This document shows positions 1 to 63,985 of a stretch of 63,985 nucleotides of DNA, piece after piece (the first letter of the stretch is position 1; every line of letters begins with the position of its first letter). The stretch covers positions 251,735-315,719 of the forward strand of contig NW_015165239.1 of NCBI RefSeq assembly GCF_001447785.1. The letters are read 5' to 3'. The translations under genes were made by a program, and so were the position numbers. Origin of the DNA: Gekko japonicus. Its lineage: Eukaryota. Below the pieces are notes generated by a model. That model was given only the letters and a program-made list of their open reading frames with translations. It was not told where the DNA came from and made no database searches.

Positions 1-433
1 TGGACTGGAGGAAAATCAGAAGATTTTATAAAGGTTTGAAAGCATCCAAGGCAAAGAGCACAGTATAGTTTGTTCACTATAACTTGTATTGAAAAAGGCG
101 AATAAAACATTGAGATCTATATCATGGTACATAAAAGTGTTGTCTTGAAGAGAGATTTTGTGAAAATAACATTTTACAAGTTTGTTGTGGGGAAGGGGAG
201 GGGATAGAACGTTGCTTTAGCTGTCACCAATTGAGAGGGTCGATTCAAACTTCATTATAACCATTAGCATACACTGTTCATCTACCCTAGTTGGATCAGT
301 GTGGATCTGTAACTGTAAACTAAACCACAGTATGCAACTCCATAGGAAGCTAAAGGATCAAGTGAATGTACAGCCAGTTATATCTCTCCTGCTTCATGCT
401 CTGGGAAAGCGGTGGTGGCTGGGGGGGACTCAC

Positions 434-571
434 CAGGATGTGGGCAAAGTGCTCCTCCAGCTCGCTGGCGCTGGGCATGGGCTTCTTGGGGGCAGCGGGC
501 TGCTTGGGGGGCAGCGGCGAGGAAGCGGTGCTCTGGGGAAGAATTATAGACTGCTGACGCTACTTTCCCCT
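434..571 (-). pseudogene. FMNL1: Degenerate FMNL1 (formin-like 1) coding exon 1
   Basis: Minus strand reads ...SSPLPPKQPAAPKKPMPSASELEEHFAHIL|GTGAGT, matching the recalled FMNL1 N-terminus PPPKQPAPPKQPMPAAGELEERFNRAL and ending at a phase-0 donor (GT at 433-432). Where ATG-GGN-AAY is expected (571-563) the sequence is AGG GGA AAG, followed by an in-frame TAG (562-560). Confidence 0.8.
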
Positions 572-860
572 CCTCCTCGCTCCAAAAGAGGAAGCTTTTT
601 CTCGCCGCCGCAGCTCTCCTTGCAGGGAACGACCTTGCCTGCAGCCCCCTTTGCGCTCAGTTGGGCACGGAGGCAGGAGGAGGAGACTGCAGGATGAACA
701 TGCTGCTGTTGGTGCTGCCGCCGCCCCGGCTCTTGCCACGGCTGCTTCCAGGCTGGGTGGGCGAGCTACTGCTGCACCGGCAGGGCTGCAGGCCCTCTCC
801 CCCAGGCCAGGGCCATGGCCAACTTTTGGCGCCCCCCCCCCGTGCCCACAGCAATTTTCA
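572..860 (-). promoter_or_regulatory. GC-rich 5'UTR/promoter remnant upstream of the FMNL1-like exon
   Basis: GC-rich tract with residual CpGs directly upstream of the exon on the minus strand, ending near the L1 fragment. Confidence 0.45.
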
Positions 861-984
861 GACATCAAAGGATTTTACCGTCCTGAGAGGGTACTGTACA
901 TAGTAGCTAATTTGGGCTAACCGAAGGGGGGGGGGTTAGCACTCCTCCCATGTGAGCTCTCCCAGCATGGATACTGCTTGGAGG

Positions 985-2910
985 CTTGCCAAACTCCCAA
1001 ATCTCTAGCAAGTTTTTGTAAAATCCAATTTTCTTATCTTTAGTAAATCTACATTCTGTTTATGCTCTTTGCCACCATTGTAGATCCTCTAGTGGTTTCA
1101 ATCGATCATCAGAGTCTAGTATTTCCAGATATCTTCTCTGTGTCTCTTCCTGGTAAACGTTTGGAAGTGTAATAGCTTCTAGGGGAACAGTTTTGAGTTT
1201 TTTCTATAGAATTGATTGTGTATATTTTCCCAGACTTTCATTAGGGAAGCCCATATCCAGTGTTGCTTAAAATATTTGTGAGTACTTGCCTTTCCGTGCC
1301 ATAAGAAGGCATGCCAGCTTAACAAGAGGTCATGGCCTTCCAATTTTAATATTCTCTTATCTTCCAATGTGACTCAGTCTTTAATCCACATTAATGCAGC
1401 TGCTCTGTAATAAAGATTCCAATTTGGTAGGCCGAAGCCCCCGCCTTTCTTTTAAGTCTTGTAGAGCTTTCAGTCTTATTCTGGGTCTCTTACTTTGCCA
1501 AATAAATTTTGATATCGGTTGGTCTAATTCCTTAAAAAAAATTGGTTTTGCAAGATGGGAATTGTTTGGAATAGGAACAGCCATTTTGGAAGTACATTCA
1601 TTTTAATTGTTGCAATATGTCCCATCAAAGTTATCTGTAGATCTTTCCATTTCTCTAAATCCTGTTTTGTCTTCTTCAACAGTTCTTTATAATTATTCTC
1701 TTGTAATGAACTGCATTTATTTGTCATTATAATTCCTAAATATTTTATTTTCTTCTGTAATTGAAAGCTTGAAGTTTCTTGTAGTTGAGTTGCCCGTTCC
1801 TCTTCCATATTTTTAATCAATATCTTAGTTTTACTGATATTTATTCTAAGGCCAGCTACAAGTCCATAGTCTCTGAGTTCTTGTTTCAAAATATGGATTG
1901 AGCCTAATGGATTCTCCAATATGAATATGTCCCTTTTTGAATTTCAATATGTTGTGTCTGTTCCCTATTAATCATTACAACCACCTTTTGTTTGTTATAG
2001 ATTACCTGAATCATCTTGACAAAGTTGGCGCCAGCCTGCTCCTCTTTTAGAGCTTCCAACATAAAGTTCCAGTTGACATTATCAAAGGCCTTTTCTGCAT
2101 CTAAGAATATCAGAGTGTGCTTCATAATATTCTATTACATCCAAAATACATCTTAAATTATTCTTGATTTTTCTTTTTAGCAAAAAAAACCCAGCTTCGT
2201 ATTTGATAATTTTTAAAAAATCTTTCAGCTAATATTGAAGCAAAGTTTTTATAGTCCACATTTAATAAAGAAATCGGTTTATAATTTTTAATTTCTTTTT
2301 CATCCAAATCTTGTTTATGAATTAATGAAATTATTGCTTCTTTCCATGATTCTGGAATTTCTCCATTGGCCAATATGTTGTTGCAAACATCTTTAAAATG
2401 TAATTGTAATTGTTCTTCAAATATAAGATAAAATTCTATCGGAAGTCCATCTTGGCCTGGTGCTTTGCCTTTATTTTGTCTTTTTAAGGCCTCTACCACC
2501 TCCATCATCACAATTGATTGATTAAGGGCCTCCCTTTGATTTTCTGTAAATTTCTTCGGTTGGTGCGTATTTGAATATTCTTTTATCTGTTCAATATTAA
2601 TATCAGCTTTTCTATATAGCTCTTTATAAAAGTTTTCTACTAAGGCTTTCATTTCTTGTATTCTGCTTATTTCTCATCCATCTCCTCTGTTCAAGGCTTT
2701 TATAAATGATTTTTCCTTTTGTTTCCTAATCTTATAAGCAAGCCATCTTGTTGGTTTATTTGCATTTTCAAAGAAGTTTTGCTTTGCAAATAGAAATTTT
2801 TTAGCCATTTCTTGTGATAGCAGGCAGTTCATTCTATGTTGCAATAGCTTAAGTTTAGATTTCGTCTCTAATACCGTTGAGTCCATCAAGAGCTTCCTTC
2901 TTGGATCTGA
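985..2910 (-). mobile_element. L1-clade LINE ORF2 fragment (RT region), frameshifted
   Basis: Successive minus ORFs: KAPGQDGLPIEFY, NYKPISLLNVDYK, FLDAEKAFDNVNW, GLRINISKTK, IKYLGI, IATIKMNVLPK. Confidence 0.9.
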
Positions 2911-2929
2911 ATGACTTTTTGCAACAATA

Positions 2930-3146
2930 ATTGGTTTTTCTCTACCCTAAGAAGTCTCAAAGTGGCTTACAATCACATTCTCTTCCTCTTCTCACAACAG
3001 TCACCTTGTGAGGTAGGTGGAGCTGAGAGAGTTCTGAGAGCTGTGATTGGCCCAAGGTCACCCAGCAGCCTTCATGTGGAGGAGTGGGGAATCCAGCTCT
3101 CCAGATTAGTGTCTGCTGCTCTTAACCACTACACCATGCTGCCTCT
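2930..3146 (-). mobile_element. tRNA-derived squamate SINE (Squam3-like)
   Basis: Similar to the copies at 16479-16704 and 32648-32925; tRNA-like head GGTGTAGTGGTTAAGA on the minus strand. Confidence 0.7.
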
Positions 3147-3841
3147 CAGCATGGGTCAGGTAGTAGTATATGTGAAAAGACTTTTGCTTGAAATCCTGGA
3201 GTGCTGCTACCAATCATAAGGGACAATATTGACCTTGATAGATCGGCAGTCTGAGTTCTCCCGGAATTACAGCCGATCTCCAGACAGCAGAGATTAGTTC
3301 CCCTGGAGAAAATGGCTGGATTGGAGGGTGGCCCCAAGGCATTATATCCTGGTAAGGTTGAGGTAGAATTTGAGTTCTGGCCCACATTTAACATAGTCTT
3401 CCCTGGGCTCACTAGTTTTGTGTTCCATTCTTTCTCCTTAAAATTATTACCAGGAAAGACAGCCCACCCCCCAATAACCAGGTGACAGGAGACAACACAA
3501 TTTAGCAGAAGGAAACTAAAAATGGTGATCAGTTGATCTTTCCATCTTCATTGGTAGTCAAGATTCTAAAATCAATGGCCCACATTGAGCAACTGAATGT
3601 CCTAGAGAAGGTAAGGGATATTCTGGCCTCTGTTTCAGTGCTACTTTTTTGTTATGACATTTTTTAAAATGCCTGTCATTCAAGCCAGTACTGCAGTGTA
3701 TGGAAATAGGGATGAAAAGCTTAGCCTCTGCTTCTCACTTGATCTGTGACATGGATCATGGGCAACAAGCCAGAGTGGCCTTTCCCCACTGATGTAGTTG
3801 TCATCCAACACATTTTCCCATAAAACCCATATCACTGCTGG

Positions 3842-4481
3842 TGTCATGGTCAGGTCTGGCACTGACTGCCCGTGGCAGTAGGAGATGTCCCCCCCTCCCG
3901 AAGACAAGCCTGCAGCCAGGCAGCAGAGCACTGAAGAGGCCAGGTGGGGAGGAGGGTGCCCTGACTCCAGATGACCCAGTAGGCTCCCTGAAGTAGTCCT
4001 GACCTACCTGGGGTGAGTGCGGCAGTGATGACGGGCCCCAGCCCCAGACTGAGACAGCGAGTAAGGGACGCCACATGGAGGAAGAGCCAGGCGGGAACAT
4101 GATGCCACCACACTGGGCTCCCCAAGAGAACCCTAGTCAAGCCCCTCACCTGATAGGTGGGGGCTAGACACACAGGGTGCACAGCCCCCCTCACCTGATA
4201 GGTGGGGGCTAGACACACAGGGTGCACAGCCCCCCTCTCTGGGCTGGCAGAGAGCCGCCTGGGGACCATCAAGGAGGTGCCACCCAACACGGAGGCAGAG
4301 AGCCACACTGAAGCAGCAGGAGGAACACTTCCTGGTTTCTTGCCCAACTTGACGTCGGGTGAAATATGAAGGGGGCATAGGGTGGAAAGCCAGGAGGGAG
4401 GGGGAGGGGGAGAGGCTAGGTATGAGAGCAGGCTGAATAGCGAGGTTGGGAAGGAAGGAGACTGCTGGAGGGGGAATGGCC

Positions 4482-4534
<53 letters not shown>

Positions 4535-4720
4535 CAGAGAGACAGAGAGAGAGCTTGATACCACAGCAGGCAGGTAGAAAGGGGGCAGAAGGTAATGTAA
4601 CCACCCCCCTGCTATTCTGAGACCTCATGTTCCCTGCCAGTATACTGGCCACTAGCCCCCTTCCTCTTGGAGGCAATGGTGACTGGGGGATGATCCCCGG
4701 GCCCAGGGAGGAGGGTGACA
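3842..4720. mobile_element. Putative solo LTR
   Basis: TGTCA...TGACA termini; flanks GCTGG/GCTGA (4 of 5 match); GC-rich body with an internal tandem duplication (~4140-4235) and an (AG)n tract. Confidence 0.5.
4484..4553. repeat. (AG)n/(AGAGAC)n microsatellite
   Basis: Seen directly in the sequence. Confidence 0.95.
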
Positions 4721-4839
4721 GCTGAAGTGCACATTACTATTGATACAAGATTATTATTGATACAGTTTATTAATTTGGACCTCTTGACAGAGACATATTT
4801 GTATAAAACCTGTTAACAGTGTCATACAGTGATGTGTTG

Positions 4840-5199
4840 TGTGGTGTCTTTGGAAAAGACATATGTGAATCGCCACATTCACTTTCAATGTTAAGCTCGA
4901 GACAAGGAAGGCTCCTCCGAGCTAACTTATCATTGGTCGGCCCGCAACAGCGACCCATCAGAATGGGACTAATTCCCTGAGAGGGAAGAACACTCATTGG
5001 ACTTTATCTACACAACATCATTGGTTGTTATCTGCGAGTAGGCGTGGCTACGTTAGCCCGGGAATGTTTAAAAGAAGCCTAGCTCCCAATGTAAAACTGT
5101 TCTGGTTATGACTTATTGCAAGCGCTTGTTCGTACCGACAATAAAGCTGTTCACTTTGTTGAAATCACTCTCCGGATCTTTGTTAGCGGCGATCTAACA
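4840..5199 (+). mobile_element. Gypsy solo LTR related to the 3' LTR at 29420-29782
   Basis: TG...CA ends; perfect 5-bp TSD TGTTG (4835-4839 / 5200-5204); shares TCATTGGTTGTTAT, TAGGCGTGGCTAC, ATGTTTAAAAG and AATAAAGCTG blocks with the Gypsy LTR; 360 bp. Confidence 0.85.
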
Positions 5200-5725
5200 T
5201 GTTGCATTATGCTTATGAAGCTGAATTAGCATTTGAATCTATCCACCAACCTTTGTTAGATGTCCTCTAGGAATAATATGACAACTGAGCATCACCAGGC
5301 TCAGGCAGCATGAGAATAAATCCTAGTGTTCAGACCTCTGTATTCCCCTCCCAGCCAGAAATTGGAAATATTTATGTTTAGTTTGATGCTAATGATGAAG
5401 CAAAGCCTCCATAGAGCAAGAGAGTGGAAGAATTATTTGCACTTTTGGTTTGGGGCAGAAATGTTTGAAGCGTAAGAGTATACCCTTGTAAAAAGAAAAG
5501 AATGCCTTGAACGCAGCAAAGGGATTTAGCAGTGAGTGATATAGATGTATAATCAGGTAAATGGGTAATCTGAATTTTGAATTTCCCCCCCCACGTGGTA
5601 ACTGGGCAGCCCCAGTGTGATCATTTCTCAAGAACAAGTTCCATGTTGGCTGCTGTCCTTTTCTGCCTCTGCACTATACGGGGTACGTTAGAAGTGTAGT
5701 TTGTTGGTATTCCAGAGGGGGCAAA

Positions 5726-5973
5726 TAGGGTTGCCAGATGCCCCTGGCTACTGGCAGGGGGGGATGAGAGGTAGAGTTGACAGATCCAGGTTGGGAAACT
5801 CCTGAAGATTTGGGGATGGAGCCTGGGGAGGACAGGGACATCGGTGGGATACAATGCCATAGAGTCCACCTTCCACAACATCCATTTTCTCCAAGGGAAC
5901 TGATCTCTGTAGTCTGGAGATAAGATGTAATTCCGGGGGATCCCCTGGCCCCAACTGGAGGCTCGCATCCCTA
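5726..5973. mobile_element. Non-autonomous DNA transposon (TAGGGTTGCCA-TIR MITE family, hAT-like)
   Basis: TAGGGTTGCCA...GCATCCCTA termini; body shared with copies near 24930, 35880, 46360, 53060, 53550 and 56820. Confidence 0.7.
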
Positions 5974-7179
5974 GGCAATAGTCTCCCCTCTGTGGTGATG
6001 AATGCTAAAATGCCTGAACAGAAAAAATTGCTGTTAAGTTGCTAAGCCCTTGTGATGTTGACTTGTTCATGAGAAGCCAGATACTTAACAGCTTCCTGGG
6101 GGAGATGCAAGAGGTAGAGCCAAGGAGCAGCTGAATTCCAGCATTTGTTTTGTTTGGGAATTATGGCTGGAAATCTGAACCTGCATTTCAGAACTGTGTA
6201 TGTACTCCATTGATGTGGGTAAGGCCCAGTTTGTTGGTCCTATCCACAGACCCATTCTCCAAATCCCTTCTTTGGTTCTTAGCTCAGGAGCATCATCTTT
6301 GGCTTGAGGACTGTTTTGTAATGCATGGCATAGTGGAACCACTGAAGGGAACTGCAGGCCTTCAGTTCTCTGACAGTTTCCTATTTGCTATCCACTAGAC
6401 AGATGTGTTCCCAAGTAGAAGCAAATGCTAATGCCGTGCATAAATGCATTGAGTGCTGAACATTTTTTATTTTACATTGTCACTTTATTTCAAAGGTCAT
6501 ATCCAAGGTTGGAAAAGTCACTGCTTTGTTTGGAGTGTGTCCAGTGGCCCTGAAGACCATTGGCAGTCTTCTTTCATCATGTTAATTCATCCATATATTC
6601 CACTAAGGATGACAGCACAAATTACAATGCTCCACACAGGATACCATTAATCATAAGCAAGTAACTTATTGCCAGTTATTAGCTGTTCACCTTGAAAGCC
6701 TATGAATACAAAAGAAAATTATCCTAATGTTCTGTTCTGAAGATTAATTGAAAATGTGGTAGGTAAATTCACAGGGTCATTAACCTAAAGATGAGGATAT
6801 GCCCCCTCCTTTTTTTCTTATCTGAAAGTTTGGGTTAGATGTTAGTTACACATTATGGTTTGACTTTTACATGGCGTAATAGTGATATTATGAGCAACTT
6901 TCCCTATACCCTCTGCTTAAACTTGTCTGATCAGTGATATGGCAATAAATATATGTTAGAGCTATCGAATTATTTTATAGAAATATATTTATCTTCAGAC
7001 TCAAATTGCTATTCCCCCCCCCAACATACCCTAATAGATAATCGAAAAGCATAGTTGAGCAGTTTTTAAGGGCCAGCAGACATTTCCCCCCCTGATCTTT
7101 ACAGTTACAGACCAGCAAAGTAAAACATACATGAACAGAGTGACTACAAGAACAGATGTACAATATTCCATTTTATAAT

Positions 7180-7525
7180 TTTCCATTATAATATTGATAG
7201 GCTGGAAAACTGGGCTAAAACTAACAAACTGAATGTCAGCAGAGATAAATGTAAAGTTCTGCATTTAGGTAGGAAAAATCAATTGGGGGAGACTTGTCTT
7301 GGCAGTAGTAGTTGGGAAAGGAGCTAGGTGTCTTAGTAGACCATGCACTGAACATGAGTCAGCAGTGTGATGAGGCAGCTAAAAAGGCAAATGCAATTGT
7401 GGGCTGCATCAACAGCAGTATAGTGTCCAGGTCACACCAACAGACCGAACAGTTTCTCAATGGAACAGGCTTTCTCAGGAACTGATGGGCTCTCCTCCTT
7501 TGGAGGTTTTTAAGAAGAGGCAAGA
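7180..7525 (+). mobile_element. CR1 LINE 3' fragment
   Basis: Typical CR1 RT C-terminal sequence (LENWAKTN..., KCKVLHLGRKN, ELGVLVD, AAKKANAIVGCIN). Confidence 0.75.
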
Positions 7526-10500
7526 TGTTCTGTGAATTCTGGCAAATTATGAGACAGAGGGCAGGAAGGGATATGTTGGTGGTCAGCTCTCATGGCGCAC
7601 TTGGGGGGGGGAAGCTTTCGAATATGCTATTATTTTTATGGCTTTATAATAGGCCCATAATATTCATTTGTTTTGTTCATCCACACAACAGCCATGGGAG
7701 GTGGGTCTGTATTCCTTTCCATTTGACAGACTGAAGACTAAGACTGAATATTAGCAATTTCTTACAGGTTGAGAGAATGGCATGTATTAATGGGGAATCT
7801 TGGTTTTCCAATTTCATGTGCTCATAACCATTGGATTATGTTCATGTTCTCATATCATTTTTTAAACAATGTTTCTACATTTATTTTAAAGATGCGTTCT
7901 TGGATAAAATATTTGAGGAACATAATAATGGAACTTTAACTGACATGTAGTTTCACCCTAACTCTGTGACTGTTGCCACCCCAGATTGTAGCAATGAATG
8001 TCATTTATGCCTTGTAGGAAAAGTGAATGTTTCAAGCCTTGGTAGCTTGAATTTGTTTTTGTTCTGTCTCTGCTTGGGAAGTCTAAGGCAGAGGAAGAAA
8101 AGATCAGTTCAGAAAATGGGGTATAACAGCAGTGCAGCAACTATGTCAAATGTTTGGTAGTTCTTACAAAGGAAAATAAACTGAGGGTTTGATGTTTGGG
8201 ATGCAGTCCCCTCCTTAGTCTTGTATTCATTTTCTTCCAAACCTGCTTTGAAACAAGGTTTGGTGTTATGGGTGTGAAACCTAGTGAGGCTGTTTAGGTA
8301 TCAGCTCTCTTCTCTGGTCACTTTCAAATTGGATTTGTACCAGAGTTTTGCTGCCAAAGTGCATTATGGAGGGGCTGCTTTGCCTTTGCAGGCTGTGACT
8401 TTTGTAGTGCATTCCTTTTAAGGGCTGACGCCCACTTTCCCTTCTCCTTCTTTTGCAATGTTGTCTGAAATCTCTATTCTCCCCAAGTTTTAGAGAAAGC
8501 CAAGGCAGTGATACAGAAATATTGGGGTAAGTTAGCAATATGAAAGAGCCTGAAGACTAACTTCAAACAGTCAACAACAATGCCAGTTATTAGGCCATAT
8601 AAAATTGAAGACATCTGTTTTAGATACCGTATTATACCTTTGAGGGTTTGAGTTTTCTAGGTCACCAGGTGTGTAGGTTGTCCAACATTTATTTACCAAC
8701 ATTAAAAATAAGTACAATCCTTAACAGTGTTGCAGCCTTCTAAATCCATTGAAGTCAATGGGCTTGGAAGGGTATAACTCTTTAGAATGGCACAATGAGA
8801 TTGCCATTTCAAAACAGCCCAGAGCTTTTCTCTGCTGCACTTCTGAATCTATAGCGAGCCACAAGAGGAAGATTCCTTTTCCTTCACCTTCTGATAATTC
8901 GGTAACCAATTCCCAATGACAACAAAGTGCAGGTACTGCTATTTGCCTATGTGGCACTCCAGGCTCATGTATAGATAAGCACCTTTTTTCGGGGGTTGGG
9001 GATTCTATTCATAACATACAGAACACCTGCAGAGTGCTGTCTAAGGTGCTTATTATGAAAGTTAAAAATAAAAGGGCACTTGCTTTTTTGAAAAGATAGA
9101 TAAAATGTTAATACAATGTGAGAAAAGAATTCTCTGGAATTAAAGCCTTGAAGAGCGGAGAATTGTCAACCTTTCTACATCCTATTATCTCTTATTTTAA
9201 AAAGTGTCAGTTTCTTCCATGGCTCCAACTCCATAAGGAGCTTTAAATAGACTTCACTTTACTGGCTTGTGGGATGTGTGCCCCGTCCTTCTTCTATTAA
9301 CATTACTGTCCAATAAAGCAAAGCAGAACTTTATGCAAAACAATTATTACAAACTGATGATTTTTTAAAAAAAATGCAGCGGAAGGAATCTGAATCACCA
9401 ATATGCCATATCCTCCAAAATATGGATCTCTGAAAGGGAGGCACTTGAAGTTCAATCCAAAGCATTACTTACCCAGAAAGAATTCCAGCTGGGTTCAAGT
9501 GAAACTTTTAAGTGTGCATAGGATTACTATTTCAGTAGGATTACTATTATCAATTACTATTATCAATGGGATTGACTAATTCTTATGGTCAATGACCTTC
9601 AGAAATGAACACAATAAACATTAAGATAAAAAATGCAATACTATAAATTTATATACTAAGAGTCCTTGTTACAACATTAAGATTTAAAAGGTGCAATGTC
9701 CATTCTGTTTCTCCAATGAGACTCGGAAAGATCTTGTTTTAGTACAGTACTTTTCAACTTTCACTATAGTCTGATGTGACGTACCTATAAGGAGTACAGT
9801 AAGATAAAAAAATTTCATCTCTTCCTGAGAATTTTCATAATGACAGAGATAAAAGATGATCACACATGTCTTTGTACAAAGGACAGTATAAAAGGACATG
9901 CACTATTGATTCAACACCTTGGGAACCACAAGGACAGGATCCAGGCTCTTTCAATGGGATGTAATTAATTCATTTTAAATAAAGGTATGCTTGGGAGGGG
10001 AGATTGCAATGTGACCACAACTGATTATTCCTTTTGAAGCGATGTCTAAAAATCAACTTTCTAGGAGCAGTAGTTAGGCAAGAAGTAGAGAATGTGGGTG
10101 CAGAATGCAGGCACAAAAATATCTTCATTGTTAATCATGGTGCCCTAGACATGGGATTGTCACTCTTCAGAGCCCATTCCAGTTCACCCTGTTCATCCAC
10201 GGAGGGCAATGTGGTGGAATGAGCATAATTCTGGATTGGCTGAATTAGCCCTCAGTGATGATATTACAATGGCTGATCTAGCTGACCACATGACATTGGG
10301 ACATGATGGTCCCTTTGATTCCTGATTGGATAGGATCATGTAGTGAATAAAAATGGAAGCCTTATTTACATTGCATTGGAATGGGGTGGGCAAGCCTACA
10401 GCAGCAGATTGCCTGGGAGGCAATCCCTCTCACTGCCGAGATAGCACACTTCTCATGTAAATAAAGTTGTGTGAAAACAATTGTTCCAGCCCTAATTTTG

Positions 10501-12852
10501 TATATTTTAAATATACTGAACACTTCCCTAGTTTCCCAGCCATCAGCCTTTTGGTTTCCATGCAGCTTTCTGTATCTGCCTCCTCCTTTCCACCGGTAAC
10601 ATATTCTATTACTCTTGAGCAGTGTATCAAGGTTTTCCCAGCCATGACGTGTCATTACTGATCTACTGGGCTCAAGTTGTTGCATCGTGAAGTCCATGCT
10701 TTTATGAAATGTAGTTCTGTTGGAAAGATGATAATGTTACTGACTCTGACCAGTTCCCAAATTTGCTTCATGACAATTTTCTATGGATCTTTCCCGCAAA
10801 CAATCCACAGTCTTGCTAATTAACTAGCCCCTTGTTTTATGATTTATTCAGTTCCTCTATACCTCTCAAGGGTCATCTAAGGGACAAGCGTTATTCCTAT
10901 CCCTTCAAAGATTTTCCTTTGATATTTTAATCATTAGAAATGGTGTCCAACAGGACAACAAGGTGTCAGATAATGTTCAACCCATCTGTGGCTTCCCCTC
11001 AGATGCCTGGAAGTAGGTTGACTGAACGCCCAAAGCCATTGTTTCTCATTCCAGAAGTACATTCTCATGCTATGATACCTACTAGCCTGACAAGTATCAG
11101 AATTAGGCCTCTTTTTTCTAGGGCTGTAAGAACTTTATTACTGTAGAAAGATCCCAAAACTACTAATCCTAGTTAAACCCTCAGTACAAACTTGATTGCT
11201 TTTATGCTTAAATGTTTAAATTAGACTGACCTTCACGGGGGTATGGGCAAAAGGCATACAAAGAAGACACTGCTTCAAAAGACCCCGCTTGCAATAGGGA
11301 ATCATCACATGACAGTGGCACATCTTCCACTCGATAGAATTTAGAAAAGCCATGAATCCTCTTAAGCAGACTTGGGCAAGCTGCTGTTCTTCTCTAACTG
11401 CTGCTCTTCATCTCTGGTAAGATTTACTAATATTCCCAAATGCCATATAAATGCTTGAGAGTTATTGTGGGAACAGCTTTTAGCATGCAGTTGTGAGCTA
11501 GGAGGAATAAATAAGAAAGATGATTTTGCTTTTCAAGCATAAAAAGGTAGCATTAGGAGATGAAACTGTGTATTATTCGTGGCACATAATAATTCTCAGC
11601 TGGATGGAAGGGGAACCATGCTGCAGAGTTTGCCTTCTACGCCCGCCACTTCAGCGCAAGTGCCTGAAAGCACAAGCCATGATTTTTCTTCCCCCTTTCC
11701 CCCCTCTCATCAATTTGTTTGTTCAAATTTACTCACATTAAGCAAGCTGCTGCATCCAAACTACCTAATTTACTCTGAGATGAATATAAATATGAATATT
11801 ACTTTGTTTGGGAAATGTGTCAGACTTTTTTTGGTGTTTTGTTTATCTGTGTACATTGAAAAGCTTGAAAGATTTTTTCTTCTTCCCCGCAGTGCTTCCA
11901 CGCACATTCTCGGAGTGAGAGAAATTATTATTTACTGCAGCTGTGATGAGCTTAGCCTACGATAACATACTGCTAGATAATTGGGTCTTCAGGTTTTGCA
12001 GACAGTAGAAACTTCCAGTGACTTATAGGCTTCTGACAATGTTGTTGCTGTCTCAATAAATTATCTCAAGGTAAGGAATGGGTTGCTAGGTCCCGTAATG
12101 CAACATTCCAAATGCATCTGTCCTCAGATATCAAAGGCAGGCACCTGGAAATACAAATATAGTTTGGTTAATGTTTCTAAGCATGCATCATTTATTTAGT
12201 CAACTATTTCCAGCCCACTGGGGAGGCAAATAAGTAGGATGATTTTTTTATACATGGTTTAGCTAAGATGATAATTAATACCTGCTAGTAAGTATCTATC
12301 ATGCTTTGAAAATGCATCAACAGGTTGGAGTCAAAGAAATTAATTCCAGGGGACGACCAGTATGGTGTGATCCTCCCACTAGCCAAAGAACTGACAGGTG
12401 CTGGGAGTTTGGTACCCTTTCTCCTAAGTAGAAGCCCATCACAACAGCCTGGTACAGAAGGAGCAAGGGGGTAGAGTAGCTTGATTCCATCCTTTGGCCA
12501 GTATGGCATCTGGGAGCTGGAGCCTTCTGCCAGTCAGAGGCCTTTCCGCAATCTGAGGGTAAAGTCTCCAGGACTTTGACCCACAACCACTTTCTCCCCA
12601 TCCCAGATGGTGACCAGCTGTTTTCTGGATTTCTGCAAAAGCCTCTAGCTAAGTTGGAACACTTCATACATTTTTAGGGAAAGCTCTAATGCTTCTCTCC
12701 CCCCACCCTTCTGTTTTTATATTTATTACTCCACCCTGTTTCATGGGCCAAGGGCAAATTATGGAGATTTCTTCAAAGTACTGTCCCCAAGAGGTTTGCA
12801 ATTTAATCCTCAGAGTATGGATGGGTCGACTGGAAAAAAAATAGTTCCATTT

Positions 12853-12908
12853 NNNNNNNNNNNNNNNNNNNNNNNNNNNNNNNNNNNNNNNNNNNNNNNN
12901 NNNNNNNN
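12853..12908. other. Assembly gap (56 N)
   Basis: Run of N. Confidence 1.
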
Positions 12909-13586
12909 AACATATGCTGTGTTTGAGTTCCATTAAGTTCCTACCCTGTTCTCAAACCACAGTGCAAAAGTAAAACCTGCTGTTTGGCTCCTAGCCTTCC
13001 AGAGACATTTCCATCAGCAGCTATTCCTTTCTGCTGCGTCAGTGGGAGAGATGAGTAAGCTGGGCTTCTTCTATTTACAAAATGCCTCTTGGCTCCTCTT
13101 CTTCCACAGTTTTCTCCTTGTCATTCCGTTATAATACCATTTCATGTTATATGATATGTAACCACTGTGTAGCACCATATTAGTTTTGGGACCTGAGTTT
13201 GCTTGTTTTCAACCCAAAGTATATTGTCAGAAAGGATATATGGAACTGTTTCCTGGGAGGGGTTTATCTTGTTGTGGAAAAGAGAGAGGACTCCAGTTAT
13301 ACTTGATGTAGAAGAAGAAGAAAAAGAGATTGGATTTACACCCTGCCCTTCACTACCTAAAGGAGTCTCAGGCTGCAATCACACACACTCAATAATACAC
13401 TTTTTTTTTGGCCCCCCGAAGGGGATTTTTTTATTGCTTTTCTAATAACTACAAACAGAAAATTAGGAAAGGGAAACTACAATCTAAGGGAGAAAGTAAA
13501 GAAAACCCTGATCATACATACATTTGCAAAATTACCTTTAAGCTTAAACACAAGTTAACTTTAGTTGAAAATGATCATCTATCTAT

Positions 13587-15820
13587 TTAAATATTTAGAT
13601 ATTTATCAACAATTCTAGTTTCATAAAAAGACTGTAAAAAGATATACAATATATTTGTTTTAGATATTCCAGAGTAGATTAACAATCTTTTCCCCCCCTT
13701 TCTGTGTCTCAATTGATAGCTTTGTTTCGGGGCAGCAGCCCCCAATTTAGAGTCAGAGTCTTCTTCAGAAGATCCAGCCTCTCCTTCTTCTTGCTTTTCT
13801 TTGGCAGCATCGGTTGCACCTTCTCCTGCTGGGCTGCTATGTTGATGCAAAAACTCACAAGCCTTTTCAACACAGTCAATCCTTTCTTTTCCATTTGTAT
13901 ATCTAAAGATTAATCCCTTGGGTGTTAGCCATCTGCAGCAGACATTGTGCTTTTGTAGAAATAAAACCAAGTCTCTGTATTTCCTTCTTTTCCTTCTTAT
14001 CTCAAATGGAATTTCTTTCAGTACTCTTATGTCTTTGTCTTTTATGTTCAAGGTCGCTCCATTAGATGCTTTCAATAGTTGATCTCTCACTTTTCTTCGG
14101 GAGAATCTTATTGTAACTTCCCCTGGCAGATTATTCTGTCTGATAAATTCTGTATACGATCTATAGACCATATCAATTTTGCTTTGAAGTTAATCCGATG
14201 TCATCTCTGCCAAGGGAGCTAATACATCGCCAACAATCTGTCTCAGATTCTCCCCTTTCTCTTCTTGGACACCTTGAAGTCTCGAGACATAGCTTGCCCT
14301 TTCCATTTGCAGCTGTAATACTCAAGATTCTTTGATTTGGCATTTCCCCCCCAAAGCCTGTAGTTTTTTATTCATCTTTCTTGCATTGGGATCAATCCCT
14401 TTGTGACGGGAAGGACGCGGAGAAACAGAGCGGCTCGGCGTCCTTCCAGCCTGTGTCCCATCCCGAGGGTGACTGGCAGTGAGGCCAGGATTAGAAACCN
14501 NNNNNNNNNNNNNNNNNNNNNNNNNNNNNNNNNNNNNNNNNNNNNNNNNNNNNNNNNNNNNNNNNNNNNNNNNNNNNNNNNNNNNNNNNNNNNNNNNNNN
14601 NNNNNNNNNNNNNNNNNNNNNNNNNNNNNNNNNNNNNNNNNNNNNNNNNNNNNNNNNNNNNNNNNNNNNNNNNNNNNNNNNNNNNNNNNNNNNNNNNNNN
14701 NNNNNNNNNNNNNNNNNNNNNNNNNNNNNNNNNNNNNNNNNNNNNNNNNNNNNNNNNNNNNNNNNNNNNNNNNNNNNNNNNNNNNNNNNNNNNNNNNNNN
14801 NNNNNNNNNNNNNNNNNNNNNNNNNNNNNNNNNNNNNNNNNNNNNNNNNNNNNNNNNNNNNNNNNNNNNNNNNNNNNNNNNNNNNNNNNNNNNNNNNNNN
14901 NNNNNNNNNNNNNNNNNNNNNNNNNNNNNNNNNNNNNNNNNNNNNNNNNNNNNNNNNNNNNNNNNNNNNNNNNNNNNNNNNNNNNNNNNNNNNNNNNNNN
15001 NNNNNNNNNNNNNNNNNNNNNNNNNNNNNNNNNNNNNNNNNNNNNNNNNNNNNNNNNNNNNNNNNNNNNNNNNNNNNNNNNNNNNNNNNNNNNNNNNNNN
15101 NNNNNNNNNNNNNNNNNNNNNNNNNNNNNNNNNNNNNNNNNNNNNNNNNNNNNNNNNNNNNNNNNNNNNNNNNNNNNNNNNNNNNNNNNNNNNNNNNNNN
15201 NNNNNNNNNNNNNNNNNNNNNNNNNNNNNNNNNNNNNNNNNNNNNNNNNNNNNNNNNNNNNNNNNNNNNNNNNNNNNNNNNNNNNNNNNNNNNNNNNNNN
15301 NNNNNNNNNNNNNNNNNNGATAAATTCTGTATACGATCTATAGACCATATCAATTTTGCTTTGAAGTTAATCCGATGTCATCTCTGCCAAGGGAGCTAAT
15401 ACATCGCCAACAATCTGTCTCAGATTCTCCCCTTTCTCTTCTTGGACACCTTGAAGTCTCGAGACATAGCTTGCCCTTTCCATTTGCAGCTGTAATACTC
15501 AAGATTCTTTGATTTGGCATTCCCCCCCCCAAAGCCTGTAGTTTTTTATTCATCTTTTTTGCGTTGGGATCAATCCCTTTAAGTTCTTGCTCAGTTTTTT
15601 CAATTTTCTGTGTATTCACAGCCATTTGTGCTTGTTGTGTATCGAGTTTATTGTCTATTGTTGTAATTTTCTCTAGTAGGGGGTGAAGTGCCTCCAACAA
15701 CAACCTTTGGAGTTCCGCAGTTGAGTCCTGTCTAGGCACAAAACTCACAGGGCTGGAACTTCCGGGAAGAAGCTTTGTTTTCGCTAGTTTGTCTCTCTGA
15801 TCCTTCACAGGTGGCGCCAT
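13587..15820 (-). pseudogene. L1 ORF1-like protein (coiled coil + RRM + CTD), disrupted
   Basis: MAPPVK...coiled-coil (LEKITTIDNKLDTQQ...), RLQGVQEEKGENL, MVYRSY...EVTIRFSRRKVRDQLL, EIRRKRRKY...LQKHNVCCRWLTPKGLIF. Contains a frameshift in a G-run, stop codons, a gap and a duplicated segment. Confidence 0.8.
14500..15318. other. Assembly gap (819 N) flanked by a near-identical 261/262-bp duplication
   Basis: 14142-14402 is nearly identical to 15319-15580. Confidence 0.95.
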
Positions 15821-18089
15821 GTTTGAGAGTTGTTTACTTTTATTAAAAGTTTGTCTGGAAGTTCTTATATCACGCGGTAAGCTCTTACAGTCTCTTTATT
15901 TTAATCCATTCACTTTTTGTAGTGCCCCCCCTTTTCTAGCTTAAAATTGCTTGTAAACAGTTCTTAATGGAGGAGAATCCCCTCCCCCCTCATTTTCTTT
16001 TGGGAGGGCCGTGCAGTTTTTCGTTGTTCTCGCTTGTACTTAAACTCACATTTTCAACGATTGTTCGCTTGTGTCTAAAAGCGCTTGATCACCAAACGCT
16101 TGCTCTGGTGTGCTGTTCTTGTTCCCATACAGGATGCTCCACAGCGGGACCATCGGGGCTTGGAGTAGCCCCCCCTTACCAGCTTATCTTGCCAGAGGAG
16201 GGCTCTCTAGCACCCCATGGCTTGGAGCCCATCACTCGGGCTCCTGGGGTGGCGCGGCCGACGATCGCGCCCCCCCCCAGCCGTGGGCGCTGGCAGGCTT
16301 CTCCCAGAAATCCGGGGGAAAGCAACTGCCATCGCAACAACCGAGACCAAAAATCCCAATAATACACTTTCAATCCACTTTCAATGCACTTTCAAATTGG
16401 ATTTTTATTGTGTGAACGGGCAAAATCCATTTTGAAAGTGCATTGAAAGTCAATTATTTAGTGTGTATGATTGTAGCCTCAGAGTGGTTTACAATCTTCT
16501 TTCCTTTCCCCTCCCCACAACAGACACCCTGTGAGGTAGGTGGGGCTGAGAGACCTCTCTCGAGAACTGCCATTGAAAGAACAGCTCTGAAAGAACTTGT
16601 AAATGACCCAAGGTCACACCAGCAGCTGCATGTGGAGGAGTGGGGAATCAAACCCGGTTCTCCCAGATTAGAGTCTGCACTTCTAACTGCTACACCAAAC
16701 TGGCAGCAAAATGTGGAGAAACCATGATGATGGTTGTGCAATGTCCCCTGCCTTCTCCTCCTGCTCCAAGAGGAATTAGTTACAAACAACCCTTGAAAGA
16801 AAGAGGGGCTCAATGTCAGTTGATGGAGCAGAAGTATGTGGTGGTGGTGACTTTCATCTTTCTTCATAATACGTAAAATTGTACATGTAAGCTACCCTGA
16901 GCCTTGGGGACAAAGGGTAATATAAATGAATAAAATGTTCCAAGCCTGTAATATAAGGCTGATGTTGCATCCTGAGCTATTGACATTTCCGGTAATGTTT
17001 CTGTTTCAGAGCCTTTGATGTTGCCCTTAATAGAACCAGTCACCTTTGTTCTATGTCACTGTTTTTTCTAAGATGTCATTGTCTTCTAGAGTTCACTTTG
17101 AAGGACTGTGACTCTATTGGTTGTACTTCGTGTGCTTCCTCCCCTTTCTGCTTTTTGGGGGAGTGCCTTTTCCAATATTAGTGTGGTGCTTTTCCTGGTT
17201 TCAGTATTTTTCCATGCACTTTCCAAAGCTTAGCAGGAGAGGTTGTGATAGGTCAGCTGCCAGTGTGGATATGGGTGGCATGCTTTTGATTTGTAAGTAA
17301 GTAAATTATTTACACAGGGCATTTTTGCCTGTTTTTATGGTTGTATATAAGACCTCAAATTCTGCATTTCCTTCAGCTGAGTTATTACTGCAGTAGCCCC
17401 ATATATGTTGTCTAAAAGAATGAATGTGTGAAAAAACATTGTTATAACAGGGATTCCCTTGTATATGGGCTTTTGCTAATAATACTGTAAGAGTTCAGTA
17501 CTCCACAAAATTACCACAATCATAATAATTTAAATTATTATTTAAGTGCATTTATATATGTTGAAATGCGTGAATAAGTTTGATATACCCTGCAGATCAT
17601 TTTATTTGGGTAGTAATTATGAATGAAAAATCCCTAGAGAACTCTGAAATATTCACATTGATTAAAATTAATACTAACTATTGGAGAGGGGGGTCCCATT
17701 CGTGAAGAAGGCACTTAAATACTTACTTAAGGACAGCTAGAGCTTTTCAAAAGTCTTTTCAATTTGAATAAACTTATTTTTTTATGTTGCCTACCTGCTT
17801 CAACTTGGTTTTTCTTTGCTGTTCAAGTATGTGAATCCAGCCTAACTAAAAGTACTCAGTCTGGCCATTTCTAGGATAGACAATAATTCCAGAAGGATAG
17901 ATATTGTACTTATGATGTGGTGCCACTACTTTGCCATCAGGGATCTTACAAAGCACAATCCCATAGCCAAGAAAACTTAATGGCAGCCCTACAGTCTAAG
18001 CCACCATCAAATGACAAAAATTATTGCAAGTCCCCAAAAGGTTGCTGTGTTTGTATGCAGCAGTATAAATAATGAGTCTTGAAAATGAA

Positions 18090-18875
18090 TACAGTAAATA
18101 TAAGAACATAATAAAACCAAGAATTCACTCAACATCCTTTTCCCAAGAGTGGCTAGCCAGATGCTTCTGAGAAGATCACAGGCTGTCTCCTGTTGTTTGT
18201 CCTCCTCAGCAGCTGGTATTCAGTGGTGTACAGCTTCTGAATGTGGAGGTTCCTATTTATGTATCATAGCCATTGACAGGACTATCATGGCTTAAAGTTC
18301 TATATTCTAAGCCAGTGGCCATCCTGACATCTTGTGGTAGAGAAATTCTGTAAGTAACAGGACTATCATGGCTTGAAGTTCTATATTTTGTGCATTTGAC
18401 CTATACCATCTAAGCCAGTGGCCATCCTGCCATCTTGTGGTAGAGAAATTCTGTAAGTAAACTGTGTACTGAATGAAAACTACTTGCTTGTCCTGTTTGA
18501 ATCTATCACCAGTCAACTTTGTTGTGGGATTCAATACAATAGTGTTATGAAAGATAGAAAGAGATGAATTAATGAGAACCAGTTCAGTGTGTACATGTAA
18601 GTTTTTTGCCGTAACGTTTTTTGCGTTACTTTGTTCTTGTGGTTTTACCATCCTGAGCAATTTGGTACTCTCATCTCTGGCTCAAGATCATTTATGCATG
18701 TTAACAGTATCACTTCCAATTTAGATACTTGTGGTGTTCTATAGAGAGAACTGTTTATTTACTTCTAACTTATCCTTCCTGTCCATTAGTCAAATAGGAA
18801 TCCGTAAGAGGACCCATCCTTCTATCCCATGGCTGCTACATTTTCTCAGAAGTCTTTGGTAAAGGACTTTGTCAT
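18090..18875 (-). mobile_element. Old CR1-like LINE fragment
   Basis: Begins with ATAAGAACATAA (reverse complement of a CR1-like tail); degenerate resemblance to the CR1 at 31000-32200. Confidence 0.45.
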
Positions 18876-18984
18876 CCCCCCCCTTTTGCAATGTAGATCA
18901 TGTTTGCCCTGACTTGAATGGCCCAGGCTAGCCTGATCTTGTCATGTCAAAGCTCCCCCCCCTTTTGCAATGTAGATCATGTTT

Positions 18985-19200
18985 GCCCTGACTTGAATGG
19001 CCCAGGCTAGCCTGATCCTGTCAGTTCCAAAAGCAAAACAGGGCTGGCCGTGGTTAGTATTTGGATAGGAGACCACCAAGGAAGTCCAGGGTCAGTACGC
19101 AGAGGCAGGCAATAGCAGACCACTTCTGAATGTCTCTCATCTTGAGAACCCTACAGGGTCACCGTACGTTGGCTGTGACTTGACAGCACATTCCACCACC
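18985..19200 (+). mobile_element. 5S rRNA-derived SINE
   Basis: Head resembles 5S rRNA (GCCTGATCCTGTC...TGGTTAGTATTTGGATAGGAGACC) followed by a non-5S tail; the head is locally tandem-duplicated from ~18875. Confidence 0.7.
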
Positions 19201-19819
19201 AGATAATGTTTACTGGATCTTTCTATTCCCATGTTAAACACTCCCAAAGAATTTCAAAAGCTTAATGAGCCAGGTGTTCTCTTTGTTTGTTTAAATACTT
19301 TTTAATCTTGCATTTCCCATCCTAAAAGGGCCCAAGAAAAATTTGTAGAAGCCATGTAGATCCTTCCTTGGCAAGACTTATTCTTACATTATTAAAGCTA
19401 AATTTTAAATATAGATTATTAAAGTGCTGAAGTGGTTGGGTTTGCTTGAAAGTGTTGTTGTACAGTGCTGACTCAGTGTTCCTGGACTGGTTGTCCCCAT
19501 GAATTTGCAAGAGAAACAGACAGGAAGCAGATCTGGAAATTGCTTTTGGAGAGAGCTTAGAGGCGTTTGTAGGAGAGCTTGGTCAGTTCTAGAATGTAGC
19601 ACTTTAAACCTAGATATATCTCCATATTTCCCCTTAATATCCTTGGCAAACAATTTGTAGATCAAGAAAGATAAAGAGCTGCCAGCTAACTTTTTTTTGG
19701 CAAGTCTAGATTCTACCTTTCTCTGATGAAAATGGAGTGTCCAGAGATAGACTTCTTTAATTTCCTTTTCCCATGGGTTGGTTGCTTTGGAGGAAATAAA
19801 ACATTGATATGCCTTTTTG

Positions 19820-20098
19820 TAACTGCTGCATGATGGAGTGAGCTCCCATCTCTAAATCCAGCTCCTGCCAACCTAGGAGTTTGAAAGCAAGAAATTGCAA
19901 GTAGATAAATAGGTACCACTTCGGTGGGAAGGTAACAGCATTCCGTGCGCCTTGGTGTTTAGTCATGCCGCCCACATGACCACGGAAACATCTTCGGACA
20001 GCGCTGGCTCTTCGGCTTTGAAACGGAGATGAGCACCGCAACCCTAGAGTCGGATTCGACTGGCTTTCGAGCAAGGGAAACCTTTACCTTTACCTTTA
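19820..20098 (+). mobile_element. Sauria SINE (Squam1-like) 3' portion
   Basis: AAGTAGATAAATAGGTACC...GAGATGAGCACC...TAGAGTCGGA and an (ACCTTT)n tail. Confidence 0.75.
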
Positions 20099-20990
20099 CT
20101 ATTTATATATAAAACAATATGACTGTTTACTGTACATTTGGCATGCTGCTGTAACACATTTTGAGAAGATAAACCTTTTGGAGTTATGGGATGTTTCCTA
20201 TACAATGTAAAGGTGCTTTTGTGATTATTTGATCTTGGTGGGGGAAGGGGTCTAATCAGGACAATATTCTTACTGTTACAGCCTAAAGGTTTCTTTGAAA
20301 ATAGTATGAGGCAAAATGCCATTCTTACTAGTGATCTGCATGAAACAGATATCCTCTAGCTGGGATCCCACCTAGAGTTCCATAGGCTCACAGAAGGTGG
20401 GACAATTTTTGCTGATCCCTCTTTTCTGGGAGACCTCTAATTCACTCCTTAAGCTATTCATGGGCCCCTGTCCCTCAAGAGTGGAATCTCAGGGGGCATT
20501 TGGGCTGCTGTGAGAGAGGGGGAATCAGCTAAAATCAGAGATCCAACCCTCTGTGTGGCATATTTTAGTCTCATATTTATCATATAACTTTTCATAGTGC
20601 AGGATAAACATGCTCCATTGATTATTATATTTTCAGAAACCTTTGTAACTTTTCATTATCCTGTAGCATATTGATTAAAAGGTGAAAGGAATCTTGAAGT
20701 TTCTAGACAGAGGAGCTGTTACTACCAGTTTTTATCACAGATACATAAATTCTATATTTGTACATATATTATGCAAATTGGGTTATATGACACAGAGTGA
20801 GAATCACGTTGTTATGGCAACAGGAAAAGGCACATTTATCTGAGAACAGTAGGTTGTTAAAATTTGAACTTCAGTGAAAATCCATCGTAGACAGAGTACA
20901 GGTAAATTTATGTTGTAAAAGGTATCACATCCACAAGTGAGAACAATTTAAAGTTTGAAGGAATTTGTGTTGGGGTTTTATGATATAGCA

Positions 20991-21205
20991 GCCTAAATAG
21001 CCCAGCTTAGCCTGAGCTTGTAAGAGCTTGGAAGTTAAGTGGGGTCAGCCATAGTTAATACTTGGATGGGAGACCATCAAAAAAGACTGGGTTCACTATG
21101 CAGAAGAAGGCAATGGTAAACCTCCTTTGCTAATCTCTTGCCTTGAAAACCCCATGGCGCTGACCTGGGGCCGGCATGACACAGTTGCAACTCAATAACT
21201 TCAAT
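20991..21205 (+). mobile_element. 5S rRNA-derived SINE
   Basis: GTTAATACTTGGATGGGAGACC box C-like motif; tail similar to that of 18985-19200. Confidence 0.6.
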
Positions 21206-22127
21206 ATTACCAAGCTGCTGGGCTAGTTTGGATATTGGATTGGATAAGAAATCCCAATGAAAGACTGATAAAATTAGAATCTTCAAATCTCAATGATGAA
21301 TTATATAGTTATCTGTGGATTAAAAATCTGTATCAAAAAACATAACCCAAGATAAAAGATATAGAAATAGTTTATTTAAAATTTGGGAAATGCTATGAAA
21401 GAGCATCAGCTCCACAATCCCTCCAGTAATGTCACTGATAGATGCGTACCACAACAATCACATGAGGAGAAACAATGATTTTATAATTTATGGCGATATG
21501 ATAAACTCACAAGGTGTGATTAAGATGTGGCAAGAGATCAAAGAAGGAGGAAAGAAGATATGATGGTGGATATATTTTCAAATTGCTTCCAAACTAAAAA
21601 AATGATATCTGTACCAACAGAGATGTTATTAAAAAACTGACTGATTTTTGAAAATATTGTTTCACAAGTTAAAGATCATTTATTAGAACAAATTTACAAG
21701 TTACTACTTCAATATGATTCTGAAGAACAGGTTAAACCCTGTATGATTAAATGGATGCAAAGCTTTGGTGAGGAAATTCAGTTTCAATTCTGGGAAAACC
21801 AAATTAAGGATATTAGATTTCCTAAGGATATTAATTAGGATATGATATTAAGACTAAGGATATTAGGACTAAGGATATTAGATTTACTGCTAGCAAAGCA
21901 TTAAGAGAAAACTGGTTCAAGATGTTCTACCAGTGGTATGTTACCGCAAAAGATATAGAAGAGATGGACAAAAACTACAAAAGATCTTGCTGAAAATGTA
22001 AAGGAGTAGAAGGCACTTTTTATCATATGTGGTAGACCTGCATCAAGACAAAAAGATACTGGAAAAATGTACATGAAGAGATGCAAAATATTTTTAAAAC
22101 CAAATTCCTGATGAAACCAGAGACTAT

Positions 22128-22677
22128 GGTCATGGTTACATGTGCAAGATAAAGCGTGGGGGGGGGAAGTGAGGCTATTTCCTCCGGAGGAATTTGACCC
22201 ACAGTTGTGTGATCACACAGTCCTTGGAAGCTGCGGGCACAGCCTGCCATTACATGATCAGATGTAACTGTGGGTAAGTTGGAGTGGGTTTTTTGCCATT
22301 TGTTTCCAACGCACTTCAACAAGGGATCGATGAATCGCGTCGCTGCACTGAGGGCTCCCTATGGAGTTTGCAATGATGCGCATACCAAGAAGGGGAAAAA
22401 AAACAATGGCATGGAGTTGGGATGGCCTGATCAGACCATCCCGACACCATGAGAGCGAGCTGGAGCGATCAGACAGGGGAAAGTCTGCCCGTGGCCTGTC
22501 GCAACCCATTTACTACCGGATTTCCACAGGTGTCTTTTTACTCTGCTTCTGCGGCAGAGCAAAATGGGTTGTCAACAGCTGTGGGGTGCTTCCCAGATAT
22601 TGGTGCCTGATCGCGCCCATTAAATCCACCTGGCATTAGTGCCTATGGCGGGTCTAATTGTGCATATGATCGCAAGC
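22128..22677. mobile_element. Harbinger-like MITE
   Basis: 3-bp TSD TAT; degenerate TIRs; internal hairpin GGGATGGCCTGATCAGACCATCCC shared with 33741-34489. Confidence 0.75.
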
Positions 22678-23029
22678 TATGTTATTGGGAATCCTGCTAG
22701 ACAGTATAGAAAAAAACCTTCACATGGCCTACTTAGATATATGCTACCAGTTGCCAGAGTAACATTTACAATGAAATGGAAGACAGAAGAATGTCCTAAA
22801 ATAGAGATCTGGAAATAAAAATTAGCTGAGTATGCAACAATGGCCAAACTAACTATATAAACAAAAGACCATTGAAAGAATTTCAGCAGAAATGGCAAGC
22901 TTACTACTCATATTATGGGAATAGTTAAAGTTTTTGATTCTTGAAATTATCTGAATATTATATTAAAGGTGATGAAGATATTGATTATAGTTTTAATCTT
23001 ATTATTTAGTATTTCACTAGCATTTAAAT

Positions 23030-24112
23030 ACTTCTGCTTCACTGACTATGCTAAAGCCTTTGATTGTGTGGACAATCTGTGGTAAGTCCTTAAAGAGATG
23101 GGAGTACTGGACCACCTCACATGTCTCTTGAGAAACCTGTATAAGGGTCAAGAAGCGACATGACCGGATATGGAATAACTGATTGGTTTAGCATCGGAAA
23201 AGGAGTACAAGGATATATATTGTCCCTTTGCTTCTTTAATTTATATGCAGAGTACATCATGCGAAATGCCGACCTGCATGAATCACACGCCGGAATTAAG
23301 ATTGCTGGGGAAAAGATCAACAACCTCAGATATGCAGACGATACCACTCTAATGGCAAAAAGTGAAGAGGACCTAAAGAGCCTCTTGCTGATGGTCAAAG
23401 AGGAGAGCGCAAAAGTTGGCTTGAAACTCAACATTAAAAAAACCCTAAAATCATAGCATCTGGTCCCATGACTCCTTGGCAAATAGAGGGGAAGTCGTGG
23501 AAGCAGTGCCAGACTTCGTGTTCCTGGGATCCAAGATCACTGCAGACGGTGACTGCAGCCATGAAATTAAAAGACGCCTGCTCCTTGGGAGGAAAGTGAT
23601 AGCAAACCTAGACAGCATAATAAAAAGTAGAGACATCACCCTGCCAACAAAAGTCCATATGGTTAAAGCAATGGTATTCCCAGTAGTCATGTATGGCTGC
23701 GAGAGTTGGACTATAAGGAAGACCAAGCACCAAAGAATAGATTCTTTTGAACTATGGTGCTGGAGAAGACTCTTAAGAGTCCCTTGGACTGCAAGGAGAT
23801 CAAATCAGTCAATCCTAAAAGAAATCAGCCCTGACTTTCCCCTGGAAGACCAGATACTGAAACTGAAGCTCAAATACTTTGGCCACCAAATGAGAAGGGA
23901 GCACTCACTGGAGAAGACCCTGATGCTGGGAAAGATTGAAGGTCAAAGAAGACGGGGACAGCAAAGGATGAGATGGTTAGACAGTGTTATCGATGCGATG
24001 AACATGAAATTAAACAAACTCTGGAGCACGACAGAAAACAGGACGGCCTGGCATGATGTGGTCCATGAGTTTACAAAGCGTCGAACTCGACTGTGCGACT
24101 GAACAACAACAA
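23030..24112 (+). mobile_element. RTE-BovB LINE, 5'-truncated
   Basis: INNLRYADDTTLMA, FLGSKITADGDCSHEIKRRLLLG, VVMYGCESWT, LKLKLKYFGH; (CAA)n tail. Confidence 0.95.
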
Positions 24113-24199
24113 GAATAAGACCTAGAATTTGACAAATGATTAAGATAATATCCAGGTTTTAAGGATGGTTTAGACTTAGTGCAGAAATTTGTTTAATTA

Positions 24200-24324
24200 T
24201 TAAAGATGGCTCTAGAGCAAACTAATTTCTGCAGTAGCCAAATCGCTCGCTCACAACTTTAATGCCAGTAGCTCACAAAGTAGAATTTTTGCTCACAAGA
24301 CTCCACAGCTTAGAGGGAACATTG
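24200..24324 (-). mobile_element. Partial hAT-like MITE (CAGTGTTCCCTCTAAGCTG family)
   Basis: Reverse complement of the 5' half of 33821-34027. Confidence 0.75.
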
Positions 24325-24452
24325 TTTGCTGTATGTAACTATTAATAATACTTGATATTTTTTGATGAATTCATATTTTCCCTTACCTCCTTTTGCTTTT
24401 TGGATCTCACTTTTCCCTGAAAAAATAAAAAAACCCTTAATCATGAAAAAAC

Positions 24453-24453
24453 A

Positions 24454-24489
<36 letters not shown>

Positions 24490-24521
24490 ACTACTACTGC
24501 TGCTACTGCTTCTCCTCCTCC
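24453..24521. repeat. (CTG)n(CTA)n(CTC)n compound microsatellite
   Basis: Seen directly; follows the L1 tail. Confidence 0.95.
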
Positions 24522-26554
24522 TCTATATGACTTTTATGCAGAACTATTTTTGGGCCCTGTACTCACCTATGTTCCCTGTTTGACATGCACTTACATCTGC
24601 ATTATTGCATGGCAGCTCCCCCCACTGCGAGCCATGTCTTTTGCATCCACAGATACTTTGGCAAGATTTCCACCTGTTCTAATTCAGTTACCTACAATTA
24701 GAACCAACGTAGTAACTTTTCACCTATTTTATCACATTTTAATCATTGGTTTGATTTGGCAAGTTAAGCAAAACTTTAAAATCAGAGAATATGGATTTGT
24801 AGAGAGACTTCAAGCTGTGGCAGTCAGAGCTTCAGAGCACAGGCTGCAGGTGTGTTTTTGTGGAGAAATGAAAAGCTGAAGAGTGAGGGGGAAATAAAGG
24901 TAGGTAGATAATTGCCTGGGAAGGAGATAGGTTTGCCAACTCCAGGTGGTAAATTCCTGGAGATTTGCGGGATGGAACCTGGAGAGGGTGAGGTTTGAGG
25001 AGGGGTGGGACCTCAGACAGGTACAATGCCATAGACTCCACCCAACCAGCCATTCCCTCCTGGGTAACAATTGTTGCCAATCTCCAGGTGAGGGCTGGAG
25101 ATCACTCAAAATTACAACTGCTCTTCAGGTGGCAGAGATCAGTTCCTCTGGAGAGAATGGTGGATTCTGTGTCAGTATACCCTGCTGAGGTCGCCACAGC
25201 ACATTGACGCTGAGTGCCCAAGGCCTTGGCACTCTCCCACAGTGTCTTTCTAGAGCTCGTTGTATTTATTTCCACAACAGACCTTATTCCTAGTATATAA
25301 ATAAAACACATTATCTGAAATATGAGGGGGATTTTTCTATAGTGTGGCAGAAAATAAAATTTATATAACATAAAAAAAAAGACTTTTTGAGCACAATCAA
25401 CAAAGGTTGGTTGCAATTAAGTCCATTGAAAACAGTGAAACTGGACATGTTAATCAGTTAATGCCCAGTTAATGCCCAGTGATGTCAATGGAATTTATTT
25501 GAGTCTAATTTTTGCTGAATTGTCCCCTTTGTCTGTAATAGAGACTGGTTCACATTCTTAGGTTAGATTCAGCTAATAAGTCCTTTCAGTGGGTATAGGT
25601 ATACTAAGTAAATTGCAAAAGCATCCACTTGATAGTGATGGTATTTAACAAGTAATTTTCCCACTTAAGCCAAATATAGCAAATCAATGGTGATTCTAGC
25701 TTTTTGTGCACCTTTATCTGTCACTTTCTCACTTTCATTTTGTATATTTGTGGTATTCCCATTGTGACTAGAGAAGTCACTTGACTACTAATGCTTAGCT
25801 GTCAATAACATAGATAAATAGGAATATTGTGGAAAATTACTGTTTTGAAATCCTTTAATATACCTGGTGTCCAAAAGGGAATAGGAACAAAGAGTCTGCA
25901 CCAGGTGCTAGTATTTAATTTTAAACAGGGTTTTTTTTGGTCAAAATCATTAATTATGGTCATCCTTTTTTAAAAAAAAACAACCCTGTCCTTTTTGAAG
26001 ATAGATTGATATATGCTTCGGAGTTAATCTACCGTAGTTTTTATATTGAGCACCTTTTCCTTTAGAACAATAACAGCCATCCTTTTGCAAGCAATTCACT
26101 TGAGATAATGAAGGTAGTGTAAATACCGGCTGCTGCTGTTCACACACATCTCAATGTGCCAATGGCAGATGAATATTGTGCAAACAAATAGATTTCCCCA
26201 ATGTGCTTATTGTGGCCTAGTCTATGTGTCAGTTTATCTTTGCATCCATCTGGTGGTTTAAGGGATGAGTCACTGTACCACTAAACAGAAATGCAAAGTG
26301 TTACCAAATGATCACAATCTGATTTGCTGTTGTTCAGGTTAGTATTGTTCCACATTAATACCAGACTGTAGTGCTGCGGCCCGAGGGAGGCCTGAGGAGG
26401 CCCATCGCCAGTCTCCCGGGGCCCGCACTGGAGCGCTGCAGCCTGTGGGAGGCCTGAGGAGGCCTGTCACCGGCCTCCCAGGCCTGCGTCAGAGTGCTGT
26501 GGCCTGGGAAAGGCCTTGATCATGGTGTGGTGGTGGTGGTGGGTGAGCCTCCCT

Positions 26555-26766
26555 CCCTCTCCCCATCTCTTTGGCCTCTTTCTTTCCCTCCTTTCCTTCT
26601 CTCCTTTCCTTTTCTTTCTCTCTTTCCCCTTCCTTCCTTATCTTTCCCTTCTCTTCCTTCCTTCCTCTCTTTTCTTTCTTCTTTCCTTCTCTCTCTTTAC
26701 CTCTTTTCCTCCTTCCCTTCTTGCTCTTTCTTTCCCTTCTTTCATTCTCTCCTTTTCCTGTTTCCT

Positions 26767-26834
<68 letters not shown>

Positions 26835-26853
26835 TCCCTTCTTCTCTCTTTCC
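26555..26853. repeat. Pyrimidine-rich low-complexity tract / (TTTC)n
   Basis: Seen directly; abuts the Gypsy pol. Confidence 0.95.
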
Positions 26854-29346
26854 GTCCCGGTAATAAGCCACATTTTGGCTTCCCTGGGGGGTGGCAAGAT
26901 TTTCGCCAAATTTGACCTGGCCCAGGCATACCAGCAGTTGCCTGTCACCCCGGAGGCTGCCGAGGCCCAAACAATTGTAACCCACCAAGGGGCTTTTAAA
27001 GTGAACAGGCTGCAATTCGGGGTCAACGTAGCACCTGGGATTTTTCAGGGCCTCATGGAACGTCTACTAAGGGGGGTACCTGGCACAGTGCCCTATTTTG
27101 ACGACGTGCTGATTGCGGGCGGGTCTGAACAGGAACTACTGGACCGGGTTAAAGAGGTCCTCAGGCGTTTTCAAAATGCCGGCCTCAGAGTTAAGCGCTC
27201 AAAATGCACGCTCGGGGTGGAAAGTGTGGACTTCCTGGGGTTTCGCATTGACGCAGAGGGAGTCCACCCCACGGATGAGAAGGTATCTGCAATCCAAAAC
27301 GCCCCCAGGCCGGTGAGTAAGAAGGAGCTCCAATCCTTTTTAGGACTCCTGAATTTTTATCATGCGTTTTTACCGCATAAGGCATCAGTGGCGGCCCCTT
27401 TGCACGCGCTTTTGCACAAGGAGGCAAAATGGAAGTGGGGGCAGGCCGAGGAAAAGGCTTTTGTGGGAGTCAAGGAGCTGCTGACATCTAATGCCGTACT
27501 CACGCATTATGATGAACACAAGCTCCTGGTGTTAGCTGCTGACGCTTCACCGTTTGGAGTAGGCGCAGTTTTAAGCCATCTGATGCCTGATGGGAGCGAA
27601 GCGCCTATCGCTTTTTATTCTAGATCACTATCTGCGGCAGAGCGGAACTATGCCCAGATAGACAAGGAGGGTCTGGCGTTGGTAGCGGCTGTCAAAAAGT
27701 TCCATGATTTTATTTTTGGCAGACGATTTTTGCTGGTCACTGACCACAAGCCGCTACTGGGGATTTTTGCGCCCGATAAGCAATTGCCAAACATCATGTC
27801 CCCACGCATGCTTAGATGGGCGATATTTTTGCAGGCTTATGATTTTGACTTAGAGCACCGGCCTGGGAAAGCGATTGGGCATGCGGATGCCCTCAGCCGG
27901 TGCCCGGTGCCGGACATTGGCGCAGACCCTGCCCCCGCCTGTGAGGTCTTGGCAATTGAGGAGCTTCCTCGACCCCCGGTATCATCCAGGGACATTGCAG
28001 CACACACGGCCAAGGATAGCGTGCTGTCCCGAGTATTAAACTGGGTTTGGAGGGGGTGGCCGGTTGGAAGCGTTGAACCGGAGTTCGGCCCTTACAAAAG
28101 CCGTCAAAATGAACTATCCATTTCTAAGGGCTGTGTATTATGGGGGAACAGGGTGGTGGTTCCTGACAAACTCAGGACGAGAGTGTTAGAGTCGCTGCAC
28201 GAGGGTCACCCCGGTATGGTACACACCAAAGCGTTGGCCAGAGGGTATGTCTGGTGGCCGGGGCTGGACAAAGAGATCGAAGAATGGGTACGAGGGTGTC
28301 CCAAATGCCAGCAAGTCAGACCCGATCCCCCACAAGCTACACCCCAAGGCTGGGAGTCATCTGGTAAACCCTGGGCCAGATTGCATATAGATTTTGCTGG
28401 CCCTCTCCAAGGGCAAATGTTCCTAATTGTGGTGGACGCTATGTCCAAATGGCTGGAGGTCGTGCATATGAAATCGACCACATCACTTGCTGTGATCCAT
28501 GCGCTCCGCCGACTTTTTGCCACCCACGGGTTGCCTGACGTCATCGTCAGTGACAACGGGCCTCAATTTGTGTCTGAGGAATTTAGGCTCTTCCTCACGA
28601 GTAATGGCATACGCCAAATGACTTCGGCCCCTTTCCATCCGGCATCTAATGGCCAAGCCGAACGGATGGTCAGGACGGCCAAAGAGGCCCTGGGTAAAAT
28701 GGACGAAGGGGACTGGAGCCAGAGGCTGGGCTCCTTTCTTTTGCTGCAGCACACCACCCCCTGTAGTGCTACAGGCCGTAGTCCGGCCGAATTGTTAATG
28801 GGGCGGAGACTCACGACCCGTTTGAACCGAATGCACCCAGACCTCACTGAAGAGCAATCCGAGCGTACCACGGCGCAACCGAAGGTGCGCATGTTTGAAA
28901 AAGGGGACAAGGTTTTCGCACGAAATTATGCAAACGGGCACTTGTGGCTTCCTGGGGTTATATCCGACTCTGTGGGTACTCGAATGTATGTGGTGCAGTT
29001 AGCTGACGGTCGAATATGGCGGCGCCACATAGATCAGTTAAGGAGACGTTGGGCTAGGGACAGCGCTGACTCTCCGACGGCTGAATCCCCTGATGTCGAG
29101 TGGACACCCCCAGAGCAGGCGGTGAGTACCGAAAGGCCCGGTACTGTCCCCGAGTCAGGGCAGAACCCTGTGTGCGGGGCTGAAATCCCAGTCGAGTCTG
29201 TGCCTGATCCAGGCTGTAGTGAACCCCACTCTGACCCACAACCTTGTCTGCCCATGGAGCCTGCACCGCTCCGCAGGTCCCAGCGTTCGCGGCAAATGCC
29301 GACTTATCTGAAGGACTATGAGTGTAAATACTGTTGGAATAACTGA
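26854..29346 (+). CDS. Gypsy/Ty3 pol remnant (RT-RNase H-integrase), uninterrupted over 830 codons
   Basis: RT: FAKFDLAQAYQQ, YFDDVLI. RNase H: ADASPFGVGAVL, NYAQIDKEGLAL, TDHKPL. IN: LHEGHPG..CPKC, HIDFAG, SDNGPQF, NGQAERMV. C-terminal WRRHIDQLR. No own start codon. Confidence 0.95.
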   Translation, partial: VPVISHILASLGGGKIFAKFDLAQAYQQLPVTPEAAEAQTIVTHQGAFKVNRLQFGVNVAPGIFQGLMERLLRGVPGTVPYFDDVLIAGGSEQELLDRVKEVLRRFQNAGLRVKRSKCTLGVESVDFLGFRIDAEGVHPTDEKVSAIQNAPRPVSKKELQSFLGLLNFYHAFLPHKASVAAPLHALLHKEAKWKWGQAEEKAFVGVKELLTSNAVLTHYDEHKLLVLAADASPFGVGAVLSHLMPDGSEAPIAFYSRSLSAAERNYAQIDKEGLALVAAVKKFHDFIFGRRFLLVTDHKPLLGIFAPDKQLPNIMSPRMLRWAIFLQAYDFDLEHRPGKAIGHADALSRCPVPDIGADPAPACEVLAIEELPRPPVSSRDIAAHTAKDSVLSRVLNWVWRGWPVGSVEPEFGPYKSRQNELSISKGCVLWGNRVVVPDKLRTRVLESLHEGHPGMVHTKALARGYVWWPGLDKEIEEWVRGCPKCQQVRPDPPQATPQGWESSGKPWARLHIDFAGPLQGQMFLIVVDAMSKWLEVVHMKSTTSLAVIHALRRLFATHGLPDVIVSDNGPQFVSEEFRLFLTSNGIRQMTSAPFHPASNGQAERMVRTAKEALGKMDEGDWSQRLGSFLLLQHTTPCSATGRSPAELLMGRRLTTRLNRMHPDLTEEQSERTTAQPKVRMFEKGDKVFARNYANGHLWLPGVISDSVGTRMYVVQLADGRIWRRHIDQLRRRWARDSADSPTAESPDVEWTPPEQAVSTERPGTVPESGQNPVCGAEIPVESVPDPGCSEPHSDPQPCLPMEPAPLRRSQRSRQMPTYLKDYECKYCWNN

Positions 29347-29419
29347 TGTACAAAGGTTGATTGCATGTATGTAAATAATAAAACAATTGGGATGATGGCT
29401 TAACTTAGGGGGGAGGAAT

Positions 29420-29782
29420 TGTAATGTATTGAAATGATTACATGAATCACCTCATAGGACTCCCATGTTAAGCTTCGAGCCAGACCAGGGCTCCTCTGAG
29501 CGAACTTCCTATTGGTCGCTTCGTAACAGCGACCAATCAGAACGATACCATTCCCTAGGAGGGAAAGACTCCCATTGATCTTTATTCTAGCAATCTCATT
29601 GGTTGTTATTTGTAAATAGGCGTGGCTACATTAGCCCGGTTATGTTTAAAAGGAGCATAAGCTCCCACTGTTTTCTGTTCTGGTTTCTTACTGAGTTAGT
29701 GCTTGCTCGTTACTTCCAATAAAGCTGAATCACTTGCTGAATCACTCTAATTCTATGAAATGACCCCTGCTTAAAATCAACA
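29420..29782 (+). repeat. 3' LTR of the Gypsy element
   Basis: TGTAA...CAACA immediately after the PPT; contains CCAAT/ATTGG boxes, TTTAAAA and AATAAA; similar to the solo LTR at 4840-5199. Confidence 0.85.
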
Positions 29783-30464
29783 TAGGGTATTACTTCCTGG
29801 ACATTATTTAACTGACCAAAAGTGCAATCCTAAATTTGTATACTCAGAAGCCTTGTAAGGATTTGCAGCTTAAAAATTGTAGATCTAGATTTTTGCCTCG
29901 TATGACTAATGCACAATTCACTATAAGAAATTATTTGTCAGTAATATGCATGTCAGTGCATAGTATGAGTATGTGTATCCATGCATGCACATACATGAGG
30001 AAGAAGCTTGGAATAGCATTCCAGTAAAGCAGAAAGTAGTATGATTTCATTACTAATTATGCTGTCGTCTTGCTTTCTAACAATGGCTTCATCTGTGATT
30101 TCCGTATCTGAGAACTGAAGCTTATTGCTATATTAGTCATCAGCGTTTCTGAGCCTTTAGTTTAGCCCCTGAATTATCATTACCCAACTGAAGTTAATTC
30201 TAAGAGGGTGCAATTGTATTTGTTTTTATTCATTCTTGGCTCCCCATTCCTGTTACTATTCATTCCTGCCCTCCCCCCAGTCTTCCTCACAATTAGAATG
30301 TATGGGCATGGGATTCTAATCATCATCTATATTGCCTACTCTGACTGGCAGTAGCTCTCCAGGTTTACAAGCAGAGGAGCATCTTTCCGAACACCTGCTC
30401 CCTGACATCATTTAACTGAGTATCCTAGTGCATGCAAAGTAGGTCCCTCTCTTTAGATCAATAA

Positions 30465-30925
30465 TCCTTTGGCTGCATACCCCCCAAACAGCATTACACT
30501 CTTCTAATAACAACACACTGGAGGTCCTAGGGCCAAGGAATATTCCCTTGGCCTCAACCAGAAACAGAGCCTTTTCAGTGATTGCTCCAACTTGGTGGAA
30601 TGCACTCCCAACTGAGATCTGGGCCCTGCAGGATTTTGCACAATTCCACAGGGCCTGCAAGACCACCAAGTACATGGATTATGTCAGGGGAACTCCCAGC
30701 TATGCAATTCCGCTACTTGCCCCCCCTTCTTTCCCTGAGGCAGCAGTACAGTAAATATATGGGTCATCATGGAAATTGTTTTGCTGAATTGCTTTAATTG
30801 AAATGTTTTACTCAAATGTATGTTTTATTTATTATATGTTGGAACCCACTCTGAGCCCCACATTAGTGGAGGACAGCAGGATACAAATAGAAATGAATGA
30901 ATGAATAAATAAATAAATAAAATAA
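30465..30925 (+). mobile_element. L2 LINE 3' fragment
   Basis: RAFSVIAPTWWNALPTEI motif and (TAAA)n/(TGAA)n tail. Confidence 0.7.
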
Positions 30926-30999
30926 TCATGCCCTACAGTGACTTGAATTGGATTGCTGGATTCAGGGTGCTGTTCATCATTCATAAGACCAGGTGCCAT

Positions 31000-32200
31000 C
31001 AGGAGTCCCATCAGGCCAGTGTCCCATCCAGTCCAACACTCTGTGTCACACAGTGGCCAAAACCCAGGTGCCATCAGGAGGCCCACCAGTGGGGCCAGAA
31101 CTTCAGAAGCCTTCCCACAGTTGACCCCCAAGCACCATAGTGTTCCAGCCATACCTTGTGGCTAATAATCATTCATGGACCTCTGCCCCATATGTTTATC
31201 CAATCCCCTCTTGAAGCTGTCTATGCGTAGCCACTACTACTTCCTGTGGCAGTGAATTCCATGTGTTCATTACTCTTTGGGTGAAGAAGTACTTTTTATC
31301 TGTTCTAAGCCTACTGCTCATTAATTTCATTGTGGACCCATGTTCTTGTATTGTGATAAAGGGAGAAAAGTACTTCTTTCTCTACTTTCTTTGTCATATG
31401 CATAATTTTGTAAACCTCTGTCATGTCTCAGGATGGGCATGAACTGGGAAAATGAAATTCATTTCATGATGTATGGCGTGCCCTATTCGTGACCCACGGA
31501 CCACCATGAATTTTTAGCTGCCTTAAAAGCTGGTTCAGTTTGTGAGGTTTTTGGCCCAGTAGAATGGCTTGCTGGCATACTAGAGACACCAAACTCACAG
31601 GGTATCTCTGTCTGACACTCTTCTACCTGTCCACAGAGTTTAGTGAGAATTGGATTTATGGGGTCTGAGTTACAGCCTCCCAAAGAAGGTGCCCCCAGGC
31701 AGTCATTTCCCCAGAAAGCACTTTTCTGGGGGCATCTTATTTGGGGGGCTGTAACTAAGACCTCATAAATCGAATCCTCACCAAACTTGAAGGGCAGGTA
31801 GAAGAGAGTCAGCTGGAGATCCCCTGTGTGTTTGATTTTGTAAATATTTTGAATGAGTGAAGACAGCCTGTCTGGGAATGTATCTGTTCATGAACCAGCA
31901 TGAACCTCCACAAACTATATCAAGGTTCATAGAAAGTTCATCCTGGGTACCCTGCCACAAACTTGACTTTGCGAACCACAAATAGGGCAAAAATCATGAC
32001 AAATTTTGCTTCATGGTTTGGTTCATGCCCATCCCTAATCATGTCACCCTTCAATCATCATCATTTCTCTGAGCTAAAAAGCCCTAACTTCTTTAACCTT
32101 TCTTCATAATGTGCTCCAGCCCCTTAATCATTTTATTTGCCCTATCCTGTACCTTTTCCAGTACTATAATATTTTGGGGTGTGTGGTGACCAGAACTGCT
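31000..32200 (-). mobile_element. CR1 LINE 3' fragment interrupted by a hAT-like MITE
   Basis: CR1 3' sequence (CCATCCAGTCCAACACTCTG...CAATCCCCTCTTGAAGC...TGTGCTCCAGCCCCTTAATC) is continuous across the insert. Confidence 0.75.
31428..32037. mobile_element. hAT-like MITE
   Basis: TIR GGATGGGCATGAAC...GTTCATGCCCATCCCTA; 8-bp TSD GTCATGTC/ATCATGTC. Confidence 0.8.
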
Positions 32201-32517
32201 ACCTTGCATAGCTGGGACCTGCCCTAAAGAAACAATTTAGGCCAAACTTCCACACCCCACTGAAGCCAGTCACACTGATTGGGACTAAGCAATGAAGGAG
32301 GATGAGTGAGTCAGCCTCTGGTTGATTAACAATAGGCATTGCTGAAAGGAGCTGCTCAGGCAAGAGCTCCTCTCCTTCCCAGGTTGCCTTTTACTTTAAA
32401 TGCTAATTAATTAATTATCATATGGCATTGTGTGTAGAACAGCCAGGAGATCTGAAGATTGTCTGGCTGCAAGTTCTAGCTCTTAGTGTTATGCCAGTGG
32501 TAAGCTAGACTTGTTTT

Positions 32518-32925
32518 TAGAGGCTGAGAGAGCTCTGAAAAACCTGTGACTGGCCTAAGGTCACCCAGCTGGCTTCAAGTGGAGGAATGGGGAATCGAAC
32601 CTGGCTCTCCACATTAGAGTCTGCCACTCTTAACCAGTTTGGTGTGAGAGCCAGTTTGGTGTAGTGGTTAAATGCGTGGACTCTAATCTGGGAGAACTGG
32701 GTTTGATTCCCCACTCCTTGACTTACAGCTGCTGGATGACCTTGGGCAAGCCATAGTTCTGTCAGAGCTGTTCTTGAAAAAGAGAAGTTTCTGTCAGAGC
32801 TCTCTCAGCCCCACCTACCTCACAGGGTGTCTGTTGTGGGGAAGGGAAGGGAAAGGATTTTGTTAGCTACTCTGGGACTCCGAGGTGGGGTATAAATCCA
32901 ATCTCCTCCTTCTTTCCTCCTCCTC
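32518..32925. mobile_element. Two Squam3-like SINEs head-to-head (minus partial 32518-32640; plus 32648-32925)
   Basis: GAGCCAGTTTGGTGTAGTGGTTAA...GGGTTTGATTCCCC A/B boxes; CTC/TTC-rich tail. Confidence 0.8.
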
Positions 32926-33123
32926 CTCCAACCCTAAACTGGCTCTACTTTAAATGCTAATTTAATTTCAGATGTTAATTTAGCCCTTCCAGGCTTGAAT
33001 TAAAGAGGGCTCTAGCTGAGTAGCCTCAGCAGTTACAGGAGGTATCTAACTGCTTGTTTTCTTGTAGGAAAAAAAAACCCTTCTTGAAAAATGTGAGAAT
33101 TTGCTTAAAATTTTAGATTTATG

Positions 33124-33535
33124 AGCACTTTAATATATATGTGTAATAAAGTTTAAAAGTGATAGTAGACCTTAAGATAGCCCTGTGATCTCAGTTTTAA
33201 TCCATGTTCTTTGTTTGACCCTTCCCATACTGCAGTAAAACTAGCCAAGAACCTCTGAGCCTGAACTAAAAATAGCTGTCCCTGAGTAGTTTGAGCAGCT
33301 ACAACATTTAAATTTGGAGCTGTTGTTTTCTAACCCTAGCCACAGTTTTGTTAGCACTTTAATATACATGTGTAATAAAGATTAAAAGTGATAGTAGACC
33401 TTAAGCTAGCCCTGTGATCTCAGTTTTAATCCATGCTCTTTGTTTGACCCTTCCCATACTGCAGTAAAACTAGCCAAGAACCTCTGAGCCTGAACTAAAA
33501 ATAGCTGTCCCTGAGTAGTTTGAGCAGCTACAACA
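33124..33535. repeat. ~180-bp local direct duplication with a third partial unit
   Basis: 33124-33306 is nearly identical to 33353-33535; AGTAGTTTGAGCAGCTACAACA recurs near 33594-33615. Confidence 0.9.
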
Positions 33536-33740
33536 GACCTACATTAAGAACTAGACCAGAAAATTAGAACAGAACTAAAATTAGCTACACCCAAGTAGTT
33601 TGAGCAGCTACAACACTGAGAAGTTTCAAAATGTTGGTTCCTAGAGGTATTTTTAAAAATTATTTACCCTCCTTACTATCTTAACCCTTTTCACTTAGCC
33701 TATCTTGATATAACTTTATATTAAAACTTTGATACATTTA

Positions 33741-34489
33741 GGTTGCGGTCACACGTGCCAGTTGAAGCGGAGGGGAAGGGAGGCTGTTTCCTACAGAGGA
33801 ATTTGACCTGCAGTTGCAAGCAATGTTCCCTCTAAGCTGTGGAGTCCTGTGAGCAAAAATTCCACTTTGTGAGCTCCTGCCATTAAAGTTGTGAGTGAGC
33901 GATTTGGCTCCTGCATGAATTAGTTTGCTCTGGACCACATCCTTCCTGAGCAAAGACAAAAACGTGTGAGCCAGAGGCTAAGAAACTGTGAGCTAGCTCA
34001 CACTAACTCAGCTTAGAGGGAACCCTGGTTGCAAGATCACACAGCCCTTTGTAGCAGCAGGCACAGCCCATCACTGTGTGATCAGATGCAACTCTGGGTG
34101 AGTCATGGGGTTTTTTGCCATTCATTTCCCATGTGCATAAATGAGGAATTGCACCTCTGCACTGAGGGCCCCCTATGGAGTATGCTATGATGCGCATGCC
34201 GTGAAGGGGGGGGGGAAATACCGGCACCGAGCAGGGATGGCCTGATCAGACCATCCCGACGGCATGTGTGTGTGTGCTTTCACAATCAGACAGGGGAAAG
34301 TCTGTCCGTGGCTCGTTGGAACCTGTTTACTATTGGACTTTCCCCTGTGTTTTTTTAACTCTGCTGCAGAGCAGCACGGGTTGCCGACAACTGCGAGACG
34401 CTTCCCAGATGTTGCTGTCTGATTATGCCCTTTAGACCCATCAGGCATTCGCAGCTTTGTCGGATCTAAAGGCGCGTGTGATCACAGCC
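33741..34489. mobile_element. Harbinger-like MITE hosting a hAT MITE
   Basis: TIR GGTTGCGGTCACACG...CGTGTGATCACAGCC; flanks TTA/ATA; collinear with 22128-22677. Confidence 0.8.
33821..34027 (+). mobile_element. hAT-like MITE
   Basis: TIR CAATGTTCCCTCTAAGCTG...CAGCTTAGAGGGAACCCTG; perfect 8-bp TSD GTTGCAAG. Confidence 0.9.
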
Positions 34490-36631
34490 ATATATATATG
34501 TAAATAAAGATGCCACTTACCCTCTACTTGCACATCTGCTGAATTCCATGGAACCCATTTCATTTACTCTATATGTTCTCAGCTTTGTCCCTGGGAATCT
34601 GTAAAGCATCATGTACATGGATGGTGCTGCATCAGTGAATAAAAACATTGCACGATTTTGTATTTAGATTATCGTATCTTCATGTATATGCCAATAAAAG
34701 ACTTTGGCTGCAATAAAAACATTCATTTCTGAAAAGCTCTCTGACTGAAATGCTAGTTTACATGGAAGAAGCCAATGACAAGAGGCCACTGTCTGACTAA
34801 TGATCTTCAGAATATTTAGAGCCATGCAAAATGCCAGTCAGAATTAATTGCTAAAATTATATAATTACAGCTGCTATGAATGAGACTAGACCGCAGCATC
34901 TGTTTGCATTTCTAGTCTTTCCCTCCCTCTCTGTGAGAGAGGGGGAAAAAAGCCAAGTAGGAAATATCCTGTTCCATGCTGTTCAATAAATAGCCCTCCT
35001 AGGGAAGTAGATTGCTTTTGTTTTACTTAACTTGTAGGTGTTTTAACTTACCAGACTCTCATGGTAGTATTATCCATCCCCCAACCAATAATTTAATATC
35101 TAAAATGTCCTTTACAATCGAGACCCTGCAGTTCTGTTGACTATCACGTGAGGATATATATCACAATTTTCAAGGGCTTCTGGCAAATATTATCACAGTG
35201 GTTAACCCCTGTTAGTCAGTCACCATTTTACTGAAATGGCTGCAATCAATAATTTAAAAAATGTGCAAATACATGCCTATATGTTCTCATTCATATATGT
35301 CCTTGCTGTCAGAATGCCATGCTATTAAATATGAGCCACTTTCAGATGTTTTTGAATGTGTGGATGGAGAGGAGCGGACTTGCTCATGTTTCCCCACTTC
35401 CAACTCCCACATGATCCTGTAATGGTCAGAATAAAGCTTGCACATGTACAATTGTATGTGTGCAGGACTCTGCAAAACTGGGGGCAGGGGGGGACACAGT
35501 GTATGTAATTGTGCTTCCAGTGCCTCCAGTACATTCAAATAGTGTGAAAAGGGCTGTATAGGACAGATTGTCATTTTTTGGTATGTACCCTTTACATTGT
35601 GTTTTGTAGGTACCTTTCTATTCTATTTCTTGGTCAATTTTATTTTTTTAAAGTTTTTTAAAATTTCAATTGCTACAAGAACAAATCTACTTGAAGGTTC
35701 CAATTTATCAAGTAACAATCACATTTGGGGTGGAAAGATAAATATTAAACGTTTAAAATCAAATTTTGGTTTAGATCTCACAGAAAAACCTCTAGTGGTG
35801 GGAGGGATTTTTGCCAGTGGAGCAGGACCTTCTTCCCCTTTTTGCAGCCTGAATTCACCCCCTCATACATGGGCTGTAGGGTTGCCAACCTCAAGGTGGG
35901 GACTGGAGATCTTCCACAAGTACAACTGATTTCCAGGCGACAGAGATCAGCTCATCTGGAGCAAAGGGCCACTTTGGAAGGTGGACTCTGTGGCATTATA
36001 CCCTGCTGAGGTTCCTCCCCTCCCCAAACCCCACCCTCCACAGGCTCCGCCCCCAAAATCTCCAGGTATCCAGAGCTGGCAACCTTGATGGACTCCCAGG
36101 AACAGCAAGAAGAGGAAGTTTCAGGTCTGTAAGAGGGGACCAAATTGTTGAAAATCACTCCCTCTTCCATCAGTAGAAATTTCCCACTGAATCAGACTCA
36201 TGATCTGAAAGCAAGATAAGACGGGAGGAAATGATTATTTACTATATTGTGCAGAAAATGAGTTGGACTTGGATCTGTAGGTTTATTTATTCCTGTTGCA
36301 TTGAAGACAGTAGCACGTTTCTTTTGCCTTTGCAATGAGAGCCGGCATTATTTCATCAGGGCATTCATTCTTGAGCAAAATAACTCTGGATTTCAGAATA
36401 GAGAGAGCAATCAAACAAATTCGCTGTTTTAAACTATGGTAGTCAGGATTTTTTTCCGCCTCCCAGATGTATTTGTTGCAGACAAAGCTATCAGTGCCCC
36501 TCCCTCTTCCTTTTCTCAACCATGCATTTGCTTGAAAATGAAACTTTTTAAAAAATTTATGCTTTTATCACTATCTGTTCCATGAAACGTCATTTCAAGA
36601 TTTTATATTGTTGTTTCAAGATTTATATATA

Positions 36632-37908
36632 TTGTTGTTGTTCAGTCGCACAGTCGAGTCCGACTCTTCGCGACCCCATGGACTAGATCCCGCCAGGCCC
36701 TCCTGTCTTCCGCTGTCCTCTGAAGTTTGCTCAGTTTCATGTTCATTGCATCGATGACACTGTCCAACCATCTCATCCTTTGCCGTCCCCGTCTTCTTTG
36801 ACCTTCAATCTTTCCCAGCATCAGGGTCTTCTCCAGTGAGTGCTCCCTTCTCATTTGGTGGCCAAAGTATTTGAGCTTCAGTTTCATTATCTGGCCTTCC
36901 AGGGAACAGTCAGGGTTGATTTCTTTGAGGATTGACTGATTTGTTCTTCTTGCAGTCCAAGGGACTCTCAAGAGTCTCCTCCAGCACCATAGTTCAAAAG
37001 AATCTATTCTTCGGCGCTCGGCCTTCCTTATAGTCCAACTCTCACAGCCATACATGACTACTGGGAATACCATTGCTTTGACCATGCGGACTTTTGTTGG
37101 CAGGGAGATGTCTCTACTTTTTATCATGCTGTTTAGGTTCGCCATCACTTTCCTCCCAAGGAAATCTTTTAATTTCATGGCTGCTGTCACAGTCTGCGGT
37201 GATCTGGGATCCCAGGAACGTGAAGTCTGTCACTACTTCCACGACTTCCCCTTCTATTTGCCAAGGAGTGATGGGGCCGGATGCCATGATCTTAGTTTTT
37301 TTGATGTTGAGCTTCAAGCCCACTTTTGCGCTCTCCTCTTTTACCCTGAGCAAGAGGCTCTTTAGGTCCTCTTCACTTTCTGCCATTAGAGTGGTATCGT
37401 CTGCATATCTGAGGTTGTTGATCTTTTCCCCAGCAATCTTAATTCCCGCTTGTGATTCATCCAGGCCAGCATTTCGCATGATGTACTCTGCATATATATT
37501 AAATAAGCAAGGCGACAATATACATCCTTGTCGTACTCCTTTTCCTATGCTAAACCAATCAGTTGTTCCATATCCGGTTCTAACTGTCGCTTCTTGGCCC
37601 TTATACAGGTTTCTCAAGAGACATGTGAGGTGGTCTGGTACTCCCATCTCTTTAAGGACCTGCCATAGTTTGTTGTGATCCACACAGTCAAAAGCTTTAG
37701 CATAGTCAATGAAGCAGAAGTAGATATTTTTCTGGTACTCTCTTGCTTTCTCCATAATCCAGCGAATGTTGGCAATTTGATCTCTAGTTCCTCTACCTCT
37801 TCGAAACCCAGCTTGTACTTCTGGTAGTTCTCTATCCACGTACTGTTGAAGCCTAGCTTGTAGGATCTTGAGCATGACCTTGCTAGCGTGTGATATGAGT
37901 GCAATTGT
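36632..37908 (-). mobile_element. RTE-BovB LINE, 5'-truncated
   Basis: IALISHASKVMLKIL, CFIDYAKAFDCVDH, GVRQGCILSPCLFN, YADDTTL; one frameshift near 37170; (CAA)n tail. Confidence 0.95.
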
Positions 37909-38974
37909 GATCGGGGACGGGTGCACGCCGATTCCCAGATGTTGCGGTGTGCTCACCCCCGTTTGCTGCGCTCCCGATCTGTCCCTCTCCCGGGCCAAAA
38001 CCTTCTGTGTGACCGGGGCCTGTGGGTGGATTTAGGAAAGAATTTGCAATGGCCAGTTCCTTTGTTTTCTTCTTTTTAGTACCAGTGTAGGTTTACTATA
38101 CCTAGAACCTGTAGATAATTATATTATTTATTTATTGTGGTTGCAGGAAACCCTTCCTCCTCTTTGCTGACTGGCCCTTACTTTATGAGAATGAGGGTGA
38201 GTCTCTTATACCCTTGCTAGAAAGAGACTCCTGATGGAGGCTCAATAGTATACACTCTCCTACCTGCTTTGTGTGGACGTGGACATCCATACGTCAAAGT
38301 AATCACATTCAAGTAGTATGGCTATCATGATGATCTTTTGTCCACCTTTCCTGTCCCTAGAGATCAGAAAGAGCTAAAAAGTAGGGCATCCCCAGATAGT
38401 TAATATTTCCCTCCCAGTATGCACTGCACAATAAATCAAAGGCTATGGTGTAGAATTTAGCAGCACCACATCACAACAGTTCCAGTCTCTGGCCCCTTTA
38501 TTTTCAAAGTTAATATTTAGTTTAGAATGAGCTGTGGTCTGCATCTGATTGCTGTCCCCTTCGCTTGTGTACAACTTACTTTTCAATTACATGTTTAACA
38601 CAACCATAGTTAGTCATGATGTAAGAATCGGAAAACTATGGCTAGTGCCTTCTTCATACCATAGTTCCTGATCCCCGTCCGGAAGGAAATGACTAACCGT
38701 AGTTCAGATGTCCCTGTAAACTCTGATTAGTGATACAAAAGGGGATGAAAAGGGTCATACAGAAGAGGGGTATAGTGGAGAAAGCAGGGGTCATTTCATA
38801 CAAAAAGAGGTGCTGGAGCTCATTAGCATAACAGATTAGCATAACTTATTTGCATATGCCACACCCCCTGAGTAAGTAGTAGGGTGGTAGGAGTCGAGAT
38901 ATCAGCACTGGTAATGAGACAGCAAACCTAGGTCTCAATTTCAGTCCAGGAGGATGCAAAGAATAAATGGAAAT

Positions 38975-39210
38975 AAGTCTGAAGAAGTGAGCAGTGACTC
39001 ATAAAAGCACGTCCCTACCACAATTTTGTTAGTCCTTAAAGGTGTTACTGGATTCTTACTTTTTCTACTGCTATTACAAACCACAACATTAAAAAACCAG
39101 TGGGGAGATCATTTTAACCTTCCAGGATATCCAGTTGCTGACCTAAGAGTAGCAGTTCTCTTACAAAGGAATTTCAAAGGGAGATTAGAGACTGCTGAAT
39201 TGCAAAAGAT
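38975..39210 (+). mobile_element. Penelope-like remnant (terminal repeat with hammerhead-like core + GIY-YIG C-terminus)
   Basis: HFNLPGYPVADLRVAVLLQRNFKGRLETAELQ; CTGAAGA-A-GTGAG..CTCAT-AAAA core. Confidence 0.7.
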
Positions 39211-39520
39211 TTGCAGAACCTCTTCATACATGAATTGTATTTTAAGCTCTCCCCCCCCCACCCCCATTTTGACCCACCTTCAAATAAGAACTGGACTTTT
39301 GGGCTACTTTTAAAAAAATCATGAATTGTTTGCAGAAGCTCTTCATACATGAATTGTAGCTCTTCCCCTTCCCCTATCCCTTCCTCCAGCCATCTCTCCA
39401 GGCTGTCTGCAAAACTGCTGGCTGTTGCAGAGAGAGCACCCACACTCACTTTCTCCCTGGGACTGGCTGGCTGGGATTTTCTCACCCCCCCTTTGTTTCC
39501 ACCACAAAGAAAGCCATGTA

Positions 39521-41545
39521 GACTACATTGCCCAGCATGCCCTTGTGGCTCCTTACTTAGTGGGCAGGACCAATGTTCCCTCTAAGCTGTGGAGTATCCT
39601 GTGAGCAAAAATTCAACTTTGTGAGCTACCATCATTAAAGTTGTGAGCAGGCAGGTGATTTGGCTACTGCATAAATTAGTTTGCCCTGGACTGGAGCCAT
39701 CCTTCCTGAGCAAAGACAAAAATGTGTGAGCTGGAGGGTGAAAAACTGTGAGCTAGCTCAGACTAACTCAGCTTAGAGGGAACACTGCCGCAGGACTGGC
39801 TTGGCTGGAGCAGCTGGGACTGGATCACTCCTTCCCTCCCCCCTTTTACAGCCGGTTGAAATGTTTACCAACCTTTCCAAACCAGCCTGGGAGAAGGGAG
39901 AGTGTGAGAGAAGCCTTGCCTTGCATTTCAGGGAGCTTGCCGTTTAAAGGGATCATGTGTTGCTGCTGCTTCTGAATCCAGGCTTGGCAGCGGCCACAGC
40001 AGCAAAACGTCCTGCCTCTTCTCCCCTCCCCCTGGCCCCTATTTGCAAAGGCCAGATGGCAGCCATGCTCCTGCAGCCCTGGCTTGATGCTCCCCTCTGG
40101 GCGCTGCAAGCCAGCCTGCTTGGGGAGGCTGTGGGCAAGCTGAGCATGCTCTGAACACCCCCCTCTCCGACAAACAAACCCCGCTACCCACCACAGAGTG
40201 GCTTGATCGCTCAAGATGGTGGCAAGAAGTTTTTAGGAAGTAAAAAAAAAAGAAAGAACCAATGTTTGAGTCCAGTGGCACTTGGCCCCACCCCAAAAGA
40301 GTCCCTGCCAACCACCACACAGGAACACGCTGTGGCCCCCCCACCCCCAAAATGAGCCAACTTACCCTTGCAGCAGCAAGAATTTATTTTTATTTATTTA
40401 TTTATTACTATACCTAGAACCTGTAGATAATTATATACATCAACAGGTCATTATCATGTGGATATTTGCACAGATATAACCTTATCACTGACCTGATGAT
40501 TTGTCATGAGCTATATAGAAAATGGCAGATAATATACATTGTTGCGAGATTTGAAAAACTTTAGAAAACACTTCCTTATGTGATGTGCCATGTCTGTTCT
40601 TAATGTGTTGTCAGTTTTCCAGCCTCCTAGCACTGAAGTGTATTTTACTTTCTGGCATTTTATTGTGGTTGCAGGAAACCCTTCCTCCTCTTTGTTGACT
40701 GGCCCTTACTTTATGAGAATGAGGGTGAATCTCTTATACCCTTGCTAGAAAGAGACCCACCACACAGGAGCACGCTGTGGCCCCCCCACCCCCAAAACTA
40801 GCCAACTTACCCTTGCAGCAGCAAGAAGATGCACGTGCAGCCCCTCCCAGCTTGTTCCAGCCCGACTGAGGGCTCCTGGAAGCTGGCCCCAACTGCCCAG
40901 CCGCCCGCGTGCCCAAGTAGATTTTTTAGGATTCCGCTCATTCCCCAAGTTGCCTGCCAAGTTTGCCGCAGGTCCTTTTCACACACACACACCCGAGCTC
41001 GGGCCGGAGGAGGAGAAGGTGAGGATGGGTGGGAGCGGGGCGGGAGGGGGTAGAAAGCCAGCCAGGCCCGGTGGGGAGGATGGGGCAGCCCGGAGAAGCT
41101 CCCACCACTTAAGCCTGCCGCCACCACCCCACCTTGATGGTCCACAGCCCCGCCCTTCCAACATGATGAAATGGCAGCCCCGGAAGAAGCCCCAACCGGC
41201 ACTGGGAACCAGGAGAGGGACCGAGGGAGGGGGGCCCTGAGAGGTGGCGGCAGTGGTGGTGGTGGGAGGCGAGGCCGGGTGGGGGCGGGAGGGTTCTGCA
41301 GCCTCTGCCTGGGTGCATGTGCGTGGCTGGGGGTGCACTGTGTGTTGCAGCTGGCAGCGCCTTGGCCAGCCCCATTGCCTTATACGGCCACTTGGTCGGG
41401 TGCCCAGGTGGCTGTTCCCCTTTTGTTTCCCTCCTCCTCATCGTCCGGCCTGGCACTGGTTGCCCCAGGGGACTGGCACCAACTCCCGGAATTCTGTTCT
41501 GGTTCGAAATGACCCTTGGGAGAAAGGAACATGTGACGTCACTGC
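39521..41545 (-). promoter_or_regulatory. Decayed CpG-island promoter with a candidate non-coding first exon (donor GTAAGT near 40810)
   Basis: ZNF143-like GACTACATTGCCCAGCATGC (39521-39540); YY1-like motifs at 40053, 40212 and 41169; ETS CCGGAAG at 41180; GC boxes; NRF1-like at 41313; CArG-like at 41378; CRE TGACGTCA at 41534. Confidence 0.65.
39571..39787 (+). mobile_element. hAT-like MITE (same family as 33821-34027)
   Basis: Same TIRs and body; imperfect flanking repeat GGGCAGGAC/CCGCAGGAC. Confidence 0.85.
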
Positions 41546-43074
41546 ACATTCTGGTTCTCCATTTTGTTTTGAAGGACTGTCTGATCTGAACCACTGTGGA
41601 GAACAGAACCCCTCTCCAAACCTGTCTTTTTTATAACCAGCTTATTTAGTATTTAGTTGTCCCTATTGACCCAATCATTTTAGCTGCTGTTTGGGTTTTT
41701 AGTTAGATCATGGAAACAGGGTCTTCAGTTCTCTAACATCAAAGACACTACCATAAATTTACCAACAGGAAAAAGGATTTAAAAAATTGGACTGCTCAAT
41801 GGTTTGGCACAGTGGTCTTCAGACTTTCCAGACCCAGGACCCACCATGGGAACTTCTCAACTATAAGCATGTGGCAGGAGGACAAGGAGCCCGAATTATA
41901 ACTTCTATATTGAGGACTTTGGGTACTAGTCCGAAAGAGGTAGGGAGAGGAGGTGTAACATAGTAAGGAACAAGTTAAAGGTCTAAGCAGTGGAGGAATT
42001 GTCAGCACGAATGCAGCGAGGAGCAGAAGAACAGCAAGACAAAGTCACTCAGGTGTGCAAGGAAGAGAGGAAGGTGTTTGCATGTCCACTAGCAGAAGGT
42101 CCTTGCAAAAAGAGGTGCATGACCTATTAGGTGGGGATCCTACAGTCCACCAGAGCATTCTAATCCATGTGTTGATGATCACTGGTTTAGCACATACTGG
42201 GGTAGTCTTGTGCACTTCTGGATAACCAAAGTCTGACTTTTTGCCTCTTTCTGATGTTAGTGAGTTACCTGCTCCCTTCTTAGTCTGTGCCAGTGGATTT
42301 ATAGCAAGTAGTAACTCTAAGGAAATAGGAAGAGATGATTATTTCTAACTCTTTGGTTTACAGCACTTACTATTTTTGGATTCATTGGTAGCATGACACT
42401 AATCCGGAAATATCAGTAAACTTGTAGTGTATGGTTTCTTTGGAGACATTCACTTAGCACTTGACATCAAGCAGCTGATATCATTTGATGGAGTTAGAAA
42501 TCCTGTGGTGGCTTCCTTTCCTCTGCAGATTAATGGAATTAGGATTTATCTGACTATGTCAAGTTGATAGCTGCAATTTCTCATGTGAAAATAAAACCCT
42601 ATTGTGGTCAAGAAAGTGCAATGGATTCTAATTAAGTTTCCAAAATGTCTGGATAAACCCAAGTAATCTTTGTATAATTTAAATGAATCAATCTGCAGTC
42701 TGATAATAGTGTTGTTGCTTGGTCTTTACAGATGCATATATTTTCAGGAAATCTCTTTTTAAAAAACCTACCCTATTTCACTACAATTGATGCTGTCAGA
42801 TCTATATATAAGCTTTCTAACTTGTCTTGGAAGACAAAGAAAACCCCTGATGTTCCTAAAAACAGTCTTCAAGGAACAGGGAATCTGATGTCCACAGACA
42901 TGCATTGATATGAATATACTGATGAAGATTGGAATGGAGACATTTTTCTTCAGTTGAGTTGCTTGAGGATTTTTTCCAGTATTGAGTAACTGGCTTAGTT
43001 CACATGAATGACAACTAAAGTGGCAAAAGTTCAGCTCAGACTGAACGCTTATTACAATGTGTGTGGGGGGGAAC

Positions 43075-43199
43075 CCTACATGCTTTGCAACCCTGGTATT
43101 CCCTGGTGGTCTCCCATCCAAATACTGACCAGGGTTGACTCTGCTTAGTTTCCTTGATCTGACAAGATCATGGCAGCCTGGGTTGTCCAGGTCAGGCCC
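43075..43199 (-). mobile_element. 5S rRNA-derived SINE head
   Basis: Reverse complement GATCAAGGAAACTAAGCAGAG...AGTATTTGGATGGGAGACCACCAGGGAATACC. Confidence 0.7.
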
Positions 43200-43574
43200 T
43201 AGAGATATACTAAGTATTAATAAAAGTGATGAATTGAAAAGTAGTTCAATAAGTATTACTGCCTAAACCAATGAAGTGTTGTACAACAGTACAACTGACA
43301 AGATGCTGTCCATGGTCTTGTAATAGTACTAGGCAAGTAGAGCTGCCAGGTCTCTAGGACCCGCTGATGGGAGATGGAGGGTGAACTTACCTGGAGTGGG
43401 GAGGAATGCCAAAAGTAAATGTGATGTGCCTACATGACCCAGAAGTGATATAGGCATGTCAGGGACATTGGGGGTCAACACTCTGGTCTTTTGGGCAAAA
43501 CGTTGCCCAAAAACCAGAGCATTGCTCCCAATGTGCCTACGTCAGTTCTGGGTCACACAGGCATGTCACATAAT

Positions 43575-43714
43575 GGCTGTGGTCACACATACTAAATAAT
43601 CCACTTTCAGTGCACTTTCCAACTGGATTTTATTGTCTGAACTGGCAAAATCCAGTTGTAAAGTGCATTGAAATTGGATTGAAAGTGGATTATTTCCTGT
43701 GTGTGACTGCAGCT
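43575..43714. mobile_element. Palindromic Harbinger-like MITE
   Basis: Near-perfect hairpin GGCTGTGGTCACACA...TGTGTGACTGCAGC. Confidence 0.8.
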
Positions 43715-46700
43715 TTAATTTCCACATCCTTCCCTGTTTTTTTGGGGGGGAGTAACCAGTTAGTTGGATGGTGGTGGAGAGGTGGGGCCCAAACACAGGG
43801 GACCCCCACCCATCCCTAGCAAGTGAGCATCCAATGCTAAATTACAGAGATCTTTTTTCCTTTGCACAAACAGGTAGTGTGGCATATGTTACCTGAAAAT
43901 TGTTGAATGCCTAACAGTGAATATAAGTTGGGTCCTGACCATTTTCTTGGGCTTTCAGTGAAGTTGGCACATTTCCTATTGTCATGCCTGTTTAATTTGT
44001 TTGCAAGTTCCATTATTTCCCCAAACTGGTCTCTCTCTTCAAGAGCTACTGATCACTGAAACAAACAAGTGCAGGGCCCGGTGCAAAGCTTATCTGTTCT
44101 TCAGTACCATGTTGTTTAAGGAATATCATCCTCACGTGATATCTGGCCTCCACAGATAAGACTCCAGGCTGCCAGTGTGACATAGTCAGAAAGCAGGAAA
44201 TAAAGTGCATAAAGAGTAGACAGGTAAATGAACCAAGCCATGACTCAAAGCATATGTATCGTCTTAAATAGCACCTCCTGGTAAAGCTTCCCACTAAGCC
44301 TCTATTAAAGGGTCAGGACTTTTTTTTATCCAAGTCGTTTGCAGCTCTGCTGGGATTAATCGATGGTTTCTCTGTCAGATTATTGATAGGCCTTTTCTTA
44401 GACCTCCCATGCTCATATTAATTTCTGGTGAGTAAATTGATTGCTGCTGTCCTTCCCTTTCTCATTGTGAGATTTCCTTCTGAATATGCCTCCAGGTAAG
44501 GGGACATGAACTTTCTTTGTCTACAGTATGTGGTAGATTCCAAGTTTCACCACATGCAGGACAGTTCAGAAGAGTGTGTCCTGGGTAAAAATGACAACAT
44601 CTTGTTGCTTTCAAAATGAATGGCCTCTATGCCTTGTTGTTGGCCCTCTAGAATAACTGTTTGCCCGCTCTGTGAGACAGGATGCTGGACTTTCTGGACC
44701 ACTGGTCTGATACAGCAAGACCCTTAGGTTCTTATCAGTTGTTCATAATCCTTTACTCTATGGTAGCTTGTCCTACAGTATCTTCCGAAGCAGAGGCAGT
44801 TAGCAAACTGAACATAAATATTTCCTTTAAAACAACACTTAGAAATTTGAATAGAACAAGAAGGAACCTGCAAGATTTGTGGGGGAGGGGATCCCAACCT
44901 TCCCTGCCTTTGTTGGCTCACCTTCAGCTCCCTTGGAACCAACAACTGCCCTCAGCCTGGGCTCCCGTATACCTTCACAGGGAAACTCACAGGGAGGGGA
45001 ATACTTGCTTGGTTGCCTGCTCCCCTTGCTGCCCTGTCTGCCTGCTCACCATTTCCCGCATCCATCCCCCCCACCATGCCTACCCCCTTCCTCCCAATGC
45101 TCTTTCGACTCTGCCTAGCCATCTGTCCTTCACTCACTGGGCCCCTTCCCTGCCATGCTACTTCCTCTTCCCTTCTCACCGCTGCTGTTGCTTTGCCTGC
45201 TGGGCTGCTTGTTTTGCTGCCTTCCATTCTCTAGTCTCCCATTTCCAGCATTGCTGCTGTCCATCATTCCCCTTTCTCCTGATCTCTTGGCAGAACTTCC
45301 TAGTCCTCTTCCCCTACCTGTCCACCCACAGCGGCATTGCCATCTGGCTGAAGTGGGGGGCAACAGTGGCTCCAGTAGCTCCTGGTCCACCTCCCTACTA
45401 ACCTTAACAGGTGACAGTGTCAGGGCTGCTACTGGCAATGTGTTTTCCAGCATGTTTACGCTGGGCTGGCTCTTCCTCCTCCCTCTGCACATGTGCAGAC
45501 AGCATTCCTATTTTTTTCTGTGGGGTATTTAAATCCCCACCTTTCATGGTTTGTAACGTTTCAGATTATTTATTTTTTTGCAAGCCTGGGGAGGTCCCCG
45601 GAGTTTGAAGAAATACCTGTTTTCTGTCAGCATGGCCCCAATTTATGGAAATAAGTATCCACAGATGGGGCCATCTTGATTATAGATATATTGATTCTTA
45701 ATCTCTATTTATATTTAGAATTGCAGCAACTCAGACATGACCCATGCTGTGTGTGTGTGTGTGTGTGTGTGTATGTAATATGTGTAGAAGAGGAGGAGGG
45801 GTGGAGAAAGAAACAGTAAGCTGGAAAATGACATCTTCCCATTAAGGTGAAATTGGGACAGGTAGCATGACACAGGCCCTGATACACATGAACCATGGGA
45901 ATTGGAATGTAAGCATGTGCCCCAGTGATCACACAGGCTTCCTTACAGTGATAGCGAACACTGAAACAAGGACAGGCTGTTCTGCGCTGACTTCACAGTT
46001 TCCAAGTTTATGTTCAGTTGCAATATCAAGCAACTTTTTTCATTTTAGTCCTTCACTGTTGTCAGGTTGATATATTTTAGACTGATCATGAATATGACAA
46101 TTAGGTTTATGACTTTTCAGAGGCAGCCTTGAACGATCCACTTACCTTGTTGCGTTTAAACTTCATTTCGATCATTGCTCACTTTTCCCAGGATGGCTTT
46201 GAAATATTAAAACAGATTGCATGCCAGACCCCAAACTAGCTCATACAAAAATTCTAACACCTTCTTTTGAATTGTTCTCAGTATTTAAGACTGAAGTTGT
46301 CCCTGCCTTCCTGCTCCCCTCCACAGTCCTGAAAAGCCACTTCCCTTGGTTAAGAGGGTTGCCAGCTGTGAGCTGGGAAATTCAATTTATTTATTTATTA
46401 GACTTTTAGTCCACCCTCCCTGCACAGCAAGGCTCAGGGCAGGTAACAACAAGCTAAAAACAATACGTTAATTATTAAAAACAAATTAACATAACACAGC
46501 AAGTTGAGAGTAAAATCAGATCAGATGGCGACTTAGGTCACTAATGTGCTAATGCCATAAAGTCCACCTTCCAAAGCGGACATTTTCTCCAGGTAAACTG
46601 ATCTCTGTCTCCTGGAGATCAATAGTAATCCTAGGAGAACTTCCGCCACTAACTAGAAGTTGGCAACCCTATGAAGTAATCCCCAGGAATGTTATAGGGG

Positions 46701-47357
46701 TCTGCAGTCAGGAGGGGAAATAGGTGAACATTGCTGGTTCCTCTTGCAAAAGTGAGACAGTCCTTCTGCTCATGGAGCTTGGATCTAACTGTCCTTATTC
46801 ACAAAAATAAATGAGTGGAACAAATATTTAAGAATTAAACTTAAATTGTTCTTATTGAACTACAAGCCCCACAATGCTTTGCTTGTTACCCAGAGGCAAA
46901 TTGCTGACTGTGCATTAGGCTTCCCAAGTCCCCCCGGGGGACAGGGAAACCCCCGCCCCAGAGGCCCATTCCCCGGTGCTGCCGGATCGGGCCCCAGGGG
47001 GAACTCCTCCCCGACGTGTGCGTCACCTGGAAGTGACGCGACCACACCGGGCACGCGTGGTCAATAAAAGTAGAAAGACAGCAATTTAGCCTGCTTCCCC
47101 CCCTAAGAACTGATGGGTTTATTAGCCATACCTTTTTATAGCTAAACTGACTTCTAGGAAGATTTTCAGTATTTAAGAATAATATACTATTAGGTATTGG
47201 ATGTAAATATTACAAACTCTTCTAAAAATAGGGTTTTAATTTTTTTAGTAAAGTCAAGAAATCTGTCTTTAATATTTTCTTTATTTCATGTGTCATAACA
47301 ATATTAGCATTTATATAGTGCTTTCAGTGTTCAAAGCTTTTGGTGAAGACAATCATA

Positions 47358-48075
47358 GGCCCTGGTCAAGCGGAGAATTAGCCATGTGATAGGGACGGCT
47401 GCCATGCGGATTTTATGGGCGCAATCACACATGAACATCTGGCAAGTGTCCCACACCCGTAAGTGAAAAGTACTGGGTTCGCTGCATGGAGGACTCGGAC
47501 AACGACATGAGTTTGCACACGTTTATTGTACTTAACACAAGACTAACTCAAACGGCCCTACAAGGCCAACTATGTACACACCCACCCAGCACAGCCCTAG
47601 TCCATTGGAGGGTTTGAATAGGGAAAGTGCAGTATTTTCCAGAAAACGTGCGGTGTGGGCAGGCGTCGGATCACAGAAGTACTGGTATCCCATAGCATCC
47701 GGCGCCCATCTGCATCCTGTCTCACACCGGATGTTTTGTTTAAGCCTCTGTGGTATGCACACAGATGTGGAGCTGCACATGCACACTGTTCTATGGTTTC
47801 ACTTCTGTGGTCATGCGCAGGCAGGACCTCCGGCTGGGAAAAAAAATGCCTGTGAGGTCGGGAAGCGGCGGCTTGTGATCGCCGCATGTGTGATCGCGCC
47901 ATGCCACTTCTTCCCCTCCCCTTGCCACACTTCACTGTCGCCGTGTGATCATGGCTGGGGGCACGCGCGCGGAGCATCAAGGGAAACGTCTGATCATGAT
48001 ACCACACTTCATTTTGCTTTGGAGCAAAAAGCCTCACACACACCCCCGGATTATCTCACTCGTGTGGCCGGGGCC
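47358..48075. mobile_element. Harbinger-like MITE
   Basis: TIR GGCCCTGGTCAAGCG...CGTGTGGCCGGGGCC; TSD ATA; CpG-rich. Confidence 0.75.
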
Positions 48076-48309
48076 ATAGTAATCTTTACGGCTGCAACAG
48101 CCTTGTAAGATGTGTGTTTGTTGTGTGCCATCAAGTAGCTTCCAATTTATGCCAACCCTATGAATTAATGACCTCCAGAACATCCTATTATTAAAAGCCT
48201 TACTCTGATCTTGCAAACTGAAGGCTGTGGTTTCCTTTATGGAGGCAGTCCATCTCATGTTGGGTCTTCCTCTTGTCCTACTGCCTTCAAGTTTTCTTAG
48301 CATTATTAT

Positions 48310-48671
48310 GGCTCCGGTCACAGGCTGGATATCGCGGGGGGAGGTGTGGCTAATTGCCCCGGTGCAGTTTGATGCGCGATTACGCAAGCAGATGTGCCGG
48401 CGGCACACGACGGGTCCTTTCCTCAGCGCTGGTGGGTAAACGAGGGACCGGAGGGGAATGCCGCAGGACGGCGCGGTCACACCATGGGCGTCTGGAGGCA
48501 GCCCGTGGCAAACGTTTACTAGTACCTTGGAGGTACTCGTTTTTTAAGGCGCATTGTCAACGGTAAGCCACAGGTGCGCTCCACTTCCCAGATGTTGGGG
48601 TGTGATCGCACCCGGATAATCCGCCCACCATCCATGCCTCTTCCGCAGCAACTTTGCCGTGTGACTGGGCC
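48310..48671. mobile_element. Harbinger-like MITE inserted in an old RTE 3' fragment (48112-48705, minus)
   Basis: TIR GGCTCCGGTCACA...TGTGACTGGGCC; TSD TAT; the host reads LRKLEGSRTRGRPNMRWTASIKE. Confidence 0.75.
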
Positions 48672-50008
48672 TATGTTTTCCAGTGAGTCTTCTCATAATG
48701 TGACCCTGTAAGGGAGGTCTGTAGTTGAAAAACTGGGGTGGAGAGACAGAGAGGCTTACCCAAGGTCATTTAGTAAATTTGTGGCTCAGGTGAAATTTTA
48801 ACCTGTAACTTCCTGTGTTTTCATTTAATCTCATCTATTACATCAGCTACAGTAAAAGTAGCTGCTTTTCGCAGTACTATAGCTGAACTCAAAGAACCCC
48901 TTTAAATAATATGTCCTTAGCTCTCTGCTTCACCAATTAAAAGTGACCTCTTATTAATCACCTGAAGCTGTAGGTCATTATTCTACCAATTAAAGTTTGC
49001 AGGACTAGTTAAGACAAAAGAGTTTCTTTGATCTGAGGAAGCAATTAACTATAAGCTAAAACTGGGGAAGAAGGGAAGGGAGGAACCCCATAAACTGATG
49101 GGTATCCAGCTAGTAGGGTGATTGCTATGGTGATTCCCCTCTTTCTCATGCTCCCCCATGAATATAACTTGTATTCTGCAAATAGTGGTGTGTACTTGAG
49201 TTGCTGGACTGGCGAAAAATCTCTTTTCCCAAGTGCCAGGAATGAATGTAATGGCTTATCCTATTTTTAGACTTAAGTCCCTGACTGCCAGTACCACACA
49301 AGCCTGATATTACCTTGTAATAGGGAAGTTCATACTTCAGTGAGCAAGCTTGCAAAGATTTAGGTCTAGCTAAAACATCCCAAGCATGTCTTCTACCCAA
49401 GGAAAGGTCAAGACTATTTTGCACCACACACCCCTTAGAAAATGGGAAGCACTAGAGACTGGGCTGGGGGGAGATAATGGCTGCCTTGTGCACTGCAGCC
49501 AATGAAGGGGCAGAGAAGGACAAGCAGTTTAAATCTGTCCTTCTCCATTTGGCTCATTTTTGCTGCAAAGGTATCTGTCCTTCTCTCCGTATGGCAACAA
49601 TATGGAACTACCTGGTCACTGTGGGACAGAGGAGGAATTTTTTTTTGGGGGGGTGTCCCTATTTTGTACTTATTTGTAATAAGTTTGTACTTATTTTGCA
49701 GGATCACATGCAATTCTAAAAGAGCAAATGTGGCACATAATGATGGGGGAGGGTTCTGATTCTTACATAAAACTGTTAAAACAGAAAATGCTTTCCTGAA
49801 TTTTAAGTATTTTTGGCCTCATTCCTTAGATATGCTTAAATTGTATAACATTTCCAGCTTCTATGAGTAGATACCTCATATGAATACGAATGAGTGAATA
49901 ACTGCCCATTTCCTTTCAATTCTGAAGTGAAGAACACAGAAACAGACTAGAAAATTGACTGCTCAACAATCATTCAGATAGTGAATTTCAGGTCACACTT
50001 TGTGTAGT

Positions 50009-50009
<1 letters not shown>

Positions 50010-50084
<75 letters not shown>
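50010..50084. repeat. (GATA)n microsatellite
   Basis: Seen directly. Confidence 0.97.
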
Positions 50085-50085
<1 letters not shown>

Positions 50086-51673
50086 AATTTATTGTGTAGC
50101 CATTAGCCATTACAATTCACTTTATGTAATGGGAAAAACAAATAACCTCTGAGCATATATAAAAAATGTTAGACCACTGTAATCTCATGATCATTAAAAT
50201 GTCTTATTCCATATATTGGAGGAACACAACAACAAAAAATGTGACCATATTTACTTTGTGCAGTCTTCTGTTTTGGAACCTTCACTGAAATGTTGGCAAT
50301 TGAAGTCATACACTTACTACAAAGTTTATTTCAGAATAACTGATGCAAGGTTCCAACCAAACATTCTCAAAAGTGAAAGGATTCTCCCCCCCACACACCG
50401 AGCACTTACACTGAACAATCAAAAAAAGTGAGCATAAATCAAAGCAAACTGGGGGGGAGGGTTCTCTCATCACTACTTCACAGCACAACCATTTAGTGCT
50501 GTAATAATTTACTAGAGCCAGAGTTGGGCCACACTTTGCTCTTTTTAAACACCAAACTAATATCTCCTAAAAAGGAGAATAAAACTAACAAGTCCATTGA
50601 CACTATGGGATCACTTAAGAGTGTATGCATATTCTGTCTCTGATCCTCCTTCTGGTCATTCTTCAACTACATGTTCACATAGTGGAGTCAAAGCCACTTG
50701 TTATCTCTGCTAATAGTGACTAAAGCTGACTGATATAAGCATGTGGCCCCCTTGGCCAATTCACAGTAACAGCCAATTACTACCATTCATCATTCTTCAC
50801 CAATAGCTACAATCTGTCCCAGCAAATGGCTATGCCATTATCATACTAAAGGCTACTAATGGCTATGCCATTATCATACTAAAGGTTTTGAAAGGTGAGA
50901 TTCAGTCCTATAGTTTGTTTTTTTAAAACATACTTCATTTAATCTGCTTCTCATATGCTGGAGCTTTCACGCAACCTTCATCAATTAGTCGTATAGGTTT
51001 TAACCAAATAGTTGATTAAATCTGCATGTATTTGCAGAGAAATAGCAACAGTTTTGAAGAAAAACTGTAAACATTGAGGTCAAAAGGCTATGAGATGCAA
51101 AAGGTATAGTCTGTGACATATCTATGCAAAAACTCAAAATGCCCATAGAATAAGCAAACTGGGTTAGCTTGTGGAACTGGAAGATGAGGACTTCTTTGAC
51201 TACGAAAAAGGCTAAGCCAGCAATCATGAGTAGGGATGTGTACCTCAAAAAAAAAGAAGGAATTTTTCAGGCCTAGATACCAGGAAGCCAAAAAATATTG
51301 GTATTCCTAGCTACCCAGGTTCCACATACTGGTTTGCTATTTGGAACTGGGATTGGGGTGGAATCTGATATTATTCAGTTTCATTATTCCCTATGGGGGA
51401 TCTTTATGGGTGGTTGAAAGAGCTGATTTTTAAGATAATGGCACCAAAATTGCAGCAGAGCTATTAGTGTCTGTCCACTAAATACCCCCAAGAGAAGCCT
51501 CCGTACTAAGAAGACCTGCCTGACACCAGGAGAAATGCCGAACAAACTGGACCACCGGAGAAAAACCGAAGCCGGAGCCAGAAACAGCGCAGCTAACCCG
51601 CCACTTGGGGGCCGGTAGGGAATCCCCACCACCACGAAGTCCAATTCTATGGGCCCCTGAGCAAGGTGCCCTT

Positions 51674-51815
51674 TTGTTGTTGTTATTCAGTCGCACAGTT
51701 GAGTCCGACTCTTCGCGACCCCATGGACCAGATCATGCCAGGCCTTCCTGTCTTCCGCTGTCCTCTGAAGTTTGCTCAATTTCATGTTCGTTGCATCTAT
51801 GACACTGTCTAACCA
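51674..51815 (-). mobile_element. BovB 3' end
   Basis: Highly similar to 36632-36770. Confidence 0.85.
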
Positions 51816-52400
51816 AGTCAAGTCAGCCTTTATTGGCATAAATTATCAGTACCATTTATACATTTATACATTTTAAAACCAGTTAAAACTCATATATACA
51901 ATTCTAGAAGAACCTTTGGCGCAGCTTTAAAGTCAAGCAGAGAAACTTAGCCACCTTCTCTGTGATGTCTGGACTCAGATCTCTTAAAAGTCTATTCACC
52001 TTAAGTGCATCAGAGCAAGCACCCATGCTGGTTAAAAGAGAGTGTAAGTATGTGATCCTTAGGTCCACATACAAATTGCAGTGCAGGAGAACATGAGTGA
52101 TAGATTCCACACATTTCGATCTACAAGGGCAGTATCTAGCCAGATGAGAAACCTTGTTAAATCTGCCAAATAAAATGGCGGACGACATAGCATTACATCT
52201 GGCCAGGGTGAACGCTCTATGTTGTTCAGGGACCTGCAGAGAGGATAGATATGAAGCCATCAGCCCTGTTGTAAGGGGAATCTCAAAATTCAAGGAGGAG
52301 CAGGTTTTATTGCCTAAACTATATAACGTCCGGGAACCAGAGACAGACATGCTGTCTTCCAGCTCTGCTATGATAAGTTACCAAGCCTGGTGTTTTTGTT
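51816..52400 (-). mobile_element. LINE 3' fragment with a C-terminal Cys/His motif (clade uncertain, RTEX- or CR1-group-like)
   Basis: RAFTLARC...RYCPCRSKCVESITHVLLHCNLYVDLR; AATAAA plus (TGACT)n tail. Confidence 0.65.
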
Positions 52401-53060
52401 TATACTCCTTGCAAATTGTTAAAGCTTATTTTACGAGAGAGTGAGGTTTTTTAGGATTTGTTTGCACTGATACAACTCCCTCCCCGTTTAACGAGATAAC
52501 TGGATAATTGGCTGGCGTTTTCAGCACCTTACCTGGCCAAAAGCCTCCCAATGCAAACAGAACCAACAAGCCCAAAAGACCTATGCAGAACCAGGAAATC
52601 CCAGCAGAAGCAAGGGCAAGCCTAACACAACAAATGTCAAACCAGAGAATCCAACACAAACCACAAACCCAATCCAAGCTAATTTTGTGCAAAGAACACA
52701 ATGTTGCAAGACCAACAAAACCAATTTCAAAGGACAGGCCCTGAGCCAAACTAACCTGGCAAACTGATACCAAGGCCTGGCAAGAAGACACTGACACAAA
52801 CAGTAAAATTAAAGAAAAACAGTAATGGGAGCCTTAAAGCACTGGCCCCCAATACTCCTGAATATTCTCAGAATTTTTCAGTACCCATTTCCCAGTATCC
52901 TGGAAAATCCCATATACCAATCGGATACTTGAATATATCCAGAAAATACCAATACATATCTGAACACACATTCTAATCATGGGACCCATATAACTCATAG
53001 AATAGGATTTATGGTGAGAAGGAAAATTTGGCAATATCTAGCAGAAAACTATATAGGCTG

Positions 53061-53449
53061 TAGGGTTGCCAACACAGGTTGGGCAATTCCTGAAGATTTG
53101 GGGCAGGAGTCTAGGGAAGGGAGGGACCTCAATAATTTTATTTAATTCATTTATACACCTCCCTTATCTCCAATAGGGACCCAAAGAGGCTTACGTATTT
53201 CTGCTCCATTTTATCCTCACAACAACCCTGTGAGGTAGATTAGACTGAGAGAGTGTGACTGGCCCAAGATCAATGGCGCAAGTGGCGATTCAAAACTGGG
53301 TCTTCCAGATACTAGTGCGACACTGTTAACAGCTACACAGTTAATCTTCAAAGCAGCCATTTTCTCCAGGGGAAATAATTTCTGTAGTCTGGATTATTAG
53401 CTGTAATACCAGGAGATCTCCAGGCCTCACCTGGATGTTGGCAACCCTA
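53061..53449. mobile_element. TAGGGTTGCCA-family MITE with a nested SINE (~53135-53340)
   Basis: TAGGGTTGCCAACA...TGTTGGCAACCCTA perfect TIR. Confidence 0.75.
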
Positions 53450-54923
53450 ACTGGGTTCTAGCCAATCACAGTAGCACTGCAACATCTAGTAGTCTTTCTA
53501 GATTAGGAAGCTAATTTAATACTGCTTTAAATTATCATCCATATGATTAATATTAGGTTGCCAACTCTGGGTTCAGTAAGACCTGGAGATCTGAGGGAGG
53601 AGCTTGGGATATAGAGTTTCCAGTTCTCCCCTAGCCACTGGTAGAAGATGGGGAGGTATGCTTGCCAGATCCAGTTTGGGAAACTCCTGGAGATTTGGGG
53701 ATGGAGCCTGGGGAGCACAGGGACCTCCGTGGGGTACAATGCCATAGAGTCTACCCTCCAAAGCATCCATTTTCTCCAAGGGAACTGATCTCTGTACTCT
53801 GGAGATGAGCTGTAATTCCAGGGGATCCCCAGGTCCCACTTAGAGGCCAGTATCCCTAGTTTAATAAAGGCCCCAATCCCTTCTACAGCATTTTATGGAG
53901 TCCTTTATTTGCTGATTTTCCTGGATGGACATTAGGAGTGAGAATGGCTGTCAAGAAACTTGATTTGATCTTCAACTTAGAGGGAGCTAGCCAGGATGAA
54001 CTTCAGAAACATCCAGTTTTAAGGAGTATTAAAAAGATCAACATATAAGAAGCATTTTTATTGTTGTTTGAGATACATGATGTTTACTAACAAGTCTTCT
54101 ACACACATGGGAGAAATTAGCACTGAATCTCATAAATAATTTAAGAGAACTAATTTACCATAATTGGTCTGTGGCATTTTCCAACAGTAAATAACTTGCT
54201 GAGCACACACACTCACAATAGCAACTAAAGACCATCAGGAATCCATGTCCTCAGGATTTTGTACATCAAGACAGCCATTGTGTGCATACCAATGAAGGCA
54301 TTTTCCTAAGCAATGAGTGGAAATGACATCTTTTAATGTGAAAATTACTAAAAAGTGCAACATAAATTAGGACTTTGTAAGGTATAAATATTCATAGCAT
54401 GCAGCTTACCTCCGAAAACATTTAGGAAAGAGTTGGATCTTTCACTTTCAATGTCGCACTGACAGCTAATTTAAATAAAATCAAATTAATATCTCAAAAG
54501 CACTGTCGTCACTAGCATTTTTCAGGAAATCACCAACTATTCCATTAAACCAGTAGAACATGATGAACAGAAAAAAGTCCTCAACCAGCAAGTATTCATA
54601 TTACTTTTACAAGACTATCTATATACATTTAGACAGTACCAGAAGGCTGGGCCTTACTCAGGTACGTCAAAAATCATAAGTTATTGCCAAAACTGTCAAG
54701 ATATGCAGAGTGTTGAATTCACTCCTCTTTTTCAAAATATCTGAAAATGGGGCTGCAGAGGCTATGACATATTATTTATAAGAATACAGGAACAACCGGG
54801 GAGACATTTTTATAATGCAATAGATACTATATTGAAATTGTATACAAATATCCACAACGTGTAATTCAACATTTAAAGTGCTAAGTTTATAAATTCATAG
54901 AAAATCACCTAATAGTTCATACG

Positions 54924-55005
54924 TAAGAGAATCACAATATATAACGAAGCTTCCGGCTTGTGTCTTCGTTTCGATCCTAAACTTCCTCAGAAGTAAATTC
55001 TCTTA
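54924..55005 (-). ncRNA. Hammerhead-ribozyme-like motif (degenerate, probably Penelope-associated)
   Basis: CTGAGGA-A-G(N8)C-GAAA-CGAAG...CTTCG-TT, closed by the 9-bp inverted repeat TAAGAGAAT/ATTCTCTTA. Confidence 0.5.
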
Positions 55006-55534
55006 TTCATCATTTTGCATTTAGTGAGTGTCGTCTCTTTTGTTTTCCAATAATAACCTCTTTGCTTTTCAAAGCTTATGTTCCAAATAGGAAACAACAA
55101 CCTTCATGTTAGGCTCCAGTCCAGTCTGCTGCGCGCTATTGAATGCTAGAGTGCCTCATGATAACATACGGATTTGGTATCTTACTACAGGGAGGAACAA
55201 GAGATTTTTTTTCACCATTGTAGAAGCCCCATTCAGAACCCCAGGCTGTTTTATTCTCAGTAGTTTGCAGCTGATAATGGGTAGGGGACAAGTTTCAAAA
55301 AAGGATTTTCCAGTCCCTTCCTTGGGATGTATGCTGTATCCTGAAAAAGGAGTTCCTCTGCATTTAAACATCCTTTCGGACCCAACCCAAGGCTGGTAAA
55401 TCATTCATCAAAGAAATGTTTGTTGTTCCTGGAACAGATTCTATCATACTATATAAAAATACAAGGTAGCCGAACTGGTCCATGAGAAAAATCTAAACAC
55501 AACAATACGATACTCCCTTAATTAGAACAAAATT

Positions 55535-56000
55535 TGAATTCAATAGCACCCTAGAGACCAACAAAAATTTCCAAGATATAAGATTTCATGAGTCAAAGCT
55601 CACTTTGTCAGATATAAAGAAAAATTAAGATTCATCCACCCTTATATCCATGTCAGAAGGTGGCAGGGGTGTTATATAGAAGGGCCAGTTGAAGGCAGGA
55701 TGCAGAGGTACAACACAAAGCATAATCATCTTGAGAGCAAGGAGATATGCATAGTGGTAAGAAATGCAGACAATTAGCATGAGTAATGAAACAAGAATCC
55801 TTTGTCCCTGTTCAGCCCTGGGGGGGTCCATTGTCCTGAAACTTGTTAATGAATTCTAGTTCTGTGATTCCGCATTGTAATCTCCCTTTAAAGATTCTCT
55901 GTTGGAGAACTGCCACTAAAAGAAATTCATTGGTTTCTAAGGTGCAGCCAGACTCAGATTTTGTTCTGCTACTACAGACTAACATGGCTACCTGCCTGAA
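55535..56000 (-). mobile_element. Penelope-like remnant
   Basis: Minus strand VAVLQQRIFKGRLQCGITELEFINKF; terminal repeat with CTGACAA-A-GTGAG..CTCAT-GAAA at 55579-55611. Confidence 0.65.
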
Positions 56001-57012
56001 ACAACCTTCATCAGTACTAACAAAACACTAAAATAATAAATGTAATAATTCAAAACCAGGTTCAGGGGAAAAAAATAAGAATTCTTCCCCATGGTGGATG
56101 TTAAGGAAAAGAGAGACAGACAGACAGACAGACAGACACAGAGTGGGGGGGGGCATGTTCGTAGACATGAAAGAGGTAATTAGATACCCTGAAGGCTGTG
56201 TAGAAACAATGTAAAATGAATCAAAATAAATCAAGTAACTGTACAATGCACTTAAAATACAAATTAAAACATAGGTCTAGTTTACTATGACTGTGGTCTT
56301 ATTTGTATGCCATCAACTTGTGGATATTAATTTGTATTATATAATGTACACTAAGGAATAGTTCAATCTAGAGGCTAAAGACAGCTTGGGACCACAATAC
56401 CTGTCAGAGGGCCTCTCCTGGCCTTAATCTACTCGGACACTGCACTCAGCCTCTAGGGCCTTCCCCCGGGTGCCAACTTCTCAACAGGATTGGACGGTGG
56501 CAAGTAGGAGGAGGGCCGTTTCGGTGGTGGCCCTGTCTTTGGAACAACCTCCCTGCTGCAGCCTACCTAGCACCAAATTTGTCATCTTTTCAGGTCCAGG
56601 TTAAGACAGCCCACTTCACAGAGGCCTCTAAAGACCTCTTTGACCATTCAGGGGCCATGGGAAATTCCATTTGAATGAGAGCATCTTAGTGTTGTTCCTG
56701 ACACAGCCAATGAGAGGCCAAATGTGGCTTTCCCCTTCACTCAGCTTTTCCCATAGAGCCTATCTTATTCTTTCCTCTGCCATTGATTTAAGCAGAAGGT
56801 GTTGAAGGAAAGACGTAGAGTTGCCTGCTCTGGCTTGGAAAATTTCTGGAGATTTGGTGGCAGTGCCTGGGGAGGGTGGAGTTTGAGAAAGGAAGGAGCA
56901 CAATGGGGATATGATGCTATACAGTCCACCCAGGGAAGCTGCCATTTCCTCCAGGGAAACTGATCTCTAGCCTGGAAATCAGTTGTAATTCTGGGAGAAT
57001 TCCAGGCCCCAC

Positions 57013-57325
57013 TGTTGAGATCACAATAGCGGTGGATCATACATTACAGAAGGGGAGAGGTAATGAGAGGGTTAATTCAGTTGCATAGTTACACAGTACA
57101 TATGAGGGGTGATGTTGCCTAGTAACTAACTGGGGCCTAGAAGTGGCTTCTTCTGTTTTCTGTTCCCTCTCTTTGTGCTGGATCTGCTGCAGACCAGGAG
57201 AGAGGTCTGCACTATGCCAATTTAGTTATCTGTTCTGCGGGTCTGAATGTTAAGTAAAGTTTTTACTTCTTGAAATAATCTTCAGCCTGGACTCATTTGT
57301 ATTTGCAAAGCTGCAACATCTATCA
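57013..57325 (+). mobile_element. Putative solo LTR inside a TAGGGTTGCCA-family MITE
   Basis: TG...CA termini; perfect 5-bp TSD CCCAC (57008-57012 / 57326-57330). Confidence 0.65.
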
Positions 57326-59979
57326 CCCACTAGGACTGAAGACTGCATGAAGAATGCCACTCAAGAGAAAGGGTGGGTTATTCACACATGCATGAGTGTG
57401 AGAGTCTGAATATTCAGGTTCACTTAGCCACATGGCTCAGACTGACTGAATAAAACTTGGTCCAAACATTATGGAAATTATCTTTATTAATTCCCAAAAT
57501 TATTTTTAAAGTTCCTTTTCTAGGCTTTTAGCTTGCTAGCAGATCCCACTAAGGCAGTGTACAACAATGATCATACATATGTTAGTGCAGGGTTTTGAAG
57601 GGCACAGGGCTGAGACTGCCCAGGGGCTGTCTCTCCTCTGATGGCTATCATACATATGTTAGTGCAGGGCAGGTTCCAGGTTTTGAAGGGCACTGAGCTG
57701 AGTCTGCCCAGGGGCTGTCTCTCCTCTGATGGCTACTAGGACCCCTGCTTGTGCTGTCCTTCCAGCCCACACACATCCCGGCCTGCCTGTATGTCCTTCC
57801 TTCCCCTGACCATTTGTAAGCCTTCCCACTGACATGTTCCCGGGTGATATGTGCAGATGGGAACACCATTACTGTGCCCACCTGGAGTGCCACCGCTGTG
57901 CACTGTCAGCATGTAGTTGGGCACTCTGTGGTAGTGGGCCCTGACAGAAACTCTGGGCCCTGGCAGCTGCCCCAGTGCATGGTATGGTGACACTGGCCCT
58001 GTCTCAGTGCATTGACTCTTCAGTGATGATTGTAACACAAGAAATAGTAACAAATTGTATAGTACTGTAGTTCACTTGGCATCTAAGTTGTGCAGATTCA
58101 TCCTACTGCAAATAAAAGCCTACCTATTCCTGTGTCAGGACAGTACACACAAACTGTCTACCATGTGGGTGCCATGAATACATGTTTAGTGGTCCTCCAA
58201 ATGGAAATTTCTCTGTGCCGCTGCAAACCTTGGGATAGGATAGAGTACATATGCTGATCCATGGGATAAGCTGGGGCACACCAACCACTCTCTACCTAGA
58301 AACAGGTGAAGAACAATTTGAAATACTGCCTATGTGGCAGATGCTTCATGTGTACTTTCTCTGGGTTGAAATGGTGGCAATTCCGACTTCTTTTAGTGCA
58401 TAATCATATTCTATATTGAAGAGGAAAGTGATAGTCTTGTGGATTGAAACTTTAAAGAAATATTGGTGACATACAGTCTAGACAACAGAAAGTAATGCCA
58501 AGAAACTGTGCTGCTTAGAAAGATGCCAAGGTTTTTCTTGGGGCCTATTGAATCACATTGAATGGTGCTCTGCACTTGCCCTAGGAGTGCATATAGCAAT
58601 CGTTACAATTAGCATAATCATCTAAGAAAAAACATTGCAATATTCAAACTGCAGAAATACATTAGAATTTTAAAAAGGAAGTAATAGACCTGGAGGTCAC
58701 TGTGGCTGAAAATACAATGGAAGAACAATGTAGTAATAACAACAATGAATTTTACAACAAATAATAAAATAATAAAGCAACCAAAAATTAATAAAAAATT
58801 ATCCTCCATACCTAACGTGTGCTTAAAAAATATATTTTTGTAAAACAGAGAGAATATGCCGTGTTTTAAAAGCCATTCAAGATATTTTGGTAAAGAAAAT
58901 GAGACTGGAAAAGCATTCATCATTTCACTCATAATGCTCAACACTGGAAATTAATCCTGGGCGTGTAGGTGATACCTATCAGCCTATTTGCATTTCCCTC
59001 CTCTTTCTTGGCAGGGGCTGCTAAACACCACTGGGAGAGGGCTAGAAACCTTCAGACTCAGAATGCCTTCAGTACTGAAACAGCTAGCTTTTTATGATAT
59101 TAATCCCACACAAAGCGGAATGGCATGGCATGGAGTGAATTGAGTTGAAAAAGTCAGCGCTGTGGTCTGCTAGCCTTCAATTCACATAACATTAACATTG
59201 AAATACAGCAGCAGGGGTTGTTATATCCTCGCTTTCTCTTCACTCCTCAGTACATCAATAACACATTTGGAATTCCTTTCCAGTAATTTTATCCTTGATA
59301 GCAGTTCTGAGCCCTAATGGATGTGTTGATAAGAGTCTGTCTGGAGAAGATAACAGCCTATTTCTTGTTCTCTTCCTGTGGCCATAATCACAGATGTGTT
59401 TATTTGCTTCCTTTGCTTAAGGAACCTTGGCTGAATTAAGGAAGTAAGGTTCACATGCAGGATCATGTGATGAATTTGTGGGTAACCTTTATCTCAGAGA
59501 AATCTTATTTCATAGCATTCAAAAACAGCAGTAATTTGTTGCTGTTTGCCCAAATAATAGGACAGATTTTCATTTTAGAGCCGTAATGTCATAATAGGAA
59601 AAAAAATGAAAGTAGATATCTGCCTATCAAATGAGCTAGCAAGGTTCTTCTGTTTCCCCACCCCATAATAAAATAAATAATTTGGTTTATTAAAATAGTG
59701 GTTAAATCTGTTAAAAATCTTTTTTCCCCCTTCAATTTGATTTTGGTTGTTTCACAGAACCATTAAAATCCCTACACAGGTGTGGGAGTCTTTTAATGGC
59801 TGTTGCAATGGCTAATGTTTTGCTTTTACATCCTTGGCTGTTGCTGTGAAAAGTATTTTCCTCTGCAATGCTGTAATTTACATCTCAGGGTACCAGTAAG
59901 TGAAGGCAAGGATACAGTATTACAGTTTTTACTAGACAAAGTCTTTCCATCAGAAGTTTAACAAGATGTCATTCAAAGC

Positions 59980-60393
59980 CAGGGCTTATTTTGTAGAAAA
60001 GCTCAGCAGGATTTCATTAGCATAATAGGCCACACCCAAGAGCAGAAACTCATTAGCATATTAGGCCACACCCATGACAGCACAGTTAATTAGCATATTA
60101 GGCCATACCCCATGCCTTCCCTTGGCTTGTCTGGGTGCCCTGCGGCTGCAGGGCACCCGGGCAAGGTGGCCCTTGGAGGTTAGGGAAGGCAGTTTAAACT
60201 TGCCTGGGTGCCCCATGGCTGTGGGGAGCCTGGGCAAGCTGGCCCTTGGAGGGAAGGCAGTAAACTGCCTTCTCTTGGCTTGCCCGGGCGCCCCATGGCT
60301 GCGGACGCAGAGGTTTTGGCTGTACTGAGTATGGCCAACTCTGAAGCCAGCTGGAACTCTGTTCCTGTGCGTTCCTGCCCCAAAAGAGCCCTG
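59980..60393. mobile_element. hAT-like MITE with ATTAGCATA repeats
   Basis: CAGGGCTT...GAGCCCTG termini; related fragment near 38785-38870. Confidence 0.6.
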
Positions 60394-60789
60394 TAAAGCT
60401 ATGATGAATAATCCTAAACTACCAAAGTACTAGAAACTATAGAGATGTGGCTTCTACCATAGAGTTTTTGCCCAAATACCAAAACTGTGTTGCTATCTCC
60501 CAAACAGTGTTGATTTTTTAAAGTTTGGTGTCAAAGTCTGTTTTTGCATGATGATTCCTGCATATCATCATCCCTTCAAATTACTGTATTAAGAAACGAA
60601 GTGGGGAGGGAGAAATAAGAAAACATAGAGAAAGAGGTTGCCTTTACATTTTATCCTTTAAAGAGATCCTCTTAACATAGTGTTGTCAGACCCCCGGTGG
60701 AGGCATTGGTCCCCCGCTGCTAGGCCTCACCTCCCCACTGCTTTTCAGATGGCCGGCGGGGGGGGGAACTTACCCTGAAAAAGAGGAAG

Positions 60790-62575
60790 TCTATAGACAG
60801 TTTGATGAAGGACGAGATGGCAGGAATGAATTTGGCGAGATGGCTGGAATGAAAGTGAACAAACAAAAGACAAAGATCATCACAAAAAAATATAATACAA
60901 TCCATAACAAGAGAGCTGGTTGAGAAGACAGGATTTCTATTAGAGCAAAGAGTGAAATATTTAGGCATTTTTGACAAACAAATGTAGTTCATTGATGAAA
61001 GATAATTACATGAGGCTACTTGAAGAAATCCAAAAAGATTTAGATCAGTGGAATAACTTACAGCTGTCATTTATGGGAAGAGTAGCTACAATTAAAATGA
61101 ATATCCTTCCTAGACTCATTTTTCTTTTTCAAACTATCCCAATTTTGCAGAAGAAAACATACTTCCAGGAGCTGAATAAAATAACAATGACATTTATATG
61201 GCAAGGGAAGAAACCCAGAATAAAACTGAAGGCGCTACAGGACTTTAAACAGAGTGCAGGCCTTAGTCTAACAGACTGGGGAACTTATTATTAAGTGTGT
61301 GCATTGACATGGATTAAAGAATAGATGACAATAGAAAATACTAGACTGTTAAAACTTGAGGGACATGATTTAAAACTAGTATGGCATGCTTTTCTTTGGC
61401 ATCAAAAAGCAGATAATCACAAATACTTTAAAAATCATTTGATAAGGAAAGCATTGCTGTTAGTATGGGAAAGAGAAAGAATCAGTCATAATATATATGT
61501 GAAGATCCCGAAATGGGTCTCCCTAGTGGAAGCATTCATTCAACCTGGCAAGAGCTCAGCTGGAATCTAGATACGTTAAAGACAAACTTCAGGGGTTTTA
61601 TGCAGAATCGGCATTTGATACACTTCTATATGAAACAAATGATACATTAATTAAGAAATTATATGTGTATTTGTTACAGATAAAGATGGAGGATGAGGTA
61701 ATTAAAGACTGCATGATAAAATGGTCCCAAAATTTTGGCCATAATATTGATCTTGATCATTGGTTGCAAATATGGAAAACAAATGTTAAAATAACAAAAT
61801 CGGTGTCCTTTAAAGTGAATCTATATAAAATGTTCTATAGGTGGTATATGACGCCAGAGAATTAGCTAAAATGTACCCTGGAATGTCTGATAAATGCTGG
61901 AAGACACAGGTGGGAAGCTTTTTTCATATCTGGTGGAAGTGTAAAGATGTGATGTTATATTGGTGAAGGGCGCATGAAAAAAAATGTCTGTTACCGCTAC
62001 CGTTCAAACCAGAAATGTTTTTACTTAATATCATCGCTGATGTAAAAGATAAGAAAGTTAAGCACTTAATTATACATATAATCACCAAGCAAGAATTCTC
62101 TATGCTCAGTATTGGAAGAAATCAGAGATACCAACGAAAGACAAACTCTTGATAAAAAAAATTAAACAGCAGAAATTGATATATTGTCTGACTCATTGAA
62201 AGACCAAAGTAAACAAAATGTGAGAGATATTTGGACACCATTTTATGATGGGTGAAAAGAAATTCTGAAGATCAAGAATAATGAGTATAATTACTATAAA
62301 TTTGGGATAAATCTAACTTGAATTGTGCAGAACATGTACTTTTTCCAGGAATCACAATAGATTTTAGCGACTTGATTAATCAATATTAGTTTTTGAAATT
62401 ATATAAATGAAAGAGATCTGGAAACAAAGATTTAAGATGAAAACTTGTAACAGCTATTGTATAAACTTGATGGAAATTTTCCTACATGTCTTATCCCATT
62501 CCCTATGTCTTTCCCATCCTACAATGTCATATATAATAAGGAAAATCTAATAAAAATCTTTTACACACAAAAAAG
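60790..62575 (+). mobile_element. L1-clade ORF2 3' fragment with 3' end
   Basis: LSFMGRVATIKMNILPRLIFLFQTIP, LLKLEGHDL, NLYKMFYRWYMTP; AATAAA and A-rich end; related to 985-2910. Confidence 0.88.
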
Positions 62576-63270
62576 GAGGGAGAGTCATTCGATGTGGAGC
62601 GATGTGTCTACATCACTGCCCACATGACCCAGAAGTGACATCATCACATCCAGGACATCAGGGTGACATTTTGGTATTTGGGCAAAAACTATATGGTAGA
62701 AGCCAAATTTACCCAAGAGTTTTTGCCCAAATACCAAAGTTTTGCCCCAACATCCCAGATGTAATGATATCATTTCTGGGTCACGTGGGACTCCCTGCTG
62801 CTTCTGGTAAGTACCCCCCCCCCCCCGTTCCCTCGCACGCCCCATTCCCTGGCAAACCTAACTTCACATGACTGCTGCTGTTTATGTCAATAAAGCTTTT
62901 AAAAGTCGTAGTACATGCCTGGTGATTTAAAAAAATGACAAGGTAAGAAGATATATTTTGACAACCATTTAACCCAGAGTAGAGCATGATGAAATTTTTT
63001 TAGCTGCTGAAATAAAAAGAAAATGTCTAAAGTATTTTGTCAGATTCCAAAAAGTTCCATATAGTACTAAATCAACTACCACTTATCAATGGTTTAGCAC
63101 CCCACATTTCCAAGCACCAGCCCAATAATCAAGGAGACCTCCATGATAAGTTAGAAATCAGGGTGGCAAGGTAAAGTGCTGGATACAAATTTCAAAGGTT
63201 CTCCCACATTTGCTGTATTCCTGCCAAGACACAGCCATCTTGTTTTAATCTATGTGATATTCAGCTAGAT

Positions 63271-63612
63271 CAGGGGTCCCCAGTTCCATGGCACCTTCCA
63301 ACACCCTTCCTGGTGCCTACCAGCTGCTTTTAGGAAGCCAAAGGGGCCAAGTGGGGCATATGCCCAGAGAAGCCTCTGATCAGACATTAGAGATTTGATT
63401 GGCTGTGCAGATTTTTTAAACCTTTGCTTTAGCTGTCACCACAGCACAAGAATCTTCACTGCTGTGTGATTGAAGGTAAGCTGTGATAGCCATTTTGTGG
63501 CTGGCTCCACCACCTGCAGTAGCTATTTTGTGGCAGCCATTTTGTGGCTGTGCCCACCATATGTATCAGAATTCCAAAGGTGCCCACAGGCTTGAAAAGC
63601 TTGGGACCCCAG
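63271..63612. mobile_element. hAT (Charlie-like) MITE
   Basis: CAGGGGTCCC...GGGACCCCAG termini; perfect 8-bp TSD AGCTAGAT. Confidence 0.85.
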
Positions 63613-63985
63613 AGCTAGATCATGAATTTCACATAAAATAGTTCATATGAGTTCTAGATTTATAATTATCTAGCCAGGCTGGAAGAATATTTTCCGAGTC
63701 CTAAAGTCCTAGGCACTCTCATTTTCTTAAAGTCTGAGGTAGTCACTGTGATTTATCTGGCCCTGATTATATTTATACTTATGTCTTTGCTTTATAGACT
63801 TCAATACTTCATATATCATATAGGTATTCCATTGTCAAAGCAATCCATTGTGTAATAAAATCTTAATGGCAGAATTTTGATTTTAAAATTTCCTAGCCAG
63901 ACCAGTAGATGAAATCAAAGTAGTTCATGTTGCTCTGCTGCAAGAAAAATATATATGAGTAAAATGGTTTTTTGCCTTCTACAGT

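Follow-up and report, generated by a model that had tools for sequence, protein, structure and literature searches.

The start of the window (the whole stretch of 63,985 nucleotides of Gekko japonicus DNA that was analyzed) holds, on its minus strand, part of the first exon of FMNL1 with its splice donor, a GC-rich piece upstream of that exon, the 3' end of LUC7L2, and a LINE fragment (Table 1). Minus strand 559-434 reads ...PPKQPAAPKKPMPSASELEEHFAHIL and is followed by a GTGAGT donor from 433. The letters AGG GGA AAG TAG occupy 571-560, with the TAG at 562-560, and an internal ATG at 478 is in frame to the donor, all as an earlier, sequence-only reading of this DNA had given them. The attribution to FMNL1 exon 1 was likewise borne out, both by the DNA match to contig C1718 given in Table 1 and by a search of solved structures, in which the best match of the fragment peptide was human FMNL1 (PDB 4ydh_A; E = 1.6e-4, the top of 4 matches at E ≤ 10). 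A Pfam match of the exon peptide to Stathmin (E = 0.31) was rejected as a chance match. Because the exon homology of the window ends at 528-530, positions 531-860 are non-coding. DNA contigs from two other runs span 516-623 with 0 and 1 differences, none of which falls in the TAG, and since these contigs agree with the window, the stop is no assembly error, which the sequence-only reading had named as a possible undoing of its account.

Table 1. Features of the composite region at the start of the window
Positions	Strand	Feature	Basis
1..401	-	Second cargo: last 7 codons and stop of LUC7L2 (401-378), then 3' UTR	92% over 421 columns to C12333:211288-210868
402..433	-	GTGAGT donor, then ~30 nt of FMNL1 intron 1, shorter than in the source	junction compared with source intron
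434..530	-	First cargo: FMNL1 exon 1, its 3' half only (codons ~27-58)	89.6% identity with C1718:233880-233775 (106 bp)
530..531	-	Joint of a ~340-bp internal deletion; proximal 5' UTR, ATG and about 26 codons gone	alignment to C12346
531..821	-	GC-rich upstream piece, most likely FMNL1 promoter/5' UTR	sister copies match source flanks across its gap
822..997	-	Interior segment common to C4480 and to a low-copy repeat	matches on C10068, C13479 and C1722
998..2920	-	Frameshifted LINE ORF2 fragment, next to the element at the site of its absent left part	translation; RVT_1 match short of the Pfam cut-off (E = 0.0032)

A protein search of the gecko's own genome with the fragment gave 16 matches, 15 of which were the FMNL1 exon piece, on 14 contigs including that of the source. 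The match on C1718 has an ATG, a frame open to the donor and an observed/expected CpG ratio of 0.8, and its exon 1 translation is 100% identical to Gekko japonicus formin-like protein 1. The Gekko japonicus FMNL1 protein gave 26 matches on this contig, covering 1129 of 1130 residues with no stops, and eight RNA reads join source exon 1, at its donor, to the start of exon 2. A profile search matched PF06367 to C1718 and did not match PF06371. In the source, the FMNL1 piece is preceded, at a distance of about 115 bp, by an unrelated short repeat. We also observed that the source exon (C1718:233959-233786) is unlike all of the copies at a few codons, for example, with ATG at a position that is a lysine codon in the copies and in other geckos, and that it shows allelic differences between runs.

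The sequence-only reading had interpreted the fragment as a non-processed pseudogene or a lost FMNL1 gene, that is, a segmental or whole-gene duplicate, or the only copy, killed by point mutation. Retention of the donor and the upstream flank, decay at CpG sites, and the lack of RNA over the exon all speak for such an origin, and the claim that this is a DNA-level copy and no retrocopy stands, with the donor, the intron start and upstream DNA all kept. However, the complete FMNL1 on C1718, an intact paralogue of the kind which that reading had suggested looking for, already refutes a lost gene, and for a duplicate one would expect more exons, or intron homology, alongside, none of which was found. 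In the 164 kb formed by the window and the 100 kb before it, the gecko FMNL1 protein gave one match, to residues 24-58 in exon 1, and three reptile FMNL1 proteins gave a single match each, again to exon 1 only; exons 2 onward appeared neither in the window nor in the preceding 100 kb. Homology to the source stops about 30 nt into intron 1, where LUC7L2 sequence begins, and the same cargo is found at 14 loci, with transposon ends. In the light of this evidence, a dead or lost whole gene is an extremely improbable explanation.

The missing start codon also has a different origin from the one proposed. The sequence-only reading had placed the former start at AGG-GGA-AAG-TAG, but in copies that keep the ATG the matching sequence lies about 300 bp before it, and 531/530 is a deletion joint. 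Three copies elsewhere in the genome keep an ATG (C12346, C14592 and C4079, of which C4079 is frameshifted), and in all three the counterpart of window 595-524, including the TAG, is found about 250-300 bp ahead of that codon. The alignment of the window to C12346 consists of collinear blocks and lacks a counterpart only for element positions 468-807, the stretch that bears the ATG of that copy (at 743); as the TAG also aligns upstream, the start codon was deleted rather than mutated. The 531/530 joint is also present in five sister copies, and a short repeated GC-rich word occurs at both deletion breakpoints, as judged by eye and with its chance level not computed.

The piece upstream of the joint, 531-821, is most likely the FMNL1 promoter and 5' UTR, an assignment that spans an assembly gap of 217 N in the source (C1718:234190-234406), opposite the window piece. 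Sister copies match the source just upstream of this gap (26 of 29 nt; E = 1.4e-5 in 210 kb) and match the source 5' UTR just downstream of it, with the order kept. When whole stretches were shuffled, the upstream match stood out weakly (scores of 40-52 versus a null maximum of 45.5), and a targeted search was used instead. The gap was unbridged by read contigs. In several sister copies the sequence corresponding to 531-821 is tandemly repeated, and the upstream ~140 bp is present two or three times in several.

Decay at CpG sites, which the sequence-only reading had also postulated, is well above background. Compared with the source exon, the window has changed at 6 of 22 CpG positions, in every case by deamination, versus 4 of 81 other positions (Fisher P = 0.006); compared with the majority of seven sister copies, window 821-426 has changed at 17 of 56 CpG and 24 of 315 other positions (P = 1.1e-5). 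An excess at CpG was found in all eight copies tested (P ≤ 0.003), and pooling 14 copies gave 80 of 269 CpG positions changed versus 87 of 997 others, a tally in which shared changes are counted more than once. At the codon level, CGC>CAC, TTC>TTT, GTC>ATC and two GCC>GCT changes are CpG deaminations. The suggested reversion of the window codons to RFARV through CpG changes holds for CGC>CAC and GTC>ATC and fails at the second CAC, a histidine codon that is the same in window and source; the source codons, CGC TTC GCC CAC GTC, put the ancestor at RFAHV. The observed/expected CpG ratio is 0.48 in the window versus 0.8 in the source, and the window region is still 65% GC. This pattern fits methylated DNA, and once outside its CpG island the cargo probably underwent germ-line methylation, followed by loss of CpGs. 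The FMNL1-like exon sequence in the window is real and CpG decayed, without being a dead or lost gene.

We also considered whether the fragment could be used as a promoter, or as a spliced exon starting from the ATG at 478, for a neighboring or chimeric transcript. The intact GTGAGT, the ATG in frame to it and the GC content would all suit such a role. However, RNA depth was zero over 441-1200 in two runs (of which about 3% and 12% were read; tissue not given), a modest test in that depth over the source FMNL1 exon in the same runs was under about 10. The fallen CpG ratio argues in the same direction, as do seven changed codons of 31 that are unshared by most copies, several of them altering residues, and no Pfam host-gene domain was found among the 60 of 136 open stretches that were scanned. 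RNA reads do fall on 1-400; because every read carries the source letters at 13 listed places and the loose ends at 309 and 401 are those of the source, these reads derive from LUC7L2 itself. The other outcome named in advance, spliced transcripts that use this exon with the ATG at 478 as the only FMNL1 copy, finds no support in the RNA of these runs over 441-1200 and is contradicted by the intact copy on C1718. We consider a role as promoter or exon very unlikely and judge the fragment to be non-functional, as had been claimed.

About 30 nt past the donor, the window switches from FMNL1 intron to LUC7L2. The source of this second piece on C12333 is LUC7L2, which has eight exon matches without stops there, and the window piece extends up to a gap of 774 N that precedes the window. 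Four of the loci share the LUC7L2 piece (the window, C4480, C15665 and C17329), and in four others (C13452, C4955, C12351 and C1721) a short LUC7L2 stub is followed by 1.2 kb from C5524 (93%), a source piece in which we could recognize no coding frame by eye. Short shared words occur at the joints (by eye; chance level not computed).

An order of events is suggested by the nested shared junctions. In the first step, ~700 bp comprising the FMNL1 promoter, 5' UTR, exon 1 and intron start would have been captured, a stage preserved in the three ATG-keeping copies. A ~340-bp deletion would then have taken the ATG (11 copies), and this would be the only step at this junction in C6120, C16290 and C2289. 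The LUC7L2 3' end would have been captured third, in the four copies that share it, and in one branch the 1.2-kb C5524 piece would finally have replaced LUC7L2, leaving the stub. Non-CpG divergence (7.6% for the window FMNL1 piece versus the sister majority; 2.8% for the LUC7L2 piece versus its source) fits this order loosely, and weakly, with base composition and reference differing between the pieces. By analogy with the mechanism discussed in a survey of animal genomes (Tan et al., PMC8277862), capture likely took place by DNA repair or template switching; the cargo, once copied in, would then have spread by transposition. Exchange between copies may also occur: C4480 (1332188-1332750) and C4955 are 99.8% identical over 563 bp and only about 78% alike in the FMNL1 part, which suggests recent conversion or template switching between these two elements. 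Within one element, C1721:18927-19119 contains an exact 123-bp tandem duplication of the exon piece.

The sister copies start abruptly with a common 100-bp stretch, a repeat for which a first look at the genome gave 1887 candidates. Short empty members have 13-bp inverted ends (CAGGGGTCATTTC) and 8-bp duplicated flanks, and the same terminal inverted repeats (TIRs) and duplications were found on cargo-bearing members. Inverted ends of 13 bp with 8-bp target duplications are hAT-type anatomy, and it is on this end anatomy that the putative hAT assignment rests. A Harbinger element with a 3-bp CWG duplication was ruled out by the 8-bp duplications on the empty members. On C12346 we noted a different foldback MITE, a 288-bp palindromic element with 3-bp CTG flanks (L021:342-628). 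A search for an autonomous partner found none among 30 of 150 scored PF05699 loci (from 1509 candidates; 1.5-kb flanks), one of which had a short empty element.

Fourteen non-source loci were compared, with C17329 added and C4067, which is without the motif, dropped; outside this count are C4529 and C4544, which have upstream or UTR pieces only, and C96620 (470 bp, identical to C4480). The copies are 77-89% alike. Both element ends lie around the cargo at 8 of the 14 exon-bearing loci, and the six that were measured are 2.2-3.6 kb long. The 8-bp flanks of these eight loci match at 8, 8, 8, 8, 7, 7, 6 and 5 positions, all as different words, whereas 56 cross-pairs average 2.3 matches and reach 5 at most; the 5/8 match, at C17329, is not counted as evidence because its right flank is shared with C14563. 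Four copies accordingly carry perfect, mutually different target duplications. At 6 of the 14 loci, the stretches fetched lack one or both usable ends. C4480 has degraded ends, with the right inverted end broken; C12351, C12346 and C2289 have the left end only; and C6120 has no end in the correct orientation. The sources were searched for family ends as well: there were none in 40 kb of C12333 and none within 12 kb on C5524, and the nearest to source FMNL1 exon 1 is about 2 kb away.

Several related loci were observed in passing. C14592:191200-187968 and C12346:402323-402495 have the ATG, a frame open through the whole of FMNL1 exon 1 and an intact donor, and in C14592 both ends are present as well, together with a perfect target duplication. 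The right interior occurs without the FMNL1 exon at eight further loci (C15144, C10637, C12864, C16746, C15701, C25555, C16762 and C14563), among which C12864 and C10637 have the tail of the LUC7L2 piece and the element on C16746 measures 2.7 kb and has a target duplication that matches at 7 of 8 positions.

At the family level, both ends enclose the cargo, the parent copies are without the element, the cargo is no retrocopy, and the family is multicopy with distinct target duplications, which are the features of a Pack-TIR. We are highly confident that the fragment is the decayed cargo of a multicopy, mosaic, non-autonomous hAT-type Pack-TIR present at 14 or more loci. The right end of the window copy lies before the window, at C5529:250960-250552, with the inverted end at 250552 and 89-92% identity over ~410 bp to three sisters, and window 997-1 is 89.3% identical to C4480. 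Four left-end queries found no left end in the 164 kb. The window copy, which falls short of having both ends, is best described as a truncated relic of the family, whose membership rests on the right end and the shared interior. It would have lost its left end at the LINE fragment, which we take, from its motifs, to be L1-type, and it is now likely a silent, immobile relic. Two other retroelement frames were seen further along the window: a 962-codon frame at 26458-29343 (plus strand) with reverse transcriptase, RNase H and integrase, which is CpG-rich, LTR-type and looks young, and a 305-codon frame at 37117-38031 (minus strand; RVT_1 E = 3.5e-37), a LINE-type fragment.

An alternative hypothesis is that the family is real but that the window copy, and perhaps others, arose without transposition, through gap filling or gene conversion of a resident element or through duplication. 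The missing left end would fit this, as would patchwork identities such as those of C4480 and C4955. The window and C4480 share extra interior sequence (89% over 1 kb) and the right end of C4480 is broken, so this pair could stem from a duplication of that kind; in addition, the survey attributes most single-copy Pack-TIRs to gap filling (Tan et al., PMC8277862). On the other hand, repeated transposition fits the finding that four copies have perfect target duplications that differ from one another, although these duplications do not strictly exclude conversion into resident elements, and the window flank past the right end matches no sister's flank. We regard an origin without transposition as unlikely, and we favor spread of the Pack-TIR by transposition.

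Multicopy capture of vertebrate genes by such elements is rarely reported, and we found neither gecko Pack-TIRs nor FMNL1 capture reported in literature listings and the beginnings of abstracts, with subscription papers and repeat databases outside our reach. The copy in the window appears to be inert. In this lineage of 14 copies, nested junctions that involve three sources keep the successive captures legible in a vertebrate genome, and the copies form a built-in series for the rate at which a CpG island decays after leaving its source locus. For annotation, the implication is that such transposon copies mimic pseudogenes or lost genes. More speculatively, geckos might harbor a plant-style Pack system, in which an abundant hAT family takes up CpG-island promoters and first exons one after another and brings them into new combinations with other gene ends; copies with an ATG, a myristoylation-type start and a donor in a single open frame (C12346 and C14592) could then act as portable first exons that splice into host genes. 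We consider this larger scenario improbable, though conceivable.

Non-processed (duplicated) pseudogenes keep the donor and upstream DNA and decay at CpG sites, and the gecko fragment resembles them in all three respects. Unlike them, it consists of half an exon plus flank, has the ends of a transposon family, is fused to the 3' end of an unrelated gene and occurs in many dispersed copies. Pack-MULEs, which belong to the Mutator superfamily, have long TIRs. In rice they number about 3000, prefer GC-rich pieces of host genes, and produce target duplications of 8-11 bp according to the published account (PMC5861414), and the gecko family is likewise a TIR element with GC-rich host gene pieces. 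It differs from the rice elements in its 13-bp TIRs, its 8-bp duplications and its vertebrate host, and no expression was seen for the window copy.

Closer relatives are found among animals. The survey by Tan et al. in 2021, the one genome-wide survey that we found, gives 370 Pack-TIRs in 100 genomes, of which 208 are hAT; four are multicopy (three in frogs and one in alligator), and none is given for the anoCar2 lizard (PMC8277862). The supplements examined mention neither FMNL1 nor LUC7L2 (PMC8277862). The survey places its young class at ≥90% identity to the parent and 80-120% of its length; the window copy stands at 89.6% for the exon and 92% for the LUC7L2 piece, and its deletions and mosaic interior would break the length rule. 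With copies 77-89% alike, the gecko family appears older than the 90% cut-off of that survey (PMC8277862). As described there, Pack-hAT-N8_XT of Xenopus tropicalis contains 291 bp of CAPSL 5' UTR in three copies (PMC8277862). Like it, the gecko family is a non-autonomous hAT-type element with GC-rich DNA from the 5' part of a host gene between its ends, a source locus without the element, and dispersed copies with distinct target duplications (PMC8277862). Unlike the multicopy animal Pack-TIRs described in that survey, the gecko family occupies 14 loci, carries coding sequence together with a splice donor, and nests pieces from three sources (PMC8277862).
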